64,000 bases of DNA from Desulfurococcaceae archaeon (GTDB taxonomy: Archaea; Thermoproteota; Thermoprotei_A; Sulfolobales; Desulfurococcaceae): the NCBI GenBank assembly GCA_038888155.1, contig JAWAJB010000003.1, forward strand, positions 32,001 to 96,000, written 5' to 3'. The notes under the pieces are model-generated. The model was not told where the DNA came from. It searched no databases and saw only the letters and a program-made list of their open reading frames with translations. Both the position numbers and the translations under genes were made by a program. Position 1 is the stretch's first letter. Every line of letters starts with the position of its first letter. Below are positions 1-64,000 of the stretch, in pieces.

Positions 1-187
1 ATACGGCGCTCACTATTTGAGCCCCAACCACAACAATGAAAAACGATATTGATAAGTAAGCCCAGTACTTAGCGTACTTGTAGTTAGGTTTTAAGACGAG
101 GACCAAGATGCCGCCAATTAGCGGAATAAGCCAGGCAATAAGCCCCCATATCTTCTCGTCTTCGCTAACTTCAAACTTGTTGCCCAC
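1..187 (-). CDS. Membrane protein, DUF4870-like (runs off window start)
   Basis: GTG at 187 with GAGGTG RBS; MGNKFEVSEDEKIWGLIAWLIPLIGGILVLVLKPNYKYAKYWAYLSISFF; not in ORF track. Confidence 0.7.
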   Translation of the reverse strand, partial: MGNKFEVSEDEKIWGLIAWLIPLIGGILVLVLKPNYKYAKYWAYLSISFFIVVVGAQIVSAV

Positions 188-309
188 TTACTTGCACCTC
201 TTAGTTCGCAGAAAAACAATTATAGGTATTGTCCTATATGTTATTTAAACTTAACTGCCCAGGGAGCAACCCTTACCTTAATGGAGCTGAGATACTGCGG
301 AGAAATGTC

Positions 310-2451
310 CTACGATGATAAATTTAAAGAGATAGGATAGTACGCGCAGGAGCCCATGTCCTCAGGTGAAGTACAAAGCTCGAGCCTCAGGTAAAGCACA
401 GAGCTTTGACCTCCCCCAGTGAAGTACCCCCAGAGAGCTATGTGATTTTCTAGCCCTAAGTTGAGTTGCACTCTACTGGTTGACGTTGATACTGAAGCTC
501 CGCCCTCTACTGTCACGTTTGTCGACCTCGTGGTGCCCTCAATCCAAATATCAAGGTTTAAAGAAGTTGAGCCAAATACGCTATCCAGTAGAAGTCTAGC
601 GTAGAGAGTTTGGGAGGCGTTTACCCCTAGAGCCTTTAATGTATTCCCCGGCGCTGAGCCCGGAATAGCCGCATTCACTCTCGCGCTTGTCTTGTTAGCT
701 CCTAACTCCACTTCAATTGAAGGAGGGGCTCCTTGAGTTTCAACTCTGTACGAGTCTCCGCCGAGAATAGCGTCTGTATTGGGCACCTGATGCACGCAGA
801 TTAAAGCGTCATCAGAGCCCTTAACCGCTATTCTACCGTCAGTACCCGTGCCCACAACTACATCGTGGAGCAAGCTGAGCGACAACGACTGTCCAGGGGA
901 AGTCCCCCACGCTACTAAATTGTTGAGATTGTCCCACATTTCAATGGATACGCCAGCACGTAGGTTTGTGAACAATACGCCTCTTGGATCTGAAGTTGCT
1001 ATTAGGAAGTCGTCGAAGTACGCAGTTACAGCGTCAAGCGTCACGCCAATGAAAGCTGGTCTAAACCTTTGCGGGGCAGTTGACGACGCTGAAGCCGTGG
1101 CTAAGAGGTTGCCAGATGCGCCGTAGACTCTCGCTCTAATGTCTATACTGGTTCCCGTATCAGTATAGTTCACGACAAGTACGTACCACGCTACGGTGGA
1201 GTAGCCCGGGATAGTAGTATTTGCAAGAGTGTACCATCCCAATATGTTCTCCACGCCGTAGCTTCTTATGTAGAGCACCCCTGATGTGTGTACCTCTACT
1301 GCGTACACTCTGTTCAAGGGGCTCCTCCCTAACATAACTCCATAGTAGCCAGTTCCAGATGCCCACCTCGTCTTGGAAACGACCCACAGAGTAGTGTAGC
1401 CCGATAAACTAGTGCTGTAATAATATTGCGAGGCGCTGCCAACCCCCCCATCGTTGTCCGTTCCCCGCAATGCGTTACCTTTTGCACCTGCCACGCCGCT
1501 TATAGTGCTCCAGGTCCCACCTCTAGCATCCCATACAGGTAATGGATAAGCCTCGAAGTCTGTATAGGTTAAAGCCGTTCTATCAGTTCTAGTCACTGCA
1601 CACGTATATGCATATAGTGGTTGCTCTAGCGTTGCTGGTGGAGGCTGTGGGTTTATAGCTGGCGATAATGAGTAGTAGGCGAAAACGGATGCCCCTGCAT
1701 TGGATAGAACAACCCCTGCTACTATAGCTATGGGCGCGAAGGCTTGTAAAGTTGTCTTCGCGAGGAATTTCTTGGGCTTTAAGCCCTTGTTTCGTTCTTC
1801 TCTAGTTAATTGCTTGCCGTAAATGTATACAGCCCACATTATTGAAGCTGTTGATGAAGTTATTGAGGCGTAGAGCAGTGCTAGAATTACTGCAGGATGC
1901 GTGAAAAGCAAGTCGTATGCAAGGGTTTTTGTAGCGTTTATCCCCGTGTACTCTACTAGGCCTGCGAGCGTTCTAACCTTAAATACTCCGCCGTTATTTG
2001 CGTAGCTTAAAAGCACTCCAGCGTCGACGCTGAACGCCTGCGAGAGGTACCTTAAAACGCCCGAGGCCACTACAAGTGATGCCGATACGCCGTAGATTAA
2101 TGAGATAGAGGAGAGAGCATTCTTCCTTAGGCAAAGAAGTGCGAGTAGCGTTACGCCGACAAGGACTCCAACGTACGCTGTAGTAGCTACCGCAACTGCT
2201 TTAACTGCATCTAGGTTAGGCAACGCTATTGATCTGCCGTTGGTGTTGTAGCGTATTTCGTAGCTCACTATGGATAGATATCCATGAACATAGCCTGTAA
2301 ACACTATTTGCGGGCACAGAAGCATCAACAAGAATAGAGCTGAAACTGTAAAGCAAAATAACCCGCTGATAGATATAAGCGCCCTCAATTTCCTAGGTAC
2401 ATAGAAATCTTCTTCAGCGCTTAACCGTACCTTACTGTTATCTGCGACCAC
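310..2451 (-). CDS. Multi-TM protein fused to an extracellular pilin-like domain with a lectin-like insert (putative minor pilin/adhesin/anchor)
   Basis: N-terminal TM segments; internal basic+hydrophobic segment ending SVFA|YY; Ser/Thr/Trp-rich beta region; C-terminal similarity to 3563..4168. Confidence 0.65.
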   Translation of the reverse strand: MVADNSKVRLSAEEDFYVPRKLRALISISGLFCFTVSALFLLMLLCPQIVFTGYVHGYLSIVSYEIRYNTNGRSIALPNLDAVKAVAVATTAYVGVLVGVTLLALLCLRKNALSSISLIYGVSASLVVASGVLRYLSQAFSVDAGVLLSYANNGGVFKVRTLAGLVEYTGINATKTLAYDLLFTHPAVILALLYASITSSTASIMWAVYIYGKQLTREERNKGLKPKKFLAKTTLQAFAPIAIVAGVVLSNAGASVFAYYSLSPAINPQPPPATLEQPLYAYTCAVTRTDRTALTYTDFEAYPLPVWDARGGTWSTISGVAGAKGNALRGTDNDGGVGSASQYYYSTSLSGYTTLWVVSKTRWASGTGYYGVMLGRSPLNRVYAVEVHTSGVLYIRSYGVENILGWYTLANTTIPGYSTVAWYVLVVNYTDTGTSIDIRARVYGASGNLLATASASSTAPQRFRPAFIGVTLDAVTAYFDDFLIATSDPRGVLFTNLRAGVSIEMWDNLNNLVAWGTSPGQSLSLSLLHDVVVGTGTDGRIAVKGSDDALICVHQVPNTDAILGGDSYRVETQGAPPSIEVELGANKTSARVNAAIPGSAPGNTLKALGVNASQTLYARLLLDSVFGSTSLNLDIWIEGTTRSTNVTVEGGASVSTSTSRVQLNLGLENHIALWGYFTGGGQSSVLYLRLELCTSPEDMGSCAYYPISLNLSS

Positions 2452-3548
2452 TTCTCCTCACCTCCAAGCCTGTAGCTTACATCAGCGTAAACGAACTTGC
2501 TTCCCTCGGGAGGCTCGACAGTTGCAAAGCCGTGCTCGCTCACGACCTCCTGAATTGAAGCGTTCTTCCATGCGTCGCCAACGCCGTAGGCGTACTTTAA
2601 AGACACGTTAACAAATACCGGAAAACAATTCGGATTGTAGAATTGGAGGGAGCCGTTAACAGCCTTCACCTCTAGGTGCCTTGGATAAGCTCTAACAGCG
2701 TAGTTACCTTCAAGCCTCCCCACGTGATTCAATGTAGCGTAGACGCTTACGTTCAGCGAGCTTTCGTTATTTAATCTTTGAGCGACTTCACGCGGCACTT
2801 TCGCCAATACGCTCGATTCGCTGAGCAACGCGGGTAGCTCAACTTCGTCAATGTATACCTTAGCGCCAGTTAGCTGAAGGGAGCCCACGTAGCTTACTAG
2901 CAGCGTACACGTTTCGGAGTTGAGCTCCAGCTTAGATAAGTGAAGAACGGGGAGCTCAACTCGAGTTGAGCTCACAACAGGTTGCGTTAGACCGTAGACA
3001 ACTAGTATAAGTACGAGGATTGTAGCGTAAACCATAGCTGAGGCAAAGCCAACTAGCTTTACTTTTGCAACGTTAATTAAGCTAGCCACTACAGCGTAGA
3101 GGAATATCGGCAGCCAGATTTCCCTAGGTATGATGCACACAACGACGCCTTTAATCCAATTAAGTGATACCGGGAAAGGATCGGGGGCTGGGTTGGCGTC
3201 GCCCTTAGTGATAATGCAGTTAACTCCGTGAGGGCAGTCAGCAACGTATCTGTGAACAATGCAGGAACTACTAGTTAAGCAGTATACAACTACATCTCCT
3301 GCAGATGGCGGGCTTCTCACGTAGATTGCAATATCCCACCTACGAATAATTGGCTCCATGCTGCCAGAGCAAACAACGGCTCCCCCGAAAGCGCTGTAAA
3401 CTCCAAGGCGGGAAAGAAGAGTAAACAAGAAGAGAGCGGTGAAGACAACTAAGACGGTAGAGGGTAAAATCCTGAGGAAAACCAAAGCCAATGAACGACG
3501 GGAAACCTGTCCACGAAAAAACTGGTTGAATTCACGGGGAATACTCAT
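2421..3548 (-). CDS. Signal peptidase I, SipW/ER-type (S26B), with C-terminal extracellular extension
   Basis: SGSMEP (Ser), IVHRY (His), ITKGDAN..PDP motifs. Confidence 0.9.
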   Translation of the reverse strand: MSIPREFNQFFRGQVSRRSLALVFLRILPSTVLVVFTALFLFTLLSRLGVYSAFGGAVVCSGSMEPIIRRWDIAIYVRSPPSAGDVVVYCLTSSSCIVHRYVADCPHGVNCIITKGDANPAPDPFPVSLNWIKGVVVCIIPREIWLPIFLYAVVASLINVAKVKLVGFASAMVYATILVLILVVYGLTQPVVSSTRVELPVLHLSKLELNSETCTLLVSYVGSLQLTGAKVYIDEVELPALLSESSVLAKVPREVAQRLNNESSLNVSVYATLNHVGRLEGNYAVRAYPRHLEVKAVNGSLQFYNPNCFPVFVNVSLKYAYGVGDAWKNASIQEVVSEHGFATVEPPEGSKFVYADVSYRLGGEEKWSQITVRYG

Positions 3549-3562
3549 CTATAGCAGCCCCT

Positions 3563-4168
3563 TTACGGCGGGATCTCACTAGATGGCGTGTAAACTAAAT
3601 GCATGTTGAAAGTAGCTTGTTGCCCGCTAATGCTTGTTCCCTCGGGTATGTAAACCATTAAGTCCACTTCCCACATTGAATTACCACTAAGAGCTCCAAT
3701 TTGTTGGGGGTTGTTTGTGTTCGTACTGGTTAATTCAATAACTCTAACAGCTCCACTTGGTTCCCCCGGTTGAGGATAAGATGCCGGCAGATCTCTCGTG
3801 GCATTATAGTCATAGACTATTAGCCAAACCTTAGAGCCCGCTGGTATACTCCCACTCATTTGATCTAGAATTAGGTAAACATTGTAGGCCTTTGAATCCG
3901 TGTTGCTTATCAATGTCAAGTTCTTGTAATAAGTTGTTTGATAGGTTGGATGTACTGTAATACCTGCACTTGTTGAATCACTCCCTATGTTGACCTGTAT
4001 TTCCTTGTTCCCGAGGTCTTTCTGTCCAGCGTTGCTACCGAGGAGGAACTTTATCGGCGGCTCTACGGGTTGCACTACTAGTTGAAATGGGTAGTATGCG
4101 AAAACGCTTCCAGCTATAAACGATGTTGCTAGTAGCGCTAATAAAAACATGGGTATTCTCTTCTCCAC
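3563..4168 (-). CDS. Secreted TasA/AbpA-like fibre subunit (putative major pilin)
   Basis: Signal peptide ending GSVFA|YY, beta-rich mature part, directly upstream of SipW-type peptidase; GAGGTGA RBS. Confidence 0.7.
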   Translation of the reverse strand: MEKRIPMFLLALLATSFIAGSVFAYYPFQLVVQPVEPPIKFLLGSNAGQKDLGNKEIQVNIGSDSTSAGITVHPTYQTTYYKNLTLISNTDSKAYNVYLILDQMSGSIPAGSKVWLIVYDYNATRDLPASYPQPGEPSGAVRVIELTSTNTNNPQQIGALSGNSMWEVDLMVYIPEGTSISGQQATFNMHLVYTPSSEIPP

Positions 4169-4207
4169 TTCTTCTTCACCTCTTTGGCTTTTTAATCTCA
4201 GTTAAGG

Positions 4208-4235
4208 TATATAAAAGGGTAAGGGTTTATAAACC
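4208..4235. promoter_or_regulatory. TATA elements in the divergent promoter region (TATATAAA; palindromic GGTTTATAAACC)
   Basis: AT-rich boxes between the pilin gene and the TFB-like gene. Confidence 0.5.
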
Positions 4236-4352
4236 TTTGCCGTCGTGGTCAACAATTGAAACACTCGGTTGATTTTTCAATGTTTTTAAGTAGGGTTAAC
4301 ATATTTAAGCTTATTAACCAATAGAGCTAGATGCTGTTGATTCAGGTGCCTT

Positions 4353-5066
4353 GTGGTGCTTATGACCACCGAGCCTCTGTGGCTTTCGATGATTCTCGAT
4401 AGGGTTAGACCGGACCTTGAGGAGCTGTGCTCTGAGCTCGTCGTCTTAAAGGAGTGTAATTTAGTGTTGGACTCCCTTGTTGAATCCCACCCGCTGTGGT
4501 TTGAGGGTAAAAAGAAGAAGACTGTCACTGCCGCTATTCTCTATATTTCTTTGTTAGTTAGTAGAGGGCCTCGGAGAGGCGTTTTAAGAGAGGCTTTAGA
4601 TCTCGCCGGCATTTCAAAAGTTTCCCTGAGGGACGCTTTGTCGAGGCTAGTTGAAGTTGATTGGAGCCTCGGCGTTGTTTACTTCAACCCCAAGTTCTAC
4701 TCTGCTCTTAGAAAAAGAGTAGCTCTGCCAGGGTACGTAGTGCCGTTAATGCTCTCGGAAGTAATTAGGGCAAAACTCTCTAGGGTTTCGCCCGGTTTAT
4801 ACGAGTTCCTCAACGTGCAGTGCAAGAAGGGCGTTGGTAAAGACTGCGTATCAACTCTCCTCGAAAATCCAGCAACAGTTAGAGATATTATAATCAGCAA
4901 GTACGGGACGCCAATTGTAGCTAGGCGAATAGCTGAGAGGCTCTTTGCTTCAATAATAGAAGTTATAGGGGTCGAGAAATCGCCAGCAGAACTAGCTGAG
5001 CTTTTCACCAGCAACCCAGAGGAGTTACGTAAACTGCTTGCTTCTAGTGCCCGCAGCTCAAAGTAA
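4353..5066 (+). CDS. TFB/TFIIB C-terminal cyclin-repeat protein fused to a helical C-terminal domain (DUF3227/NitrOD-like)
   Basis: GKKKKTVTAAILYISLL...LREALDLAGISKVSLRDALSRL resembles TFB repeat 2 (GK.P..LAAAAIYIASL...QREVAEVAGVTEVTVRNRYKEL); C-terminal LLENP..VRDIIISKYG. Confidence 0.6.
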   Translation: MVLMTTEPLWLSMILDRVRPDLEELCSELVVLKECNLVLDSLVESHPLWFEGKKKKTVTAAILYISLLVSRGPRRGVLREALDLAGISKVSLRDALSRLVEVDWSLGVVYFNPKFYSALRKRVALPGYVVPLMLSEVIRAKLSRVSPGLYEFLNVQCKKGVGKDCVSTLLENPATVRDIIISKYGTPIVARRIAERLFASIIEVIGVEKSPAELAELFTSNPEELRKLLASSARSSK

Positions 5067-5138
5067 ACTTTGTAGCGACAAACCGCCTCCTGTTAAGTCA
5101 AAGCATTTTTATGTACCTTATTCTTTAGGATAATTTAA

Positions 5139-6578
5139 GTGCGAGGGAGATGGTACTCAATGGAGGCAGCGTTCACCACTGGCAACAAGGAATTAGACAG
5201 GTTAATAGGCCCCATTCACTCGAAGTACATGTTGCTAATTGTAGGCCACCCCGGTGCAGGTAAAACAACTCTCGCTAGTAGCATATGCTACGAGAACGCG
5301 CAAAGGGGCTACAAATGCCTCTACATATCATTTTACGAAGACAAAGACAAGTTCTACAGAAATATGGATAAACTAGGAATAGACTTAGCTGACATTGAAT
5401 CTAGGGGGCTTTTAACTCACGTTAAGTTGCCCGTTGTGAAATCCGCTGAAGTGCTAGGTATAGTGAATGAACTTATAGTTAAGGACTCCTACAAAGTTGT
5501 TGTACTTGACTCTATAAACCCTGTGCTAGAGCTTTACAGGAAGAGAGAGCAAAGGGCAATACTATTAAACTTCTTCTACAACTTGATAGATGCAATAGAT
5601 GGCTTACTGGTAGCAATCTCCGAGATTTCGTGGGGCAAGGAGACTCTCAACCTCGGCTCAATTGATTTCGTGGCAGACGCAATAATTTACTTAAAGCACA
5701 GGATAACTCGCGGATTGCTAGTAAGAGTGTTGGAGTTGAGGAAGATAAGGGGCTCGCAATTAAGTACAGCTGAAATACCCTTTGACATAGTCGAGAAAAG
5801 GGGAATTATCGTTTACGCTCCTAGAAGGCTGGAGAGGCCGCGCAGCGAGGCAGTGAAGGCTTTGAAAACATGCATGTTATTGGAGGACGCCATTGGGGCA
5901 ATATATAAAGGAGACATCATATCGGTGAACTACCCGCCGAACGCGAGGCCCTCCTTGGTGTTGCTTCCGCTCATTAACTTCGCAGTAATAAACGACATAA
6001 AGTTGCTTGGGATCTCGTACAGGTACTCCCTAGAGGACACTAAGGCGGCTGTAGAAGCCGCTTTAATTAAATACTACGGCTTAAGTCTAACTGAGGCAAA
6101 CTGGATCATTAACAACTACATGCGCTTGGAGTCCATCAATCCAGCAACTATTTCAATTCCGCAGATAGTTAGCTTTGAGATGAGGCTAGTTGAGAAAGAG
6201 AGACCGGGAATAGTGGTATTTCACGCGCGCGAAATCCCCTGGAGGCTTACACGCAACACAGATGAAGACGGCTACTGGACTTCTCTAGTGAACCAGTTAA
6301 CCTGGCTCGAAAACCATGGAATAACAACTGCGTGGATGTATAGCAGAGTAGACCAGCAATTTGTGAAAATGAGCGAAGCACTAGCAGATATCTCAATAAG
6401 GGCATACTATAAACCAGGCGATAAAGGTCTGAGGCAACTATGGTACACTTGGAGAAGAGGCCAAGAGCCAAGGATAGTAGACTTCGCCAGCCCAGTGACC
6501 CAGGAGAAAATACAAGAGTGCTCAAAAATGCTAAAGAGTTTAGTTCACGAGAAACTAGCTGGGGGCAGTTCAAACTAG
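5139..6578 (+). CDS. KaiC/RAD55-family ATPase with one intact and one degenerate domain (likely start ATG 5160)
   Basis: TGNKELDRLI, Walker A GHPGAGKT, Walker B VVVLDS, DFVADAII, RKIRGS; second domain lacks Walker A Lys. Confidence 0.9.
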   Translation: MRGRWYSMEAAFTTGNKELDRLIGPIHSKYMLLIVGHPGAGKTTLASSICYENAQRGYKCLYISFYEDKDKFYRNMDKLGIDLADIESRGLLTHVKLPVVKSAEVLGIVNELIVKDSYKVVVLDSINPVLELYRKREQRAILLNFFYNLIDAIDGLLVAISEISWGKETLNLGSIDFVADAIIYLKHRITRGLLVRVLELRKIRGSQLSTAEIPFDIVEKRGIIVYAPRRLERPRSEAVKALKTCMLLEDAIGAIYKGDIISVNYPPNARPSLVLLPLINFAVINDIKLLGISYRYSLEDTKAAVEAALIKYYGLSLTEANWIINNYMRLESINPATISIPQIVSFEMRLVEKERPGIVVFHAREIPWRLTRNTDEDGYWTSLVNQLTWLENHGITTAWMYSRVDQQFVKMSEALADISIRAYYKPGDKGLRQLWYTWRRGQEPRIVDFASPVTQEKIQECSKMLKSLVHEKLAGGSSN

Positions 6579-7154
6579 CGTGCAAGGCTGCACGCAGGTC
6601 GAATTCTCGGCTCCTATACTGCGCGCACAGGGAGAGAAAAGTCAGCGTAATAGGAGGCAACACCAAAACGCTCCCGCGAGCGCCTTTAGAGATAGTTTAA
6701 AAAACCGAAGCTATGGGCAGATATTTTGGGAGAAAAGGGTCCAAATACAATCAGGTAGAACACGGTGCTACGGTATTTTGTGCTCTGAATTGCTCGATCT
6801 CCTAGTATGTTTTTATCACAGATCTGCAGGTTAGTTGCTGTGTTGGTCTTCCCCTAAGTAAAAGTTTTATCGTGTTTACGTCTGTTGCCCTTAGTCCCCG
6901 GTCTTCATCGGGTTTTTTGCTTGTTTTTTATTGAGCTAGTGCCACGACTCGCCCTTACACCAAATTAACAGTTGAGCTCTAGGCTTATATCCAGCGCATC
7001 CTCAACGTTGAGATCTCCGGCTAGAGGTTCTGCTTCGTAACCAGGCACTGAGTGGACACTCTCAACTCAGTCTATGAGCCCCTTAATGCGCGTGCGCCTT
7101 TAAGGTAATAAGGGATGTAGCCTACAAAATTAAGTAGAGTATAAGGCGAGCAGC

Positions 7155-7718
7155 GTGAGCAGAGAAAGGACAATATCCCTAGAAGAAGCAAGACAGGCGG
7201 TCGAGAGCGTTGCTAGAAGGCTCGCTCTGCTACACCTAGCGTACGCGAGGTCTATAATCGATGAAGTTGGACAAGAAAAAGGAATGAAGATTATAGCTAA
7301 GGCTGTAAAAGACTATGGAAGAAAAATAGGGGAGAAGACTAGAGAGGAGGTAATTGACCAGGGGCTAGATCCCGAGCCGGAGAACTTCGATAGGGGACCC
7401 TCCTATAGATTTCCGGGCTTCGGCATGGGTGATCGAACCGAATTAGTTAACGTTGAGGGCGAGCTGAGGGTCCGAACGCATGGTTGCACGCTAGCAGGCG
7501 TGTGGAAGGAGCACAAAGGGGAAAAGCTTGGGCGCCTCTACTGCTACATGGATGTAGCGAAATACATGGGCTACAACCCAAAGTATAAGCTCGTGCACGT
7601 GAAGTGCATCCTAGACGGAGACGACTACTGCGAATTCGCTGTTAGACCCACGACGGAGAAGGAAAGAGAGGATTTCTCCTCTGAAGGTAAAGACTGGTTC
7701 TACATAGACAGCCCATAA
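7155..7718 (+). CDS. ATC-hydrolase-like (V4R-related) Cys-containing protein
   Basis: HGCTLAGVWKE, LYCYMD, KCILDGDDYCEF pattern. Confidence 0.75.
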   Translation: MSRERTISLEEARQAVESVARRLALLHLAYARSIIDEVGQEKGMKIIAKAVKDYGRKIGEKTREEVIDQGLDPEPENFDRGPSYRFPGFGMGDRTELVNVEGELRVRTHGCTLAGVWKEHKGEKLGRLYCYMDVAKYMGYNPKYKLVHVKCILDGDDYCEFAVRPTTEKEREDFSSEGKDWFYIDSP

Positions 7719-8068
7719 GCGAAGTCAAAGCCCCCATAGCTTCTCCAAGCCGGGTTCAAAATAGTTTTTCCTTTCTTACACCTAGCTCTTAGGAAACAGG
7801 AGGGGCCGCGTAAGCCCCTCTCGCTTGGCAGTAAGCTAAAATTTGCAGTGTTGTGAGGCCCAATTTCGCACAGCAGGACATCATTAGCTTCCGTGGACAT
7901 CCTTCCGCTCTCCCCCCGCTAAATCGCTCTCCGTTGCACGCGAGCTCAGAGGGCTAAAAACAGTCAAAAAAACCGAAAAGATCTTTAGATTTTTGAGGGG
8001 CTTGTTATGCTTAGGCATGTGCATCCTGTGAAAAGTTTTAAGAAACCACGATTTAAGGTATATTAGGC

Positions 8069-8559
8069 TCACCACGCGAGAGTCTCGGTATCCACAAAGG
8101 TCCCAAGAGAGCTCGTTGGGCTGGCAGATAAATCTAGATCCACCAAAGTGCATACCACTCCCTCTATCTCGTGCTCATGTTTCTTTAAGAATTCAATGAA
8201 TTCTTCGTCTATTGTAAGCCACGGAATTCAGCTTATCTTCGATGTCGAATAGTACAGAGCGTCTATGTAGCCTCTAAGCCCCTCCTTATAGACTTTGTAC
8301 GCATCAAAGTTTGCTTCTACTGGCATGTCAAGCCTATTGTACGTGTTTCTTACAGAGTCCAGGGCAACTCTGAAAACACCGAGATGTTCGGGAGGTATAA
8401 CCTTGATTATCCTCCACATCGCCTCGATGATTCCTAGTCCAGGTAATAAACATCTAATCTTCTAAACAGCTCTATGGCTTTCAGGGCGTCTTCTACGACT
8501 TCTATACCAAGTGCCGACAAGAGAAATGTCGTATCGATTAATGTCTTAGGTCTTCTCAA
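8069..8559 (-). pseudogene. PIN/VapC ribonuclease pseudogene
   Basis: LIDTTFLL (frame A, stop 8434-8436), then frameshift to IIEAMW...YIDALYYST, in-frame TGA at 8228, continuing IPWLTIDEEFIEFL. Confidence 0.8.
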
Positions 8560-8634
8560 CGCACTTCTGACTACCGCTATTTGTGCATATGTTCTATTAA
8601 CAAGATCGCGATTTTTATGAGGAGTTTAAGAACG

Positions 8635-8719
8635 CGCCGGGGGCGGGATTTGAACCCGCGCGGGCGTAGTGCCCACTGGCTCTCAAGGCCAGCCCCTTAG
8701 GCCGCTCGGGCACCCCGGC
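8635..8719 (-). tRNA. tRNA-Ser(UGA)
   Basis: Cloverleaf; anticodon arm CTGGC-CTTGAGA-GCCAG; long variable arm; G discriminator. Confidence 0.96.
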
Positions 8720-8730
8720 TTTTTCTGTGT

Positions 8731-9336
8731 TTATGGTTTTAGGTACAGTAGAATATAACCCTTTTTACTTAGAATCTCCACTCGGCTGTATACCCTTTCT
8801 GCCTCTCTCGCGAGGTGCTCCCCTCCTCTAGCTAGCACGAACTGGGCAAATCCATTCTCTTCGAGGTATTGTTTAGCCCCTAGCACTATGTCTTTTACTA
8901 TGTACATACCAGCAGATAGGGGGGGATTCGAGTATATCGCATTGAAGCGGAATTCTTTAACGGGATCGTACCTGTCCCCCTCGAGGACAACCGCTCGATC
9001 GTGTACCTCGTTCATCTTCGCGTTCAGCCTCGACGCCTTAACAGCTAGGGGGTTTACGTCTGTCATATAGACTTTTAGCTTTGGGTTCAGCTTGGCGATT
9101 GTTATTCCTATAGCGCCGTAGCCGCACCCTACATCTAGAACCGACCCTCTCTCAGGAAGCTCGATGTTCTCTAAAAGCAACCTTGTCCCCTCGTCTATTG
9201 ATGTGCCCGAGAAGAGGCTTGTATACGACACAAACTGAAGAGTTACCCCATGTATAACTAACGGTATGAGAACTCTTTTGCCTGGCGTCCCCGCCTTGAA
9301 GTAGTGCAACTTAATCATCTTCAACCTGCTCTCCAC
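8731..9336 (-). CDS. Class I SAM methyltransferase (RsmC/MTS-like)
   Basis: FSGTSIDEGT, VLDVGCGYG, SNPP. Confidence 0.9.
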   Translation of the reverse strand: MESRLKMIKLHYFKAGTPGKRVLIPLVIHGVTLQFVSYTSLFSGTSIDEGTRLLLENIELPERGSVLDVGCGYGAIGITIAKLNPKLKVYMTDVNPLAVKASRLNAKMNEVHDRAVVLEGDRYDPVKEFRFNAIYSNPPLSAGMYIVKDIVLGAKQYLEENGFAQFVLARGGEHLAREAERVYSRVEILSKKGYILLYLKP

Positions 9337-10371
9337 GCCTTGGGGTACACCCCCCGCGGCATTACCACGCGCGCTGTCTTGGCCACTACTCCTTTATCCA
9401 GCTTAGCTATTTCATCGGCGCTTCTAAGCGCTTTGCTCAGCGCTACCAGCTCTCCCTTAAGGGTGTATAGGGCCACAGTTTTGCCCTTCGCAACGTCGCT
9501 AGTCAACATAGCTACGCCCGGGGCAGCTAAATCCGCTCCGTGAGCTATTGCGTCTACAGCGGAGTCAACTATAACTATTTTGGGTAAATGGCAAGTTGAG
9601 ACCTCAACGGGAAGCACTACTCTCCTCAAGTACCTCTCATCTCCGCTACTTTTCCACAAGTAGACAGCCTCGCTTACCTCTTGGAGAGTAGCTAGGGTTT
9701 CATCCTCCTTGAAGGGCCCAGTCCTAGTTCTCCTGAGCTCCCTCATGTGCGCGCCTACTCCGAGCATGAGTCCTATGTCGTGAGCTAGCTTCCTCATGTA
9801 TGTCCCGGGATCGCAAAGCACTCTGAGCATTACGTGCTTGTCTAGGGCATCCAGCAAATCTATTTTGTATACGCTTCTCACTCTAATCGCCCTCTTCACA
9901 CTTGACCTCAGCGGCGGCCTCTGGTATATTTTGCCCTCGAAGTAGCTAATAGCTTTCTCTAGCTTCTCTCTAGGTGCTGCCCCGTGAAGTTGCACAACCA
10001 TTACGTACTCCTTGACGCTGTGAACAACGCTTCCTATAACTCTCGTGCTGTTGGCTAACCCTATTGGCAGAACGCCTGTTACTCTAGGGTTTCCCCGCCC
10101 CTCAACGGGGCTCTAGGGTCCCCCCGTGCCCAGCCCTTTGAATTCCGAAGATCCTCTTTATCCAGGCAACTACTTCGTGGCTAGTAGGGCCAGGCGGCTT
10201 GTCTAGGTTTATTACTCCAAAGTTGATATGATTAACAGTTTCTCTCTCGTAGGGTAAAGAGCCGTGTTCCGCGCTCGTCTCTGCCTCCCTAACTGCAATC
10301 CAGTCATTAGAGTACCCAGCGCAACTCGTAACCCTATCTAAGAACATAATGCCCCTCTTGGAGAGCTCCAT
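9321..10371 (-). CDS. cbf5: H/ACA pseudouridine synthase Cbf5, spliced (exons 10113..10371 and 9321..10090; 342 aa)
   Basis: LDKPPGPTSHEVV, GHGGTL|DPRVTGVLP after intron removal, GTYMRKL, ELRRTR, PUA domain. Confidence 0.96.
10091..10112 (-). other. 22-nt bulge-helix-bulge intron in cbf5 mRNA
   Basis: AGCCCCGUUGAGGGGCGGGGAA; bulges AG/A and AA/A flank CCCU:GGGG helix; splicing restores GAC codon and reading frame. Confidence 0.93.
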
Positions 10372-10439
10372 GAACTACCCCAAAGTGTAAAAATAGTGCT
10401 TTTATAGAAAATATAGGTTATCTCAGCGTTGCCCCTAAG

Positions 10440-10733
10440 CTAACCTAGAGGAGATAGCTTAGGCTTTACTGCCTCTTTCATGTACTCTACTAGCCCTGCC
10501 TCCTCAACGGCTTTCAGCACTTCCTCGTCGCTAGCTCCCCTCTGCACCTTTAAGACTTTATCCGTAGGCTCTACGTGCTTTACGTTAGCTCTGCGCCTCT
10601 TCACGCCGCTGAGCTGCTTGGGACCCGTTACAACTACGAAGTTCTCGTCTACGATGTCCACTACTACGCACTTCTTGCCAGCTTCTCTACCAGTTAGCTT
10701 TACGCAAACTCTACCGATCTCTATTGCAGGCAT
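10440..10733 (-). CDS. rpl14e: 50S ribosomal protein L14e
   Basis: IEIGRVCVKLTGREAGKKCVVVDIVDENFV. Confidence 0.97.
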   Translation of the reverse strand: MPAIEIGRVCVKLTGREAGKKCVVVDIVDENFVVVTGPKQLSGVKRRRANVKHVEPTDKVLKVQRGASDEEVLKAVEEAGLVEYMKEAVKPKLSPLG

Positions 10734-10757
10734 AAACGCACACCTACCTCTACTTAC

Positions 10758-11294
10758 CTATAGCTTATTGTCTAAGGCTTTTTTAATGATTTCAAATGTG
10801 TTTTTAACGCTTATGCCCTTAGTGTTTACAACGACGTCGAATATGGAGAGGTCGTCAGTGTCTATTCCGTATATTTCCATGAACCTCTTCTTCTGGCTGC
10901 TCTCCCTAACAGCTGTCTCCACTAGCGCTTTCTCTAGGGGGACGCTGTCCCTCGAGGCAATCCTCAAAACTCTCAGCGCAAAAGGAGCTGTTATGTAAAC
11001 CCTGAAGTCCACTAAGTCGCTTACAATCCACGCAGCTAGGTGCCCGTCAATGACAATATCGCTTTCCTTAGCTGCCTCAAAAGTCTTTCTATCTACCTCT
11101 AAGTCAACAGATGAATCTTTTAGGGCAATTGAGCTCAGCTCCTCTAAGCTCAGTCCTCGTTGTTTTGCAATATCCCGGAAAATTCTACCCGCTGAAAAGT
11201 ACTTAAGATTGTACCTCTCAGCTATTATCTTAGCTTGAGTTGTCTTCCCGCTCCCCGGAGGCCCGCTTATGACTATCCTAGCCAAGAAGGACAC
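10758..11294 (-). CDS. cmk: Cytidylate kinase
   Basis: ISGPPGSGKTT, SAGRIFR, RFMEIYGID; conserved position. Confidence 0.92.
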   Translation of the reverse strand: MSFLARIVISGPPGSGKTTQAKIIAERYNLKYFSAGRIFRDIAKQRGLSLEELSSIALKDSSVDLEVDRKTFEAAKESDIVIDGHLAAWIVSDLVDFRVYITAPFALRVLRIASRDSVPLEKALVETAVRESSQKKRFMEIYGIDTDDLSIFDVVVNTKGISVKNTFEIIKKALDNKL

Positions 11295-11332
11295 CTAGGA
11301 CTTAGCGCAGTCGCTCTCGCTGGGGAACAAAC

Positions 11333-11626
11333 CTAGCGTGTCTTGCTGACGAGAGCTCTAGAGGCCTCTTTTAGCCCCCTCTTGAGGCACTGGTGGCAGA
11401 TCATTCCTCCATACGGCCTCTCTGGCCTCTTCTCAGTCTTAGCTAGCTTGCTTACTTGAGAGCTCCTCAGCGCAGGAACTCCCTGCAGCTCTTTGCCGCA
11501 GATAGCGCACTTAGCTCTATCTGGCTTCTCTCCCTCGTAATGCGCACTTAGGGCTCCACTAGGCGTTCGCTTGAGCGCAATCCTCGAAGTCCGCGGTTTG
11601 TACGCCCGTGCAGTCATATCCAACAC
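11333..11626 (-). CDS. rpl34e: 50S ribosomal protein L34e
   Basis: RTPSG, CAICG, KRPERPYGGMICHQC. Confidence 0.96.
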   Translation of the reverse strand: MLDMTARAYKPRTSRIALKRTPSGALSAHYEGEKPDRAKCAICGKELQGVPALRSSQVSKLAKTEKRPERPYGGMICHQCLKRGLKEASRALVSKTR

Positions 11627-11645
11627 CTTGCGCTTTTCCCCTGTT

Positions 11646-12131
11646 CTAATTAGTCTGGGCTCTTAAATTTTTAGCCCCCATCATCTCGGGCTTTATCTCC
11701 TTGGATATTGGGTAGATAACTAGGGCAAACGCCACTAGCTCCACTATGTAAGCGTGGACGTAAGCTGTGTTCATCTCAGCGTCGTATTTTCCGTAAAGTG
11801 GTATGAAAACAGGGCTTTTAACTAGCGGCTCTGGGATAGAGTTGACTAGCGCAGTTGTTGTGAAGAGTATTAAGGAGTATATAGCAATAAAGCCCCCCAC
11901 GTTAATCAAGATGTATATAAGCGTCTTCCTCCTCAGGGCTTTAGCGTACGGTTGGTACTTCCTAGCTCTCCTTATGTCAGCCTTAGAGGATATCTTCTCC
12001 GGTATTCTAGTTGCCTGCTCAATCATCCTCGTCATTTCCTTGTAGAAGCGAGTCCTCTTAGTTAGCTTAGCTATCAGGATGTACAAATACGCGAACCCAA
12101 TGACGTCTACAGTTACTAGAAGGCCGATCAT
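11646..12131 (-). CDS. Membrane protein, divergent DUF106/EMC3-like
   Basis: TM-coiled coil-TM-TM layout at the usual position after secY. Confidence 0.55.
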   Translation of the reverse strand: MIGLLVTVDVIGFAYLYILIAKLTKRTRFYKEMTRMIEQATRIPEKISSKADIRRARKYQPYAKALRRKTLIYILINVGGFIAIYSLILFTTTALVNSIPEPLVKSPVFIPLYGKYDAEMNTAYVHAYIVELVAFALVIYPISKEIKPEMMGAKNLRAQTN

Positions 12132-12134
12132 AGG

Positions 12135-13562
12135 TTACTTCCCAACCATTCTCTTCAGTAGAGGGTACATTTCAAGGGATCTCTCGTAGGCTATTAGCCC
12201 GTAGTACTGTTGCAGTATGCCAACCGCTAATAGAAGCCCTGTGCCAGTTCCATAAGCTCCTAGGACGTCTGAGGTAATAGCTACTAGCGCGACAATTATA
12301 GAGGACAGCACTGTTAGTGGGTATATATACTTCGCGAGAATTTGCTCGAGTATCTTGGGGTTTTTCCTGAAACCTGGGACCTCGAAGCCGCTCTCAATTA
12401 GTTGCCTAGCTTGATTAGCGGGGTTCAGCCCAGCGACTTCAACCCACAGGAACCCGAAAACAATTGCAAGCACTATGACTAAGATGCTGTAGACGATCAG
12501 CCGCCTGGGATCAGCTATAGCGTTGAGCAGGCTGTGGGGAGATGAGAGGAAATAAGCTAGGCCCCCTACAACTCCCCCTCTTTCGTCGTACGTAACTAGC
12601 ATGTCTATCATAAACTCTGGCACAATTCCGCTTAAGTACGTTCTAATAAGCGTTGCGAACACGAGGATGTTGGAGTAGAGTATCCCTATGAACAGTATAG
12701 GTATGTTAGTTACGTATAGAAACTGGAGCGGGATCTTTGATTTAAGGGTGTAAAGCCTCGGCGAGGTTATGGGGATCTCCACCTTTACGCTGTTTAAGTA
12801 CAGGAGAACGAAGATCATGACAAAAGTCGCTATCAACCCCACGAGATCCCTCCCGCCTTGGCGCAAGAAGGTAGAGGAGATATCGCCCCCGCTGGTGAAA
12901 ATAGCCATAATAGACGGCACTAGGCCAATGTACTCGTCTCCAGCCTTCAGGGGGCTTAGCATGCTCCAGAAAACAGTTGTGGCTACTCCAGCCAATATGA
13001 ACAGGGAGATGCCCGAGCCCAGCCCCCATCCCTTTTGGACCATCTCGTCCAATATCATTACAAAGAGAGTGGCAATAAACAGCTGCAGCCCAACGGCTAC
13101 TCTCAGATCCCACCCGGCTGTGCAGTAAAGTATAGGGTTGTTGTAGTTAAACGGCCAGTAGCGGCAGCCGAGAACGTACATCACTGACTGGAACCCAGCT
13201 AGCACTAAGGCTAGGGTCTTTTGTGAGCCAGTGAAAACCTTCCTGTCATCTGGGTCTGTGAGGTCTAAGTCTATTAGCTTAGCTCCAACGAGTATCTGCA
13301 TGACTAGGCCAGCTGTTACAATTGGGCCAATTCCCAGCTCCATCAACGTTCCGCTGTGAGCAGCGAAAACAACTTGTATTAGCAAGAACTGCTGGGGTGC
13401 AACTTGGCTTATACCGTATAGAGGCGTGTGCGCCATTAAGAGGTACGCTAGTAGCGCTAGAAATGTCCAGAGCAGCTTTTCGTATAGGGATACGTGCTTA
13501 GCTGGCTTGGGAGCACTTGGGATGTACTTGGCGAACTCTGCTAGTATTTTTAGCAACCCCAT
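12135..13562 (-). CDS. secY: Preprotein translocase SecY
   Basis: GTLMELGIGPIVTAG, GLGSGISLFI, GTGTGLLL. Confidence 0.98.
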   Translation of the reverse strand: MGLLKILAEFAKYIPSAPKPAKHVSLYEKLLWTFLALLAYLLMAHTPLYGISQVAPQQFLLIQVVFAAHSGTLMELGIGPIVTAGLVMQILVGAKLIDLDLTDPDDRKVFTGSQKTLALVLAGFQSVMYVLGCRYWPFNYNNPILYCTAGWDLRVAVGLQLFIATLFVMILDEMVQKGWGLGSGISLFILAGVATTVFWSMLSPLKAGDEYIGLVPSIMAIFTSGGDISSTFLRQGGRDLVGLIATFVMIFVLLYLNSVKVEIPITSPRLYTLKSKIPLQFLYVTNIPILFIGILYSNILVFATLIRTYLSGIVPEFMIDMLVTYDERGGVVGGLAYFLSSPHSLLNAIADPRRLIVYSILVIVLAIVFGFLWVEVAGLNPANQARQLIESGFEVPGFRKNPKILEQILAKYIYPLTVLSSIIVALVAITSDVLGAYGTGTGLLLAVGILQQYYGLIAYERSLEMYPLLKRMVGK

Positions 13563-13791
13563 TTAAAGCACCACTGATATTACTTTCCTCTAGGTTACTT
13601 AACCTTTTAAACTATTTTAAAGAAATACCAGCCTAAAAGGGACGCTGATCCCTTGGTTTATTTAAATGTATCTCTGCAGAGGCCAGCTAACTCCTTTGCC
13701 TCGAAACAGCAGAGAGCTCTCGCCTGATACCCCTAGGCGGTGAGAACATAAGAGAAACTTAAGGATCTTGAATGAGTAGATAGCTAAAACG

Positions 13792-14253
13792 CTAAGTTCG
13801 GCTTTCTCCCTCTGCGAGAACAACCACTCCTCCAGCTCTGTTGATCTTAGCCTTAGCTATTTCCGATACCTCTTTGGCTATGACCTTCAGGGGCAGAGTT
13901 ACTTTCCCCTTGCCGAGGACCTTGCTGTACCCCATGCTGGCAACATCTATTACTATGAGGTCTCCCTCCCTAGTAGCAGCGTTCTTAGATAGCATCTCTT
14001 GGGCTAGCTCGTTCAACTCACCTACATTCACTACATTGAGGGCTTTCTTTGTTCCCCATACGCTGGTGAACCCGTGCTTACCGTACCAATGGGGGGCGTG
14101 TTTTATCATCCAGACAACCTTGTGTTTGTGGAGACCAACAGCTCCAAATCCCCCCCTTGACCCGCTTTTTCTGTGCTGGCCCACTCTTCCCCAGCCCATT
14201 GTGCGGCTTCTCCCCCGCAACTTGCGGGATTTTCTCTCTTTGCGTACAACCAT
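13792..14253 (-). CDS. rpl15: 50S ribosomal protein L15
   Basis: [24 protein letters not shown]. Confidence 0.97.
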
Positions 14254-14263
14254 ACACTAGCAC

Positions 14264-14761
14264 CTAGATCATGCGCTTAATTAGCTCACCTATATCAGCT
14301 CCGCGGTAACCAGTCTCCCCTCCCTCTCTGTAGGATTTCTTTACCGAGCCTTTAAAACCCCCGCGCGGAGGGCGCAGGCGAAAAACTGGCTTAATAACGC
14401 TCTCTAGCTTGTGTAGGGCTAGCTTGCCGCTGAGGACAGCATCCGCGAGGGCCGGTATGCCCCCTGCTACGCCGAGATCAGCCAATCTCTTATCCACGTA
14501 TTCGTCTGTGAGCCTCTTATCGCCGGGAGTTTTACCCCTAGCGCGGAGCAGGTCTATAAGCGTGTCGCGGTCTATCTCGCCCCAAGTTATCCACTCTTTG
14601 GCCTTCATGAGCATTTCCTCTAGCCCAGGGAGATTAGATGGGTAGACAACGCAGTGGTACTTCTTGTATAAGTGCAGTAGCTTTAAAGTGTGCTCGACAT
14701 CGTACGGGCAGTTAACACTGCCTCGAACCCTGATTATTGCATACAGCTTATTGCGTTCCAT
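14264..14761 (-). CDS. rpl30: 50S ribosomal protein L30 (uL30)
   Basis: AIIRVRG, ITWGEID, FRLRPPRGG. Confidence 0.96.
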   Translation of the reverse strand: MERNKLYAIIRVRGSVNCPYDVEHTLKLLHLYKKYHCVVYPSNLPGLEEMLMKAKEWITWGEIDRDTLIDLLRARGKTPGDKRLTDEYVDKRLADLGVAGGIPALADAVLSGKLALHKLESVIKPVFRLRPPRGGFKGSVKKSYREGGETGYRGADIGELIKRMI

Positions 14762-14769
14762 TTAGAGGA

Positions 14770-15420
14770 TCACCTGTTCCAGTCAGGCGGTGCAGTGAAC
14801 CTGTACGTGCTGTGAAGAGCGTTTACTACAGCCTTCGCGAAGTTAAATGTAGTCCTAGTTTCGCCAAAGCTCTTGGACCAGACGTCCTTTAACCCAGCTA
14901 ACCGTAGCACGACTTTCGCTATGTCTCCAGCTACAAGGCCTGTTCCCTTAGGCGCAGGCTTAAGCATTATAGACACGCTGCCAGACCTGCCGAAAACAGA
15001 GTAGGGCACGGAGTGGGGCTCACCGCACCTACACTCCCAGCTCCCGCAGCCCCGCCTTATAGGGGCTACATTTAGCTTGCCATCTCTAATTGCCTTAGCT
15101 AGCGCCTCTGTGTACTGCTTCGCTTTTCCAGCACCAATTCCAATAAAGCCGTTTTCGTCTCCAACTATAACTATTACTAAGAACTTCGTTCTCCTGCCCG
15201 CATCAGTCATCTTTTGCACTATCTTTGTATCTATCCTCGTGTACTTCAAGTTTGGAAGCAAGTAGTCTACTATCTCGGGCTCCAGCAAGGGCAGGTTTTT
15301 CTCAAATATATCCTTTAAACTGGGCAGTTTTCCCTCTAGGACTAGCTTGCCTGTTTTCGTGCGCGGAGCCCATTTCTCGAGTGCTGCTTTATCTATGGCC
15401 GGTGTAAGTGTGTACGACAT
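14770..15420 (-). CDS. rps5: 30S ribosomal protein S5
   Basis: VQKMTDAGRR, RRGCGSWECRC, PAPKGTGLV. Confidence 0.97.
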   Translation of the reverse strand: MSYTLTPAIDKAALEKWAPRTKTGKLVLEGKLPSLKDIFEKNLPLLEPEIVDYLLPNLKYTRIDTKIVQKMTDAGRRTKFLVIVIVGDENGFIGIGAGKAKQYTEALAKAIRDGKLNVAPIRRGCGSWECRCGEPHSVPYSVFGRSGSVSIMLKPAPKGTGLVAGDIAKVVLRLAGLKDVWSKSFGETRTTFNFAKAVVNALHSTYRFTAPPDWNR

Positions 15421-15425
15421 GCAGA

Positions 15426-16022
15426 TCACCTGTTAGTGCTGTGAGCTTTAATTATGTTGTTCTTAACCTCCTCGAAGTGCTCGGGAAGGCGCTCGGGGTC
15501 TAGCCCCCTACTTAAGTACTCAGAGAAAACAACCTGGGGCGCTCCCGCTTCCTTGAGGGCGCGAGCGTAGTTTGCAATGTGCTTGCCCGCAATTCTCTCC
15601 TCCGAGGGTACCACATCCTTGCTTAGTGGAACCTCTAGCCCGGCGTCGTTTGCCGCCTTTATAGCTGCAAAAACAATAGAGCCCTCTGTTGGGCTGTACA
15701 GTCCAATATCGGGCACTGCATATTTAATTTCTTTCTGGAGGGCCCTTAGCGCTGCGAGGAGGCCCGTTAGATATGCAGCAGGAGTATTAGAGGTCCCTCC
15801 TTTCCACGAGAACTTCGTTGCGAGCTCTCTAGAGTGCGCAGAAGCTAGGACTTGGTCCCCGTTGGGCTTAGCTATCACTACCTGTACCCATAAGTACTTG
15901 TTCGTTTTTCTAACAACAAACCTTGGGTGACCTGATAATATCATTGCATACCTCTTGTAGTAGTTCGTCTTTCCCTCTCGCCTGCGTTTTCTTGGAACTT
16001 TATACTTAGGTCCTCTAGCCAC
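15426..16022 (-). CDS. rpl18: 50S ribosomal protein L18
   Basis: [27 protein letters not shown]. Confidence 0.97.
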
Positions 16023-16032
16023 TTTAAAGCAC

Positions 16033-16491
16033 CTACTTCACTTCTTTAACTAGCCCCCGCTCCCTCAGGTAGGTTTTCAGGGCTGCGAAAGTGCTGAAGT
16101 AACCGCCCTTTGCCAGCAGGTACAGCTCTCTGTAAGTTCTGCTGTCGATGATCTTCCTATCGCGCAGATACCTTAGGAAGTCGCGCATCTTTCTGATCCT
16201 GCTCACCCAGGCCTCTTTATCCCCTTCTCTAGTGGACTTTGAGCCTCTGCGCTTGCCCTGCCCCCGCCTGTGGCCCCTTCTGCGCTTGAGTTGCCTAGCC
16301 TTGGAGCTGTAGCCTGTTATGCCGTGTTTGGGCTCAACCCAAATGGCTCCGTCCTCTACTAACCTCTTAACGTCCTCTCTCGTTATTGCTTGAGCTACAT
16401 CGCTCGCCCTGGATGGGCTGATCCTAACTCTCGATACCCCAACGCCGAGTATTTCGGCGGCTAAGCGCTTTTGTAGCGTTAAATCAGTCAT
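16033..16491 (-). CDS. rpl19e: 50S ribosomal protein L19e
   Basis: [24 protein letters not shown]. Confidence 0.97.
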
Positions 16492-16919
16492 TTCGAAACG
16501 CCCTTTGCGAGTTCAGTTAGCTTAGGTGGATTCGCCACCTTGAACCCCTTTTCAACGGCTATTTTATATATTTCGATTTTCTTCTTGAGCCCAACTCTCC
16601 TGCCAATGTAAATTATAGACTCAGCGGGACTGTATTTTGAGAGCTCGTTAGGGCTGTGGACAACTACGGGCATTAATCCCCGTGGGTGAAGATCCCTAAC
16701 CACGGCTGGTCCACGGTAGCCTACTTTCACCACGGGAGGGTAGCCCTTAAGCTGGAGCCTTGCTTTGTTGTCTACGCCCTTTGGCTTGCGCCACTTCAAG
16801 TCGTTGCTGAACTTTGGCTTCTTCCACCACAAATACCTTAAGAACTCCGGTTGGCGCTCCTTTGTTTTGCGGCGGAGCTCAAGGTAGTGCTTGAGGTCTC
16901 TCTTGAGTTCAGCGCTCAT
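16488..16919 (-). CDS. rpl32e: 50S ribosomal protein L32e
   Basis: WRKPKGVDNK, VGYRGP, LHPRG. Confidence 0.97.
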   Translation of the reverse strand: MSAELKRDLKHYLELRRKTKERQPEFLRYLWWKKPKFSNDLKWRKPKGVDNKARLQLKGYPPVVKVGYRGPAVVRDLHPRGLMPVVVHSPNELSKYSPAESIIYIGRRVGLKKKIEIYKIAVEKGFKVANPPKLTELAKGVSK

Positions 16920-17470
16920 TCAGCGACACCCCTCTCGTAGATGTATATGCCGTCGCCGAAAATTCGCCTGTCGAGGTCTCTTATTTTAGTGGCCCTTTCA
17001 ATAGAGGAAGCAGTTAGCCCAACTTCCTCGATATCGGCCCCCTCAATTACTATGTCGCTGCCCTCAACGTACACTTTAACGTTGCCGTAAATTCTTGCGA
17101 TGCGATCAGCCTTTTCGCCGAGGAAATTCTTAACCCTTATAACTCTATTTTCATTGTCTACAGCTACTGACATGGGGAAGTGAGAGTATACAATTTTCAT
17201 CTTGTAGCGAAATCCCTTGGTGACGCCAGTAATCATGTTCCTAATGTGAGCAGCTATAGTTCCAACGAGCGCCTTGAGCTTCCTGTCAGCTCTATAGGCC
17301 TCCACTAGTATTTCCCCTTCCTTTAAGCTGATTAAAACCCCCCTCGCGTGAGAGAAATCCCTCTTGACCTCGCCCTTAGGCCCCTTCACTTTAACTTCCA
17401 TCTCGCTCAACTCGACCGACACATTCTCTGGCACTTTTATTGCCTCCAGCAAGTGAATGATCTTAGCCAT
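16916..17470 (-). CDS. rpl6: 50S ribosomal protein L6
   Basis: VKGPKG, YSHFPM, NFLGEK, FGDGIYI. Confidence 0.97.
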   Translation of the reverse strand: MAKIIHLLEAIKVPENVSVELSEMEVKVKGPKGEVKRDFSHARGVLISLKEGEILVEAYRADRKLKALVGTIAAHIRNMITGVTKGFRYKMKIVYSHFPMSVAVDNENRVIRVKNFLGEKADRIARIYGNVKVYVEGSDIVIEGADIEEVGLTASSIERATKIRDLDRRIFGDGIYIYERGVAE

Positions 17471-17488
17471 TGGGGAGCCACCTCATAA

Positions 17489-17890
17489 CTAGTAGCAGTA
17501 CGCAACCAGTATTCCGCCTACTTTGTTTTGAACTGCCTCCCTGTGCGACATTATCCCGTGCGGAGTGGATACTACCAGTATTCCTATGTTGTACGATGGG
17601 AGGAACTTCTTCAGCCAGTTCGGCGGGTTAACTAAGTCCACGTATTTAACTGGATACCTTGGCTTAATAACGCCAATCTTGTTTATTCTACCTAGTAGCT
17701 GTATCCTGATCTTACCCCATCTACCGTCATCAATGTACTCGAACTCCCCAATGTAGCCTTCTTTTTGGAGGACCTTGAGGACGTTGAGAATTAGCTTTGA
17801 GGCAGGCCAAGTCACTACCTCTTTCTTAGCCCTTATCTCAGCGTTGTGTATTGACGCCAAAGTGTTTGCGAGAGGGTCTACAGATACCAT
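17489..17890 (-). CDS. rps8: 30S ribosomal protein S8
   Basis: DPLAN, GYIGEFEYIDDGR, STPHGIMSH. Confidence 0.97.
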   Translation of the reverse strand: MVSVDPLANTLASIHNAEIRAKKEVVTWPASKLILNVLKVLQKEGYIGEFEYIDDGRWGKIRIQLLGRINKIGVIKPRYPVKYVDLVNPPNWLKKFLPSYNIGILVVSTPHGIMSHREAVQNKVGGILVAYCY

Positions 17891-17902
17891 TGCTTCCACC
17901 TG

Positions 17903-18067
17903 CTAGCTGTACTTTTTAAAGCCCATTATGTAGGCTACTTCCCTAAAGCACTGCCTGCATAAATACAAGTTATACGCTTGAATGACAGCGTCCCTAGAGC
18001 CGCATCTCTGGCATACCTGCGCCCCGCGCCCTTGTTTGTTTACTTTTGGTGGTTTGAACTTCGCCAT
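17903..18067 (-). CDS. rps14: 30S ribosomal protein S14 (Zn type)
   Basis: 54 aa, below ORF cut-off: [23 protein letters not shown]...LCRQCFRE. Confidence 0.96.
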
Positions 18068-18082
18068 AAGCACACCTTAAAA

Positions 18083-18640
18083 CTAGACTATTTCAACGCC
18101 AAAGAGCCTTTTAAGCAAAACCATAGCCTCTAGCCTGCTCACCCTGTGCCTCCGCGGAATATTAGCTCTCCTAACCCGCCTTCTAGCGACTCTGTAACCA
18201 GGCCTCTCGATCGTTATGCACACGTCCATACCAAATATGCCGACCTCGGGGTCGTACTTCACTTGGGGGATGCGGATGTGCTCTTCAATGCCGAAGCACA
18301 CATTTCCGAGCTCGTCGAAGCTGGATGCCTTGAGCCTGTACCCAATGGACTCAAATGCCTTTCTTAGAAACTCCTCTGCCGCCCTCCTCCTCAAGGTTAT
18401 CTTAGCAGCTATTTGTTCCCCCTTCCTAATGCCGAACTCCTTTATTGTCTTCTTAGCCCTCCTAAATGAGGCCTTTTGGCCTGTAATTTCCTCGAGAACG
18501 CCTGTGACCTTCTTCAACTTCTCGGCGCTAGCTCCTACAGATACATTAACTGTTACCTTAGCTAATCGCGGCTTGAGCATTTGGCTTTTTTCCCACTTCT
18601 TCAAGATCTCTGACTCGGCTTCGTTGCTTACAGCGCTCAT
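18083..18640 (-). CDS. rpl5: 50S ribosomal protein L5
   Basis: KVTVNVSVG, FGIRKG, GIFGMDV. Confidence 0.97.
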   Translation of the reverse strand: MSAVSNEAESEILKKWEKSQMLKPRLAKVTVNVSVGASAEKLKKVTGVLEEITGQKASFRRAKKTIKEFGIRKGEQIAAKITLRRRAAEEFLRKAFESIGYRLKASSFDELGNVCFGIEEHIRIPQVKYDPEVGIFGMDVCITIERPGYRVARRRVRRANIPRRHRVSRLEAMVLLKRLFGVEIV

Positions 18641-18641
18641 T

Positions 18642-19403
18642 TTACCAAGCACCTTCAGGTAGCTTTATCAGGGGGCTTTCCCTCCCAATTGGGAATAAGT
18701 ACTCAATGCTAGTCTGGAACTTGTTTCCGTATTTATCCTCGAGAGTAACAGTGTGCCTCCTCCTCTTGAGTGCTCCGGCCGTTATTTCTACGATTTTGCC
18801 CACTCTGCCGACGTTTTTGCCTCCAATAACTACTGCGAGAACGCCTAGTTGAGCTGGAATGTAATCCAGTATTTTCTTGTCCTTTAGCGAGAGCAGAATC
18901 GTGCCCATTGTCTCGTAGCTATCTTCAACTGGGTTGCGTGGATCAGATACTTTTACTAGTATGTTCCTGCCGTCGTGTAGATTTAGTTGAATATGTCCTC
19001 CCTTAATGGTAGTTTTGTTCTCTATTCTGCACGGCTTAATTCCGGCCTCCTCGCTGGGTATCTTCACGAGCCCAAGCACCTTTGTTAACACTGGGATGAC
19101 TCTGTAGGTCTCAGCTGTTTTAGGTATCTCGACGAGGTCCATCACGCCAACTGGGAACTTGTAGCTCCTCCTCACAACGCCATCTACTTTGAAGTTGCCC
19201 TCAGATATTAGCTTGCGGGCCTCGCCGCTAGTCTTAGCGTACTTAAGTACATCGCGAACTAGGATCAAAAGTGGAATGCATCTATCCAGCGAGTGGGGCC
19301 CTGGAGAGGGCTTAACTGCCCACTTTTTCTCCTTCCTCAGAATAGGCCAGAAAGATGGCGCGGCTAAGGCCTTAAGATGTCTGCTTCCACCCATTTTGCC
19401 CAT
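18642..19403 (-). CDS. rps4e: 30S ribosomal protein S4e
   Basis: HLKALAAP, PSPGPH, QLNLHDGRN. Confidence 0.97.
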   Translation of the reverse strand: MGKMGGSRHLKALAAPSFWPILRKEKKWAVKPSPGPHSLDRCIPLLILVRDVLKYAKTSGEARKLISEGNFKVDGVVRRSYKFPVGVMDLVEIPKTAETYRVIPVLTKVLGLVKIPSEEAGIKPCRIENKTTIKGGHIQLNLHDGRNILVKVSDPRNPVEDSYETMGTILLSLKDKKILDYIPAQLGVLAVVIGGKNVGRVGKIVEITAGALKRRRHTVTLEDKYGNKFQTSIEYLFPIGRESPLIKLPEGAW

Positions 19404-19414
19404 GCATCACACCC

Positions 19415-19834
19415 CTATTGCGCTGATGCCACCTCTTGCTCTTGCTTACTTGAGCTCTGGGCGCCTTTGCGCCTTTCAATGATCTTCAGCCTATACTTGT
19501 CAGAAAGGTCGAGCTTTATGATCATAACTTTGCTTGGGTGCACAGGGTAGTGCACAGGGCTTCCATCTGATTTTTTGCCCTGGACCCCCTCAATAAATAT
19601 CCGCGCTCGCTTTAGATCAACCCTGTTCACTTTGCCTTCGTGTCCCGTAAAACCTCCCCTCATAACCCTCACGGTGTCTCCAGCCCTCACGGGTAGCCTC
19701 TTCACTCCATACTTCTCCCTAAGCTCTCTTGAGAGCTTGGCGTTGAGGAGCTTGTGCTTTAAGTGAAGCGGGCTACCGTGCAGCTGTTTTCTCTGGGCGC
19801 TTGGTTTAGCTGATTCTGTCAACGGCAAAAGCAA
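19415..19834 (-). CDS. rpl24: 50S ribosomal protein L24 (uL24)
   Basis: [20 protein letters not shown]. Confidence 0.96.
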
Positions 19835-19840
19835 CCACCA

Positions 19841-20269
19841 CTATATAATTATCGCGGCGAGATTTGCTATTTGTGGCCACCTTTCAGCGGCCTCCCTTGC
19901 CACTGGACCGCGTATTTCTGTTCCCTTGGGAGTGCCCTCGGGCGTCATTATAACTACGGCGTTGTCTTCAAATGCAATCCAAGTTCCGTCCGGTCTCTTG
20001 TACGGCCTTCTTTGCCTTATGACTATTGCCTTGAATACCTTTTTACGCATCTCTGGTGTGCCCTTCTTAACGCTGACAACTACGATGTCCCCTATGCCTG
20101 CTCTAGGCACTCGCCTCAACTTGCTCTTATACTCTGGGACGCCAACGACTACCACTTCTTTGGCGCCGCTGTTATCTGCAGCCCTCATTCTCGAGGAGAT
20201 CTGCAGGCCAGTATTCATGCGCCTGCGCGAATATGCTGGTTTGCCCGCTACTGCCCTCTTAGCTCCCAC
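19841..20269 (-). CDS. rpl14: 50S ribosomal protein L14
   Basis: [22 protein letters not shown]. Confidence 0.97.
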
Positions 20270-20280
20270 TACAAATCACC

Positions 20281-20640
20281 TTAAGCACCTTTCCTAACAA
20301 TGCCTAGGACTACGAAAGAGACGGTCTTGGCTAAAGGCTTCGTCTCCCCTACTATAACCTCGTCTCCCTCCTTGACGTCTATGCATGGAGGAAGCCTTGC
20401 GCGTATGTTTCTTTTCCTCATTTCATACCTCATGTACTTCTTCACGTAGTAGAGGTACTCGTGTCTAACAACAACGGTGCGCGGCATTCTCTTCTTTACG
20501 ACTACTCCCCTCAGAGTGATGCCCCTAACCTTTAAGTGTCCGTGCCACGGGCACTTCAAGTCACTACACGCCTTCTCGGGCGGCTCTATGCCCGGTATGC
20601 CTATGTTTCTCAGCTTTACTGCAGAGCTCACGTAGTTCAC
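20281..20640 (-). CDS. rps17: 30S ribosomal protein S17
   Basis: CSDLKCPWHG, ETKPLAKTVSFVV. Confidence 0.97.
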   Translation of the reverse strand: MNYVSSAVKLRNIGIPGIEPPEKACSDLKCPWHGHLKVRGITLRGVVVKKRMPRTVVVRHEYLYYVKKYMRYEMRKRNIRARLPPCIDVKEGDEVIVGETKPLAKTVSFVVLGIVRKGA

Positions 20641-20930
20641 CTCCTAGATATAAGCACCTTCTTAAGCCTATCCCAAGGCCTTCCAATAAGGTTATCGCCT
20701 CTAATAACAGCGGCTTCCCCGCTGGGAAGCTTGAATTCAAAAACAGCTTGGCTTTTGAACACCCTAATTCTCGCGCCGCCATGTTTCTCGACTACGAGGG
20801 TCTTTAGGGTTTCATCTACCACTACTCCCTCGAGGCCTACGAGCTGGGGATCAGAGTACTGCAGTACCCTAACTCTAAGGCCTATGATTTCATGGTACTG
20901 CAGATTTCTCCTTGTGATGTAGGGCGTCAT
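20637..20930 (-). CDS. rnp1: RNase P protein subunit Rpp29
   Basis: HEIIGL, EGVVVDET, GRPWDRL. Confidence 0.93.
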   Translation of the reverse strand: MTPYITRRNLQYHEIIGLRVRVLQYSDPQLVGLEGVVVDETLKTLVVEKHGGARIRVFKSQAVFEFKLPSGEAAVIRGDNLIGRPWDRLKKVLISRR

Positions 20931-21133
20931 GTTGCAGCACTCTCCTTTTTCTTCTCGCTGTTAACTACAGTGAGTATTCGCGCAATATCCCTCCTAGTGT
21001 TCCTTATCTTGGAGGTGTCCTTGAGCAACCCCATTTTAGCCTGCAGGTAGAGCTTAACTAGCTCCACTCTGAGCTCTTCGAGCTTCCTCAACCTCTCCTC
21101 GCGGTTCATTTTAAGTACTTCTTCGCGCTTCAA
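20927..21133 (-). CDS. rpl29: 50S ribosomal protein L29
   Basis: IRNTRRDIARILT; conserved position. Confidence 0.96.
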   Translation of the reverse strand: MKREEVLKMNREERLRKLEELRVELVKLYLQAKMGLLKDTSKIRNTRRDIARILTVVNSEKKKESAAT

Positions 21134-21795
21134 CTTCCAGCACCTGTACCCGATGTGTCCTTTAGCCTTTCAACTTCAGCTTGCTGAACCTCCTTTAGCT
21201 CGACCTGATCTGGCAACTTAACGCCCGGCTTAACGATTACCACTTCAGCCCCGTATATGCCTGGCTTAAGCAAAGCCCTAACAGCAGCTCTATCTATAAT
21301 GTAGTCCACGGGCTCGCCAGCCTTGTACACTTTCCCCGCCTTTAGCTTCTCATAAGTTGCTCTTTCACCGCGCAGTTTACCGCTTATAGTGATTTCACAG
21401 CCAATTGCCCCAGCCTCCATTATTCTCCTAGTCATGAACATCATGATTCTGCGGAAAGGTATTCCTCTCTCAAGGGCTCTGATTATCCTATAGGCTACTA
21501 CTCTCGCGTTCAACTCAGGATCAGTAACTGGCGATATCGATATATTGACGTTGTCTAGCCCAAACCTCGATTGCAGAATAGTTGCGATCTTCTTTAGAAT
21601 AGATCCTCCCCTCCCAATTAACCTGCCTGGGTACTCGGCGTATATCACAACTCTGTGTCCAAGCGGCGTTTTGTACAGCTCTAGGTCTGCGTACCCTGCG
21701 TCTTTAAAGTAATTCGCTAGGAACTCGTCTACAACTACTTTTTTTAGCCCGTATGAGAGGAAGTACTGCTTTATTCTAGGGCCAACACCAACCAT
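21130..21795 (-). CDS. rps3: 30S ribosomal protein S3
   Basis: PGRLIGRGG, GCEITISGKLRGERA. Confidence 0.97.
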   Translation of the reverse strand: MVGVGPRIKQYFLSYGLKKVVVDEFLANYFKDAGYADLELYKTPLGHRVVIYAEYPGRLIGRGGSILKKIATILQSRFGLDNVNISISPVTDPELNARVVAYRIIRALERGIPFRRIMMFMTRRIMEAGAIGCEITISGKLRGERATYEKLKAGKVYKAGEPVDYIIDRAAVRALLKPGIYGAEVVIVKPGVKLPDQVELKEVQQAEVERLKDTSGTGAGS

Positions 21796-21796
21796 A

Positions 21797-22270
21797 CTAC
21801 ACAACCTCTTTGACTACTACCTCAAGGTGAGTTGTTCTACGGAATTTAGGCGTAGCCCGCCCAAACGCTCTAGGCATGTACCTTTTTAGGGTAACGCCCC
21901 TGTGGGCAGCTACGTGAGCTATTATTAGCTTATCGAGCTCTAGTCCCTTGTGCTCGGCGTTTGCCTTCGCGTTTTTTAGCAAGCTGAGCGCGTACTTAGC
22001 CCCCTTCACGGGATACCTTCCAATAGGCCACTTGAATCGGCTCGGTAGCCCCCGCTTGTGGCTAACTTTTCCGCTGTACCTCCTAAACGGAACTGGTTGC
22101 TTTAACTCGGTGACATCCTCTAGGAATTTAATGGCCTCATCGAGTTTCATTCCCTTAATTGTGTTCGCTATTTCCCTCATGTACTTTATTGAGACGGGAA
22201 TGTCGGGGAGAACGGCCTTAGCTGTTCTCTGCCCCTCTAAGTATTTAGCAGAGTAGTGCCATGTCGGCAA
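21797..22270 (-). CDS. rpl22: 50S ribosomal protein L22
   Basis: GRYPVK, PRAFGRATP. Confidence 0.97.
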   Translation of the reverse strand: MPTWHYSAKYLEGQRTAKAVLPDIPVSIKYMREIANTIKGMKLDEAIKFLEDVTELKQPVPFRRYSGKVSHKRGLPSRFKWPIGRYPVKGAKYALSLLKNAKANAEHKGLELDKLIIAHVAAHRGVTLKRYMPRAFGRATPKFRRTTHLEVVVKEVV

Positions 22271-22280
22271 GTTACTGCAC

Positions 22281-22733
22281 CTACTTCACCGCAATAAACC
22301 TGCTGCTCTTTGTAGCCTTTAAACCAGGCTCACCGTGAACAACTCTCTTCGTGGATAGGCTGAACTCGCCGAGGTAGTGTCCAATCATCTCCGGTGTTAC
22401 CTTGAATTGAACGTAGTCCTTGCCGTTGTACACAGCGAACGTAAGGCCAATCATTTCCGGCAGGATTATCATATCCCTCACGTGAGTCTTTATAATAGAC
22501 TTCTTGGCTAGCTCTGGGCTCTTTATTATCTCCCTTACCTGGCCTAGGAGCTTTATCTGCGCCTTTGTAAATCCCCTTAGCAGGCTTCTCCTCTGCCTCG
22601 AGGGTAGAAGCAAAATAAATTCATCTAGGGACATGTTTAGAAGCTCCTCAAGGCTCTTGCCGCGGTACTTAAACTTCCTCCAATCTGGGGGGACATCCTG
22701 CAAGTGCTGGGGTAAACCTGGCGCCTGAGACAA
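22281..22733 (-). CDS. rps19: 30S ribosomal protein S19
   Basis: [22 protein letters not shown]. Confidence 0.97.
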
Positions 22734-22812
22734 TTGATATCACCAGCTATAAGCACACCATCGGTAATACTCTGATACTTGCTTAAAAAGTTTATAATAG
22801 CAAGTCAAGCCT

Positions 22813-23526
22813 CTATCCCTTTCGTCTTCCAGTTCTTTTAGCTGATATGTGCCCGACTTTTCTCCCAGGTGGGGTTGTTCTTGACACTGTTGTAGGCCTG
22901 CCCACGCGCCTACCTCCTCCATGGGGGTGCGCAACGGGGTTCATTGCTACTCCGCGAACTCTAGGCCACCAGTAGCTCTTTGCCCTCCACTTGTAGTGAG
23001 AAGCGCCAGCTTTAAGAAGCGGTTTTTCAAGCCTACCCCCTCCCGCTATAACGCCTATGGTAGCTCTCGCCTCTCTCTGCGCCTCTATTATCTTTCCGCT
23101 GGGGAGCTGTATTTTCACTTTGTTCCCGGACTTCCCGAGGATTACTCCATATGTTCCGCTCGACCTTGCAAACCTCCCTCCGTCTCCGGGGTTCTTCTCT
23201 ATGTTGGAGATCTGCGTTCCCTCTGGAATGTTCCAAACAGGCAGAACGCAACCAGGGGAAATTTTAGCGCTTGGCCCGATCTCTATAACTTGTCCTACGT
23301 ATAAGCCTTCAACGGCGGGTGTGTAGAATACCTGCTCTGTCTCGAGCTCTACTTTAGCCAGCGGAACCCATCTCCCTGGGTCGTGTACGAGGTCTCTAAC
23401 AACTCCTCTGTAGGTCTTGCCGGCATCTAGAGCTGGGTACTTCGCTGGAGCAACGTGGACGTGATCTGGCGTTCTCCACGGCGATGTGCCCCTGCCCCTT
23501 CTTTGAGTAATAATTCTCTTGCCCAT
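22813..23526 (-). CDS. rpl2: 50S ribosomal protein L2
   Basis: MGKRIITQRRGRG, RGVAMNPVAHPHGGG. Confidence 0.98.
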   Translation of the reverse strand: MGKRIITQRRGRGTSPWRTPDHVHVAPAKYPALDAGKTYRGVVRDLVHDPGRWVPLAKVELETEQVFYTPAVEGLYVGQVIEIGPSAKISPGCVLPVWNIPEGTQISNIEKNPGDGGRFARSSGTYGVILGKSGNKVKIQLPSGKIIEAQREARATIGVIAGGGRLEKPLLKAGASHYKWRAKSYWWPRVRGVAMNPVAHPHGGGRRVGRPTTVSRTTPPGRKVGHISAKRTGRRKG

Positions 23527-23539
23527 ATCATATCGCCCT

Positions 23540-23818
23540 CTACATTATGCCTAGTTTCGTGGCTAGCTCTGTGGCCTTGTGCTCAGGCGCAAGTTTGACG
23601 TATGCCTTTTTTTCTCCCCTTGACGTTATTAGAGCTCTAACTCTTTCAACCTTAACGTTGAATAGGCTTTCTACTGCTTGTTTAATATCGCCTTTTGAGG
23701 CGTTAATATCTACAATAAAAGTAAGCGTGTTCTGCTTGTCTATAAGGGTTAGCGCCTTTTCGCTCTGCACTGGGCGCTTAATTACCTTAGTGAGTGGGTT
23801 TAAGCTCTCAGCGCTCAA
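23540..23818 (-). CDS. rpl23: 50S ribosomal protein L23
   Basis: SEKA, NTLTFIV, KKAYVKL. Confidence 0.96.
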
Positions 23819-24654
23819 ATGAACATCACCTTGTACTTATTTGAAAGCACCTCTAAAGCGGACTTCGTTATAGCAGTTAGCCTTCCAGGGATCCCCCCCG
23901 GAGCTAAGTGCATTACGCTTAGATTAGCAGGTGTAGCTATATCTACTCCTGGGAGATTTCTCACAGACTTAGCGAACGGTTTGCTGTAGCTAGTTAGTAT
24001 AAATAGAACGCTTCTCGGCTCTACATATCTCCTGCCGCGCATCTTGCCTTTGCCTGATCTAACCCTTATCTTTTTGTGGCTTCTCTCAATATCGCTCCAG
24101 ACGCCAATTTTCTCGAGAAAACCTCTAACCTCCTTGGCCTTAGAGTACGAGGTCTCTACATCATCGGCTAAAATTATGGGCAGTTTACTCGCGCTGAACA
24201 CGTGTCCTCTTGCTCTAACTAGCTCTATTCTAGAGGAAGCAGCAAGTGCTGATACTATCGCTATTAAGCGCTCTCCCTTGTTCACCTCTTCGTGAATAAC
24301 GCGGTCATTTCTAGGCGGAAATGCAATGTGGCCTTTTCTGGTCGAAGCCACGAATCTAGCCATCCCGCTCGGTAGCCTAGGCACTCTCGCAAGTCCGTAC
24401 CCGACGCCCCAGTACTTTGCGCTTGTCCTCTTGCCGGCTAACGGGTCCCTGCCCTTAGGCTGTAGCATTGCTGTAAAGGCAGAGAGGAAAGCCCTGTTAA
24501 TAACATCCCTTCTCAAGGGGTAGTAGAAAAGCTCCGGTAGCTCTACTTCTCCCACTGGCTCTCCGCCGATCCCGTAAATGAGAGCGGTGAGCTTGACGCT
24601 ATCAAGGTGAGGATCCTTTATTCCCATAACGACTTGTGTCATGGATCTAGACAC
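23815..24654 (-). CDS. rpl4: 50S ribosomal protein L4
   Basis: [30 protein letters not shown]. Confidence 0.97.
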
Positions 24655-25840
24655 CCTGCTTGCTCTCGAGGCTTAAATAAGCGATCTTCGGAGCAGAAAT
24701 TGGGAGCCACTTCAATTTAGGCCTTATTGGGTGCCTAAGTATTAACAGCCTCTTAGGGGTCCCAATTGTAGTGCCCTTAACCAGCACGTAAGGACCGTAT
24801 ACTAGCCCGTAGTGCAAGTAGCCCCCCTTAACCACTACGTCTAAGCCATAGCTCCCGATCTTCAGCACCCTCTTATTGAATTCTGTTCTCCTGTGAAACC
24901 CCATCTGCCCGGGTTGCGGGGCTTCACTTATAGAGTATGAGAAAGCAGGCCCGCGCGTTCCTATTTTCCTGCTCCCCTTTCTGTGCTTATGCCACCTAGG
25001 CAACTCCTTAACGCCAAACCTCTTAATCACGCCCTGGAAGCCGTGTCCCTTGGTAACTCCAATTACATCGGCGAACTGCCCCTCCACGAAGACGTCTAGG
25101 GGGGTTAAATAAGAGCCTAAAATGGACTTTATATAGTTGAGCGCTTCATCTAGTGTTTTGCTGTGAACCTTTACCTCTAGGATGTCCACTTTCTTCTTGC
25201 CTGTGCTAGTGAAAACAGGGGCTGTTGTAACAATAGCGCTCACGCTAGCTATATCTCCCTCAAATGTCTTCTTAAAATCCTCCTCGCTTGATTCAGCAAC
25301 GAACTTAAAGCCGTACTCGCCGTTTGGATCAGGCTTTACAAGCCCGTGGTTTGCTTTTCGCAGCCCTAGGAGGTACTTGCGTACAGCCTCCTTTGGTTGA
25401 AAGCCCCAAAGCGGGTTAGATCCATAGAACTTCTCTGTTGCTTTAATTACAGCGTCAACGGGGTTAACCCACACCTCGCTGTTGCACTTTAGGTTATTGT
25501 AGAAGTCCCTTACGTACGTCCTAGCCCCAATTACAACTACGGGCGGGGCATCTAGTATTGTAACAGGGGTGAAAACCTCCTTGCCCGTAAAAGGAGCGTT
25601 TGGTCTATCCTCAACTACTACAGCGTGAGTCATTCCAACCTTATAGACAGGGTAGGCTAGCAGCACCGGCTTAGTGGGTACTGGCGCACTGCTACCGTAT
25701 TTTTCATTGATTAAGTCGTACCAACTTCGCTCCGGCCATGACTTAATCCTTGGAGTCAGCTCCTCAGCCCTCTTTCTAGGCTTAACTCCTAGGCTTCCGT
25801 GGCGCGGTGCGTTTGATTTCCTGTGGCCCAATTCGTTCAC
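24647..25840 (-). CDS. rpl3: 50S ribosomal protein L3 (likely start TTG 25831)
   Basis: PRHGSLG, YKVGMTH, TKGHGFQG, GQMGFHRRTE. Confidence 0.97.
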   Translation of the reverse strand: MNELGHRKSNAPRHGSLGVKPRKRAEELTPRIKSWPERSWYDLINEKYGSSAPVPTKPVLLAYPVYKVGMTHAVVVEDRPNAPFTGKEVFTPVTILDAPPVVVIGARTYVRDFYNNLKCNSEVWVNPVDAVIKATEKFYGSNPLWGFQPKEAVRKYLLGLRKANHGLVKPDPNGEYGFKFVAESSEEDFKKTFEGDIASVSAIVTTAPVFTSTGKKKVDILEVKVHSKTLDEALNYIKSILGSYLTPLDVFVEGQFADVIGVTKGHGFQGVIKRFGVKELPRWHKHRKGSRKIGTRGPAFSYSISEAPQPGQMGFHRRTEFNKRVLKIGSYGLDVVVKGGYLHYGLVYGPYVLVKGTTIGTPKRLLILRHPIRPKLKWLPISAPKIAYLSLESKQGV

Positions 25841-25927
25841 CTCTTTCTAGTGGCGTATAAGCACCCTAAATGCGCTCTATTAACTTTACTTTTATAACCT
25901 TTTATACCTAAAAAGGTGAGGGGATAT

Positions 25928-26761
25928 CTAAAGTCCCCTCAGCAAAGCATTTATGACTCCAAGGGTTATAAGTAACGCCTCCTCTGTTCTAACGCTTACT
26001 ACCTCTTGGTTCGGTACAGTGTTCCACGTGCAGTCCACGCAGTTGTTCAGAGCAAAGGACTCCTGGCTAGATATTTCAAATAGGTCGTACTTAGGGCCTC
26101 CGAAAAGTATTGTTATATCGCTACCGCAAGCGTTCTCGAGTACGCTTAATTCAGGGTAACTGCCTGTCTTGTCCGTTGCTATTAAGCACTTCGAGGCCTC
26201 TCTGCATTTGTTCACTGCCTCCTTGAGGCTGTTGGCGAACGAGAGCCTAGGGCCTAAGTAAACTGTTCTATTAACGCACTTAACTAAGCGCTTCGCCCTG
26301 TCTACAACGAGCACTGGCGATATCCCTATGTGCTCCTTACACTCCTCTGATGCCCTATAGACTACGTCGTCTCCAATGAGGGCCCGGAGTTCACCGCTAG
26401 AGTCTATAAATACGTAACCTAACCTGTGCTCTCTATCTCTCGGCCTTCTGCCGACGTTGAACGCCTTAAGCCTTATTGGAGGCAACAATCCCACGTACTT
26501 TAAGCTAGAGGTTAAAGGCACTAGCGCTCTCCTCAAGTAAGGAGGCGTAAAGAAATATCTCCAGTGATCCTCTATTAGCTTCTTGTACTTTCCATGTTCG
26601 CTGATCTCCGTAGAAGGCTCCCTGTAAAAAACTACCTCACGCACTCCAAAAATAGACGACCATCGCGCAACTTGGTGTACCCTGATGGACTTAAGCACTA
26701 AGCTGTGTTCAACGCTGAGTATACTGGTAGGCAAAGCCACTCTTATTCTCGTTTTGATCAT
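25928..26761 (-). CDS. SPOUT methyltransferase, DUF171 family
   Basis: YFFTPPYLR, GLLPP, WNTVPNQ..SVRTEEA; usual neighbour of rpl3. Confidence 0.9.
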   Translation of the reverse strand: MIKTRIRVALPTSILSVEHSLVLKSIRVHQVARWSSIFGVREVVFYREPSTEISEHGKYKKLIEDHWRYFFTPPYLRRALVPLTSSLKYVGLLPPIRLKAFNVGRRPRDREHRLGYVFIDSSGELRALIGDDVVYRASEECKEHIGISPVLVVDRAKRLVKCVNRTVYLGPRLSFANSLKEAVNKCREASKCLIATDKTGSYPELSVLENACGSDITILFGGPKYDLFEISSQESFALNNCVDCTWNTVPNQEVVSVRTEEALLITLGVINALLRGL

Positions 26762-26771
26762 TAATTACACG

Positions 26772-26885
26772 CTATTGAGCTTTAGATTTCTTAGCTGGCT
26801 CCTTAGTTGCCTTTGAGCTCTCCTCTCTCTCTTTCCTAACTGTCTCCTTTATTAAGAAAATTGTAGTTCTCTGCCTTCCGCCCAA
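26772..26885 (-). CDS. Small basic protein, 37 aa (unannotated)
   Basis: TTG start, GGTGA RBS, TATA about 26936-26943; MGGRQRTTIFLIKETVRKEREESSKATKEPAKKSKAQ. Confidence 0.55.
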   Translation of the reverse strand: MGGRQRTTIFLIKETVRKEREESSKATKEPAKKSKAQ

Positions 26886-26960
26886 TGTAATCACCCGTTG
26901 GATCCTATCAATAAGAAGTTAATTTTTCGCCTCTCTTATAAATTGCAATTGCCCTCCTAA

Positions 26961-27055
26961 AGGGGGCCGCCTAGCTGGCGGGGTGGGGCTATGTTTTACT
27001 ATTCTGCAGTACTCAATGTTGGATTGGGCAGGCGGGGCTGACTTGTCCCCCTACA
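26961..27055 (+). ncRNA. Candidate hairpin RNA ending in ACA (H/ACA-like)
   Basis: AGGGGG/CCCCCT terminal stem followed by ACA; CCGCCT/AGGCGG stem; GC-rich; TTATAAAT just upstream. Confidence 0.4.
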
Positions 27056-27098
27056 GCTTCAGGTTAATATCCAAGTTAGGTGAAAGTATTTTCTTAAG

Positions 27099-29042
27099 GT
27101 GTTTTTAAAGTTGAGAGAAATTTGGCCAAAAGACGTAAAGATATACTGGGATCCTTGGAGAAATATACCCTTAATAAAGCCCAAGCAGGAGGAAATAGAC
27201 CTCCTCTATCAGCTTAGATTGACTGAGCCGGGCGATGCTCGTATAGCTTTTCAGGGCGACTACGAGAAGTTAAAGAACGCCATGAATTTAGAGTTCGGCG
27301 GCAACAGAGTTTACTCCAAGTTAGTTGAGGGGAAGTGCGTGCTGCTGAATAAGGTTCCTCACTGGGATGTCATGTACGAGGTCGTCAGCTCCGGTAACGT
27401 GATCGGCCAGTTATACTATGATCCTTATTTATCTACGTGGCGCTTCAGGCTCACGTATCAGGGGGCCTACATAGCTGTACAGGAAAACCTGGTGGAGACC
27501 GTCGTTGAAGACCAGCCACTGTACTCAGGAAAGGTCTTGGGGTCTAGGAGCAGCGTAAGCGTTAAGCAGGTAGCCATCGTAGACAGGCGGGGCGTAATAA
27601 GGGGTATTGGCGAGGTCTGCGATAGCGGGATTACTGTAATGAGGACTTTTCACGAGCGATCTTTGCCAGTAGAGTGCAGCGGCAAGGCAGCCACACTTGA
27701 CGATGTAGTTAAGCACAACGAAGAGGGCTTAAAGTCCATAGAGGAGAAGTCTATTAATTACTTGAGGAGGCTAAAGCTGAGGTACAGCGGTAAAGCGTCT
27801 ACAGTTGTCTCGTACTCTGGGGGCAAGGACAGCTTAGTCGCGCTAGACTTAGCCCACAGGGCTTTTGGAGAATTAGAGTTGATATTCAACGACACCGGGC
27901 TAGAGCTCCCCGAGACAGTTAACAACGTAGAGAAAGTCGCAGAACACTACGGTTATAAGTTACACACGGCATCCGCAGGCGATACATTTTGGAGAACAAT
28001 TGAGATCTTTGGCCCGCCAGGCAAAGACTACCGTTGGTGCTGCAAAGTAATTAAACTTATCCCAATAGCCAAGCTAGCAAAGTCTGTTTGGCCTACAGGC
28101 GCGTTGAACATTGTAGGACAACGCGCCTATGAATCAATAGATCGAGCGAAGAGCCCCCTAGTGTGGCGAAATAAGTGGATTCCCCACATGGTGAGCACAA
28201 CTCCAATCCAGCACTGGAGTCAACTGGCGTGCTGGCTTTATATCTTCAAGCGCGGTCTCCCGTACAACAGGCTCTACGAGGAAGGGTTCGACAGGCTTGG
28301 GTGCTACCTTTGCCCGTCGTGCGCGCTTGCCGAGTACCAAGACGTTAAGAGGCTCTACCCGGCTCTCTGGAGTAAGTGGAGCGTTGTTCTAGAGGAATGG
28401 AGGAGAAAGCTAGGCATGCCTGATGATTGGCTTAGATTAGGCCTGTGGAGATGGCTAACTCCATCAACTGCGAAAATAAGAATAGCGCGTTGTTTGCCCG
28501 GGTACTCAATGAACTGGAGAGGAGAGTACACTAATAGACTTAAGGGGAGTAGCTTAAATCTCGCCCCCCTTTCAGCTAAGCTCATCAGTGGAGTTCTCGA
28601 AGTAGAGTTCGATAAAGACATACAGCCTAGCGCAGCAGAGAAACTGCTTACAGGAAATGCGCTTAACTTAGGCTTCGAGGTAGTGAGGGAGAGCCCCCCT
28701 GTGCTCAGAAAGGATGGCTACGTTTTCGAGGTTTTAGGCAACACGTTAAGGTTGATCAACCACGATGAGCAGGGGTTTGAGCACTTAGTCGACTTGCTCA
28801 AGTTGGCGTATAGAGTGAGGGGATGCGCCCTGTGCGGCAGTTGCCTGTTGTGGACTAAAAGAGGTTCGGTGAAGCTAACCCCAAGCGGCCCTATTTTGCA
28901 GGGGAAGCTGGACACAGGGGACGCGAGGTTCTTTATTGACGTCTGCCCAATAAGCGATCAACTCGTGGAAAAGGTAGTAGTACCCCTTATTACGGGGGAT
29001 CTTAAGCCGCGTAGAAAGAGAGCTAAGAAGCCGCTAACGTAG
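27099..29042 (+). CDS. PAPS-reductase (PP-loop) family protein with PUA-like region and Cys clusters
   Basis: SYSGGKDS, RWCCKVIK, RLGCYLCP, C-terminal CxxCxxC. Confidence 0.88.
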   Translation: MFLKLREIWPKDVKIYWDPWRNIPLIKPKQEEIDLLYQLRLTEPGDARIAFQGDYEKLKNAMNLEFGGNRVYSKLVEGKCVLLNKVPHWDVMYEVVSSGNVIGQLYYDPYLSTWRFRLTYQGAYIAVQENLVETVVEDQPLYSGKVLGSRSSVSVKQVAIVDRRGVIRGIGEVCDSGITVMRTFHERSLPVECSGKAATLDDVVKHNEEGLKSIEEKSINYLRRLKLRYSGKASTVVSYSGGKDSLVALDLAHRAFGELELIFNDTGLELPETVNNVEKVAEHYGYKLHTASAGDTFWRTIEIFGPPGKDYRWCCKVIKLIPIAKLAKSVWPTGALNIVGQRAYESIDRAKSPLVWRNKWIPHMVSTTPIQHWSQLACWLYIFKRGLPYNRLYEEGFDRLGCYLCPSCALAEYQDVKRLYPALWSKWSVVLEEWRRKLGMPDDWLRLGLWRWLTPSTAKIRIARCLPGYSMNWRGEYTNRLKGSSLNLAPLSAKLISGVLEVEFDKDIQPSAAEKLLTGNALNLGFEVVRESPPVLRKDGYVFEVLGNTLRLINHDEQGFEHLVDLLKLAYRVRGCALCGSCLLWTKRGSVKLTPSGPILQGKLDTGDARFFIDVCPISDQLVEKVVVPLITGDLKPRRKRAKKPLT

Positions 29043-29046
29043 CAAC

Positions 29047-31887
29047 TCACTTTTCTCCTTTGTTCCTGTCGAGGTATTTCTTTATCTTCAGGAACCTCTT
29101 CTCGCAGTCATATAGCTCAGCTAGGAGGTCCTTCCCCCTAGAAACATTGTTGATTACCCTAACAGCCTCTTGCGTTCCCACGCCGCGAACAGAGAGAGCT
29201 AGGAGAGCTTTTTGTCCATACCTATAAAGCAGTACTGCTCTTTCGGCGAGATCGTCGCGAAGTCTTTGCTCCTCTGCAGAGAGCTTGCCCCCCCTTATAA
29301 GTTTCCTGACCAGCTCGAGCTCCTTCTCTACATCCCCTTTAACTAGAGTCAAAGTCGCGAAGCCGCACTTAGGGCAGGAGAACTTTTCAATCTTCATTAA
29401 CTCCCTCACTCTATCCGATTTATGGTAGCCGCACTTAAGGCACAGCAGGTTGGCTTTTCGACTTAATAACCTCTCGAAGAAATCGCTGATATTAGCGCTA
29501 CCGAGCTCTTTTACGAGCGGGAGCTCTATGTAGCCGAGCAAAGCTGTGTGATGCTCGCCCAACTCGCTGTACACCCTCTGCTCAACTCTTACTTCGCCTT
29601 CAGCAACTCTATTGGCTAGATCGGCAAAGTAGTCTATGTCGTAGTCTTTTACTAGAACCTCCTTTAGAGCCTCCTTACCAATCACTGTCTCTGTAAAAGC
29701 CTCAAGGAGCCTCTTGGTCACTTTTGTGGTCTCAGGGGAAATGGCTCCAAACCTCTGCGCCACTTGGTATATTCGCCAGAGGTATAGAGAGCTTTCCTTG
29801 GCAACTCTCTCTATGTACGTTTGATTGGCGTACTTTCTGATCTCCTTAATGGCTGTGTACACTGTCCTGTGTATATCGCCCTCTAAGCTCCCCGCTGCAA
29901 CCCGATCCTCCAATTGGAGGGCAATAGCGTATGGCGATGAATACGCATTTAATTTAACAAATGGGTACTTGCTTTTAACGTTGTACTTGACTATATCTCT
30001 TAAAATTGCGTTGACCTTGTTGCCGCCGTAAACATTTATAATTATTAATCCGTGGTTTTTGATAGCGTCCACGTATATGTTCTTATCATCTCCTAGCCCC
30101 CTGAGAGCTAGGAGGTCGTTACTCGTAGTGGCGGGAACGCTCAGCATGCTCTTAAAGTCAGCTGGTAAATCGCCCGTTTCCTTAATTGCCCTTACGGCCC
30201 TGCCCACTTCTTGGGCAGTGGAGTAGTCAACTGGGATGTTCTCTCCCTCCCAGTGCGGAATGATAACCTCATCGGGCATGACCTTAGCGCGCTCCACGTA
30301 CAGCTTAGCCTCTTTCTCATCGTAGCTAATTACCCTCCACGGACTTCCAGCTAGGACTATTACGTCGCCCGCGTTCACGTTGATAACTACGTACTCTTCA
30401 TCTAGCGCGCCAACTTTCCGATTAGACCCAGCTTCAATTACGATGACATCTCTGCTCGAGGGTATCATCGATGTCCTGTACAGGTAAAGCCTTGTCTTTC
30501 TCGTAGGCAGAAGAACGTTTTCTCTCACTTGAACTACGTGAGTGTATGCAAGGTAGTTAACAACGTCTTGGAACTCTTCGCGCGAGATCCCGCGGTACAG
30601 CGGATGCCTTGAAATCATGCTGTAAAGCTCGGTAATGGGCACGCCGCTTGAATTAAGGGCTACAAATAGGGCTACGGTGTATGCGAGGACGTCCAGAGGC
30701 TTGTAGATTACGGTCTCCCTCTCTATGAGCCCCCTTTGAGCCCTCTGCGCTAAAACACAGCACTCAAGCAAATGAAGCGCGTTATTAGTCGCAATTATAA
30801 CGCCCTTGCTTACATCCCCCAGCCTATGTCTGCTTCTACCTACGCGCTGGACTAGCCTAGTTGCCTGCCTTGGGGACATGTACTGTATGACGTACTCCAC
30901 GTGCCCTATATCTATTCCGAGCTCTAGGCTTGAAGTAGCTACCAGCATATTGAGCCCGCGCTCCTTGAACTCTCTCTCAACATCCTCTCTGTGTTGCCTT
31001 GAGAGGCTACCGTGGTGAACTTCAAGCGATATGTTCAGCCCAAGCTCTTTGGAGATTTTCTTCAGGAGGGACCCCAAGCTCTCTACAAGCGTTCTCGTGT
31101 TAGTGAAGAGCAGCACGTACTTGTAGTCTATAGCCTTGCTAAAGATCTCTGCCAGCCTCGCAGAGAGCCTCTCATCATCTACGAGCTCGGCAATTTTGCG
31201 GCAGAGCTCGCTTTTGCACTCTGGCACTACTATTTGCAGTTCGAGCTTTCTCTGGTCTTGATCCCTTAAGACAACGGATGACTCCCCCTCGCGTGGCGTG
31301 AGGATCTCTAGGGCAACTCTCTCGTCTTGGATTGTTGCTGTTAGGCCTATTTTAATGGGGGATTTTTTGAGGAGAGCCTCTAGCAAATAAATGGAAGTGA
31401 ACAAAAGCAGACCCCTTTTGCTCTCTATTAAGTCGCGGTACTCATCCACTATAATGTACTCCAAGTTCTTCAAGTGCTGTCGTACCTCTTCGTTTAACAG
31501 GATGTAGTTAAACGTCTCTGGAGTCGTTATCAAGATGTGGGGAGGCTCCTTTGAGATAGCCCTCCTAATAGAGGCAGGCGTGTCGCCGTGTCTAACGCCT
31601 ATATCCAAGTTGAAGCACTTGCCAATCCTCTTAAGCCTTCTCTCAATATCTCTATTGAGTGCTCTAAGCGGTGTTATGTATATCCCCACTATTGGTCTCT
31701 TGCCCTCTGAGGTAGCCTTGAGCATTACTGGCAGGACGGCAGCCTCTGTTTTACCGCTCCCCGTCGGCGCTATGATGATCAAAGAGTGATCTCCACGGGT
31801 AATCTCCGCGAGGCTCTTCACTTGAACTTCTGTTAGCTGCTGGTACCCTAGCTCTTTAAGGCACTGGGCAATCTCGTTTAGCTTCAT
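29047..31887 (-). CDS. lhr: Lhr-family SF2 helicase
   Basis: APTGSGKT, TPLRALN, HHGSLS, ATSSLELGIDIG, QRVGRSRH, C-terminal Zn motif. Confidence 0.93.
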   Translation of the reverse strand: MKLNEIAQCLKELGYQQLTEVQVKSLAEITRGDHSLIIIAPTGSGKTEAAVLPVMLKATSEGKRPIVGIYITPLRALNRDIERRLKRIGKCFNLDIGVRHGDTPASIRRAISKEPPHILITTPETFNYILLNEEVRQHLKNLEYIIVDEYRDLIESKRGLLLFTSIYLLEALLKKSPIKIGLTATIQDERVALEILTPREGESSVVLRDQDQRKLELQIVVPECKSELCRKIAELVDDERLSARLAEIFSKAIDYKYVLLFTNTRTLVESLGSLLKKISKELGLNISLEVHHGSLSRQHREDVEREFKERGLNMLVATSSLELGIDIGHVEYVIQYMSPRQATRLVQRVGRSRHRLGDVSKGVIIATNNALHLLECCVLAQRAQRGLIERETVIYKPLDVLAYTVALFVALNSSGVPITELYSMISRHPLYRGISREEFQDVVNYLAYTHVVQVRENVLLPTRKTRLYLYRTSMIPSSRDVIVIEAGSNRKVGALDEEYVVINVNAGDVIVLAGSPWRVISYDEKEAKLYVERAKVMPDEVIIPHWEGENIPVDYSTAQEVGRAVRAIKETGDLPADFKSMLSVPATTSNDLLALRGLGDDKNIYVDAIKNHGLIIINVYGGNKVNAILRDIVKYNVKSKYPFVKLNAYSSPYAIALQLEDRVAAGSLEGDIHRTVYTAIKEIRKYANQTYIERVAKESSLYLWRIYQVAQRFGAISPETTKVTKRLLEAFTETVIGKEALKEVLVKDYDIDYFADLANRVAEGEVRVEQRVYSELGEHHTALLGYIELPLVKELGSANISDFFERLLSRKANLLCLKCGYHKSDRVRELMKIEKFSCPKCGFATLTLVKGDVEKELELVRKLIRGGKLSAEEQRLRDDLAERAVLLYRYGQKALLALSVRGVGTQEAVRVINNVSRGKDLLAELYDCEKRFLKIKKYLDRNKGEK

Positions 31888-32136
31888 GGTTGCTCTAAGC
31901 CGAGAGTATAGTTAGGTTTAATTTATTATAAAGGCTCTAAACCTCCTGTGGCTTGCAGGGCTGAGAGCAGACTAAGCCCTTTAATCAATTTTTGATTTGC
32001 AAAAAGCCCAGTGTTTTGGGGTGTAAACTTCCACTAGCTCGCGAGGTTCATAGGGCAAGTGGCTTTTAATTAAAGCTAAAGAGGTAATAAAAGGGGTAAT
32101 TTATGTTTAAAAAGCAAGATAGATTACTTCTCAAAG

Positions 32137-32430
32137 GTGGTTTTCTCTTTGCTTAACGAAGAAGAACTCGTAGAGGCAGAGGAGCTACGCGAAGAGGAGT
32201 ACGAGGAAGAGGCAGGGGAAATAGTAGTTGACCAGCTAAGGCTATTGCTTGATGTCACGAAGCTCTGGCGTAGACTGCTTCGCGATGAAGCTACGCTCGA
32301 TGAACTAAAGTCGACTACATCTAAGAAGGCAACTAAGAGGAGAGAGAAAGCAAAAGAAGAAGGCAGGGCCGCAAAGAAAGCCAAGGGAAAATCTAAGAGG
32401 GTGAAGAAGTCTAGCAGACGCAGGAAATGA
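32137..32430 (+). CDS. rpo13: RNA polymerase subunit Rpo13
   Basis: Acidic N-terminus, core DQLRLLLDVTKLWRRLL..EATLDEL, Lys/Arg-rich tail; lies between lhr and PCNA. Confidence 0.8.
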   Translation: MVFSLLNEEELVEAEELREEEYEEEAGEIVVDQLRLLLDVTKLWRRLLRDEATLDELKSTTSKKATKRREKAKEEGRAAKKAKGKSKRVKKSSRRRK

Positions 32431-32437
32431 GTTAGAC

Positions 32438-32830
32438 TTAAGTAGCGGGGCTGAATTCTGCCTCTGAAAACCCTAGTTGACTCAGAGAGCGCGCAACGAG
32501 CTCCCTTGAAACTCGCCTGTCGAGCACCAGCTCTACGTATTTTTCTCTGTTTTCAAGTAGCAACTTGATTTTGTGAACTATCACTCTCCCCCGAATAGCA
32601 TCAGAAGTGTCCTTCGGCACAGCTAAGTACCCCTCGAATTTTCTCTGGGAGGACTTATAGTATTCATCGAAGCCTGCAATTAATCTCACAGCCTCCTCTA
32701 AGTCCCTAGTTTCCCCGTGTATCTCTATTATTGACTCGAGAAATCTTAGCGCTAGCTCCCTGGTCAGCTTCACGTGCATGCAATTGGCTAGATCAACGCT
32801 TACCGAGATTTTCAAGGCTTGCCCGCGCAT
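32438..32830 (-). CDS. Hypothetical protein
   Basis: 130-aa ORF filling the gap between two genes. Confidence 0.65.
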   Translation of the reverse strand: MRGQALKISVSVDLANCMHVKLTRELALRFLESIIEIHGETRDLEEAVRLIAGFDEYYKSSQRKFEGYLAVPKDTSDAIRGRVIVHKIKLLLENREKYVELVLDRRVSRELVARSLSQLGFSEAEFSPAT

Positions 32831-32866
32831 TTTATATATCAGCTCCCTATTTTATTAGTCTCTTAG

Positions 32867-33628
32867 GTGAGGGCATTGTTTAAAGCATTGTACCCCAACG
32901 CGTCTAGGCTAAAGCACGTTATCCAAGTCCTAGCTAAGCTCAGCGACGAGCTCCCCTTTTACGTCACGCAGAGCGATATTAGCGTAAAGGTGTTAAGCCC
33001 CGATAAAACAATGCTAGTTGTGCTGAACATACCTAGCCTAGTTTTCGAGGAGTACGTCGTGGACGAAGAAGGGACATTCATTTTATCTGCTACCGAGTTC
33101 AGGAAAATAATACGCAGGGCGACTAGAAACGATACGCTGCTCTTAACTGTTAACAGGGAGACAAACGAGCTGATAGCTGTGTTGAGGGACAAGAAAACGG
33201 GCGTTGAGAGGGAATTTGGGATTACACTTATACAGAGGCCCCCAGAGCCAGTCCCCGAGCTACAGCTCGATCTACCGGTTTCCTTTACCGCCCTCTCTCA
33301 GGATTTCAAGAACATAGTAGGCGACCTGAAGCTAACTGGGGAAGAAGCTCTATTTATTTACGAAGAGGGCAAGATAGTAATTAAGGCGTCAGAGCAACAG
33401 AAGGAGTATATCTGTGAACTAAGGGAGGGCAGCCCGCTGGTATTCCTGAACTCTACAGTAGATAAAGCGAGTGCCTCATACAGCATTGAAATGCTACTAG
33501 AGGCATCTCAGCCAGCAGCAGTATCAAGCCAAGTTGTAATCTCCTTTGACTCGGGGAAACCAATGAAGGTAGAGTACGAACTCGAAGGAGGAGGCAAACT
33601 AATTTACTGGTTAGTTCCTAGAGTTTAG
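32867..33628 (+). CDS. pcn: DNA sliding clamp PCNA subunit
   Basis: LSPDKTML, FEEY, ASASYSIE, PMKVEYE, YWLVPR. Confidence 0.92.
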   Translation: MRALFKALYPNASRLKHVIQVLAKLSDELPFYVTQSDISVKVLSPDKTMLVVLNIPSLVFEEYVVDEEGTFILSATEFRKIIRRATRNDTLLLTVNRETNELIAVLRDKKTGVEREFGITLIQRPPEPVPELQLDLPVSFTALSQDFKNIVGDLKLTGEEALFIYEEGKIVIKASEQQKEYICELREGSPLVFLNSTVDKASASYSIEMLLEASQPAAVSSQVVISFDSGKPMKVEYELEGGGKLIYWLVPRV

Positions 33629-33779
33629 CCAGCAATTTTACTCCTCCCGCAGAGCTCCCCAAGGATTTCATCCCAAGTTGGAACAATCTAGTGCGAGTTA
33701 GGAAAGTTATCCAGTTGATCTACCCAGTCGGCAGCCTGGCAATTCAGTTGTTTAATAAGCTCTTCGAGCCTATCATACC

Positions 33780-34046
33780 GTGGAGATAGAGATGACTATA
33801 TACTGGGAGAGGTGCGACTTTTGCGGTCAGAATAAACCCGTTAAAAAGTGTAGCATTATACCCGATTTCTCAATAGATATACACTGCTGCATATCTTGCC
33901 CTATGTGGATGAGCAGGTGCAAATCACCCGCTTGGAGAGTAGAAATACCGACTCCATCGCCTCCACGAGTAAGGTCGCCTAGTAAGGAGGAGAAAAAGAA
34001 GCTAATAGAGGAGCTTACGTCAATGCTAGAAACAAAAAAGGGTTAA
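33780..34046 (+). CDS. Cys-rich small hypothetical protein
   Basis: CDFCG..C..HCCISC..C. Confidence 0.7.
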   Translation: MEIEMTIYWERCDFCGQNKPVKKCSIIPDFSIDIHCCISCPMWMSRCKSPAWRVEIPTPSPPRVRSPSKEEKKKLIEELTSMLETKKG

Positions 34047-34600
34047 CCGCCAGCTAAAGCGCGGATGGAGCGAGCGTAGAGCTTCCTCTACCTGAGGGTA
34101 CGAGCCAATTGTACCTATCCTGCTCCAGCCAAGTAAATTCTGCGCCTAAGCTCGCCTCCCAGCAGTAGCGAGAAATAATATGCGACCCTCAAAGGCGAGC
34201 GAGTTTTGCCTTTTCCGTTGGGCTCTACCTTTGTTCACTTATTCCCATGAGACGTGCAGCGCCTAGTGCGCAGCTGAGCATAGGGCAACCCCTATAGGAA
34301 TAGTTGGGTGTTGCATCCCATTTTCGCTCTCCCCTCTCATTTAGATGCTGAGTTGTCCAAACGCACTTAGGTACTCCCGCACCTCCACCCTACTTCGTAG
34401 CTCTCTAGGAGAGGCGCCTGCGAGAATATCAGCGCAAAGAACACTGTTATCTCCACTTCGCAAGCACGATCATTTTTGGATTGGCGAGAGCCCTTGGGGT
34501 GCGATCGCGCGAGCGAGATGTAAAACTAAGTGAGCGGTAAACAGTTATATGAAGGAATACTCAAATTGGATTGTAGGGCACAACACCACGCAGTGGAAAT

Positions 34601-35119
34601 ATGGCCAGGCTCAATATATTAGTGGATTTTACATGCCCTCTCGGCTACGTGTCGAGGCATGTAAAGTTGCTCAAAGATAGCGGATTTGCGCCTAGGTTAA
34701 TATCATACGAAACCATTAGGTTGAGATCAATATATTCGCTGAGAGCAGGAGGCGTTGGTAGCACTCTCGATGACGTTGAGAGACTTTTCTCAATAATAAG
34801 GAGCAGCAGCGGAAGTTGGAAGACCTGCTGTCTAGAGATATGGATTGAGAGCAGAGATCTTAAGAAAGATTTGAGATTGAATAGGCTAATTAAGCTAGAT
34901 GGCTTGTGCATCTACGCTAGACCAAGCAGAAAGGGAAGGGTAATCTACAAGCTAGCTTGGGGACTTAATAGCTGCAGGGAGGAAGGGGTCATTCCAGAGA
35001 GCGTGGGGAGAAAGTGCCTAGACACCTCAGAGGTCATAGACGATATTTACGCCTATGTACGCAGTTTTATAAGCTACGCTGTGCGCCAAATGCTGGGCAC
35101 TAATGAGTTCTCTCAGTAA
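34601..35119 (+). CDS. Hypothetical protein
   Basis: 172-aa ATG ORF. Confidence 0.55.
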   Translation: MARLNILVDFTCPLGYVSRHVKLLKDSGFAPRLISYETIRLRSIYSLRAGGVGSTLDDVERLFSIIRSSSGSWKTCCLEIWIESRDLKKDLRLNRLIKLDGLCIYARPSRKGRVIYKLAWGLNSCREEGVIPESVGRKCLDTSEVIDDIYAYVRSFISYAVRQMLGTNEFSQ

Positions 35120-35153
35120 TACTTTTTACGCCTTGTCTACAAGGTTAATAATA

Positions 35154-35243
35154 GGGCCCGTGGTCTAGCTTGGCTAGGATGCGGGGTTCGGGACCACAAC
35201 AGCGGGAATCCCCGTGGCCGGGGTTCAAATCCCCGCGGGCCCA
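35154..35243 (+). tRNA. tRNA-Pro(CGG) with 16-nt intron 35193..35208
   Basis: Cloverleaf; 37/38 intron with UUCG:CGGG central helix. Confidence 0.94.
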
Positions 35244-35270
35244 CTTCTGCTAAAGTTGGTGGTGCTCTAG

Positions 35271-35654
35271 TTGTCTGTTCAATCCACTAGAGAGGCGCTG
35301 AGCGCTCCTCTAGAGGAGGAGGTAGCGCAAATGACGCCCAGCGTATACGAGATGAGGTTTGTGAGGCTAGATATCCGCGACGACAGCTTAGTTAGGAGCG
35401 TGTGGGCTTACTTAGGCAAAAGAGCAGACTACTTAATTATACCTGGGGCTTTCTGCAGTTGCAGGGACTTCACAATCAGGACCATAGTGAATAAAAAGTC
35501 AAAGTACTGCAAGCATCAAGTCGGGGTTTATACAGCTATTAAGTTTGGGAAGTTTACTGCCTTGAGTGCCAACATAGAGGAGGCTTTAACAATAGTGCAG
35601 GAACTGTTGGATAAAGGCTTCTCAATATCGCTTCGAAGAAAGTTAATTAAGTGA
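35271..35654 (+). CDS. SWIM zinc-finger protein
   Basis: CSCRDF...CKH. Confidence 0.85.
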   Translation: MSVQSTREALSAPLEEEVAQMTPSVYEMRFVRLDIRDDSLVRSVWAYLGKRADYLIIPGAFCSCRDFTIRTIVNKKSKYCKHQVGVYTAIKFGKFTALSANIEEALTIVQELLDKGFSISLRRKLIK

Positions 35655-35705
35655 GGAAAAATATTTCACTTCAAGGCATTAAGTAAGCTTGCAGGTGTAA
35701 ACGAA

Positions 35706-35984
35706 GTGGGACGTAGAAGGAAAAGGAGGAAAGTAGTAGTTAGGAGAATGGTTAAAATACCCGTGGCGTTCGAGTGCCCGCACTGCTCCTCTAAAACCCT
35801 AGTTATAACTGTTAAGAAAAAAGAGGAGGATCGCGCGCATGCTATTGTTTCCTGCGGGTCCTGCGGCTTAATCGATGAGGAGGACTTCGCCGATATACCA
35901 GCGCTCTACCAAGTCGTAGACATTTACGCAAAGTTCGTAGATCTTTACAGCAGCGGCAAGGCAAGGGTAAAGCTACCCAGTTGA
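35706..35984 (+). CDS. elf1: Transcription elongation factor Elf1
   Basis: MGRRRKRRK, FECPHC, CGSCG, VDIYAKFVD. Confidence 0.9.
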   Translation: MGRRRKRRKVVVRRMVKIPVAFECPHCSSKTLVITVKKKEEDRAHAIVSCGSCGLIDEEDFADIPALYQVVDIYAKFVDLYSSGKARVKLPS

Positions 35985-35996
35985 AAGTGGTGCTTA

Positions 35997-36746
35997 TTGT
36001 TGGGGAGAGTTCACGACTATATTACTTCGAGGATCTCTAGCGGCGGAAAACTTCACTTAACACTGGTAGACCCCGAGAAAAGTAGCGATATAGAGAGGCT
36101 AGAGAGGATATCAGAGAGCATGGTTGCAGCGGGCACTGACGGCTTCCTCGTTGGGGGGAGCTTAGCGGTTGCCCCCGAAGAAGCCGATCTCATTGTTAAA
36201 GCCCTCAAGAAGCACAACTTGCCTGTTGTAATATTCCCTGGCAACATTAACTGCTTGACACCGCGAGCTGACGCTGTGTTGTTCATGGTCTTAATGAACA
36301 GTGTGGAGCCATATTATTTAATGCAAGTACAGGTGCTCGCTGCTCCCTTAATTGCTAAGTACAATCTAGAGGCTCTACCCACTGGCTACATCGTTGTAGA
36401 CCAAGATACTGCAGTAGCTCACGTCGGCAGGACATACCCTATTCCGAGGAGCAAGCCAGAGATAATATCGGCTTACGCCATGGCCGCAGAGATGTTGGGA
36501 TTTAAATACATATACCTAGAGGCTGGAAGCGGAGCACAACAGCCCATACCTTTGGAGTTTCCGCTAGCTGTTAAAAAATACACGAAGCTAATCACCATTG
36601 TCGGAGGCGGAATAAGGTCCCCAGATGTAGCTGAAAACCTCGCAAAGTCGGGTGCAGATATTATCGTAACTGGGACAATTGTGGAGAGGGATCCCGAGCT
36701 CGCTACTGAGGTAATTAAGGTGCTCAAGAGCCCTAAGTGGAGCTAG
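35997..36746 (+). CDS. pcrB: Geranylgeranylglyceryl phosphate synthase
   Basis: HLTLVDP, VGGS, FPG, YLEAGSGA, VGGGIR. Confidence 0.94.
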   Translation: MLGRVHDYITSRISSGGKLHLTLVDPEKSSDIERLERISESMVAAGTDGFLVGGSLAVAPEEADLIVKALKKHNLPVVIFPGNINCLTPRADAVLFMVLMNSVEPYYLMQVQVLAAPLIAKYNLEALPTGYIVVDQDTAVAHVGRTYPIPRSKPEIISAYAMAAEMLGFKYIYLEAGSGAQQPIPLEFPLAVKKYTKLITIVGGGIRSPDVAENLAKSGADIIVTGTIVERDPELATEVIKVLKSPKWS

Positions 36747-37009
36747 CGTTCTTCGAGGAGGTATTTCTTTTTAAAGGCGTCCTCAAGGTCTACTTTGACT
36801 AAGTTAGCCACGCTGAGTAGCCACGCGAACACGTCAGCGATTTCCTCCTCCACGGACCCCCTATCTGCTCTTAAGAGTGCATCAGCTAGTTCTCCTACCT
36901 CTTCAACAAGCCACGTGAAGGTAGAGTAAAGGCCCCTTAGTTCGTCTCTCTCGTAGTACGTTTTCCTTATATAAGCTTGAGCTTCGCGTATCTCCATTGG
37001 GACCGCCAA
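36743..37009 (-). CDS. MazG-like nucleotide pyrophosphohydrolase
   Basis: WLVEEVGELA, EEIADVFAW. Confidence 0.9.
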   Translation of the reverse strand: MAVPMEIREAQAYIRKTYYERDELRGLYSTFTWLVEEVGELADALLRADRGSVEEEIADVFAWLLSVANLVKVDLEDAFKKKYLLEER

Positions 37010-37060
37010 TTGGTAAAAATTAATTAAGCTGAGAGATATATATAGCGTGGGTATAGCACT

Positions 37061-37237
37061 ATGAGCAAGAAAGGCAAGAAAAAGGAGGTACCATCTATAT
37101 CGTCTTCGGCTGGGCTAATTAGGTTCTTTGAAGAAAGCGATGTTAAGATCGCGCTAAAGCCGCACCTCATAATACTTTTCGCCATTGTGTTTGTAGCTGT
37201 AGTTATAGTTCTCTCTAAGGTAGTACCCGTAGCGTAA
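37061..37237 (+). CDS. secG: Preprotein translocase Sec61-beta
   Basis: 58 aa, not in track: SAGLIRFFEE...KP plus one TM helix. Confidence 0.93.
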   Translation: MSKKGKKKEVPSISSSAGLIRFFEESDVKIALKPHLIILFAIVFVAVVIVLSKVVPVA

Positions 37238-37241
37238 TAGC

Positions 37242-37299
37242 TCTGCTGGGGATATTCTCTTCACAGCTTGAAAGCGCTCTGCCTCCCATCGCTCTTCAT
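37242..37299 (-). ncRNA. Possible C/D box sRNA (degenerate boxes)
   Basis: ATGAAGA-11nt-CAGA ... GTGAAGA-12nt-CAGA. Confidence 0.35.
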
Positions 37300-37327
37300 C
37301 GCTTTTGAGTTAGCAGTATTGCCTCAA

Positions 37328-37376
37328 TCAGAAACACGAGCCCTCGTCACTCCTCTGTTAAGTGGCAAGTCATCAT
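37328..37376 (-). ncRNA. C/D box sRNA
   Basis: ATGATGA-cttgccacttaa-CAGA-gga-GTGACGA-gggctcgtgttt-CTGA. Confidence 0.85.
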
Positions 37377-37442
37377 CTAAGAACTTATAGGTTTTTAACC
37401 CTATATAAGACTTGTTTAACAAGTGTTTAGACAATACCTGCA

Positions 37443-38165
37443 GTGGTGTATTATATGAACCAAAGCAAGTCAATGACGCTAGTTATTCAAGCAATATCTA
37501 TAGTGCTGTTTTCATTAGTATCAGCAGCCGCTCCCGAGTACGCATGGATAGCATTTATCTTATACTTTTTTGTCTTAATGTTCGTAATGACTAAGATCAC
37601 AGGTAGAGGGCTTAAAAAGGCACCTGAACGCAAGGGATCCCCTATATTCAAGGAGGATCAAGCGACTCAGATTATGGCTCACGACTCGCTGTTAATAAAG
37701 GAAGTAAAAGAACAGTTCAAGTCGACGACTTTAATGCTCCTCTTGCCTATTGTAGCTCTTGTACTAGCTCCAATGTACTGGCAGTACATAGACCCTCCAG
37801 TGAAATCTGCGCTTGCGCAGTTTACAACAAATGAATTCTTGATTAGGTTCATTGGGTTCATTATGTTCTACGTATTTCTAATAGCTATTATGCAAATTCC
37901 CCGGCTCGCAGTTTCAAGGCTAGTTAAACAGCAGAAGCAGCTCTACGTTCCGCGAACTTTCTCGCTGTACAAAGATGGTATCCTCATAGACAACAGGTAC
38001 GTGCAGTACGAAAGCGATCTTTGCTTCCAGGGGGACGCTAACAGGAAATTCGTAGAAATGCACGGCAAGAAAATTCCCTTTATAATTAGGCTGTATACAA
38101 TAGAGGTCTCAAAGCTAGCAAGCAAGCTGAAGGAGGTCGGATTAAGTGAGTGCCAAGGACAGTAG
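37443..38165 (+). CDS. Membrane protein, DUF2208-like
   Basis: 4 TM segments plus C-terminal beta domain. Confidence 0.7.
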   Translation: MVYYMNQSKSMTLVIQAISIVLFSLVSAAAPEYAWIAFILYFFVLMFVMTKITGRGLKKAPERKGSPIFKEDQATQIMAHDSLLIKEVKEQFKSTTLMLLLPIVALVLAPMYWQYIDPPVKSALAQFTTNEFLIRFIGFIMFYVFLIAIMQIPRLAVSRLVKQQKQLYVPRTFSLYKDGILIDNRYVQYESDLCFQGDANRKFVEMHGKKIPFIIRLYTIEVSKLASKLKEVGLSECQGQ

Positions 38166-38394
38166 GCGCAAGTGCGTGGTATGCGGGAGAGTTTTTCCAC
38201 AAGGACAGGGCATAGTCCTAACCATAGGAGATGAAAGGCTGGAATTTCACAGCGTAAGGTGCTTCTCTAAGTTTACAAAGAGACTACTGGAGAGAATGCC
38301 TCCTGACGAGATAAAGGGGTATATCAGAAGAGTGCGAGAGGAATACGAAGAACTGCTTGCCCAGCGGGCAAAGCTTAAATTAAAGAAAATATAG
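38146..38394 (+). CDS. TRASH/L24e-like metal-binding protein
   Basis: CVVCGR.FP.GQGI...FHS.RC. Confidence 0.75.
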   Translation: MSAKDSRRKCVVCGRVFPQGQGIVLTIGDERLEFHSVRCFSKFTKRLLERMPPDEIKGYIRRVREEYEELLAQRAKLKLKKI

Positions 38395-38515
38395 CAATCT
38401 TTAACCAGCTAGCCTTCAAGCTCTTTAGTCGCTGAAGGATCTTTTCATTTAAGCTTGTAGAGATAGGCCACGCTAGTTGATTTTTAAGGGGGCTCAAGGA
38501 ATACGTATCAATAGC

Positions 38516-38569
38516 GTGATGATACTTGTCCCCAGCGACTTAGTGGATGAAGAAGTTACCGCGGACTGA
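38516..38569 (+). ncRNA. C/D box sRNA, both guides matching the 16S 500-535 region
   Basis: GTGATGA...ATGAAGA-agttaccgcgga-CTGA; guides pair with CCGCGGUAA and GGGGGCAAGU (rRNA recalled from memory). Confidence 0.85.
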
Positions 38570-38586
38570 GCACTTCCTGAGTAGAG

Positions 38587-38808
38587 CTAGCAACGCGCGT
38601 TTTTCCCGACAGCCCTTCTCAAGTTCTCCAGCGCTTCGCTATCTAGTCCAGCCTGTTGGAGGATAACTAGCGCTTTCTCCAGCGCTTCGCTATCGCTTGT
38701 AGCGCTCACGTTAACAACTATGTTTGTGCCCTTAACGCACACTCTATACCTCTTATCTCCGTGGAGCTCGTAGGTCTCTAATACCTTTAGGTCGTTCCTT
38801 GAGATCAA
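38587..38808 (-). CDS. Small hypothetical protein
   Basis: 73 aa, directly abuts HIT gene. Confidence 0.7.
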   Translation of the reverse strand: MISRNDLKVLETYELHGDKRYRVCVKGTNIVVNVSATSDSEALEKALVILQQAGLDSEALENLRRAVGKNARC

Positions 38809-39297
38809 CTAATTCACCTTGGCCCAGGCCCTTCGGATCATCTCATACGCATCGCGGAGACTCAGTGGCAGTGGCTTAACTCCAGCTACTATGGCCATAA
38901 AATTAGAGTCACCAACCCATCGAGGAACTACGTGAACGTGGAAATGATCCGGAACGCCAGCTCCGGCTACGCGCCCGATGTTGGCACCTATATTAAATCC
39001 CTCAGCCGACAGCGCCTCCCTTAGGGCTCTAATTGATTTTTTGAGCAAGTTCGCTATCTCTACTGCAACTTCATCTTCTAGCTCCGTTAGATCAGGAGCA
39101 TGCCTATAGGGGGCAATCATTACGTGGCCAGAGTTGTATGGATACGCGTTGAGGACTACGAACGAGTAGTTTCCTCTGTAAACAATTAGGGCTTCCTCGT
39201 CTCCTAATTTCTGCAGTTTGCAGAATAAGCACTCGCCCTTTCTCTCGTTGCTCTGCCTTATGTACTCGTATCTCCACGGATTCCACATAACCTTCAT
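38809..39297 (-). CDS. HIT-family hydrolase
   Basis: WNPWR, CLFC, YPYNSGH, HFHVHVVPRW. Confidence 0.93.
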   Translation of the reverse strand: MKVMWNPWRYEYIRQSNERKGECLFCKLQKLGDEEALIVYRGNYSFVVLNAYPYNSGHVMIAPYRHAPDLTELEDEVAVEIANLLKKSIRALREALSAEGFNIGANIGRVAGAGVPDHFHVHVVPRWVGDSNFMAIVAGVKPLPLSLRDAYEMIRRAWAKVN

Positions 39298-39387
39298 GGC
39301 TATAACCTTGAGGTCCCGTGATATCCTAGTCATCAGCCAGGCTTTATATTGACGCGTCAAAAGAAATTGCAGCTTTGCGTAAAAGGT

Positions 39388-40368
39388 TTACTGCTCCTCC
39401 ATGTCGCGTATACCTTCCTCGACAATGGCAAATACTGCCTCTCCTTCCGGTAAGTGAGGCGCATCAACAACGCGCGCTATCCTCTTGTTCCCTCGTGCCC
39501 TCTTTAAGTGCACTCTAACGCCGGGTACATGCGCGAGCACGTGTCCCCCTACAGCCGTTGTTGGATCACCATAGAAAACGTCGGGCCTTGCCATAACTTG
39601 ATTGGTTACAATAATAGCTATGTTGTATGCCTCAGCTAACCGCATGAGCTGATGTAGATGCGCGTTCAGCTTCTGTTGCCTTTCGGCGAGATGCTCTCTG
39701 CCCGGAAACTCGGCTCTGAAATGGCTTGTTACGCTATCAACGACTACCAGCTTAGCGCTGTTCTTCGGCACAAATGAGAACAGCTCTTCAACAATAGACA
39801 TCTGGTGATCGCTGTTGTACGCCCTAATGTAGTATATGTTATCCATAACTGACTCAGGCTCTAAGCCGAGCGCCCTAGACATAGCCTCTATTCTTTCCCA
39901 TCTAAATGTGCCCTCGGTATCAATGTATATTGCCTTGCCGAGAAGCCCCCCCTTTTCGTACGGCAACTGGACATTTACGCTAAGCTGGTGGCATATCTGC
40001 GTTTTGCCGCTGCCGTATTCGCCGTAGAACTCGGTTATAGTCTTTGTTTCTATGCCGCCTCCCAGTAGATCATCTAGTGCTTTACTCCCGGTAGTTATTT
40101 TCTTAATGTTCAATCTCTCTACTCTAACTTCCTTGGCAGTCTTGAACCTTATTCCTAAGAGCTTTCTTGCGCCCTCAATAACCCTTTGTACTGTTATAGC
40201 TGGAATCCCCGTTCTCTCGGCAACTTCCTCTGGTTTTGCAACAACGATGCTCCAAGCTGATATGTAGCCAGCTCCCTCTAGTTTCTCAGCTACTCCTGGG
40301 TTAACTCCCGGTATTTCCCTTATAGATATAAAGCCCATTTCCCCAGATGCTCTCTGCTCCTTGCTCAA
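39388..40368 (-). CDS. radA: DNA recombinase RadA
   Basis: [30 protein letters not shown]. Confidence 0.97.
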
Positions 40369-40482
40369 TCTCTATCCCCTAGTTGTAAGTTATTTAAAAA
40401 ATGTTTATTATACCAGAAACCTCTCTTAGATAAAGTATAGAGTTTCACAGGACGCTCAGTAGCTTCCACGAGATGATTCAAC

Positions 40483-42306
40483 GTGAGAATTCTCGCAATC
40501 CACGCAAAGCACTTCTCTTACGAGATAAAGGACCCGGCTGTAAAGGAGCCAGAGGAACACCCGCCAAACTTGAAGAAGTCCTTCGAAAACGCGTTAGTAA
40601 TTTTTACAACTATTGAGGAAAGCGATGAAGTAAGCGTTGTTGAAGAGGCAGCATCGGAGATATCCAAGTTGGTTTCCCAAGTGAAGCCACTAGAGGTTGT
40701 AATATACCCTTACGCCCACCTCTCGGCGAACATAGCCCCTCCTAGTAAGGCTATCGCAATTCTAAGCGAGTTGCACCAAGCATCTGCGAGAAAGCTCGAG
40801 GTACCAGTCTACAGGGCTCCATTTGGTTGGTATAAGTCTTTTGCGCTTGAATGCTATGGACACCCGTTAAGCGAGCTCTCGCGCACAATAGCTGGCAGGG
40901 CAGCTCAGCCGCGAAAAGCTATCGAGAAAAAGTTCTACGTAATGACCACGGAAGGATCAATTCATGACCCGGCCAGCTTTGATTACGCAAAGTACCCAGA
41001 GCTCAAAGTCCTCGTCGAAAAGGAAGTTTATGGAAAGGAGCTGGAGGGAGGAGAGAACAGAGTTGCTAGCTACTGCAAGAAGTTTGGCTTTGAGTGGGAG
41101 TCGATGAGCGATCATGGACACATGAGATATGGACCGCTAGCAGTTGTGCTCATGGACGTAGTTTCCCAGTACTCTTGGCAAGTCGCAAAGAGCCTCGGAA
41201 TGCCCGTGTTTAGAATTATGGGCACAAACATGTTCAATCTCAGAGAGAAGCCGGTTTATGAACACGCAGCACTATTTGGGGACAGGCTATACGAAGTTGA
41301 AGTAGACAATAACAGGTACGTTTTAAGGTACGCAGCTTGTCATCAGCAGTTCGCCATGCTTAGGGACTGGGTTATAAGCTACAAGGAGCTACCCTTCGGG
41401 GCATTCGAGATAGCTGATAGCTACAGGTTAGAACAGAGGGGCGAGGTCGCGCTTTGCTATAGGATGAGAAAGTTCTACATGCCGGACCTCCACTTATTCG
41501 CGAGAAACCTCGAAGAGGCAATTAAAGTTTCTATGTCAGTACAGAAGAAGATACACGAAGAGGCTTCTAAGCTTGGAAGGCGGTACATCGCGCTGTATAA
41601 TATAACTGAGGACTTTCTCGAAAATCACAGGGATTCGCTTGAGGAGTTTGTTAGAAATGAAGGATACCCCGTGTTGCTCGCGGTTATTCCATCTGGGATA
41701 TACTACTGGGTTATAAATGTAGAATACCACATAATAGATAACCTCAATAGGCCGCGTGAAATAGCTACTTTTCAAATAGATATTGGCAACAGCAAGAGGT
41801 TCAACATAACTTACACCGATGAAAAGGGCGAAAAGAACTACCCAGCTATAATTCACACTGCTTTAATTGGGAGCTTGGAGAGGTACATATACATGGCCTT
41901 AGATACAGCTGCGCTAATGGAGAAGGAAGGAAAGGTGCCGTACTTGCCCCTCTGGCTATCCCCCGTTCAAGTAAGAGTTATAGCTGTCTCCAGAGAACAC
42001 TTGGAATATGCTTCCAGCGTGGCGAACAAACTTGTAGAGGCAGGGTTTAGAGTAGACCTAGACGATAGAGATCTAACTCTTGGCAAAAAAATCCGCGAGG
42101 CTGCTACAAGCTGGGTGCCCTACATAGTAGTCGTGGGGCGACGCGAAGTCGAAACTGGCACAGTCAATGTAAAAATAAGGAAAACTAATGATCAAAGGGC
42201 TATGACAGTAGAGGAACTAATCAAGCTCCTATCAGAGGAAGCTGAGGGGTACCCAAGAGCCGATTTAACTCTTCCGATGCACATCAGTAAAAGGCCTATG
42301 TTTTGA
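40483..42306 (+). CDS. thrS: Threonyl-tRNA synthetase with archaeal N-terminal editing domain
   Basis: YPYAHLS, APFGWYK, GHPLSELSR, RYAAC, GSLER. Confidence 0.96.
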   Translation: MRILAIHAKHFSYEIKDPAVKEPEEHPPNLKKSFENALVIFTTIEESDEVSVVEEAASEISKLVSQVKPLEVVIYPYAHLSANIAPPSKAIAILSELHQASARKLEVPVYRAPFGWYKSFALECYGHPLSELSRTIAGRAAQPRKAIEKKFYVMTTEGSIHDPASFDYAKYPELKVLVEKEVYGKELEGGENRVASYCKKFGFEWESMSDHGHMRYGPLAVVLMDVVSQYSWQVAKSLGMPVFRIMGTNMFNLREKPVYEHAALFGDRLYEVEVDNNRYVLRYAACHQQFAMLRDWVISYKELPFGAFEIADSYRLEQRGEVALCYRMRKFYMPDLHLFARNLEEAIKVSMSVQKKIHEEASKLGRRYIALYNITEDFLENHRDSLEEFVRNEGYPVLLAVIPSGIYYWVINVEYHIIDNLNRPREIATFQIDIGNSKRFNITYTDEKGEKNYPAIIHTALIGSLERYIYMALDTAALMEKEGKVPYLPLWLSPVQVRVIAVSREHLEYASSVANKLVEAGFRVDLDDRDLTLGKKIREAATSWVPYIVVVGRREVETGTVNVKIRKTNDQRAMTVEELIKLLSEEAEGYPRADLTLPMHISKRPMF

Positions 42307-42324
42307 AGTACACTACAACATGAA

Positions 42325-42960
42325 ATGAGGCACGCCTCAGGGAGGGTGTCCCATATAAGCAGGAGATCAAGAGTAAAGTTCATTGGAAGACATTTAATGA
42401 TGAAGGGCATATATGTAGAAAAGCTTCTCAAGGGCGTTAAAAGAGCTACCATTAGGAGGGGCATAGTCAAGCCTCGCTACAGGGAAGTAATTATCCACGC
42501 TGGAGGTAAACCAGTGGCAAAAGCGAGAATAGTGAGGGTGTATCACGGTAAGCTAAAAGAGCTCGGCGAGTACGAGGCTAGAGTAGATGGCTACGAAAGC
42601 ACCGAAGAATTAATAGCCGACCTGAAGAGAATTTACAGGGGGTTGAGCGACGATGACGCTATAACGGTAATAGAATTTAGGGTTACCCAGAAGCTTGAGG
42701 GCCCGCTAGTGGAAGGTCAATACCTAGAGTCGACCCCATCGGACATCGCTGGATTAGCTTTAAGGCACCTAGATAAAGACCTCAGCGATTTAGAGAAAAA
42801 AGTTCTCCAAGACTTAGCGCGGACAGGTAGCATTAGGAAAACAGCAGTCAACATATTCAACGACTTAAGTAAAAGGAACTTAGTGAGGGGGATCCTTAGA
42901 AAAGCTGTAAGGCTCTTGAGCGAGAGGGGCTTAAATAAAAAGGGCAATAGCGCTGATTAG
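42325..42960 (+). CDS. ASCH-domain protein with C-terminal helical domain
   Basis: GVKRATIR, ARVDGY, TVIEF. Confidence 0.85.
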   Translation: MRHASGRVSHISRRSRVKFIGRHLMMKGIYVEKLLKGVKRATIRRGIVKPRYREVIIHAGGKPVAKARIVRVYHGKLKELGEYEARVDGYESTEELIADLKRIYRGLSDDDAITVIEFRVTQKLEGPLVEGQYLESTPSDIAGLALRHLDKDLSDLEKKVLQDLARTGSIRKTAVNIFNDLSKRNLVRGILRKAVRLLSERGLNKKGNSAD

Positions 42961-42975
42961 CTATCGGTGAATAAT

Positions 42976-43146
42976 TTGGGATACTGGGTGCTTAAGTGTA
43001 CAGAGTGCCAGAATCATTGGAACCTACTAGTGAGCTTCCCCCTGAAGCAAGAGTACAACAAGCTATACCACTACTGCCCTCACTGTAACAAGAATACATT
43101 TCACGATATAGTAGAGTACCGAGAGGAGGAGCTGAAAGAAATATAA
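42976..43146 (+). CDS. Small Zn-ribbon protein (56 aa)
   Basis: GGTGA RBS; CTEC...YHYCPHCNKNTFH; not in track. Confidence 0.8.
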   Translation: MGYWVLKCTECQNHWNLLVSFPLKQEYNKLYHYCPHCNKNTFHDIVEYREEELKEI

Positions 43147-43171
43147 CGAAACGTAAGTATTAGTAGTGTTG

Positions 43172-43221
43172 ATGATGACTCCCCTAAAAGGTTGATCAAT
43201 GAAGAAACCTGTCTCAGCTGA
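43172..43221 (+). ncRNA. C/D box sRNA
   Basis: ATGATGA-13nt-TTGA-ATGAAGA-aacctgtctcag-CTGA; D guide complementary to 23S GAGACAGGU (about 2600). Confidence 0.88.
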
Positions 43222-43237
43222 GTTTTCAAGCTGTAAC

Positions 43238-43257
43238 CGCGCGGCGAATTCCGCGCG
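43238..43257. terminator. GC hairpin between convergent units
   Basis: CGCGCGG-cgaatt-CCGCGCG. Confidence 0.35.
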
Positions 43258-43309
43258 CAATCGTTATTGTCTATTGGGGGTTCACGTCAAGGGAAATAAG
43301 CGCCTAGCT

Positions 43310-44614
43310 TCAGTCTATCCAATCCTCGCCCCCAATCTTTTCAGGTATGTACTTATCTGCGAGGAACTTTAGCCCCTTGCTAGCAAAGGCCTCGATCTCG
43401 AGTTTACTCAGAGTGTTAAAGAACACGCAGAGCTCTCTAACCCACTCAGGGGATGTGAACCAGGGGTAGCCTGTAAGCCCCTCTTTCCTCTTTATTTTGC
43501 TTTTTGCCTCAGCGTTGTTGATGCACACCTCAGCCACTTTATAGCCTACGAGCTCTACAGCCCTCTCAATATCCCTCGTTTTAGCTTTAATTATAAAGTT
43601 CGACCTCTCGCGCTCATCTAAGTAAGGGCTCTTCGATTTTAAGCTGGTGATCCCAGGCGCAATTTCTTCTAGCAAGTCCTTAATTGGTTTGTTTCTCGCT
43701 ATTTTCTCGAAGAGATCAACGCCGAAAATATCGGTCATAGAGACACCAATGAATTTAGCGCTAGGTATAGCCAATCTTTCACTCTCGTATGACAGCGTTA
43801 TACTGCCAGCTTTAAACACGCTGTATATGTAGAACCCATATGGGTCGCTATCGCACAGAATATAGACTGGGAGCTTGAATTCTTCGCTTAGCCTTCTAAC
43901 GAATCGACGCGTTGCGCGATCTGGTTGCCCTGCACTAGTGACTAGCACGGTGCGATACTTTCTCCAAAAGCCATATCTGTGCAGCTGCTGGAAAACAGCG
44001 TCTTTCTCTACTACTAGGATGTAATCTGCATCTATATCGACAAATTCTATGAGATCGGGCGTTGGCTCAATTGCGTAGGCGCCGTGACCCATCTTGCTTA
44101 AATCTATCACGTCATCGCCGCTTCTAATAACCAGGTTGCCAACTACCTTGCCCTTCTCCTTACTAAGTATTAATAAGTCTTCGCGGAGAACAGACAGGTA
44201 GACCTCTAAGTCCCTTATCACGCTATCAGATTCCCTCTGTTCATCCCAAGTGTTCTCGCTCACTCTTTTGCCCGTAGCGCTCTTAAAGCTAATTGAGTGC
44301 TTTCCTCTGTAGTATAGATCACGTATAGTGGGATACTCATTGTTCCTTAGCGCGTCGAACACTATTGAAGCCATTAGTAAAGTCTGCATGAACTTCTTGG
44401 CTTCATTTGCATCTGCAAATGATCTGTGCTGGGTCTCAGGGCCCAGGAGCAACATCTTGTTCTTGAGGTCATATATTGTATTCGTTAATGTCCTCTTTGG
44501 AATAACAAGTAGAGGTTTCTCCCCTCTATTTATTTGGTTTAAGACATCTCTCATAGAGTCCTTAATTAACCCAAGCGCCTTGTTCCTAGCTAAGGTATCT
44601 ACTTGAGAGGGCAT
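43310..44614 (-). CDS. top6A: DNA topoisomerase VI subunit A
   Basis: TIRDLYY, VVEKDAVF, GQPDRATR, DSDPYG. Confidence 0.97.
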   Translation of the reverse strand: MPSQVDTLARNKALGLIKDSMRDVLNQINRGEKPLLVIPKRTLTNTIYDLKNKMLLLGPETQHRSFADANEAKKFMQTLLMASIVFDALRNNEYPTIRDLYYRGKHSISFKSATGKRVSENTWDEQRESDSVIRDLEVYLSVLREDLLILSKEKGKVVGNLVIRSGDDVIDLSKMGHGAYAIEPTPDLIEFVDIDADYILVVEKDAVFQQLHRYGFWRKYRTVLVTSAGQPDRATRRFVRRLSEEFKLPVYILCDSDPYGFYIYSVFKAGSITLSYESERLAIPSAKFIGVSMTDIFGVDLFEKIARNKPIKDLLEEIAPGITSLKSKSPYLDERERSNFIIKAKTRDIERAVELVGYKVAEVCINNAEAKSKIKRKEGLTGYPWFTSPEWVRELCVFFNTLSKLEIEAFASKGLKFLADKYIPEKIGGEDWID

Positions 44615-44630
44615 TCTACCACCATCAGGT

Positions 44631-46229
44631 CTATGCCTCCACCGATTTTACGATTTCCTCTATTAGGCTCATGGGGACGCTCGTTCTCCTCGAGACTACT
44701 GAAGCCAATTTATCCACCAAGTCCCCCTTTATTTTGACGAGCTCTTCTTCGTGCTCGGCTAAAATAGTTGCAAGGCTCCTCGCGACTTCTGGGATGTACT
44801 TCGCAATGGACTCCGCTCTCCGCTTTGCTTCCTCTTCTCTCGCTTTCCTAGAAAGGTAGCTTCTAAGCCTTCTTGCGATCTCCATTATAGTTAGCTTTAC
44901 TTCCCTGCGTATCTCTGGGACATCAGCTATGCTCTCTTTGCCAACGCCTTTGAACGGTATCTTGGTGCTGCAGATATGCGCCAAGACAAGTATTGGGGAT
45001 GGAAAGACAATCATGTAGTTTTCCCAGTCAATTTCCTCTTTTACAACCTGCACGATCACATCTGTGCTCTCATCGTAGAGCAGGGGTATTTTGTTCGCGT
45101 ATCTTAGCACTAGCGGGTAATCGTTGCTGACAGGCGTGTTGCCGCCATATGCAATACCAACTTCTAGTATGAATGGATGACCATTGTACGATCCCGGCCT
45201 CCTCACGCCTACATCTATGTACTCTGGATTAAACGCTCTCATTAACCCGGCCTTTATTACCTGCTCGCCAAGAGGAGATAGAGATGCAGCTGAAGGCGGC
45301 CTGTACTTATCGTAGGACTTCATGGTGTTTACGAGCGTCAAAAGATCGTCGTTAGTTAGCTCGTGCGGGCTCTTGTTAGGATCTATCTTAGCTAGACTCA
45401 ATATCAACTTAGCGGTAGCCTCCCCAATGCCCTGAAAACTACTCACTAATAGGTCCCTGAGGGAGTTGTAGTTTTTATTCCTTATGATATTACTTAGAAA
45501 CTCCAAGTCCACTCCCTGCGGGTGGGGCTTTGTTTCAACGGGAGGTTTTGGTATAGTGTTCGTAATGCGGGGATGGTAAACAATCTCGCTCTCCGGCGTT
45601 ATGAAAACTATATTCGCGTAAGGCAACGCTATAGAGGTTCTAGAGAGATACTCGAGCACGCGCTGTTTTGCACGCCCCCAATCTCCCTCGATTGTAACCG
45701 AGACAACTGTGCCGTGCCAGTCCCTCGTCTTCCTCCAGCTGCCGGCCTCTATTACTACTGGCTCATTTCTGTCCACATCTATTCTGAGCTTAAAGAAGTA
45801 TACTCTTTTAAGGCCGGCTCTACTAGTGGTGACCTCAATCGGTCTGCCAGTGGTCATTTGCGCGTAAAGCACTACCATTTTTACTCCTAGGCCGTACATG
45901 CCCCTTGACTGCTTTAGGACGTATTTGCTGCTGAAGAGCACTTTACCAAAAGCATTGGGAACTACGTGAGGGGGCATCCCTATTCCATTATCTTCTATAG
46001 TTATCCTATAAAAGTCGCGTATTTCATCTGCTTTCCTCATGGAGACCTTTATATCCGGTAAAATGCCGTAGACATCAGTGGCATCAAGGGAGTTTTCAAC
46101 GAGCTCTCTTACAGTTTGATAAATAGCTCTAGCTGGGTTTGAAAACCCAGCTACCTCCCTGTACTTGTAGAAGAACTCAGCAGGGCTAGCTGCTCTGTAC
46201 GCTTCATTAGCCTCGCTCATTGAGTCCAC
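44631..46229 (-). CDS. top6B: DNA topoisomerase VI subunit B
   Basis: ELVENSLDA, EDNGIG, QSRGMYGLG, RYANKIPL. Confidence 0.97.
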   Translation of the reverse strand: MDSMSEANEAYRAASPAEFFYKYREVAGFSNPARAIYQTVRELVENSLDATDVYGILPDIKVSMRKADEIRDFYRITIEDNGIGMPPHVVPNAFGKVLFSSKYVLKQSRGMYGLGVKMVVLYAQMTTGRPIEVTTSRAGLKRVYFFKLRIDVDRNEPVVIEAGSWRKTRDWHGTVVSVTIEGDWGRAKQRVLEYLSRTSIALPYANIVFITPESEIVYHPRITNTIPKPPVETKPHPQGVDLEFLSNIIRNKNYNSLRDLLVSSFQGIGEATAKLILSLAKIDPNKSPHELTNDDLLTLVNTMKSYDKYRPPSAASLSPLGEQVIKAGLMRAFNPEYIDVGVRRPGSYNGHPFILEVGIAYGGNTPVSNDYPLVLRYANKIPLLYDESTDVIVQVVKEEIDWENYMIVFPSPILVLAHICSTKIPFKGVGKESIADVPEIRREVKLTIMEIARRLRSYLSRKAREEEAKRRAESIAKYIPEVARSLATILAEHEEELVKIKGDLVDKLASVVSRRTSVPMSLIEEIVKSVEA

Positions 46230-46593
46230 CGGCTACCTACTACTTATCACCATTATTGGATTATAAACCGTGAGAATACTATCGCCGAACTTACCTAGCT
46301 CGCCGTGGAGAGCTCCGTGCTGTGTATACGCGTGGGCGAGAACTTGCCTAGGTCCCGCGCCCCGTTTCCTGTGAATTAGACTTCGTTGAGATGTATATTT
46401 AAAGCCTCGACCAGGTCTTCATGGCTGTTCTCTCTCCAAGGGATCAAACGTCTTCAGCACCTCAACGAGCTCTCCATTTCCGTTAGATAGCTCTCGGGAT
46501 TTTGCGTTGAGAGAAAAACACGTTATTTCTGTTTTTATGACCTGTTACTTATAAATACCCCTGACCCAAACACTCTGATAAGGAGGAGTTCTA

Positions 46594-46668
46594 GGGCCCG
46601 TCGCCTAGCTAGGAGAGGGCGCCGGCCTCCTAAGCCGGAGGACCCGGGTTCAAATCCCGGCGGGCCCG
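46594..46668 (+). tRNA. tRNA-Arg(CCU)
   Basis: Cloverleaf; CCGGC-CTCCTAA-GCCGG. Confidence 0.96.
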
Positions 46669-46698
46669 CGGTCCTTTGCTCGAGCATTCCTATGCTGT

Positions 46699-48777
46699 TT
46701 ACTGTAGCATTAGGCTGAAGGCGTTGTAGATTACGAGCGAAGTTGCGTAGGCTACAACGAGCATAGCTAGAGCTACTTCAATCACCAGCTTTAAGCTCTT
46801 GGATTCGCTGTAAATAGCGATCAGCGTTGCCAGGCAGGGAACGTACAGCGTTACTAGTAACGATATAGCAACTGTGGAGGCAGGGCTCAGCTCAACTGCT
46901 TTAAACACATCTCTCAGAGTGTATAGACCGGATACCCCTATTAAAGAGCTCACAAAAAGCTCTTTAGCTATGAAGCCCATTATTAGGGCAAACACTATAA
47001 ACCATGCATTAGGTCCACTGACGCCGAGAGGCGCTAGTATTGGCGCTAAACCTCGCGAAATGAAAGCTGCAACGCTTTCGCTAGGCTCGCTAGCTATTCC
47101 CATGCCCGCATTTAAGTTGGTGAGAACCCACGCTATTATATTGGCCAGCAGTATTACAGTGCCAGCTTTTGCTAAAAAGTGCTTGATGTTAGACCAGGCA
47201 AACCACCATATCACCTTGGGTATAGGCTTATGAAGCGGCGGCAACTCCAGCAGTAGCTCTATTTCAGTAGCCTCTCCTCTCTTCCTCGACAACAAGCTAA
47301 CAGCCAAGCTAATTACAACAACTACAGAGAAGGCAGTTAAGTACGCTAGCGGTACAAGGAGAGCTCCCGGCAGGCTAGTCGAAGCTCCTGCTACAGCTAG
47401 GAGAACTAACAACCTGGCTTGGCACGGCATAAAGGGCACTAATAGCATTAAGCGCCACCTCTCAGTTGCGCTTGGAACAGCCCTTGTTATGAGTACTCCT
47501 GGGACGTTGCATCCAAGCGACATTATTAGCGGAAACATCGCGTGTCCAGATAGGCCTATTTTTTGGAAAAGAGCGTGCATCCCAACAGCTATCCTGGGGA
47601 CAATGCCCGAGTCATCTAGTGCCCCAAGGGCAACCATGGCGATTAGTAGTAGCGGTAAGAACAACAGCAGCGTTGCTAAACCGCGGATTATAGCCTCTAC
47701 AATGAACCTGGAGATAAGCGTCTCGCCAAAGGTGCGGAGAATAGCCCCTGAGAGAGAGCTAAGCCAGTACCCAATTAAGTTGCTCAAGCTGTTCTCCTCG
47801 AGCCATTCAGCGACTCCATTGTAGCCTAAGCTCCTCAATATTGCTGTCAAGGGGTAACCAGTATTAATTGCAAAAACCGCGGTGAAGACGGAAAACAGCA
47901 GTGCACCCGACACGAGGGGCGCCGCGTAGGGATTATAGAAGATCTTAGCGAGTGAAACCCCATGTTGAGGAATTGTAGCCCTAGCAATCGCATTTCGAGC
48001 TAGCGCCTCTATGTACTCGAAGCGCTTTTTCACAACCAGCGAGGATATGCTCGCTCCAAACCTCTTCGCTGCCTCAACCCTTATTGCCTCTAAGTATCCA
48101 TAAGTATCCCCTAGGGATTCAAGCTCGCCCTCTACTCCAGTGTCTCCCTCGAGAAACTTTATAGCTGCCCAACGCAGAGGGTACTTCAAATTGGCGGCAG
48201 CTTTCTGTGCGCTGGCCACCACTTCATCTATAAATGGATTTAATTCCCCGTAGTCCACCACTAAAGGCTTTTTGCTGGACCTAGACGCTCTAACAATCGC
48301 TTCCAGCAAGTAGTCTATCCCTATTTTCTTGACTGCGGATACAGGAACAACTGGGACCTCCAGCTCCCTTTCGAGTAGCTCGAAATTGATATGAACGCCT
48401 CTACTGTGCGCTTCATCGACTTTAGTGAAAGCAAGTACAACGTTTCTCCGCATTTCGAGCAACTCAACAGCTAAGTACATTGTTCTCTCGGGCGAAAGCG
48501 AGTCAACGAGGACAACTACTACATCAGGTCTCTCGTTTAACACGTAGTCCCTGCTTATTCTTTCCTCTAGCGTGAGATACGAAAACCCGTAAATTCCGGG
48601 CAAGTCCACTAGTATGATCTCATGGTCTTTGTACTTAATGCGCGCCTCATAGCGCTCTACAGTCTTGCCTGGCCAGTTAGTTACTATCACGTGCTGCTTT
48701 GCAAGCACATTAAAAAGTGTTGACTTGCCAACGTTCGGTTGCCCTATTATAGCTACTGTTACTCTTTTCGTAACCAC
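46699..48777 (-). CDS. feoB: Ferrous iron transporter FeoB
   Basis: GQPNVGKS, NWPGKTVE, DLPG, GCNVP, PCQAR, ELP. Confidence 0.96.
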   Translation of the reverse strand: MVTKRVTVAIIGQPNVGKSTLFNVLAKQHVIVTNWPGKTVERYEARIKYKDHEIILVDLPGIYGFSYLTLEERISRDYVLNERPDVVVVLVDSLSPERTMYLAVELLEMRRNVVLAFTKVDEAHSRGVHINFELLERELEVPVVPVSAVKKIGIDYLLEAIVRASRSSKKPLVVDYGELNPFIDEVVASAQKAAANLKYPLRWAAIKFLEGDTGVEGELESLGDTYGYLEAIRVEAAKRFGASISSLVVKKRFEYIEALARNAIARATIPQHGVSLAKIFYNPYAAPLVSGALLFSVFTAVFAINTGYPLTAILRSLGYNGVAEWLEENSLSNLIGYWLSSLSGAILRTFGETLISRFIVEAIIRGLATLLLFLPLLLIAMVALGALDDSGIVPRIAVGMHALFQKIGLSGHAMFPLIMSLGCNVPGVLITRAVPSATERWRLMLLVPFMPCQARLLVLLAVAGASTSLPGALLVPLAYLTAFSVVVVISLAVSLLSRKRGEATEIELLLELPPLHKPIPKVIWWFAWSNIKHFLAKAGTVILLANIIAWVLTNLNAGMGIASEPSESVAAFISRGLAPILAPLGVSGPNAWFIVFALIMGFIAKELFVSSLIGVSGLYTLRDVFKAVELSPASTVAISLLVTLYVPCLATLIAIYSESKSLKLVIEVALAMLVVAYATSLVIYNAFSLMLQ

Positions 48778-49016
48778 TACTCAAGTACCTCTACTGCGAT
48801 TTTTCTAGCTAATCCGCGACCAATAGAGATTTCTGTGCCGTTTTTAACTCTTAGAACCAGTGGCCCCCTCTTTCGGTTGAGCAGTACCTCTACTTCAGTG
48901 CCGGGCGTTATTCCCATGCACTGCAGTCTACGCGTCCACCCGCACTCGCCGTTAAAGCCCCTTATAACAGCCCTTCTCCCCTCTTTAACTAGATCAAGGC
49001 TTGTGGTTGACATCAA
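48777..49016 (-). CDS. feoA: FeoA
   Basis: RLQCMGITPG, GP, IGRGLA. Confidence 0.93.
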   Translation of the reverse strand: MMSTTSLDLVKEGRRAVIRGFNGECGWTRRLQCMGITPGTEVEVLLNRKRGPLVLRVKNGTEISIGRGLARKIAVEVLE

Positions 49017-49043
49017 TAAGCACCAATAATCGCTTACTCAGTA

Positions 49044-49080
49044 TTAGCTTAGGCCTTAAAAAATTTAGACATATCCAAAT
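49044..49080. promoter_or_regulatory. Putative DtxR/MntR-type operator upstream of feoA
   Basis: Imperfect palindrome ATTTAGACATATCCAAAT (14/18) plus TTAGCTTAGG half-site. Confidence 0.55.
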
Positions 49081-49126
49081 CTATTAATCTGGCGATCAGC
49101 CGTGGCATAGATAAGCGCGCAGAGAA

Positions 49127-49765
49127 CTAGCATTTAACATATATAAACCGAGCTACATAGTTTGGGATCTCCTGGGTAGAGCTACCAAAGCTAACGAGTA
49201 TACCTTGATCTCTCCTCTCTACAACTGCCAATTGTACGCCCGGTTTAATGCCCTCTTTGTACAAGTACTCGAGAATGCCGATGAACTCGCCCGCGATTTT
49301 GACCACACTACATGTCTCCCCCTCTAGGACTTGGCTTAACCTACTTAAGCGCACGTCCCCCGAGCTTGAGCTGGGTATATCGTTTCCGTGTGGGCAGTAC
49401 TGTGGGTAGTTCGTATATGCGTACAGCTTTTCAATGACAACGTCCGGCAAATGCTCCAAGTAGTGCGCATAGCTGTGGGAGTCCAGCTCGTTGAATCCGA
49501 GGATATTTGACAGGAAGACCTCTGCTATTCGGTGTTTCCTAACAACTAGCTCTGCTATTTTTCGCCCCCTACCTATTAGCTTTACGTAATGGTATTTCTC
49601 TCGCTTCACCAAGCCTTTGCTTTCAAGTTGCCTAATTACCTTGGAAACTGTTGCAGGAGACACCTTTAATTCCCGGGCTATATCGCTAGTCTTCGCCTCC
49701 CCAAGAGCTTCTTCAAGCCTGTAAATAGTTACAAGGTAGTCCTCGTATCTCTGCCTGTGTAGCAC
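49127..49765 (-). CDS. DtxR/IdeR-family metal-dependent regulator
   Basis: EDYLVTIY, HTH, RKHRIAEVFL, LEH, CPHGN, FeoA-like C-terminus. Confidence 0.94.
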   Translation of the reverse strand: MLHRQRYEDYLVTIYRLEEALGEAKTSDIARELKVSPATVSKVIRQLESKGLVKREKYHYVKLIGRGRKIAELVVRKHRIAEVFLSNILGFNELDSHSYAHYLEHLPDVVIEKLYAYTNYPQYCPHGNDIPSSSSGDVRLSRLSQVLEGETCSVVKIAGEFIGILEYLYKEGIKPGVQLAVVERRDQGILVSFGSSTQEIPNYVARFIYVKC

Positions 49766-49848
49766 AGTACCACCGCATTTCGTTTTAAAAATTGTATTTA
49801 TAGGGTTATAAGCAATGGAAGTATAAATTGTACATTAGGTGCTTAAGC

Positions 49849-50055
49849 ATGCCAAGAGAGATATCAGATGCAGAAGAGTTCATTAGGATCTCAGAAAGAG
49901 CACTAGAGTGCAGAGTAATCAAGTTGGACAAGGAGGGAATCGCTAAAATAAAGGCGAGGACGAAGAGGTGCTTGTACACGATAAAGATACCGCTAAGTAA
50001 CCTCGAGGACTACTTGAAGAAGTTGAAGTGCCAGAATATAAAGGAGATACAATAG
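49849..50055 (+). CDS. rpl38e: 50S ribosomal protein L38e
   Basis: MPREI.D.EEF, KIKARTKRCLYT. Confidence 0.88.
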   Translation: MPREISDAEEFIRISERALECRVIKLDKEGIAKIKARTKRCLYTIKIPLSNLEDYLKKLKCQNIKEIQ

Positions 50056-50069
50056 GGAGCAGGTAAAAG

Positions 50070-50168
50070 AGCCGGGGGCGGGATTTGAACCCGCGGTAAA
50101 GCGGGTCTCTGAGCCCCTGCTTCGAAAGCCCTGCAGCCCGCCGCCTTAGGCCGCTCGGCCACCCCGGC
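50070..50168 (-). tRNA. tRNA-Cys(GCA) with 24-nt intron 50107..50130
   Basis: Cloverleaf; U discriminator; relaxed BHB at 37/38. Confidence 0.93.
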
Positions 50169-50219
50169 GCTGTTTCTATCTCTATTTTTAGAAGTTTCTC
50201 TTATTAAAGTTTTAAATTA

Positions 50220-50296
50220 GGAGAGGCCGGGAGCGACCCGTCCCCTACTCACTCTCCTCCGGTACTCGGAGGCGTTATAGGGGCCCAGGGCTCTCC
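50220..50296 (-). ncRNA. Candidate structured ncRNA of about 77 nt
   Basis: Nested stems GGAGAG/CUCUCC, CCCCUA/UAGGGG, CCUCCG/CGGAGG; TATAAAAA about 21-28 nt upstream on the minus strand. Confidence 0.6.
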
Positions 50297-50341
50297 TTAA
50301 ATTATTGTAAAAACGATTTTATAGCTTTATCGATATCTTAT

Positions 50342-51376
50342 TTACTTAACATCGAGCTCGTTAGTTTTAGCTACTTTAATGTTTAAGACAGCTTCAGCTA
50401 TGCCATTAGAATACCTAGCAATTCTCTTTATGCTATCTAGTATTAGCGTAATAGTTATCTTCTCCTTGACATCAATGGGAGCTTCGATAACTCTAGTGTA
50501 GAGAGTGTCCTCAATTTCGCTCACTATTTTCCTACTCTCCGAGATTACTCCTTCAGCTTCCCTCCTGCTGTATGAGTAAAAAGCGCTCATAGCGTTATTA
50601 AAGAGCTCAGTATCCTTTACTAAGAAGTCGTACACGTAATCTACGTTCCTCAGGCCCTCTACTGCTAGGACGCGCTTCGCTACGTTCACGGCGTGATCAG
50701 CAACTCTCTCTAGGTTTCGAGCCACGATCCTGTAGCTCAGAGTCTCTGTTATGTTTGTTATGCCTAGCTCGTGCTGCACTTTTATGCTCAGGAGAGATGA
50801 AGAGAGCTCCCTCGCTATCATGTGGTGAAATCTATCTGCTTCGTCATCTCTTTGTATAACTATGTGAGCTATATCGAGATCACCAGATTTAAGCAGGTTA
50901 GCGCAGTCTTGTAGCATGCTGTTCACAATTAAGTGAAGCCTCCTTATGGCGTTAATTAAAGGCAGCTCGTGTAGGTCCAGCAGTACCTTGAAGGTAACGC
51001 TGTTGTAAGTTTCCTCTATTACCTCTATTCCTGGAAGCTTTATCCTAGATAAGCTCTTGATTTCGCTGACTAGCTTCGCCAGATCGGGAATGCTCTTATC
51101 GAAAGCGATATTGATTATGTTGTATCCACTTATGTATGCCCCTAGGATTACCCTGAACACCTGCGAAGAGTCGACTCCCGGGTAGACTCTGATGTTCATT
51201 TTTAGCTGAGAAGACTCAATCGTAGGCGGCGTTATGATCAATTTATCGCCTACTTTCTCAACGATTACGTAGTCCCCGCTCTTTAGCCGAGTTGCTTCAA
51301 TCCACTCCTTTGGTAGTGTAATTATAAATGAAGACGATCCGGTCTTTTGAACTCTCCTCCTCTCTATTCCAATCAA
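50342..51376 (-). CDS. phoU: Phosphate uptake regulator, AbrB-PhoU type
   Basis: RRVQKTGSSSFIITLPKEW, RDDEADR, LERVADHA. Confidence 0.9.
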   Translation of the reverse strand: MIGIERRRVQKTGSSSFIITLPKEWIEATRLKSGDYVIVEKVGDKLIITPPTIESSQLKMNIRVYPGVDSSQVFRVILGAYISGYNIINIAFDKSIPDLAKLVSEIKSLSRIKLPGIEVIEETYNSVTFKVLLDLHELPLINAIRRLHLIVNSMLQDCANLLKSGDLDIAHIVIQRDDEADRFHHMIARELSSSLLSIKVQHELGITNITETLSYRIVARNLERVADHAVNVAKRVLAVEGLRNVDYVYDFLVKDTELFNNAMSAFYSYSRREAEGVISESRKIVSEIEDTLYTRVIEAPIDVKEKITITLILDSIKRIARYSNGIAEAVLNIKVAKTNELDVK

Positions 51377-51699
51377 ATTCTAATCACCCACTTCCATTAG
51401 TTGTTGCGTTTTTACTCAGCCGTATTTGTAATGGTAACTAAGCAATCTTATAAATATGTCAATTTACGTAATTATAGAAAGATTTCACATTTACGCAGAT
51501 ATACAAATATATGCACTAGCGAGAACATAATTACGGCTAAGGCAGTCCCCGGTGTTAAAAATTAAGCTAAGCTATATCGATTGGACTTAATATAACTCCT
51601 AAATATTCACAAAAAGTAATTAAAGGTGGGTTTAAAGTTTTGTAAAAACAAGTACTTTAGAGTTCAAGTAGCTTAAGCCGTCGCCAATCCCCTGTTAGA

Positions 51700-53475
51700 T
51701 CAATACAAATACATAGAGGTATATTCAATAAGTTCATCGATCATATCGCAGAGCTCGTTTATATTCCTAGTGTACTCTGTTAAAATCATTACGTGCTCTG
51801 GGCTCGATTTTTCTACCTTGAGGAGATCTCTTAGAACCTGTAGCTTAGGTACAGGGAAGTTGAGGTATGAAAGTCCGTAGGGATCCTGCCTGTACCTTAC
51901 ATCGTACACGTAGAGCATAGGGACAAGGGTTCTCGAGTACTTTATTAACAGCGCATTCAGCTTCTCTACCAGTTTAGAGTCAAGTCTGATAGCAGCAGAC
52001 GAGGTAAGATCGTTTAGAATAGAGGAGTAGTTGGATAGCTTCTCAACGCTGCTCATGCACTTTTTAAATCTCCCTAGGATGATCCCCGCCTCACTCATTC
52101 GCGTCTCAGCCTCCCTGAAAGCTTCGCGGACAACATTAGTTGATTTCGAGAAGTCGTAAGGTAGAATTGGGGCAGTTGTCAGCTCGTGCACTGCTGATAC
52201 GTGCACTTTAATGCTTCTCTCTAGGGCAACTTCATCTACTTTATCAAGGGTATCCTCGTCGCTGTGGTACCACCACCCAAGGTAAACTGGCGTATACCTG
52301 CCAACTTCTCTAATGATTACGTCTCTGGGGAACATCGTGTTTACTGATGCCGACGGCACGCCCACGCCTAAAACGGATTGATCTCCCACTTTCATGACCC
52401 TCAGCACTTCTTCGGGCTCCGATTTATCAGCGCTCCTAATAATTTTCACCCAGAACGGCTGTAGCTCTTCGCTACTCCTCACCATGAATTTGTCTGTTCC
52501 CTTCATTCCCGGAGAGTCAACGTTGATCCAGGCAACGCAACCCTCGCGTAGTTCATCCCAGAAGTTGTCTACATACCATGAGGACCCAGACATTATGCCT
52601 GTTTCGTGGCCAGACCACCACGCAACTCTCAACCCGCGCTTCATGCTCCCCTTTAATTCGTTAAAAACGCGGGCCAATTCAAGCAAGAGGGCATTTCCTG
52701 TCGCGTTATCGGTTGCTCCAGGGCCCCAGCAGTCGTAGTGCCCATGAACTACGACAAACTTTTTGTCAACGGCCCCGTCAATGTAGGCAACGATGTCGTG
52801 TATTGGCATATACCCGCTCCACGCTACAGTCTTTAGCCTGACTTTTAGGCTCCCGTGTGCGTCTAGGACCTCCTTTAAGTACTTTCCATCGGCTTTTGTC
52901 ACAGCTAAAGCCGGTATCCTAGTAATCCTGTTGACTTGATCTCTAGTTGGAAGCCCCCATATAGATTTAACAGTTCCATAGGGCAAGATCCTCCTTTCCT
53001 CTAGTCCCCAGTTAATTTGTATTTGAGCAATAGCTCCTCTCTCCTGCGCGATTCTAACTTTCTCTGGCCTCGGAGGCGCATAAGATAGCTCGGCAAGCGT
53101 TATTTTCCCAGATACGCTTTTACCAAGGTAATCTTCAAGCCCCCCTGCGCCTACGTAAACTACCTCTCCCTCTATTCCCTCTTCAGGGGTTTGAGCAGAG
53201 TGGGCGTAAGTTCTACACGGCACTTTGAGCTGAACTGGATGGATGACCTCGAGTTCACAAGTAGAAGGTCTACTAACGTACCCGGGGTGCTCATAAACCT
53301 CGTACTTAACTCCATAGGAGTCAAGGGTTTTCCTAATATAATCCACGAAAATGCTTTCTTCGGCAGAACCAGCAAGCTTTTGTCCGATGTTAGTAATATT
53401 TACTACGTGCTTCATTACTTCGCTTAGTGAGATCTCTTTAAGGGGATCTATGGGAAAGCCCATAAAGTGCCCCAT
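51700..53475 (-). CDS. M28 family aminopeptidase with PA domain
   Basis: GHYD, GATDNATG, WSGHE, NVDSPG, YHSDEDT. Confidence 0.92.
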   Translation of the reverse strand: MGHFMGFPIDPLKEISLSEVMKHVVNITNIGQKLAGSAEESIFVDYIRKTLDSYGVKYEVYEHPGYVSRPSTCELEVIHPVQLKVPCRTYAHSAQTPEEGIEGEVVYVGAGGLEDYLGKSVSGKITLAELSYAPPRPEKVRIAQERGAIAQIQINWGLEERRILPYGTVKSIWGLPTRDQVNRITRIPALAVTKADGKYLKEVLDAHGSLKVRLKTVAWSGYMPIHDIVAYIDGAVDKKFVVVHGHYDCWGPGATDNATGNALLLELARVFNELKGSMKRGLRVAWWSGHETGIMSGSSWYVDNFWDELREGCVAWINVDSPGMKGTDKFMVRSSEELQPFWVKIIRSADKSEPEEVLRVMKVGDQSVLGVGVPSASVNTMFPRDVIIREVGRYTPVYLGWWYHSDEDTLDKVDEVALERSIKVHVSAVHELTTAPILPYDFSKSTNVVREAFREAETRMSEAGIILGRFKKCMSSVEKLSNYSSILNDLTSSAAIRLDSKLVEKLNALLIKYSRTLVPMLYVYDVRYRQDPYGLSYLNFPVPKLQVLRDLLKVEKSSPEHVMILTEYTRNINELCDMIDELIEYTSMYLY

Positions 53476-53609
53476 ATTTTATATAACTATGTACTTAATT
53501 TACTTATATATTAGCCTTGGCACAAATCTGTGTCCCCAAAGCTGTAGAGTGCTCCAGTAATTGTTGGGGGACGGGCACTTAGTTAGATGTAGTATTAAGC
53601 AAAGCTTAG

Positions 53610-53715
53610 TGGGCCCGCGGGGATTTGAACCCCGGACCTCCGCCTTTCCTAGGCCTACCAGTACACAGCTATAGCTTGTAAGGGCGGCATCCTAGCCAGG
53701 CTAGACGACGGGCCC
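53610..53715 (-). tRNA. tRNA-Val(UAC) with 31-nt intron 53646..53676
   Basis: Cloverleaf; CUUA:UAGG central helix. Confidence 0.93.
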
Positions 53716-53812
53716 TCGCTACCTCTTTCCTACTTTAATTAAAAGGAATGAAGCAGGTTTTAAAAACGTTACTCCCCAATCTTAGGACCCTACATGTAGC
53801 AGTATATTTGTA

Positions 53813-54457
53813 TCAAGTTGCTCCACTTCTATCAACGCACCTGAGAGAGTTCTTTGTATTTAGGATGAGGACGCGAGTATCCTCTAATAGCCTAGCAGCT
53901 ACATCGACTTTGTGCCTAACTCCAGGTATTAGAGACTCTGGGTAATCTAGGGCTTTCAAGTTGTTGAAAATTGCCTCCATGATGCTTAAGTAAGTCTCAG
54001 CTTCTGCGACTTTTATTTCGTTTAGTAGCTTGACTACAAATCTTCTAAGCTCCCCCACAACATCGCCTAGTCCCTGTAAGTAGGGTACGAGGGGAACGCT
54101 TATCTCGCGGCGCGAAGGCATTCTCCCCTCAACAACGATGGAGTAAACTACGTATGCCTCTACGTACTCGCTAAGTCCATTAAAAATCAGCCCCGAGTAC
54201 TTCAAATCGGGGTGGGGGTCAACCAACTCTAAGAGGGACGAGACAAGCTCCTTAACTTTAGCTAGGAGCGCCTGGGCCTCTTTGTATTTACCGTAGTGGA
54301 CGCTATTAACCACGCTACCCGAAATCCTCGTTATTTCGCGAATGACCTTAATAGCGCTCTCTCTCGTCGAGTCCTTCTCCTTTAAAACGCCGTTTATTTC
54401 TTCGATGTCGCATGCAATTGCGTTTGTTATCGAGGCTACTAATTCCTCCACAAGCAC
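53813..54457 (-). CDS. Translin/TRAX-family protein
   Basis: EYVEA, YLQGLGDVVGELRR, RHKVD. Confidence 0.9.
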   Translation of the reverse strand: MLVEELVASITNAIACDIEEINGVLKEKDSTRESAIKVIREITRISGSVVNSVHYGKYKEAQALLAKVKELVSSLLELVDPHPDLKYSGLIFNGLSEYVEAYVVYSIVVEGRMPSRREISVPLVPYLQGLGDVVGELRRFVVKLLNEIKVAEAETYLSIMEAIFNNLKALDYPESLIPGVRHKVDVAARLLEDTRVLILNTKNSLRCVDRSGAT

Positions 54458-54545
54458 ACCACTTTGTAAATTAGGGCTTTAGCTATAATACCTTCTTCAG
54501 TAAAATTTTTTAGGTATTTACAGGAAACTAGATTTTAGTGTTGCG

Positions 54546-54629
54546 CCCGCCGTAGCTCAGCGGCAGAGCGCCCGGCTGTAGTGAGGAGTAGACACCGGGG
54601 GGTCGGGGGTTCAAGTCCCCCCGGCGGGA
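54546..54629 (+). tRNA. tRNA-Tyr(GUA) with 12-nt intron 54582..54593
   Basis: C1-G72 acceptor pair, CUGUAG loop, CUGU:GUAG helix. Confidence 0.94.
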
Positions 54630-54672
54630 CTCGCTTCTCGATTTGCCTTAGCTTTAATTCACTCTGAGGAAG

Positions 54673-54723
54673 TCAGCTCGGCTCTTCTACATCACTCTAT
54701 CAGGTACGCTTTTGCCTCCTCAT
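54673..54723 (-). ncRNA. C/D box sRNA overlapping the glycosyltransferase stop codon
   Basis: ATGAGGA-13nt-CTGA-GTGATGT-agaagagccgag-CTGA; D guide complementary to 23S UCGGCUCUUC (about 2506-2515). Confidence 0.8.
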
Positions 54724-55835
54724 CCTGCGTTGCCATTTATTATCGGTTCAACTACCTGATATATTTTTCTCCTGAACTCCCTTCGATCTAACTGGAGGGC
54801 CCTCCTGTATGCTCTCCAGCTTACTTGATTCCACAGACTAGGGTTAGACGCTAGCTCCCTAACTATACAAGAAACTTCGCTGATTATGCTGTAGGGCCTA
54901 GCTACGTGAATATCCTGGCGGGCTATGTCAATCCATCCACCGGAGTTTACAGGCACTATAACTGGAGTAGCAGCGGCCATTGCCTCAACAATGCTGATTC
55001 CAAAGTGCTCTCTTGGCGTTATGTGAACGTAAACAAGGGCCTTTCTATACAACTCAACAAGCTTCTCTCTCGTTATGTTAATGTGCAGGTCAACGAAATC
55101 GTCTACTCCCTCCTTAGCGGCTAAATCCATGAGGGACTCATACAGGAGCTTGTTGTAGTTGGACAGCACGCCCACCAGGTTTACCCTAGAAATTTTCTGC
55201 TTTTTGAGGCTTTTGGCTAGTTGAACTACTAGCTCGGGGTGTTTTTCAGGGCTTATCCTGGCGACCGTCAACACGTAGTTCTCCCTGCTACTTAAAGGCA
55301 ACGGCTCCTTGTGGATAATGTCGTCTAAGTTAACTGGTGGGTTTATTATAATCGGGTCTACTCTGAAATAGCGCTTGAAAAAGCTAGCCGTAAACCACGA
55401 GTTAGCTAAGTACACTTTAACCTTGCGCGATAACAACGGGAATAGAACGGTGTTCGTGATAGAGTAAGTTTTACCGAAGAGGTCAAATATGCCGTACAAA
55501 GGAGAGTAGTAAACTCTGTAGTCTAAGAAAGAAGGGTAGTGGAGGTAGACAACATCCCCTGCCCCAGAGAGAACATCGCCGCTAGTGTTGATAACTAGCT
55601 TCGAGTTGTTGTACGTCCCTCCTATGCCTATACCCATGAGATCCTTCCTGTTAACTCCAAAGAAATTAGCCAGCTCAAATAAATCACAACGAGATGATAT
55701 AAGTGGGCTGTCTATGTACGTCTCAAAGCCCCTCTCAGCAAAAGCTATAGCTGTCTCTAGCATCACGTAGTGAGAGCCGCCTAATCCCATTAGCTTGGCG
55801 TTCAACATGTGGTGTTTAACAACTACGCTTTTCAC
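54720..55835 (-). CDS. GT4 glycosyltransferase (ALG11-like)
   Basis: ANSWFT, ARISPEK, EHFGISIVEAMAA. Confidence 0.9.
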   Translation of the reverse strand: MKSVVVKHHMLNAKLMGLGGSHYVMLETAIAFAERGFETYIDSPLISSRCDLFELANFFGVNRKDLMGIGIGGTYNNSKLVINTSGDVLSGAGDVVYLHYPSFLDYRVYYSPLYGIFDLFGKTYSITNTVLFPLLSRKVKVYLANSWFTASFFKRYFRVDPIIINPPVNLDDIIHKEPLPLSSRENYVLTVARISPEKHPELVVQLAKSLKKQKISRVNLVGVLSNYNKLLYESLMDLAAKEGVDDFVDLHINITREKLVELYRKALVYVHITPREHFGISIVEAMAAATPVIVPVNSGGWIDIARQDIHVARPYSIISEVSCIVRELASNPSLWNQVSWRAYRRALQLDRREFRRKIYQVVEPIINGNAG

Positions 55836-55846
55836 GTCACTTCACC

Positions 55847-56929
55847 TTAAGGTAGGGAAAGCGCGCAGTAGCCCTTACTGAGCAAATGGCTTCTCAGCCC
55901 CTCTGTATTATCTGCACGAGAGGAATCTATTATAACTAACTCTGGGTTAGCCAACTTAACGTATTCAACTAAGTCGGCGAAATCCGCGTGATCACTCAAA
56001 GATATTACATATGTGTAGTCATCTATCTTCTTGAATGGCTCATTAGTGAACCTGCCCGTTAGAACAATATAAAGCGCGTTATTATCTAGCCTCCTGAAGC
56101 GAGCAGTGTTGAAGTGCTTAAAGAACACTAATCTGTCTGATTTCACAGGTGATCTCTCCTTAAAGTACTCTCCGTACTTGTAGCCATACTTGCACTCGAG
56201 GAGCTTTGTTGCACGATAGACTTTATCGGGTAACACAAAGGGGACTCCTATGTCGTTCTCTCTAAGAATACTCATAGCCTCCTGTATCTTCCCGTGGTAA
56301 GCGTAAATATAAACTCTCTTATACTTGGAGAGACCCTCTGAGACAAGGTCCGCCAGTATTTGAGGTACAGTGCTCTTGTAGTTGCGCACGAACGTTGGAT
56401 CACTGTATGTAGCCTCAATAACTAATACATTTGGGTTCTCCAAGATCTCTGTTTTATCGGTTAGCTTAAAGTCACCAGTGTAGCCTAAGGAGATCCCCCT
56501 ATCCTTCAACTTAACTAAGACCTGCGAAGCGCCGGGTATGTGGTCAACTTTAAGCAGGGTGCAGGTCTCTTCATTGGCGACGAAAGCTTCGTGGTAGTTC
56601 AGCGCTTGGCCCTTGAGCCTTAAAAGGGGCGCGAGCTCCTGCTTAACATAGCCCAACGCCTCCACGAGATCTAGCGTAATAGACGATGCAATGACTCGGC
56701 TAGAGTGCTTTATGCTTTCCTCTAGCCCGCATAAGTGGTCAGAATGCGCGTGCGTAATTACTCTTATAGGTCTATTAGAGAACCCATCCACAGTGAAATA
56801 TCTCCCGAGCAGGATTGCCCCATTTCTGAGGATATTCACGTATTTCAAGTACTCTTCGTATTTGTACTCACAAAGCGAAAGACTCAATGCAGACACCACT
56901 AAGGCATCTCGCTGTGTATGAACCTCCAC
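55847..56929 (-). CDS. MBL-fold (beta-CASP-like) nuclease
   Basis: THAHSDH, HIPG, YTGDFK, EATY, SDHAD. Confidence 0.88.
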   Translation of the reverse strand: MEVHTQRDALVVSALSLSLCEYKYEEYLKYVNILRNGAILLGRYFTVDGFSNRPIRVITHAHSDHLCGLEESIKHSSRVIASSITLDLVEALGYVKQELAPLLRLKGQALNYHEAFVANEETCTLLKVDHIPGASQVLVKLKDRGISLGYTGDFKLTDKTEILENPNVLVIEATYSDPTFVRNYKSTVPQILADLVSEGLSKYKRVYIYAYHGKIQEAMSILRENDIGVPFVLPDKVYRATKLLECKYGYKYGEYFKERSPVKSDRLVFFKHFNTARFRRLDNNALYIVLTGRFTNEPFKKIDDYTYVISLSDHADFADLVEYVKLANPELVIIDSSRADNTEGLRSHLLSKGYCALSLP

Positions 56930-57597
56930 TTCTTTGTCTTGGGGTCAAATATGATGAAGTTATCATTGTACAGCGCCTTCCAGAGCGCATACCCCCTCTG
57001 GCCAAGCACTTGAGTTATTTCTTCCTCTTTGTTTGAGGACACTTCACTTGTTAATTTATCCTTGAACTCCTCCCAAAACTCTTGGTCTACAGCTATTCTC
57101 TCCCTGCTTAACTTTAAAACAACAGCGCCTGTCCTCTCGAAGTAAGAGAACAGTCGATCCCGTTGAATCGTCGCTGGTAGCTTGCTCTCGAAAAGCACTT
57201 TCTCGTCCTTTAGCCTCTCAATTGCGGACTTGCCCGAAGGCCTTTGTTGAGGCCTATCTGTAGCCCTCCCTTTAGTAGAGCTCTCAATGGCCTCTAGCCT
57301 ATGCTTAATAGAGTCTAATTCATCGTATAACTCTGAGATCTGCCTCCTCAGCGTCTCTACCCCTGCAAGCCGTTTGTTCAGCTCATCCTGTATGTATCGC
57401 TCGAGCTTTACCCTCATCTTTTCCGTGGAATCTTCTCCCTTTATTTCACGATCTCGCTTTGCGTAGTTTGCTATTATTGAGAGGACAAGCTCGTGCACGC
57501 TTCCCCACCCCTCCCTCCTCGCCAGCTCTTCGAGTGTGCTGTGTAATTCCTCGGGCAATTCAATTTTGATCTCTTTTATTTTTCTCTTAGCGTCCAT
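56899..57597 (-). CDS. RHH/CopG-like N-terminus plus coiled-coil protein
   Basis: IKIELPEELHSTLEELARREG.GSV; heptad-repeat region. Confidence 0.65.
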   Translation of the reverse strand: MDAKRKIKEIKIELPEELHSTLEELARREGWGSVHELVLSIIANYAKRDREIKGEDSTEKMRVKLERYIQDELNKRLAGVETLRRQISELYDELDSIKHRLEAIESSTKGRATDRPQQRPSGKSAIERLKDEKVLFESKLPATIQRDRLFSYFERTGAVVLKLSRERIAVDQEFWEEFKDKLTSEVSSNKEEEITQVLGQRGYALWKALYNDNFIIFDPKTKKWRFIHSEMP

Positions 57598-57690
57598 GCG
57601 CTCACTTCTCTACCTCTCACTTAAGCAACGTCCCTAAAAAGTAAAAACAGAGCCCAACAGTAAATAATTTAACTGTATACCATAGTTTAG

Positions 57691-58548
57691 GTGCCCAAAT
57701 TGCTCTACAGCGATGCGCATCTCCACGTAAATCCAACTAAAGGGCTAGGAGCAGCTAGAATAGCTAGGAAATTTACGGGCGAGGGCGGCTGGTTCATTGC
57801 AATTGTGGGCCTCCCGCCTCGCTATTACGGCTTCGCGGATCCCAGCGTAGAGTCCTACAGAAGGGTGCTCGACTTAGTCAACAACGAGTACCTAAAGGCC
57901 AAAGAAGAGGGTATCGAGGCAGCTAGGTTTATTGGCATACATCCAGCTGAAGTAGACGAGTACCTCAGAGAGGGGCTGAAGTTAAACAGCTTGGTGCGGT
58001 TAACTGAGGAAGTGCTAAAGCTTCTAGAAGAAGCTGTCAAGAACCAAAGAGTAGAAGGTATAGGCGAAGTAGGGAGGCAACACTACAGCACAAGTCCCGA
58101 GAGACTTGTGCTCTCCGAGATTATAATGGTGCGAGCGCTCCTCATTGCCCGCGACTACAGAGTACCGGTTCAGCTCCACCTAGAGCAGGGGGGATTCCCA
58201 ACAGCTTACTCAGTTAAATTGCTCTCGGAGATAGCCGGTGTGGACGCGTCTAGAGTCTTAATACACCACGCTAACTTGGAGACCGCTAAGTGGGCAGAAC
58301 AGCTCTCAATGCCGTTCACAGCTCCCATTAGGCACTTTAACGAAGAATACGCCCTGAACGCTTGGAAGCACGGCATGTTCGAGTCAGACTTCATAGATGA
58401 CCTGTCCAGGCCGGGGTCTTCTGCCTACCCTTGGGATATACCAAGGGTTGTAAAAGACTACTTAACTAGAGGGCTTATAAGTGAAGAGCAAGCTTATAAG
58501 ATGCTCGTTGACAACGTAGTTAAGTACTTCAACGTTAAACCGCCCTAG
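57691..58548 (+). CDS. TatD-family hydrolase
   Basis: DAHLH, GIHPAE, GIGEVGR, LHLE, ESDFIDD. Confidence 0.9.
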   Translation: MPKLLYSDAHLHVNPTKGLGAARIARKFTGEGGWFIAIVGLPPRYYGFADPSVESYRRVLDLVNNEYLKAKEEGIEAARFIGIHPAEVDEYLREGLKLNSLVRLTEEVLKLLEEAVKNQRVEGIGEVGRQHYSTSPERLVLSEIIMVRALLIARDYRVPVQLHLEQGGFPTAYSVKLLSEIAGVDASRVLIHHANLETAKWAEQLSMPFTAPIRHFNEEYALNAWKHGMFESDFIDDLSRPGSSAYPWDIPRVVKDYLTRGLISEEQAYKMLVDNVVKYFNVKPP

Positions 58549-58815
58549 GTGTCAAAAACGGAGTGCGAGATATGCAACAAGAAGGCAGCTACCCATAAGT
58601 GTAGCATCTGCGGGAGAAGGGCGTGCGATGATGACTTTAATCATCTCAAGGGGCACTGCCTCGTGTGCGAGAATGCGCTCTGCAAGCTGTGCGGCAATCA
58701 CTTGTCAATAGGCACTTGTAAGCACTGCGGAAGGCACGCCTGCGAGAGATGCCTCGTGCAAGTGTCTTTAATTGAATACGTGTGCATAGAGTGCTACAGG
58801 AGAGGTCTAAGATAA
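58549..58815 (+). CDS. Multi-CxxC zinc-finger protein
   Basis: Seven CxxC pairs in 88 aa. Confidence 0.8.
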   Translation: MSKTECEICNKKAATHKCSICGRRACDDDFNHLKGHCLVCENALCKLCGNHLSIGTCKHCGRHACERCLVQVSLIEYVCIECYRRGLR

Positions 58816-58828
58816 GTTGGTGTAAACT

Positions 58829-59812
58829 ATGAGAACTGGCAAGCTGGACTGGAAATTCATGTCTGAGATAATTTCGTACCTCCCCCTAGATGACGTAGAC
58901 GTTGTACTCGGTCCATCTCAGGGCGAGGACGCAGCCGTAGTGAGGATCCGCGATGGATTTCTGGTCGCGCACTCGGATCCAATAACAACTGGAGTGAAGC
59001 GCTCAGGTTACCTAGCGGTGCACGTAGCTAGCAACGATATAGCCGTAAGGGGCGTTAAGCCAAAGTGGTTTCTGCCGGTAATTTTGCTGCCGAGCGGTTT
59101 CAGCGAGAGCGCTGTAAAGGAGCTCTTCCGGGACATGGCCTTAGCCATGAGGGAAGTAGAAGGAGTTGCTATCGGGGGACACACTGAGGTTACCCCAGGC
59201 ATAACTAGGCCGATAATTAACATGACTGTCTTAGGCTTTACGCGCACTAGGGTGATCCTGACTCGCGACGCCAAAGTGGGGGATTACGTGTATGTTGTCG
59301 GCAGGGTAGGCGGCGAAGGCGCTGGAATAATTGCGTGGGATTTAGAGGAAACCTTGCTCCAGAAAAAAGTTGATAGAGAGATGATAGAGAAAGCTAAGCA
59401 GTACATATACGAAATAGGTGTAACTAGCGTAGCGCTTAGAATCAAGGACTACGTTAACTCTATGCACGACGCAACTGAAGGGGGCGTGCTGCAGGCTATC
59501 CGCGAACTAGCTGTTGCCAGTCGGGGTTGCATTAAAGTGCACCGCGACAGGATCAGATTAGAGAGTACTGTGGAGGCCATAACAAGAGCTGTCGGCGTAA
59601 ATCCATTGAAGTTGTTAAGCAGTGGATGCCTAGTAGCTACAGTACCTCCTGCCGCTAAAAAAGACTTTGAATGCGCGTTAGAGGATCTAAAGAGGCCGTA
59701 CACACTAGTTGGAGAGGTAATGGAGGGATCCGGTGAGCTCATTTTGTTGGACGGCACAGGGCACGAGATAATAAGGGATGATATAGTTGATGAAATATAT
59801 AAGTTGTGGTAG
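58829..59812 (+). CDS. AIR-synthase-related (HypE-like) protein
   Basis: GEDAA, DPIT, NDIA, GGHTE, MHDATEGG, SSG. Confidence 0.9.
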   Translation: MRTGKLDWKFMSEIISYLPLDDVDVVLGPSQGEDAAVVRIRDGFLVAHSDPITTGVKRSGYLAVHVASNDIAVRGVKPKWFLPVILLPSGFSESAVKELFRDMALAMREVEGVAIGGHTEVTPGITRPIINMTVLGFTRTRVILTRDAKVGDYVYVVGRVGGEGAGIIAWDLEETLLQKKVDREMIEKAKQYIYEIGVTSVALRIKDYVNSMHDATEGGVLQAIRELAVASRGCIKVHRDRIRLESTVEAITRAVGVNPLKLLSSGCLVATVPPAAKKDFECALEDLKRPYTLVGEVMEGSGELILLDGTGHEIIRDDIVDEIYKLW

Positions 59813-59840
59813 AGATTGAAGAACATCTCGGTGAGCGAAT

Positions 59841-60374
59841 TTGCCTACAACATCTCAAGGCCTAGAGGTAGGGGCAAAGCTACTTAAGAACGCTGCGCTA
59901 AACATTGAGAGCTACGTGCTCAAGTCCCCAAAGGGCAAGCTCGACGAAAAGACCCTAAGCGTTGTTTCAAGGCTTAAGGAGCTTTTAGAGAGACTAGCAA
60001 ACGCCCTCGAGGCTGTAGCCAAGGCGGTCGGCTCAACGGATCGCGATATTGTAGCTTTATCTCAGTACACTTATGTCTACAGGACAAACAGCCGGGTAGT
60101 ATTAACTAGGAATAAGCCCGAGTACGTAGCCCTATCTTACGATGCACAGGACAACGCCGTTTCGCTAAAGGTGAGAGACACAAACTTGACTTTATCGCAG
60201 AAATCTATATCTGTGTCTTACAGGGGCATATCTGCTACCGTAGATGCTTATAGCGCAGATCAATTGAAGGAGAGAAGAGACGAGCTTAGAGTTGCGCTAA
60301 ACGCACTAGAGAGAACTGCCTACGGGAGACTTATACCATTTCTAGAGCAAAAGGTAATTAAAAAGGCACTCTAA
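59841..60374 (+). CDS. Hypothetical protein
   Basis: GGTGA RBS; 177 aa. Confidence 0.7.
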   Translation: MPTTSQGLEVGAKLLKNAALNIESYVLKSPKGKLDEKTLSVVSRLKELLERLANALEAVAKAVGSTDRDIVALSQYTYVYRTNSRVVLTRNKPEYVALSYDAQDNAVSLKVRDTNLTLSQKSISVSYRGISATVDAYSADQLKERRDELRVALNALERTAYGRLIPFLEQKVIKKAL

Positions 60375-60450
60375 AAGCGCTTGATGAAGCACAATGCACT
60401 ACTCTAGTGAAAAAACATAATGTCGACACAGTCCCTTATTCTTGCTGCAC

Positions 60451-61089
60451 TTAAACACTGCTCTTTGCCTGCTCTGCCTCCGGTATTGATATGCCCTTGG
60501 GGAGCTCTGCAAACTTCTCCCGCATCTTCTGCTCGGCCACAATTTTAGCTTCTTCTAATACCTTCTTTGCCTCCCCATCTAAGCCTACGCCAGTGTCAAC
60601 TGTTAAGTCTACAATTCCGCTTCCTATAGCAGACTCAAGCTCTCTCGTGGCCACCTGCAGGTCTATCCACACGTCAGGCGCCACATTTTTGACTATACCG
60701 AGAGCCTCCCTCATTATGCCTAACACGGGCGCTACTTCGTTGACAGCACCGCCGTAAATTATGAACGTCTCTAGCTTTAGCGCAGCGTGCTCGAGCGCGT
60801 ACTGAACTGTTAGTAGCTGTTTGCTGATCTTCCTGATCTCGGCAACTTCCTTAGCGTACATCCTCGCCCTTACTTCATCTTTTTTGATCATAGCGTCTAC
60901 AATATTCTCAAACAGCGACTTATCTCTCTCAGAGAGCTTCTCAATGTAGTTCCCTATTCTGCCCATAGCAGTTTTTAGCCTGTACTGAGCAATTATAGCT
61001 CTCTTCTCTAGGGACTCCTGCTCGTTTGTGAAAATTTTCTTTATCTTATCACCAATTGTCTCCTCTCTCTTAAGGCCACTCCACGTCAT
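60451..61089 (-). CDS. cdvB: ESCRT-III cell division protein, CdvB1/B2-type
   Basis: RDKSLFE, RARMYAKEVAEIRK, LE...LKLET, EAKKVLEEA. Confidence 0.9.
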   Translation of the reverse strand: MTWSGLKREETIGDKIKKIFTNEQESLEKRAIIAQYRLKTAMGRIGNYIEKLSERDKSLFENIVDAMIKKDEVRARMYAKEVAEIRKISKQLLTVQYALEHAALKLETFIIYGGAVNEVAPVLGIMREALGIVKNVAPDVWIDLQVATRELESAIGSGIVDLTVDTGVGLDGEAKKVLEEAKIVAEQKMREKFAELPKGISIPEAEQAKSSV

Positions 61090-61177
61090 ATTACACGCCT
61101 CCAGCCCGGTAATGCTGAAAGATAGCTTTTAAAGCCCTAGGAGTATCTTGTCTTAAGTAGATGCGCTCAGGTGCATA

Positions 61178-61459
61178 TTGTTGAGCCTTGATCAATACAT
61201 TGTTTGCTCTGAGAGCTGCTCATTAAGGTACTTGGAGTCGTTAGCAATGGTAGGTCTTGCCTCAGGGGCGCGAGTAGAGCAGTGCGACAACGCCGGCTTT
61301 GCAAAATTACTCCTAGAGCTTTTCAACGGGTTCACTGTTTCCTCTTCCTGCTCACTAAAGCAAGAGGTCGAGCAGTCCTTAAAGATAGTGAAGACGTATA
61401 TCGAGTTCGCCAGTAGAAGTGGAGCGCTCGGAAAGCTCAAGGTTATAGAGGCGCCCTAA
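61178..61459 (+). CDS. Hypothetical protein
   Basis: AGGTG RBS before TTG; 93 aa. Confidence 0.5.
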   Translation: MLSLDQYIVCSESCSLRYLESLAMVGLASGARVEQCDNAGFAKLLLELFNGFTVSSSCSLKQEVEQSLKIVKTYIEFASRSGALGKLKVIEAP

Positions 61460-61512
61460 AGTTAGCTCTGCTATAAAGTATAATAGTGTCAAAGCTCTTG
61501 AATTAAACTGTA

Positions 61513-61560
61513 GTGATGAGCGGTATTACCAGTGATTAGTGAACGAACCTGACGCGCTGA
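61513..61560 (+). ncRNA. C/D box sRNA
   Basis: GTGATGA-gcggtattacca-GTGA ... acctgacgcg-CTGA; TATA-like sequence upstream. Confidence 0.75.
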
Positions 61561-61738
61561 TTCTGCTCCCCGCTCCCGCCTAGTGGCTGATGCATTTTGA
61601 GGCGAATGGGGGCAGAGCGAGCTCAGGGGATCAAGAGGTTACCCCCTAAAGCAAGTTTTCCCCGTAATGTCAACCCGCCGAACAAGGAAGTGCTACTCTT
61701 TGTTACTAGCAAAATGATGTGCACTAAGCGCACTTAGC

Positions 61739-62353
61739 TCACTTAAAGCCAGCTTCCGCAGTTCCTCTAACTGCTTTCTCCACTGCTCTAGCTCCCGAGA
61801 AGTCAACTCCTATGCTTATATTTACATGATGTTTTAATGCCTCCATTTGATCAATCGAGTCCCTATTAAGCACTGCGATAACCCCAGTAGCATCTAAAGA
61901 GAGTGGAAGGGAACCCAAGTTCAACAAGTACAAGCCTATTTCCATGGCGATCCTCACCCTGCGCGCAATATCTACTAGGATATCCGTCTCAGGCTTCCCT
62001 ATTGGGGTGAAATAACCTATGAAGTACTCCTTCTCTGCCCCCTCCTCGTAATAAAAATCCGCTTTGTTGGCGAGCTTAGAGAACTTGATAGCAGTGTAAA
62101 TAGGGTTTTCGTGCGTAATTGAGGCGACGAGTATTTTCACGGATGGGTATTTACTGCTCAATTGGCTGTACAAATTGTAGTGAAGTTCTCTGCCGAGCCC
62201 GTTAGATAGTATGAGATAAGTATTTCGCGTTATATGGTATAGGGGGTAGCTAGGTGCTACGAGCTGCTTAATTCGATCGTGCAGATCTTTAGGCTCGTCA
62301 TTAGCCGCTTGTTCAAAGCCGCCGTTAAAAGCTATAAACGTGAACCTGCTCAT
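61739..62353 (-). CDS. Hypothetical protein, possibly a degenerate GTP cyclohydrolase III-like
   Basis: Weak resemblance (LILSNG, ENP..A, ISIG..S..RA); catalytic motifs not evident. Confidence 0.4.
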   Translation of the reverse strand: MSRFTFIAFNGGFEQAANDEPKDLHDRIKQLVAPSYPLYHITRNTYLILSNGLGRELHYNLYSQLSSKYPSVKILVASITHENPIYTAIKFSKLANKADFYYEEGAEKEYFIGYFTPIGKPETDILVDIARRVRIAMEIGLYLLNLGSLPLSLDATGVIAVLNRDSIDQMEALKHHVNISIGVDFSGARAVEKAVRGTAEAGFK

Positions 62354-62424
62354 AGAGACTCCAACTAAAATATATTCTTGTGAGAAGCATATTAACTAGT
62401 GAAGTACTAGCTAACGTGATTTCG

Positions 62425-64000
62425 ATGGGCGGTATATTCGCTGTAGTATGTCGGGAAGCAATACCTAGAGGAGTTATATACGAAGGCCTCAGGCGCCTAA
62501 TATACAGGGGTTACGATGGCGCAGGAGTAGCTTTTCTGCGCGAAAAAGACATAGAGGTGAGGAAAGCGCCAGGACACTTTTTAAATGTCTCAAAACAAGT
62601 AGACTTCGTAAATATAGATTCCTCTATCGCGGTTGGGCACACTAGGTATGCTAGTCGCGGGTGGCCCGTGCACGAAAACACCCACCCTCTCCAGGATTGC
62701 AGTGGAAAGATAGCTGTCGTAGGGGACGGCATAGTAGATAATTACGAGGAAGTTAAACTCGAGCTCGAGAAGAAAGCTCACGCATTTAAGTCGAGAACGG
62801 ACACAGAGGTATCTGCCCACCTTTTCGAGGAGTACATAGAGGCTGGAATGAATCCAGTGGATGCCTTGATTCAGGTAGCAGTTAAGCTTACTGGGAACTA
62901 CGCACTGGTGCTCTTAAAGGCCCCCGATAAATCGCTCTACATCATACAGCACGGCCAGCCGCTCATCATAGCTTACAACCAGGACAGAAGCTGCGTGTAC
63001 GTTTCAAGCGATCTCCCGTCTCTGTACGGATACGCTGAAGTTGCCTACATTACCGAGGATAACACAGTAGGGGCTGTATCCCTGGACTCAGTGAATTTAC
63101 TTAACGCTATGACTCGAACACCAGTTGATTTAAACGCGCTACAATCTAAGCGCTTAAAGTACAGCGTTGAATACATTGAGAAAGGGGGCTACCCCCATTT
63201 TATGATCAAGGAAATACACGAGGTTCCTGATGGACTTGTTGGGGCTACGCTTGCTGTAATGGAGAAGTACCTCCGCTTAGCCTCAATGATTATTCACGGC
63301 GCAAAGAGAGTGTTTGTAATAGGCACAGGCACGAGCTTGAACGCTGCGCTTACAGCTACTTATTACTTCGGCGAGCTTGCAGGCATAGGTATAGCCCCTG
63401 TTTCAGCCGCTGAGTTCCCCTACTCTACTTTGGAGAGCGTAGAGACTGGTACAGTAATTTTAGCTATAAGCCAAAGCGGTGAAACTTCAGACGTCATAAC
63501 CAGCGTTAAAATGGCTAAGCAGCGGGGCGCTGTAATTATTGGCGTTACCAATAATGTAGGCTCAAGGTTAGCGCTCGAGTCAAACGTGTATTTACCCGTT
63601 GGCGCAGGGCCAGAAATGGCTGTACCAGCCACTAAGACATACACATCTACTCTCGCAGTTTTGCTAATACTATCTTCTTACACTGGAATATTTACCGGAA
63701 GGCGATCTCCACAAGAACACAGGGACCTCATCGAGGAAATAAGGAATTACAGCAGGATGCTTAAGGAGAGGATACCTCACATTGAACATTATGCGTCGAG
63801 GTTTGCAGATAGCATTAAAGAGGCGTCCAGCACGTACGTAGTAAGTAGCGGTATAACTTACCCAGTTGCTGTTGAAGGCGCACTGAAGCTCAAAGAAGCT
63901 GCGCTCGTACATGCTGAGGGAATGCAGCTTGGAGAACTAAGGCACGGCCCGCTGTCGATTATCATGCCTGGTTTCCCCGTCATCCTAATAGAGCCCTTTG
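62425..64000 (+). CDS. glmS: GlmS-like glutamine-fructose-6-P aminotransferase lacking Cys1 (runs off window end)
   Basis: YRGYDG, GHTR, HPL.DC, KGGYPHFMIKEIHE, SQSGET, EGALKLKE, GELRHGP; missing from track because no stop lies in the window. Confidence 0.9.
   Translation, partial: MGGIFAVVCREAIPRGVIYEGLRRLIYRGYDGAGVAFLREKDIEVRKAPGHFLNVSKQVDFVNIDSSIAVGHTRYASRGWPVHENTHPLQDCSGKIAVVGDGIVDNYEEVKLELEKKAHAFKSRTDTEVSAHLFEEYIEAGMNPVDALIQVAVKLTGNYALVLLKAPDKSLYIIQHGQPLIIAYNQDRSCVYVSSDLPSLYGYAEVAYITEDNTVGAVSLDSVNLLNAMTRTPVDLNALQSKRLKYSVEYIEKGGYPHFMIKEIHEVPDGLVGATLAVMEKYLRLASMIIHGAKRVFVIGTGTSLNAALTATYYFGELAGIGIAPVSAAEFPYSTLESVETGTVILAISQSGETSDVITSVKMAKQRGAVIIGVTNNVGSRLALESNVYLPVGAGPEMAVPATKTYTSTLAVLLILSSYTGIFTGRRSPQEHRDLIEEIRNYSRMLKERIPHIEHYASRFADSIKEASSTYVVSSGITYPVAVEGALKLKEAALVHAEGMQLGELRHGPLSIIMPGFPVILIEPF

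Follow-up and report, generated by a model that had tools for sequence, protein, structure and literature searches.

The 713-aa ORF located at 310..2451 on the minus strand of the window, that is, of the whole 64,000-nucleotide stretch of DNA analysed here, from a heat-loving Desulfurococcaceae archaeon, probably encodes a fused terminal subunit that would be cleaved by a dedicated peptidase and serve as the tip or initiator of a donor-strand pilus, a reading to which, as a whole, a probability of about 60% is assigned. The ORF stands third in a block of pilin, signal peptidase I and 713-aa ORF, and it represents a gene fusion within a four-part module for a donor-strand pilus, made up of pilin, putative terminal subunit, dedicated signal peptidase I and 4-TM protein. 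Many relatives keep these parts separate, in the order pilin, terminal subunit, peptidase and 4-TM protein, the terminal subunit carrying an ordinary signal peptide at its N terminus. In the clade of the 713-aa ORF, the terminal-subunit gene lies behind the 4-TM gene and is joined to it in frame, so that the signal peptide is now a fifth membrane segment, oriented N-in/C-out. The chain would be inserted with its N terminus in the cytoplasm and its ectodomain outside, the adjoining peptidase would cut behind A254, as it would cut the pilin behind G20, and a 5-TM remnant would remain in the membrane beside the peptidase. The flexible N-terminal strand (SVFAYYS...) of the freed 459-residue ectodomain would then enter the acceptor groove of a pilin, and the pilin-like C-terminal domain would already be completed in cis by a disulfide-stapled C-terminal copy of the donor strand. 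With its groove so filled, the ectodomain would be able to donate and unable to accept, and would thus occupy one fibre end, where it would show a ConA-like lectin domain as an initiator or tip adhesin like TapA, Saci_0405 or TafC. The features of the block are as follows:

3563..4168, minus strand: major pilin of 201 aa, with signal peptide 1-20, donor-strand motif S21-VFAYYP..P..PP and a beta body
2421..3548, minus strand: dedicated signal peptidase I of 375 aa, with TM1, catalytic domain, two TM helices and a C-terminal extension
1816..2451, minus strand: 4-TM membrane domain, residues 1-212 of the 713-aa protein, from hydropathy; a separate gene in relatives
1744..1815, minus strand: basic cytoplasmic loop, n-region of the internal signal peptide, residues 213-236, from the charge count
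1690..1743, minus strand: TM5, residues 237-254, supplying the h- and c-regions of the internal signal peptide, with N-A-G-A254 at its end, aligned with the pilin signal peptide
1615..1689, minus strand: residues 255-279, S255-VFAYYSLSPAINPQPPPATLEQPL, forming the donor-strand motif, with cleavage proposed just ahead of S255, from hhalign to the pilin
982..1584, minus strand: D1, ConA-like lectin or LamG-type beta sandwich, about residues 290-490, from the fold search
757..981, minus strand: D2, small all-beta domain, about residues 491-565, from AF2 strands at ectodomain-model 237-310
358..756, minus strand: D3, pilin-body homologue, about residues 566-698, from hhalign with controls
313..357, minus strand: C-terminal donor-strand mimic M699-GSCAYYPISLNLSS-713, from its match to the pilin donor strand in the profile

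The peptidase ORF and the 713-aa ORF overlap by 31 nt. The elements listed in the first-pass annotation were all found in place: the TM segments are followed by the basic stretch RNKGLKPKKFLAK at residues 220-232, a hydrophobic stretch and A254-SVFA-Y259, whose pilin counterpart is SVFA-Y25, with WYVLVVNY at 422-429, YFDDFLI at 477-483, IEVELGANKTSARVN at 579-593 and LYLRLELCTSPE at 686-697 further along the chain. TFIIB-like and KaiC-like genes upstream of the block are without counterpart in the related loci fetched and were therefore not counted in the module.

Among solved structures, the AF2 model of the major pilin (pLDDT 89.3) matches the Saci_0406 thread, 7pnb_A, best (Z 14.7, rmsd 2.7, 159 aa); AbpA, 7ueg_A, comes second (Z 12.2, rmsd 3.4, 158 aa), and the next best reaches 6.9. 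Foldseek gave E 1.1e-8 and 1.6e-5 for these two chains. The identity to 7pnb is 21-22%. A profile of 38 pilins searched against PDB sequences placed 7pnb_A as a weak top match (E 0.13), and single-sequence searches with the pilin (P0002) matched no model in Pfam or NCBIfam and nothing in PDB sequences. In the family alignment, the signal peptide presents n-, h- and c-regions, with A or G at -1 in 38/38 pilins. Judged by its predicted fold, the protein is a donor-strand pilin of the Sulfolobus thread and Pyrobaculum AbpA type, and it would polymerise by donor-strand complementation.

The 375-aa neighbour scored 57.9 bits against TIGR02228 (cut-off 51.85, E 1e-15) and is among the four long signal peptidase paralogues of the genome, which also has one 154-aa enzyme. 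Its blocks SGSMEP, VHR and KGDAN, which we take to be the catalytic Ser, His and Asp blocks, are kept in 13 aligned homologues. The C-terminal extension (about 186-375) is extracellular and beta-rich, and profile comparison of this domain with the pilin, D3 and the middle part of the 713-aa protein gave no significant match (E 0.4, 0.08 and 0.076). On sequence grounds, the neighbour is a dedicated signal peptidase I of the archaeal/ER type with intact catalytic motifs, which agrees with the cognate SipW-type enzyme proposed in the first-pass annotation.

The membrane part of the 713-aa protein has hydropathy peaks at 28-46, 90-108, 115-133 and 187-205, and little was retrieved with it by general searches. 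The whole protein (P0001) had no match in Pfam, NCBIfam or PDB sequences in single-sequence searches; at E up to 1, Pfam matched none of four separate 4-TM proteins, PF17231 (DUF5305) included, nor one unfused ectodomain or two relatives with other inserts. In the ESM Atlas, the best score for residues 1-236 was 0.81, which is not significant and lies in a range often reached by shuffled proteins. A word-based search with the same residues returned no shorter relatives, whereas the exhaustive profile search did detect them. Behind TM4, residues 206-234 hold 8 K/R versus 2 D/E, and the n-region has a median net charge of +3 in fused forms. Upstream of the site, the median length of the uncharged segment is 17 both in 23 fused forms (14-22) and in 38 pilins (15-20), in contrast to 22-41 for TM1-TM4.

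BLASTP of the 713-aa protein against the pilin gave a sole match, 240-272 versus 6-38 (E 0.004), and comparison of the family profiles by hhalign equated residues 239-279 with pilin 5-45 (probability 95.3%, E 2.1e-8); this first hhalign run set a whole-protein alignment of 17 rows against the pilin and reached the signal-peptide region alone. In the same 17-row alignment, P268 and P271 of the donor-strand motif are invariant, and F257 and Y259 are kept in at least 90% of rows. The 713-aa protein's own motif reads YYS, the family form being YYP. A scan for the motif [AG]S[VT][FY]xY[YNQEH] in every ORF of at least 80 aa across the 2.42-Mb genome gave 6 occurrences, all accounted for by three such loci, each with one in its pilin and one in its large protein, and the mirroring of the pilin's SVFA motif noticed at first reading is thus borne out. 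An internal translation start was ruled out, as no in-frame ATG, GTG or TTG lies between residues 206 and 255, and two products could therefore arise only by proteolysis.

The relatives show both a fused and a split form. For the 713-aa protein, 16 homologues were found at first, 13 of them (673-733 aa) covering both parts, and the exhaustive profile search returned 271 relatives at E <=0.001. These include proteins of 453-503 aa whose initial M is followed by a basic n-region, then by an h-region and by ASVFxYYP, as well as proteins of 196-224 aa that stop directly behind TM4; the separate 4-TM genes, which follow the peptidase gene, encode 196-235 aa. The break in the unfused relatives falls exactly in the loop before TM5, and TM5 is therefore a former N-terminal signal peptide. 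This supports the view, anticipated by the first-pass annotation, that TM5 is an internally placed signal peptide, which has become a fifth membrane segment of N-in/C-out orientation.

When the DNA was checked, the order pilin, peptidase, fused ORF was found at 11 loci, and L017, L028 and L029 (the last two from complete genomes) carry pilin, ectodomain, peptidase and 4-TM gene in a single direction; in the loci so checked, the ectodomain gene always accompanies the pilin gene. L007 was rejected as a split gene, its motif being interrupted by an in-frame TAG. A survey of 351 genomes of the class yielded 83 with a match; the fused form was present in 14, or 15 if a copy truncated at a contig end is counted, and the unfused one in about 20. 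When a tree was built from 22 ectodomains verified at the DNA level, all 10 fused rows fell to the same side of one branch (support 96/93; found in 95% of 200 bootstraps), and the fused frame has persisted along branches of 0.2-0.6 changes per site. Excluded from this tree were L007 with its stop codon, L010 and L014, which are cut by contig ends, L015, a near copy of L017, and L016, L021, L024 and L025, which are proteins of roughly 620-890 aa sharing the lectin part only. A tree of unverified protein records (22 fused, 15 'split') required 7 switches between the fused and the split state, with well-supported branches imposing at least 4 of these; this points either to secondary fissions or to truncated gene calls among the 'split' records, and the DNA-verified tree was given more weight. 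Sequence comparison presents a natural fused/split pair, which shows the 4-TM protein, the peptidase and the candidate tip subunit to be parts of one system.

The 713-aa protein carries the pilin's export-and-cut signal in mid-chain, and the neighbouring signal peptidase therefore probably cuts the ectodomain free. Of two candidate positions for the cut, A254|S255 is the likelier; it lies four residues upstream of A258|Y259, the site first proposed, and is favoured by alignment columns and by superposition on 7pnb. The residue before SVF is A or G in 16/16 large-protein alignment rows having the column and, as already stated, in all the pilins. On the other hand, the -1 position of A258|Y259 is V, I, N, D, L or P in 5/38 pilins, 10/23 fused and 12/15 unfused forms, counts that depend on a site finder giving 2/12 points to a small -1 residue and hence leaning slightly that way; the alignment-column counts are free of this bias. 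In addition, when the structures are superposed, residue S21 in the pilin model falls on D24 in 7pnb and on T25 in 7ueg. D24 is the mature subunit N terminus of the Sulfolobus thread and T25 that of AbpA, according to the available sections of the respective reports (PMC9715654; PMC9245690).

The same segment could be read otherwise, with TM5 as a permanent helix of an uncleaved anchor whose tethered strand plugs the groove of the basal pilin in a TafF-like role. The locus is without another candidate anchor having a pilin-like acceptor domain, the donor strand begins directly behind the membrane segment, we infer the cleavage itself from comparison, and Tafi fibres have been proposed, in the accessible part of the report, to end in a membrane-anchored subunit (PMC11821415). 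This arrangement is nevertheless unlikely, considering that TM5 is an ordinary N-terminal signal peptide in unfused relatives, that its -1 residue is A or G in 16/16 rows, that its median length of 17 equals that of the pilin signal peptide, against 22-41 for true TM helices, that the residue aligned with S255 is the mature N terminus in solved threads, and that a sugar-binding fold would be of no obvious use at the membrane face.

The ectodomain itself is made of three domains and a tail. The matches listed for its model were taken up by D1 in Foldseek and VIA-align alike: Foldseek returned legume lectins (TM 0.45-0.51), and with VIA-align 265 chains reached Z >=8, nearly all over model residues 36-236, led by CBM66 4b1m_A (Z 19.1, rmsd 2.4, 156 aa), with the thrombospondin C-terminal domain 2rhp_A (Z 17.0) and peanut lectin 1ciw_A (Z 15.9) among the further matches. 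The fold search on the predicted model therefore confirmed the ConA/LamG-type sandwich suspected earlier, D1 being modelled as a two-sheet jelly roll, and an adhesin role is suggested by fold and position. D2 contains the invariant blocks DVVVGTGxDG and LGGDxY (columns D530, V532-G534, G536, G539 and L563-D566).

With a 92-sequence domain alignment, hhalign equated D3 residues 573-695 with pilin 52-196 over 121 columns (probability 94.7%, E 6.2e-8), pairing the same segments, IEVELGANKTSARVN and LYLRLELCTSPE, that had been matched by eye. The reversed pilin alignment and 22 column-shuffled ones scored at most 14.4 versus 50.9 (E 0.15 or worse), and neither the middle part nor the TM part of the 713-aa protein matched the pilin in profile comparison. 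A D3 HMM search of all ORFs of the genome recovered the pilin of the same window (i-E 1.8e-6), and the AF2 strands of D3 coincide with those of the pilin model through the hhalign alignment. The sequence comparison thus shows D3 to be homologous to the pilin body, and supports the claim of a pilin domain split by an insert, here of about 293 residues.

The C-terminal tail follows the family pattern G[AV]CVYYP[IVL]x[LIV]x[LIV]xS. Its top local alignment anywhere in the whole pilin profile falls on the donor strand, pilin 20-34 (score 21.0, E 1.6e-4), a score reached by 0/60 column shuffles (maximum 14.6) and not approached by the reversed tail (9.7). The ectodomain model has an extra strand at 448-458, after the last body strand, and the columns of the Cys pair C693/C702 are kept in 74 and 78 of 92 sequences. 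By register arithmetic from the D3, tail and complex alignments, C702 would lie opposite C693. The last 15 residues, then, mimic the donor strand and probably fill D3's own groove in cis, which would make the ectodomain a terminal subunit, either tip or initiator, placed at the end of the fibre.

Residues 1-13 of the ectodomain model have pLDDT <50 in the monomer. When two mature pilins and the ectodomain were modelled together, ipSAE values of 0.86, 0.86 and 0.84 were obtained versus 0.01 for the best of 3 controls, a mark attained by 116/157 solved complexes and 2/215 mismatched pairs; the three runs share at least 95% of contacts, with partner pLDDT of 85-86. Residues 255-272 of the 713-aa protein lie against pilin 66-83 and 183-196, ectodomain 4-8 running antiparallel to pilin 190-193 and ectodomain 11-17 resting against pilin 71-75. 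This is a confident model of the freed N-terminal strand in a pilin groove, although, with a pilin 21-22% identical to the solved filament 7pnb, it may pass by likeness to solved structures. The identity between pilin strand and own ectodomain strand (0.42, n=17) is uninformative beside that of non-cognate pairs (0.37, n=272), some sites having been mislocated.

The donor-strand minor pilin of the first-pass annotation thereby stands as regards donation of the strand, but not as a subunit within the chain, the ectodomain looking terminal with its groove filled in cis. The C-terminal strand could instead be displaced by donor-strand exchange, so that a cleaved minor pilin would carry lectins along the fibre. 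Such displacement is the normal mode of chaperone-usher pili, D3 is homologous to a whole pilin body, and the second pilin copy also contacts the ectodomain in the complex model. Even so, this arrangement is quite unlikely: the cis strand makes a hairpin with the final strand of the body and carries the conserved Cys pair, and residues 21-36 of either pilin copy are absent from the confident ectodomain contacts, unnamed residues being merely uncertain. Moreover, TapA, which combines a complete fold with a free N-terminal strand, can only start a filament, as the available text of its report describes (PMC10151520).

Very improbable is a third alternative, by which the motif would serve only for peptidase recognition or sorting, and the ectodomain would be a lectin, freely secreted or bound to the S-layer, with no place in the fibre. 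The motif does span the cleavage site and no fibre has been isolated from these organisms; however, conservation extends for about 18 residues past the proposed cut and keeps the P..PP pattern of the pilin, D3 is a pilin-body homologue whose gene always accompanies the pilin gene, and the complex model buries 255-272 in the groove far above its best control. Finally, a sequencing, assembly or gene-calling error joining two genes, feared from the start and made conceivable by the origin of the genome in a metagenome bin with 6.43% contamination and by the in-frame TAG inside the motif of one relative, has a negligible probability and was refuted by the recurrence of the single open frame in three loci of this genome and 13 further class genomes with independent record names (14 in all).

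The proposed fused terminal subunit and its locus resemble known donor-strand systems in several respects. For the Saci_0406/Saci_0405 thread locus, the available part of the report describes, as here, an aromatic N-terminal donor strand right behind the SPase I site; the ectodomain would also resemble the putative cap, Saci_0405, which is folded like a pilin and has an N-terminal strand but no acceptor site left free (PMC9715654). Saci_0405 is, however, a small pilin-like protein without a predicted signal peptide in that text, and threads have isopeptide bonds (PMC9715654), whereas the 713-aa protein has a lectin insert, a probable cis C-terminal strand, in this clade an N-terminal 4-TM fusion, and a dedicated peptidase in the locus. 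B. subtilis tapA-sipW-tasA and Pyrobaculum AbpA/AbpB, as presented in the accessible sections of their reports, share a major donor-strand subunit with a dedicated or linked signal peptidase and a peptidase gene overlapping its partner gene; their minor protein, TapA or AbpB, to which the ectodomain would correspond, is already complete in its fold, provides a disordered N-terminal strand and serves only to start the filament (PMC10151520; PMC9245690). Unlike the 713-aa protein, TapA and AbpB are ordinary secreted proteins whose folds are not pilin duplicates, and those sections describe no 4-TM partner, internal signal peptide or lectin insert for them (PMC10151520; PMC9245690); for the ABP locus, they mention that no dedicated peptidase was found there (PMC9245690).

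The haloarchaeal Tafi system comprises, in the available portions of its reports, the tip TafC, the adapter TafE, TafA, the anchor TafF, the peptidase TafD and the DUF5305 protein TafG (PMC11821415; PMC12337348). It is alike in that TafC joins a pilin-like and a laminin-G-like domain, that a dedicated signal peptidase is needed for the fibre, and that a membrane accessory protein stands beside the peptidase (PMC11821415; PMC12337348). The domain order differs, the pilin-like domain being N-terminal in TafC (PMC11821415), and Tafi subunits use Tat signals (PMC11821415; PMC12337348), whereas the Tat-type motif [ST]RRx[FLIVM][LIVMK] was found before the site in 0/38 pilins and 0/23 fused forms. 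The accessory protein is DUF5305 in TafG and a 4-TM protein here, and TafF is anchored by C-terminal TM helices, no internal-signal-peptide fusion being reported for Tafi in the same portions of text (PMC11821415; PMC12337348). A true DUF5305 protein (E 5.8e-15) is encoded in another locus of the same genome.

The literature searches made here listed cleavage at internal signal peptides only for eukaryotic and viral cases, besides one in-vitro study of E. coli lactose permease. In enveloped-virus polyproteins and some ER proteins, signal peptidase cuts at internal signal peptides. As in those chains, a membrane segment coming after earlier TM helices would serve here as signal peptide, and the cut would yield a membrane part and a lumenal or external part; the difference would be that a cellular archaeal protein, a paralogous peptidase encoded by the neighbouring gene and a pilus-subunit product are involved.

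How archaeal donor-strand fibres (threads, ABP, Tafi, AbpX) start, are anchored and assemble without chaperone or usher is an open question in the available sections of the reports on them (PMC9715654; PMC9245690; PMC11821415). The locus described here supplies a minimal conserved four-part module and a candidate initiator or tip, both ends of which copy the donor strand, and an internal cut by signal peptidase I, if true, would make this cellular prokaryotic protein an unusual instance of a processed polyprotein. It is possible, if tentative, that the ORF encodes a prokaryotic polyprotein for which signal peptidase I acts as the assembly enzyme, each 4-TM platform being born joined to one initiator or tip. 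The translationally coupled dedicated peptidase would then cut the internal signal peptide, the freed strand would prime a membrane-held pilin precursor, and each later signal-peptide cleavage would set free the following donor strand at the base of the fibre. Proteolysis would in this way power polymerisation, without chaperone, usher or ATPase, and the fusion would fix one tip per platform.

The 713-aa protein is encoded in a block of three closely packed ORFs, all on the minus strand:

3563..4168, minus strand, ORF of the pilin, 201 aa
2421..3548, minus strand, ORF of a signal peptidase I, 375 aa
310..2451, minus strand, ORF of the 713-aa protein

The last of these overlaps the peptidase ORF by 31 nt. 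It was verified that the 375-aa protein matches TIGR02228, the archaeal signal peptidase I family (57.9 bits, cut-off 51.85), and aligning 13 homologues showed its SGSMEP, VHR and KGDAN blocks to be retained. Single-sequence searches with the 201-aa and 713-aa proteins returned no Pfam, NCBIfam or PDB-sequence match. Past two extra TM helices, the dedicated peptidases also have a beta-rich C-terminal domain, extracellular and conserved (window 2421-2990, residues ~186-375); its profile comparison with the pilin detected no similarity (E 0.4). The authors of the Tafi paper describe part of their peptidase, TafD, as pilin-like.

The first-pass annotation had proposed, from strings that were all located in the translations at the residues it gave, that the 713-aa protein contains a pilin domain split by an insert, and profile comparison bore this out. 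In BLASTP, the sole match between the pilin and the 713-aa protein paired residues 240-272 with 6-38 (E 0.004), and alignment of the profiles of 17 homologues and 38 pilins extended the pairing to residues 239-279 and pilin 5-45, with a probability of 95.3% (E 2.1e-8). The C-terminal part gave no alignment with the pilin when the 17-row alignment was used. However, when this domain (D3) was excised from 92 relatives recovered by an exhaustive search and realigned, hhalign paired 573-695 with pilin 52-196 over 121 columns (probability 94.7%, E 6.2e-8), reproducing the C-terminal pairings proposed in that annotation, IEVELGANKTSA with IQVNIGSDSTSA and LYLRLELCTS with FNMHLVYTPS. The real score was 50.9; reversing the pilin alignment or shuffling its columns (22 times) gave at most 14.4 (E ≥0.15), and residues 280-572 and 1-236 compared with the pilin gave E values of 0.098 and 0.41. 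The D3 HMM, run over all ORFs of the genome, retrieved the pilins of contigs C3, which holds the window (i-E 1.8e-6), and C80 (2e-5) and nothing unrelated, and it also matched pilins from other genomes. Additionally, the strands of the AF2 models of ectodomain and pilin coincide one by one through the D3/pilin alignment. The pilin domain is thus split by an insert of ~293 residues, its start (pilin 5-45) lying at 239-279 and its body (pilin 52-196) at 573-695.

The AF2 model of residues 255-713 (pLDDT 87.8, pTM 0.67) comprises three beta domains. The first, D1 (model residues 36-236, protein ~290-490), was assigned by fold search to the ConA-like lectin sandwiches, with matches to CBM66 (Z 19.1, rmsd 2.4 Å, 156 residues), a thrombospondin C-terminal domain (Z 17.0) and peanut lectin (Z 15.9), and Foldseek also placed legume lectins among the matches of the ectodomain model (TM 0.45-0.51), in agreement with the ConA/LamG-type insert suggested earlier. 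The second, D2 (~491-565), contains invariant DVVVGTGxDG and LGGDxY blocks in the alignment of homologues. In three relatives of 355-403 aa (P0168, P0183, P0188), signal peptide, donor strand and a C-terminal domain with the GACVYYP tail are all retained around a different middle domain; the terminal subunits of this fibre class look modular, with exchangeable inserts. Separately, the lectin and D2 alone were found behind an unrelated N-terminal region, with neither the 4-TM part nor the pilin-like C-terminal domain, in proteins of ~620-890 aa (loci L016, L021, L024 and L025; proteins P0097, P0100 and P0104; and contig C68 of the source genome, 3420-5693).

The pilin model (pLDDT 89.3, pTM 0.80) best matched two solved subunits, that of the Sulfolobus acidocaldarius thread (7pnb_A; Z 14.7, rmsd 2.7 Å, 159 residues; Foldseek E 1.1e-8) and AbpA of the Pyrobaculum bundling pilus (7ueg_A; Z 12.2, rmsd 3.4 Å, 158 residues; Foldseek E 1.6e-5), with the third-ranked chain far below them at only 6.9. 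Subunits of threads and AbpA fibres are joined via an N-terminal donor strand (PMC9715654, PMC9245690). S21 of the pilin model superposes on D24 of 7pnb and T25 of 7ueg, the first residues of the mature subunits, and the pilin profile weakly matches 7pnb (E 0.13), pairing A|SVFAYYP with A|DVIYYY.

As the first-pass annotation had recommended, the ectodomain was modelled alone and with the mature pilin. In the fold of two mature pilins (21-201) and one ectodomain, the N-terminal strand of the latter is placed in the pilin groove, with ipSAE values of 0.86, 0.86 and 0.84, against 0.01 for the best of three controls; the ipSAE mark, which 116 of 157 solved complexes attained but only 2 of 215 mismatched pairs, is only roughly calibrated for these alignments and for a three-chain job. 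The runs agreed in at least 95% of contacts, with a partner pLDDT of 85-86. Confident contacts join ectodomain residues 1-18 (protein 255-272) to pilin 66-83 and 183-196, and in the model ectodomain residues 4-8 pair with pilin 190-193 in antiparallel fashion and residues 11-17 follow pilin 71-75. Pilin residues 21-36 of either copy lie outside the list of confident contacts with the ectodomain, a list from which omission is not evidence of absence. Because solved filaments of this kind exist, the passing score may reflect likeness to them and not independent support.

A second copy of the donor strand appears to lie at the C terminus. The ectodomain model has one strand beyond the pilin's set, right past the last body strand (model 448-458, protein 702-712). 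The best local match of the tail profile (21 columns, 92 sequences) in the whole pilin profile was the donor strand, pilin 20-34 (score 21.0, E 1.6e-4), pairing MGSCAYYPISLNLSS with GSVFAYYPFQLVVQP; none of 60 column shuffles reached this score (maximum 14.6) and the reversed tail gave 9.7. Two cysteines are conserved, C693 in 74 and C702 in 78 of the 92 sequences. When the register of the complex interface is transferred to D3 via the D3/pilin and tail/pilin alignments, C702 would fall directly opposite C693. Such a register would fit a disulfide-stapled hairpin, with the tail filling the D3 groove in cis.

In the 713-aa protein, Kyte-Doolittle analysis delimited hydrophobic segments at 28-46, 90-108, 115-133, 187-205 and 241-259. 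Since the loop 206-234 is basic (8 K/R versus 2 D/E), the fifth of these segments, TM5, runs from inside to outside like a signal peptide. Before the site, fused forms have an uncharged stretch of median length 17 (range 14-22, n = 23), pilins one of 17 (15-20, n = 38) and unfused forms one of 16 (n = 13); those of TM1-TM4 measure 22-41. The 15 residues preceding it in fused forms have a median net charge of +3.

A word-based search recovered 16 homologues, 13 of which (673-733 aa) span both parts, and an exhaustive profile search 271 relatives (E ≤0.001). The latter include proteins of 453-503 aa that begin with M followed by a basic stretch, then a hydrophobic one and ASVFxYYP, and others of 196-224 aa whose C terminus falls just past the fourth TM helix. 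Loci were checked at the DNA level in 22 cases from species-representative genomes and in the source genome's own; the order pilin, peptidase, fused ORF was found in 11, and other loci have separate genes:

Gene order at loci with separate 4-TM and ectodomain genes
L017: pilin, ectodomain, peptidase, 4-TM gene
L023: pilin, peptidase, 235-aa 4-TM frame with its own stop; ectodomain gene close by on the opposite strand
L028 and L029 (complete genomes): pilin, ectodomain (488-494 aa), peptidase (372-395 aa), 4-TM protein (207-211 aa), all in the same direction

Among 351 genomes of the class, 83 had a match, with a single long frame in 14 (15 including one cut by a contig end) and an unfused ectodomain gene in ~20, so that homologues occur both fused and split. 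When 22 DNA-verified ectodomains were placed in a tree, a single branch separated the 10 fused rows from the rest (96/93; present in 95% of 200 bootstraps); an earlier one, built on protein records, required seven fused/split changes, its 'split' rows including unverified gene calls. As the gene break falls exactly in the loop preceding TM5, this segment is a former N-terminal signal peptide, and the short uncharged stretch and basic flank given above are traits of one that it has retained. Residues 206-255 of the window gene contain no start-type codon, and a separate ectodomain product could therefore arise only via proteolysis.

The cleavage position had been placed at A258|Y259, after SVFx. 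At that site -1 is occupied by V, I, N, D, L or P in five of the 38 pilins, 10 of the 23 fused forms and 12 of the 15 unfused ones, as counted with a site finder that slightly favours a small residue before S. Directly before SVF stands A in 15 of the 16 homologue rows with this column (G in the other) and in 37 of the 38 pilins (again G in the other). These counts and the superposition of pilin S21 on the first mature residues of the thread subunit and AbpA point to A254|S255 as the more likely predicted site. One locus (L007, 2456-2458; G165:C117) carries an in-frame TAG within the conserved motif (ASVFVYY*SALT; Q in a close homologue), to be explained perhaps by a nonsense mutation, perhaps by a sequencing error or by read-through; its position would truncate the product just past the proposed cleavage site.

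The source bin (2.42 Mb, 134 contigs, completeness 97.4%, contamination 6.43%) encodes five signal peptidases of this type, one of 154 aa and four of 369-418 aa. The donor-strand motif occurs six times in its ORFs of at least 80 aa, in the pilin and the large protein at loci on C3, C67 and C80, and three paralogous pilin/peptidase/fused-ORF loci are thus present (window 310-4168; C67, 2499-6467; C80, 2963-6670). The C67 pilin and peptidase are near-identical to Nezhaarchaeota-labelled records (P0027-P0031, L010), for which reason this contig may be mis-binned or recently transferred. Divergent from the window's pilin gene lie, on the plus strand, a weak TFIIB-repeat protein (4353-5066; E 0.015, below cut-off) and a 479-aa KaiC/ArlH-like ATPase (5139-6578; PF06745, E 1.8e-33), neither with a counterpart in the related loci compared. 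A second fibre locus of another type (L001, contig C71, 3488-6838) encodes a 195-aa beta-rich ORF, a signal peptidase of 395 aa whose N-terminal part is long and polytopic, and a DUF5305 protein of 340 aa (PF17231, E 5.8e-15), the make-up given for their loci by the AbpX preprint (10.64898/2026.01.04.697558) and the Tafi papers.

The ectodomain had been taken for a minor pilin with an inserted adhesin domain; its pilin halves, lectin insert and predicted donor strand stand, and it is read here instead as a probable fibre-end subunit: with its fold already completed and its N-terminal strand free, it would be placeable only at one end of the fibre. In this it would resemble TapA (PMC10151520) and the proposed cap Saci_0405 (PMC9715654), and TafC, the Tafi tip (PMC11821415), likewise carries a lectin domain. 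In the archaeal loci mapped by the AbpX preprint, a peptidase and an accessory protein accompany tip and minor subunits. The 4-TM part matched no family in the searches, and its gene invariably lies downstream of, and overlaps, the peptidase gene in the loci compared; at a guess, it might be a peptidase partner or the fibre base. In the literature searched, no description was found of such a fusion, or of a prokaryotic pilus system in which signal peptidase I cleaves internally. What is new is that an internal signal peptide covalently links the ectodomain to the 4-TM protein, and that this 4-TM protein constantly accompanies the peptidase.
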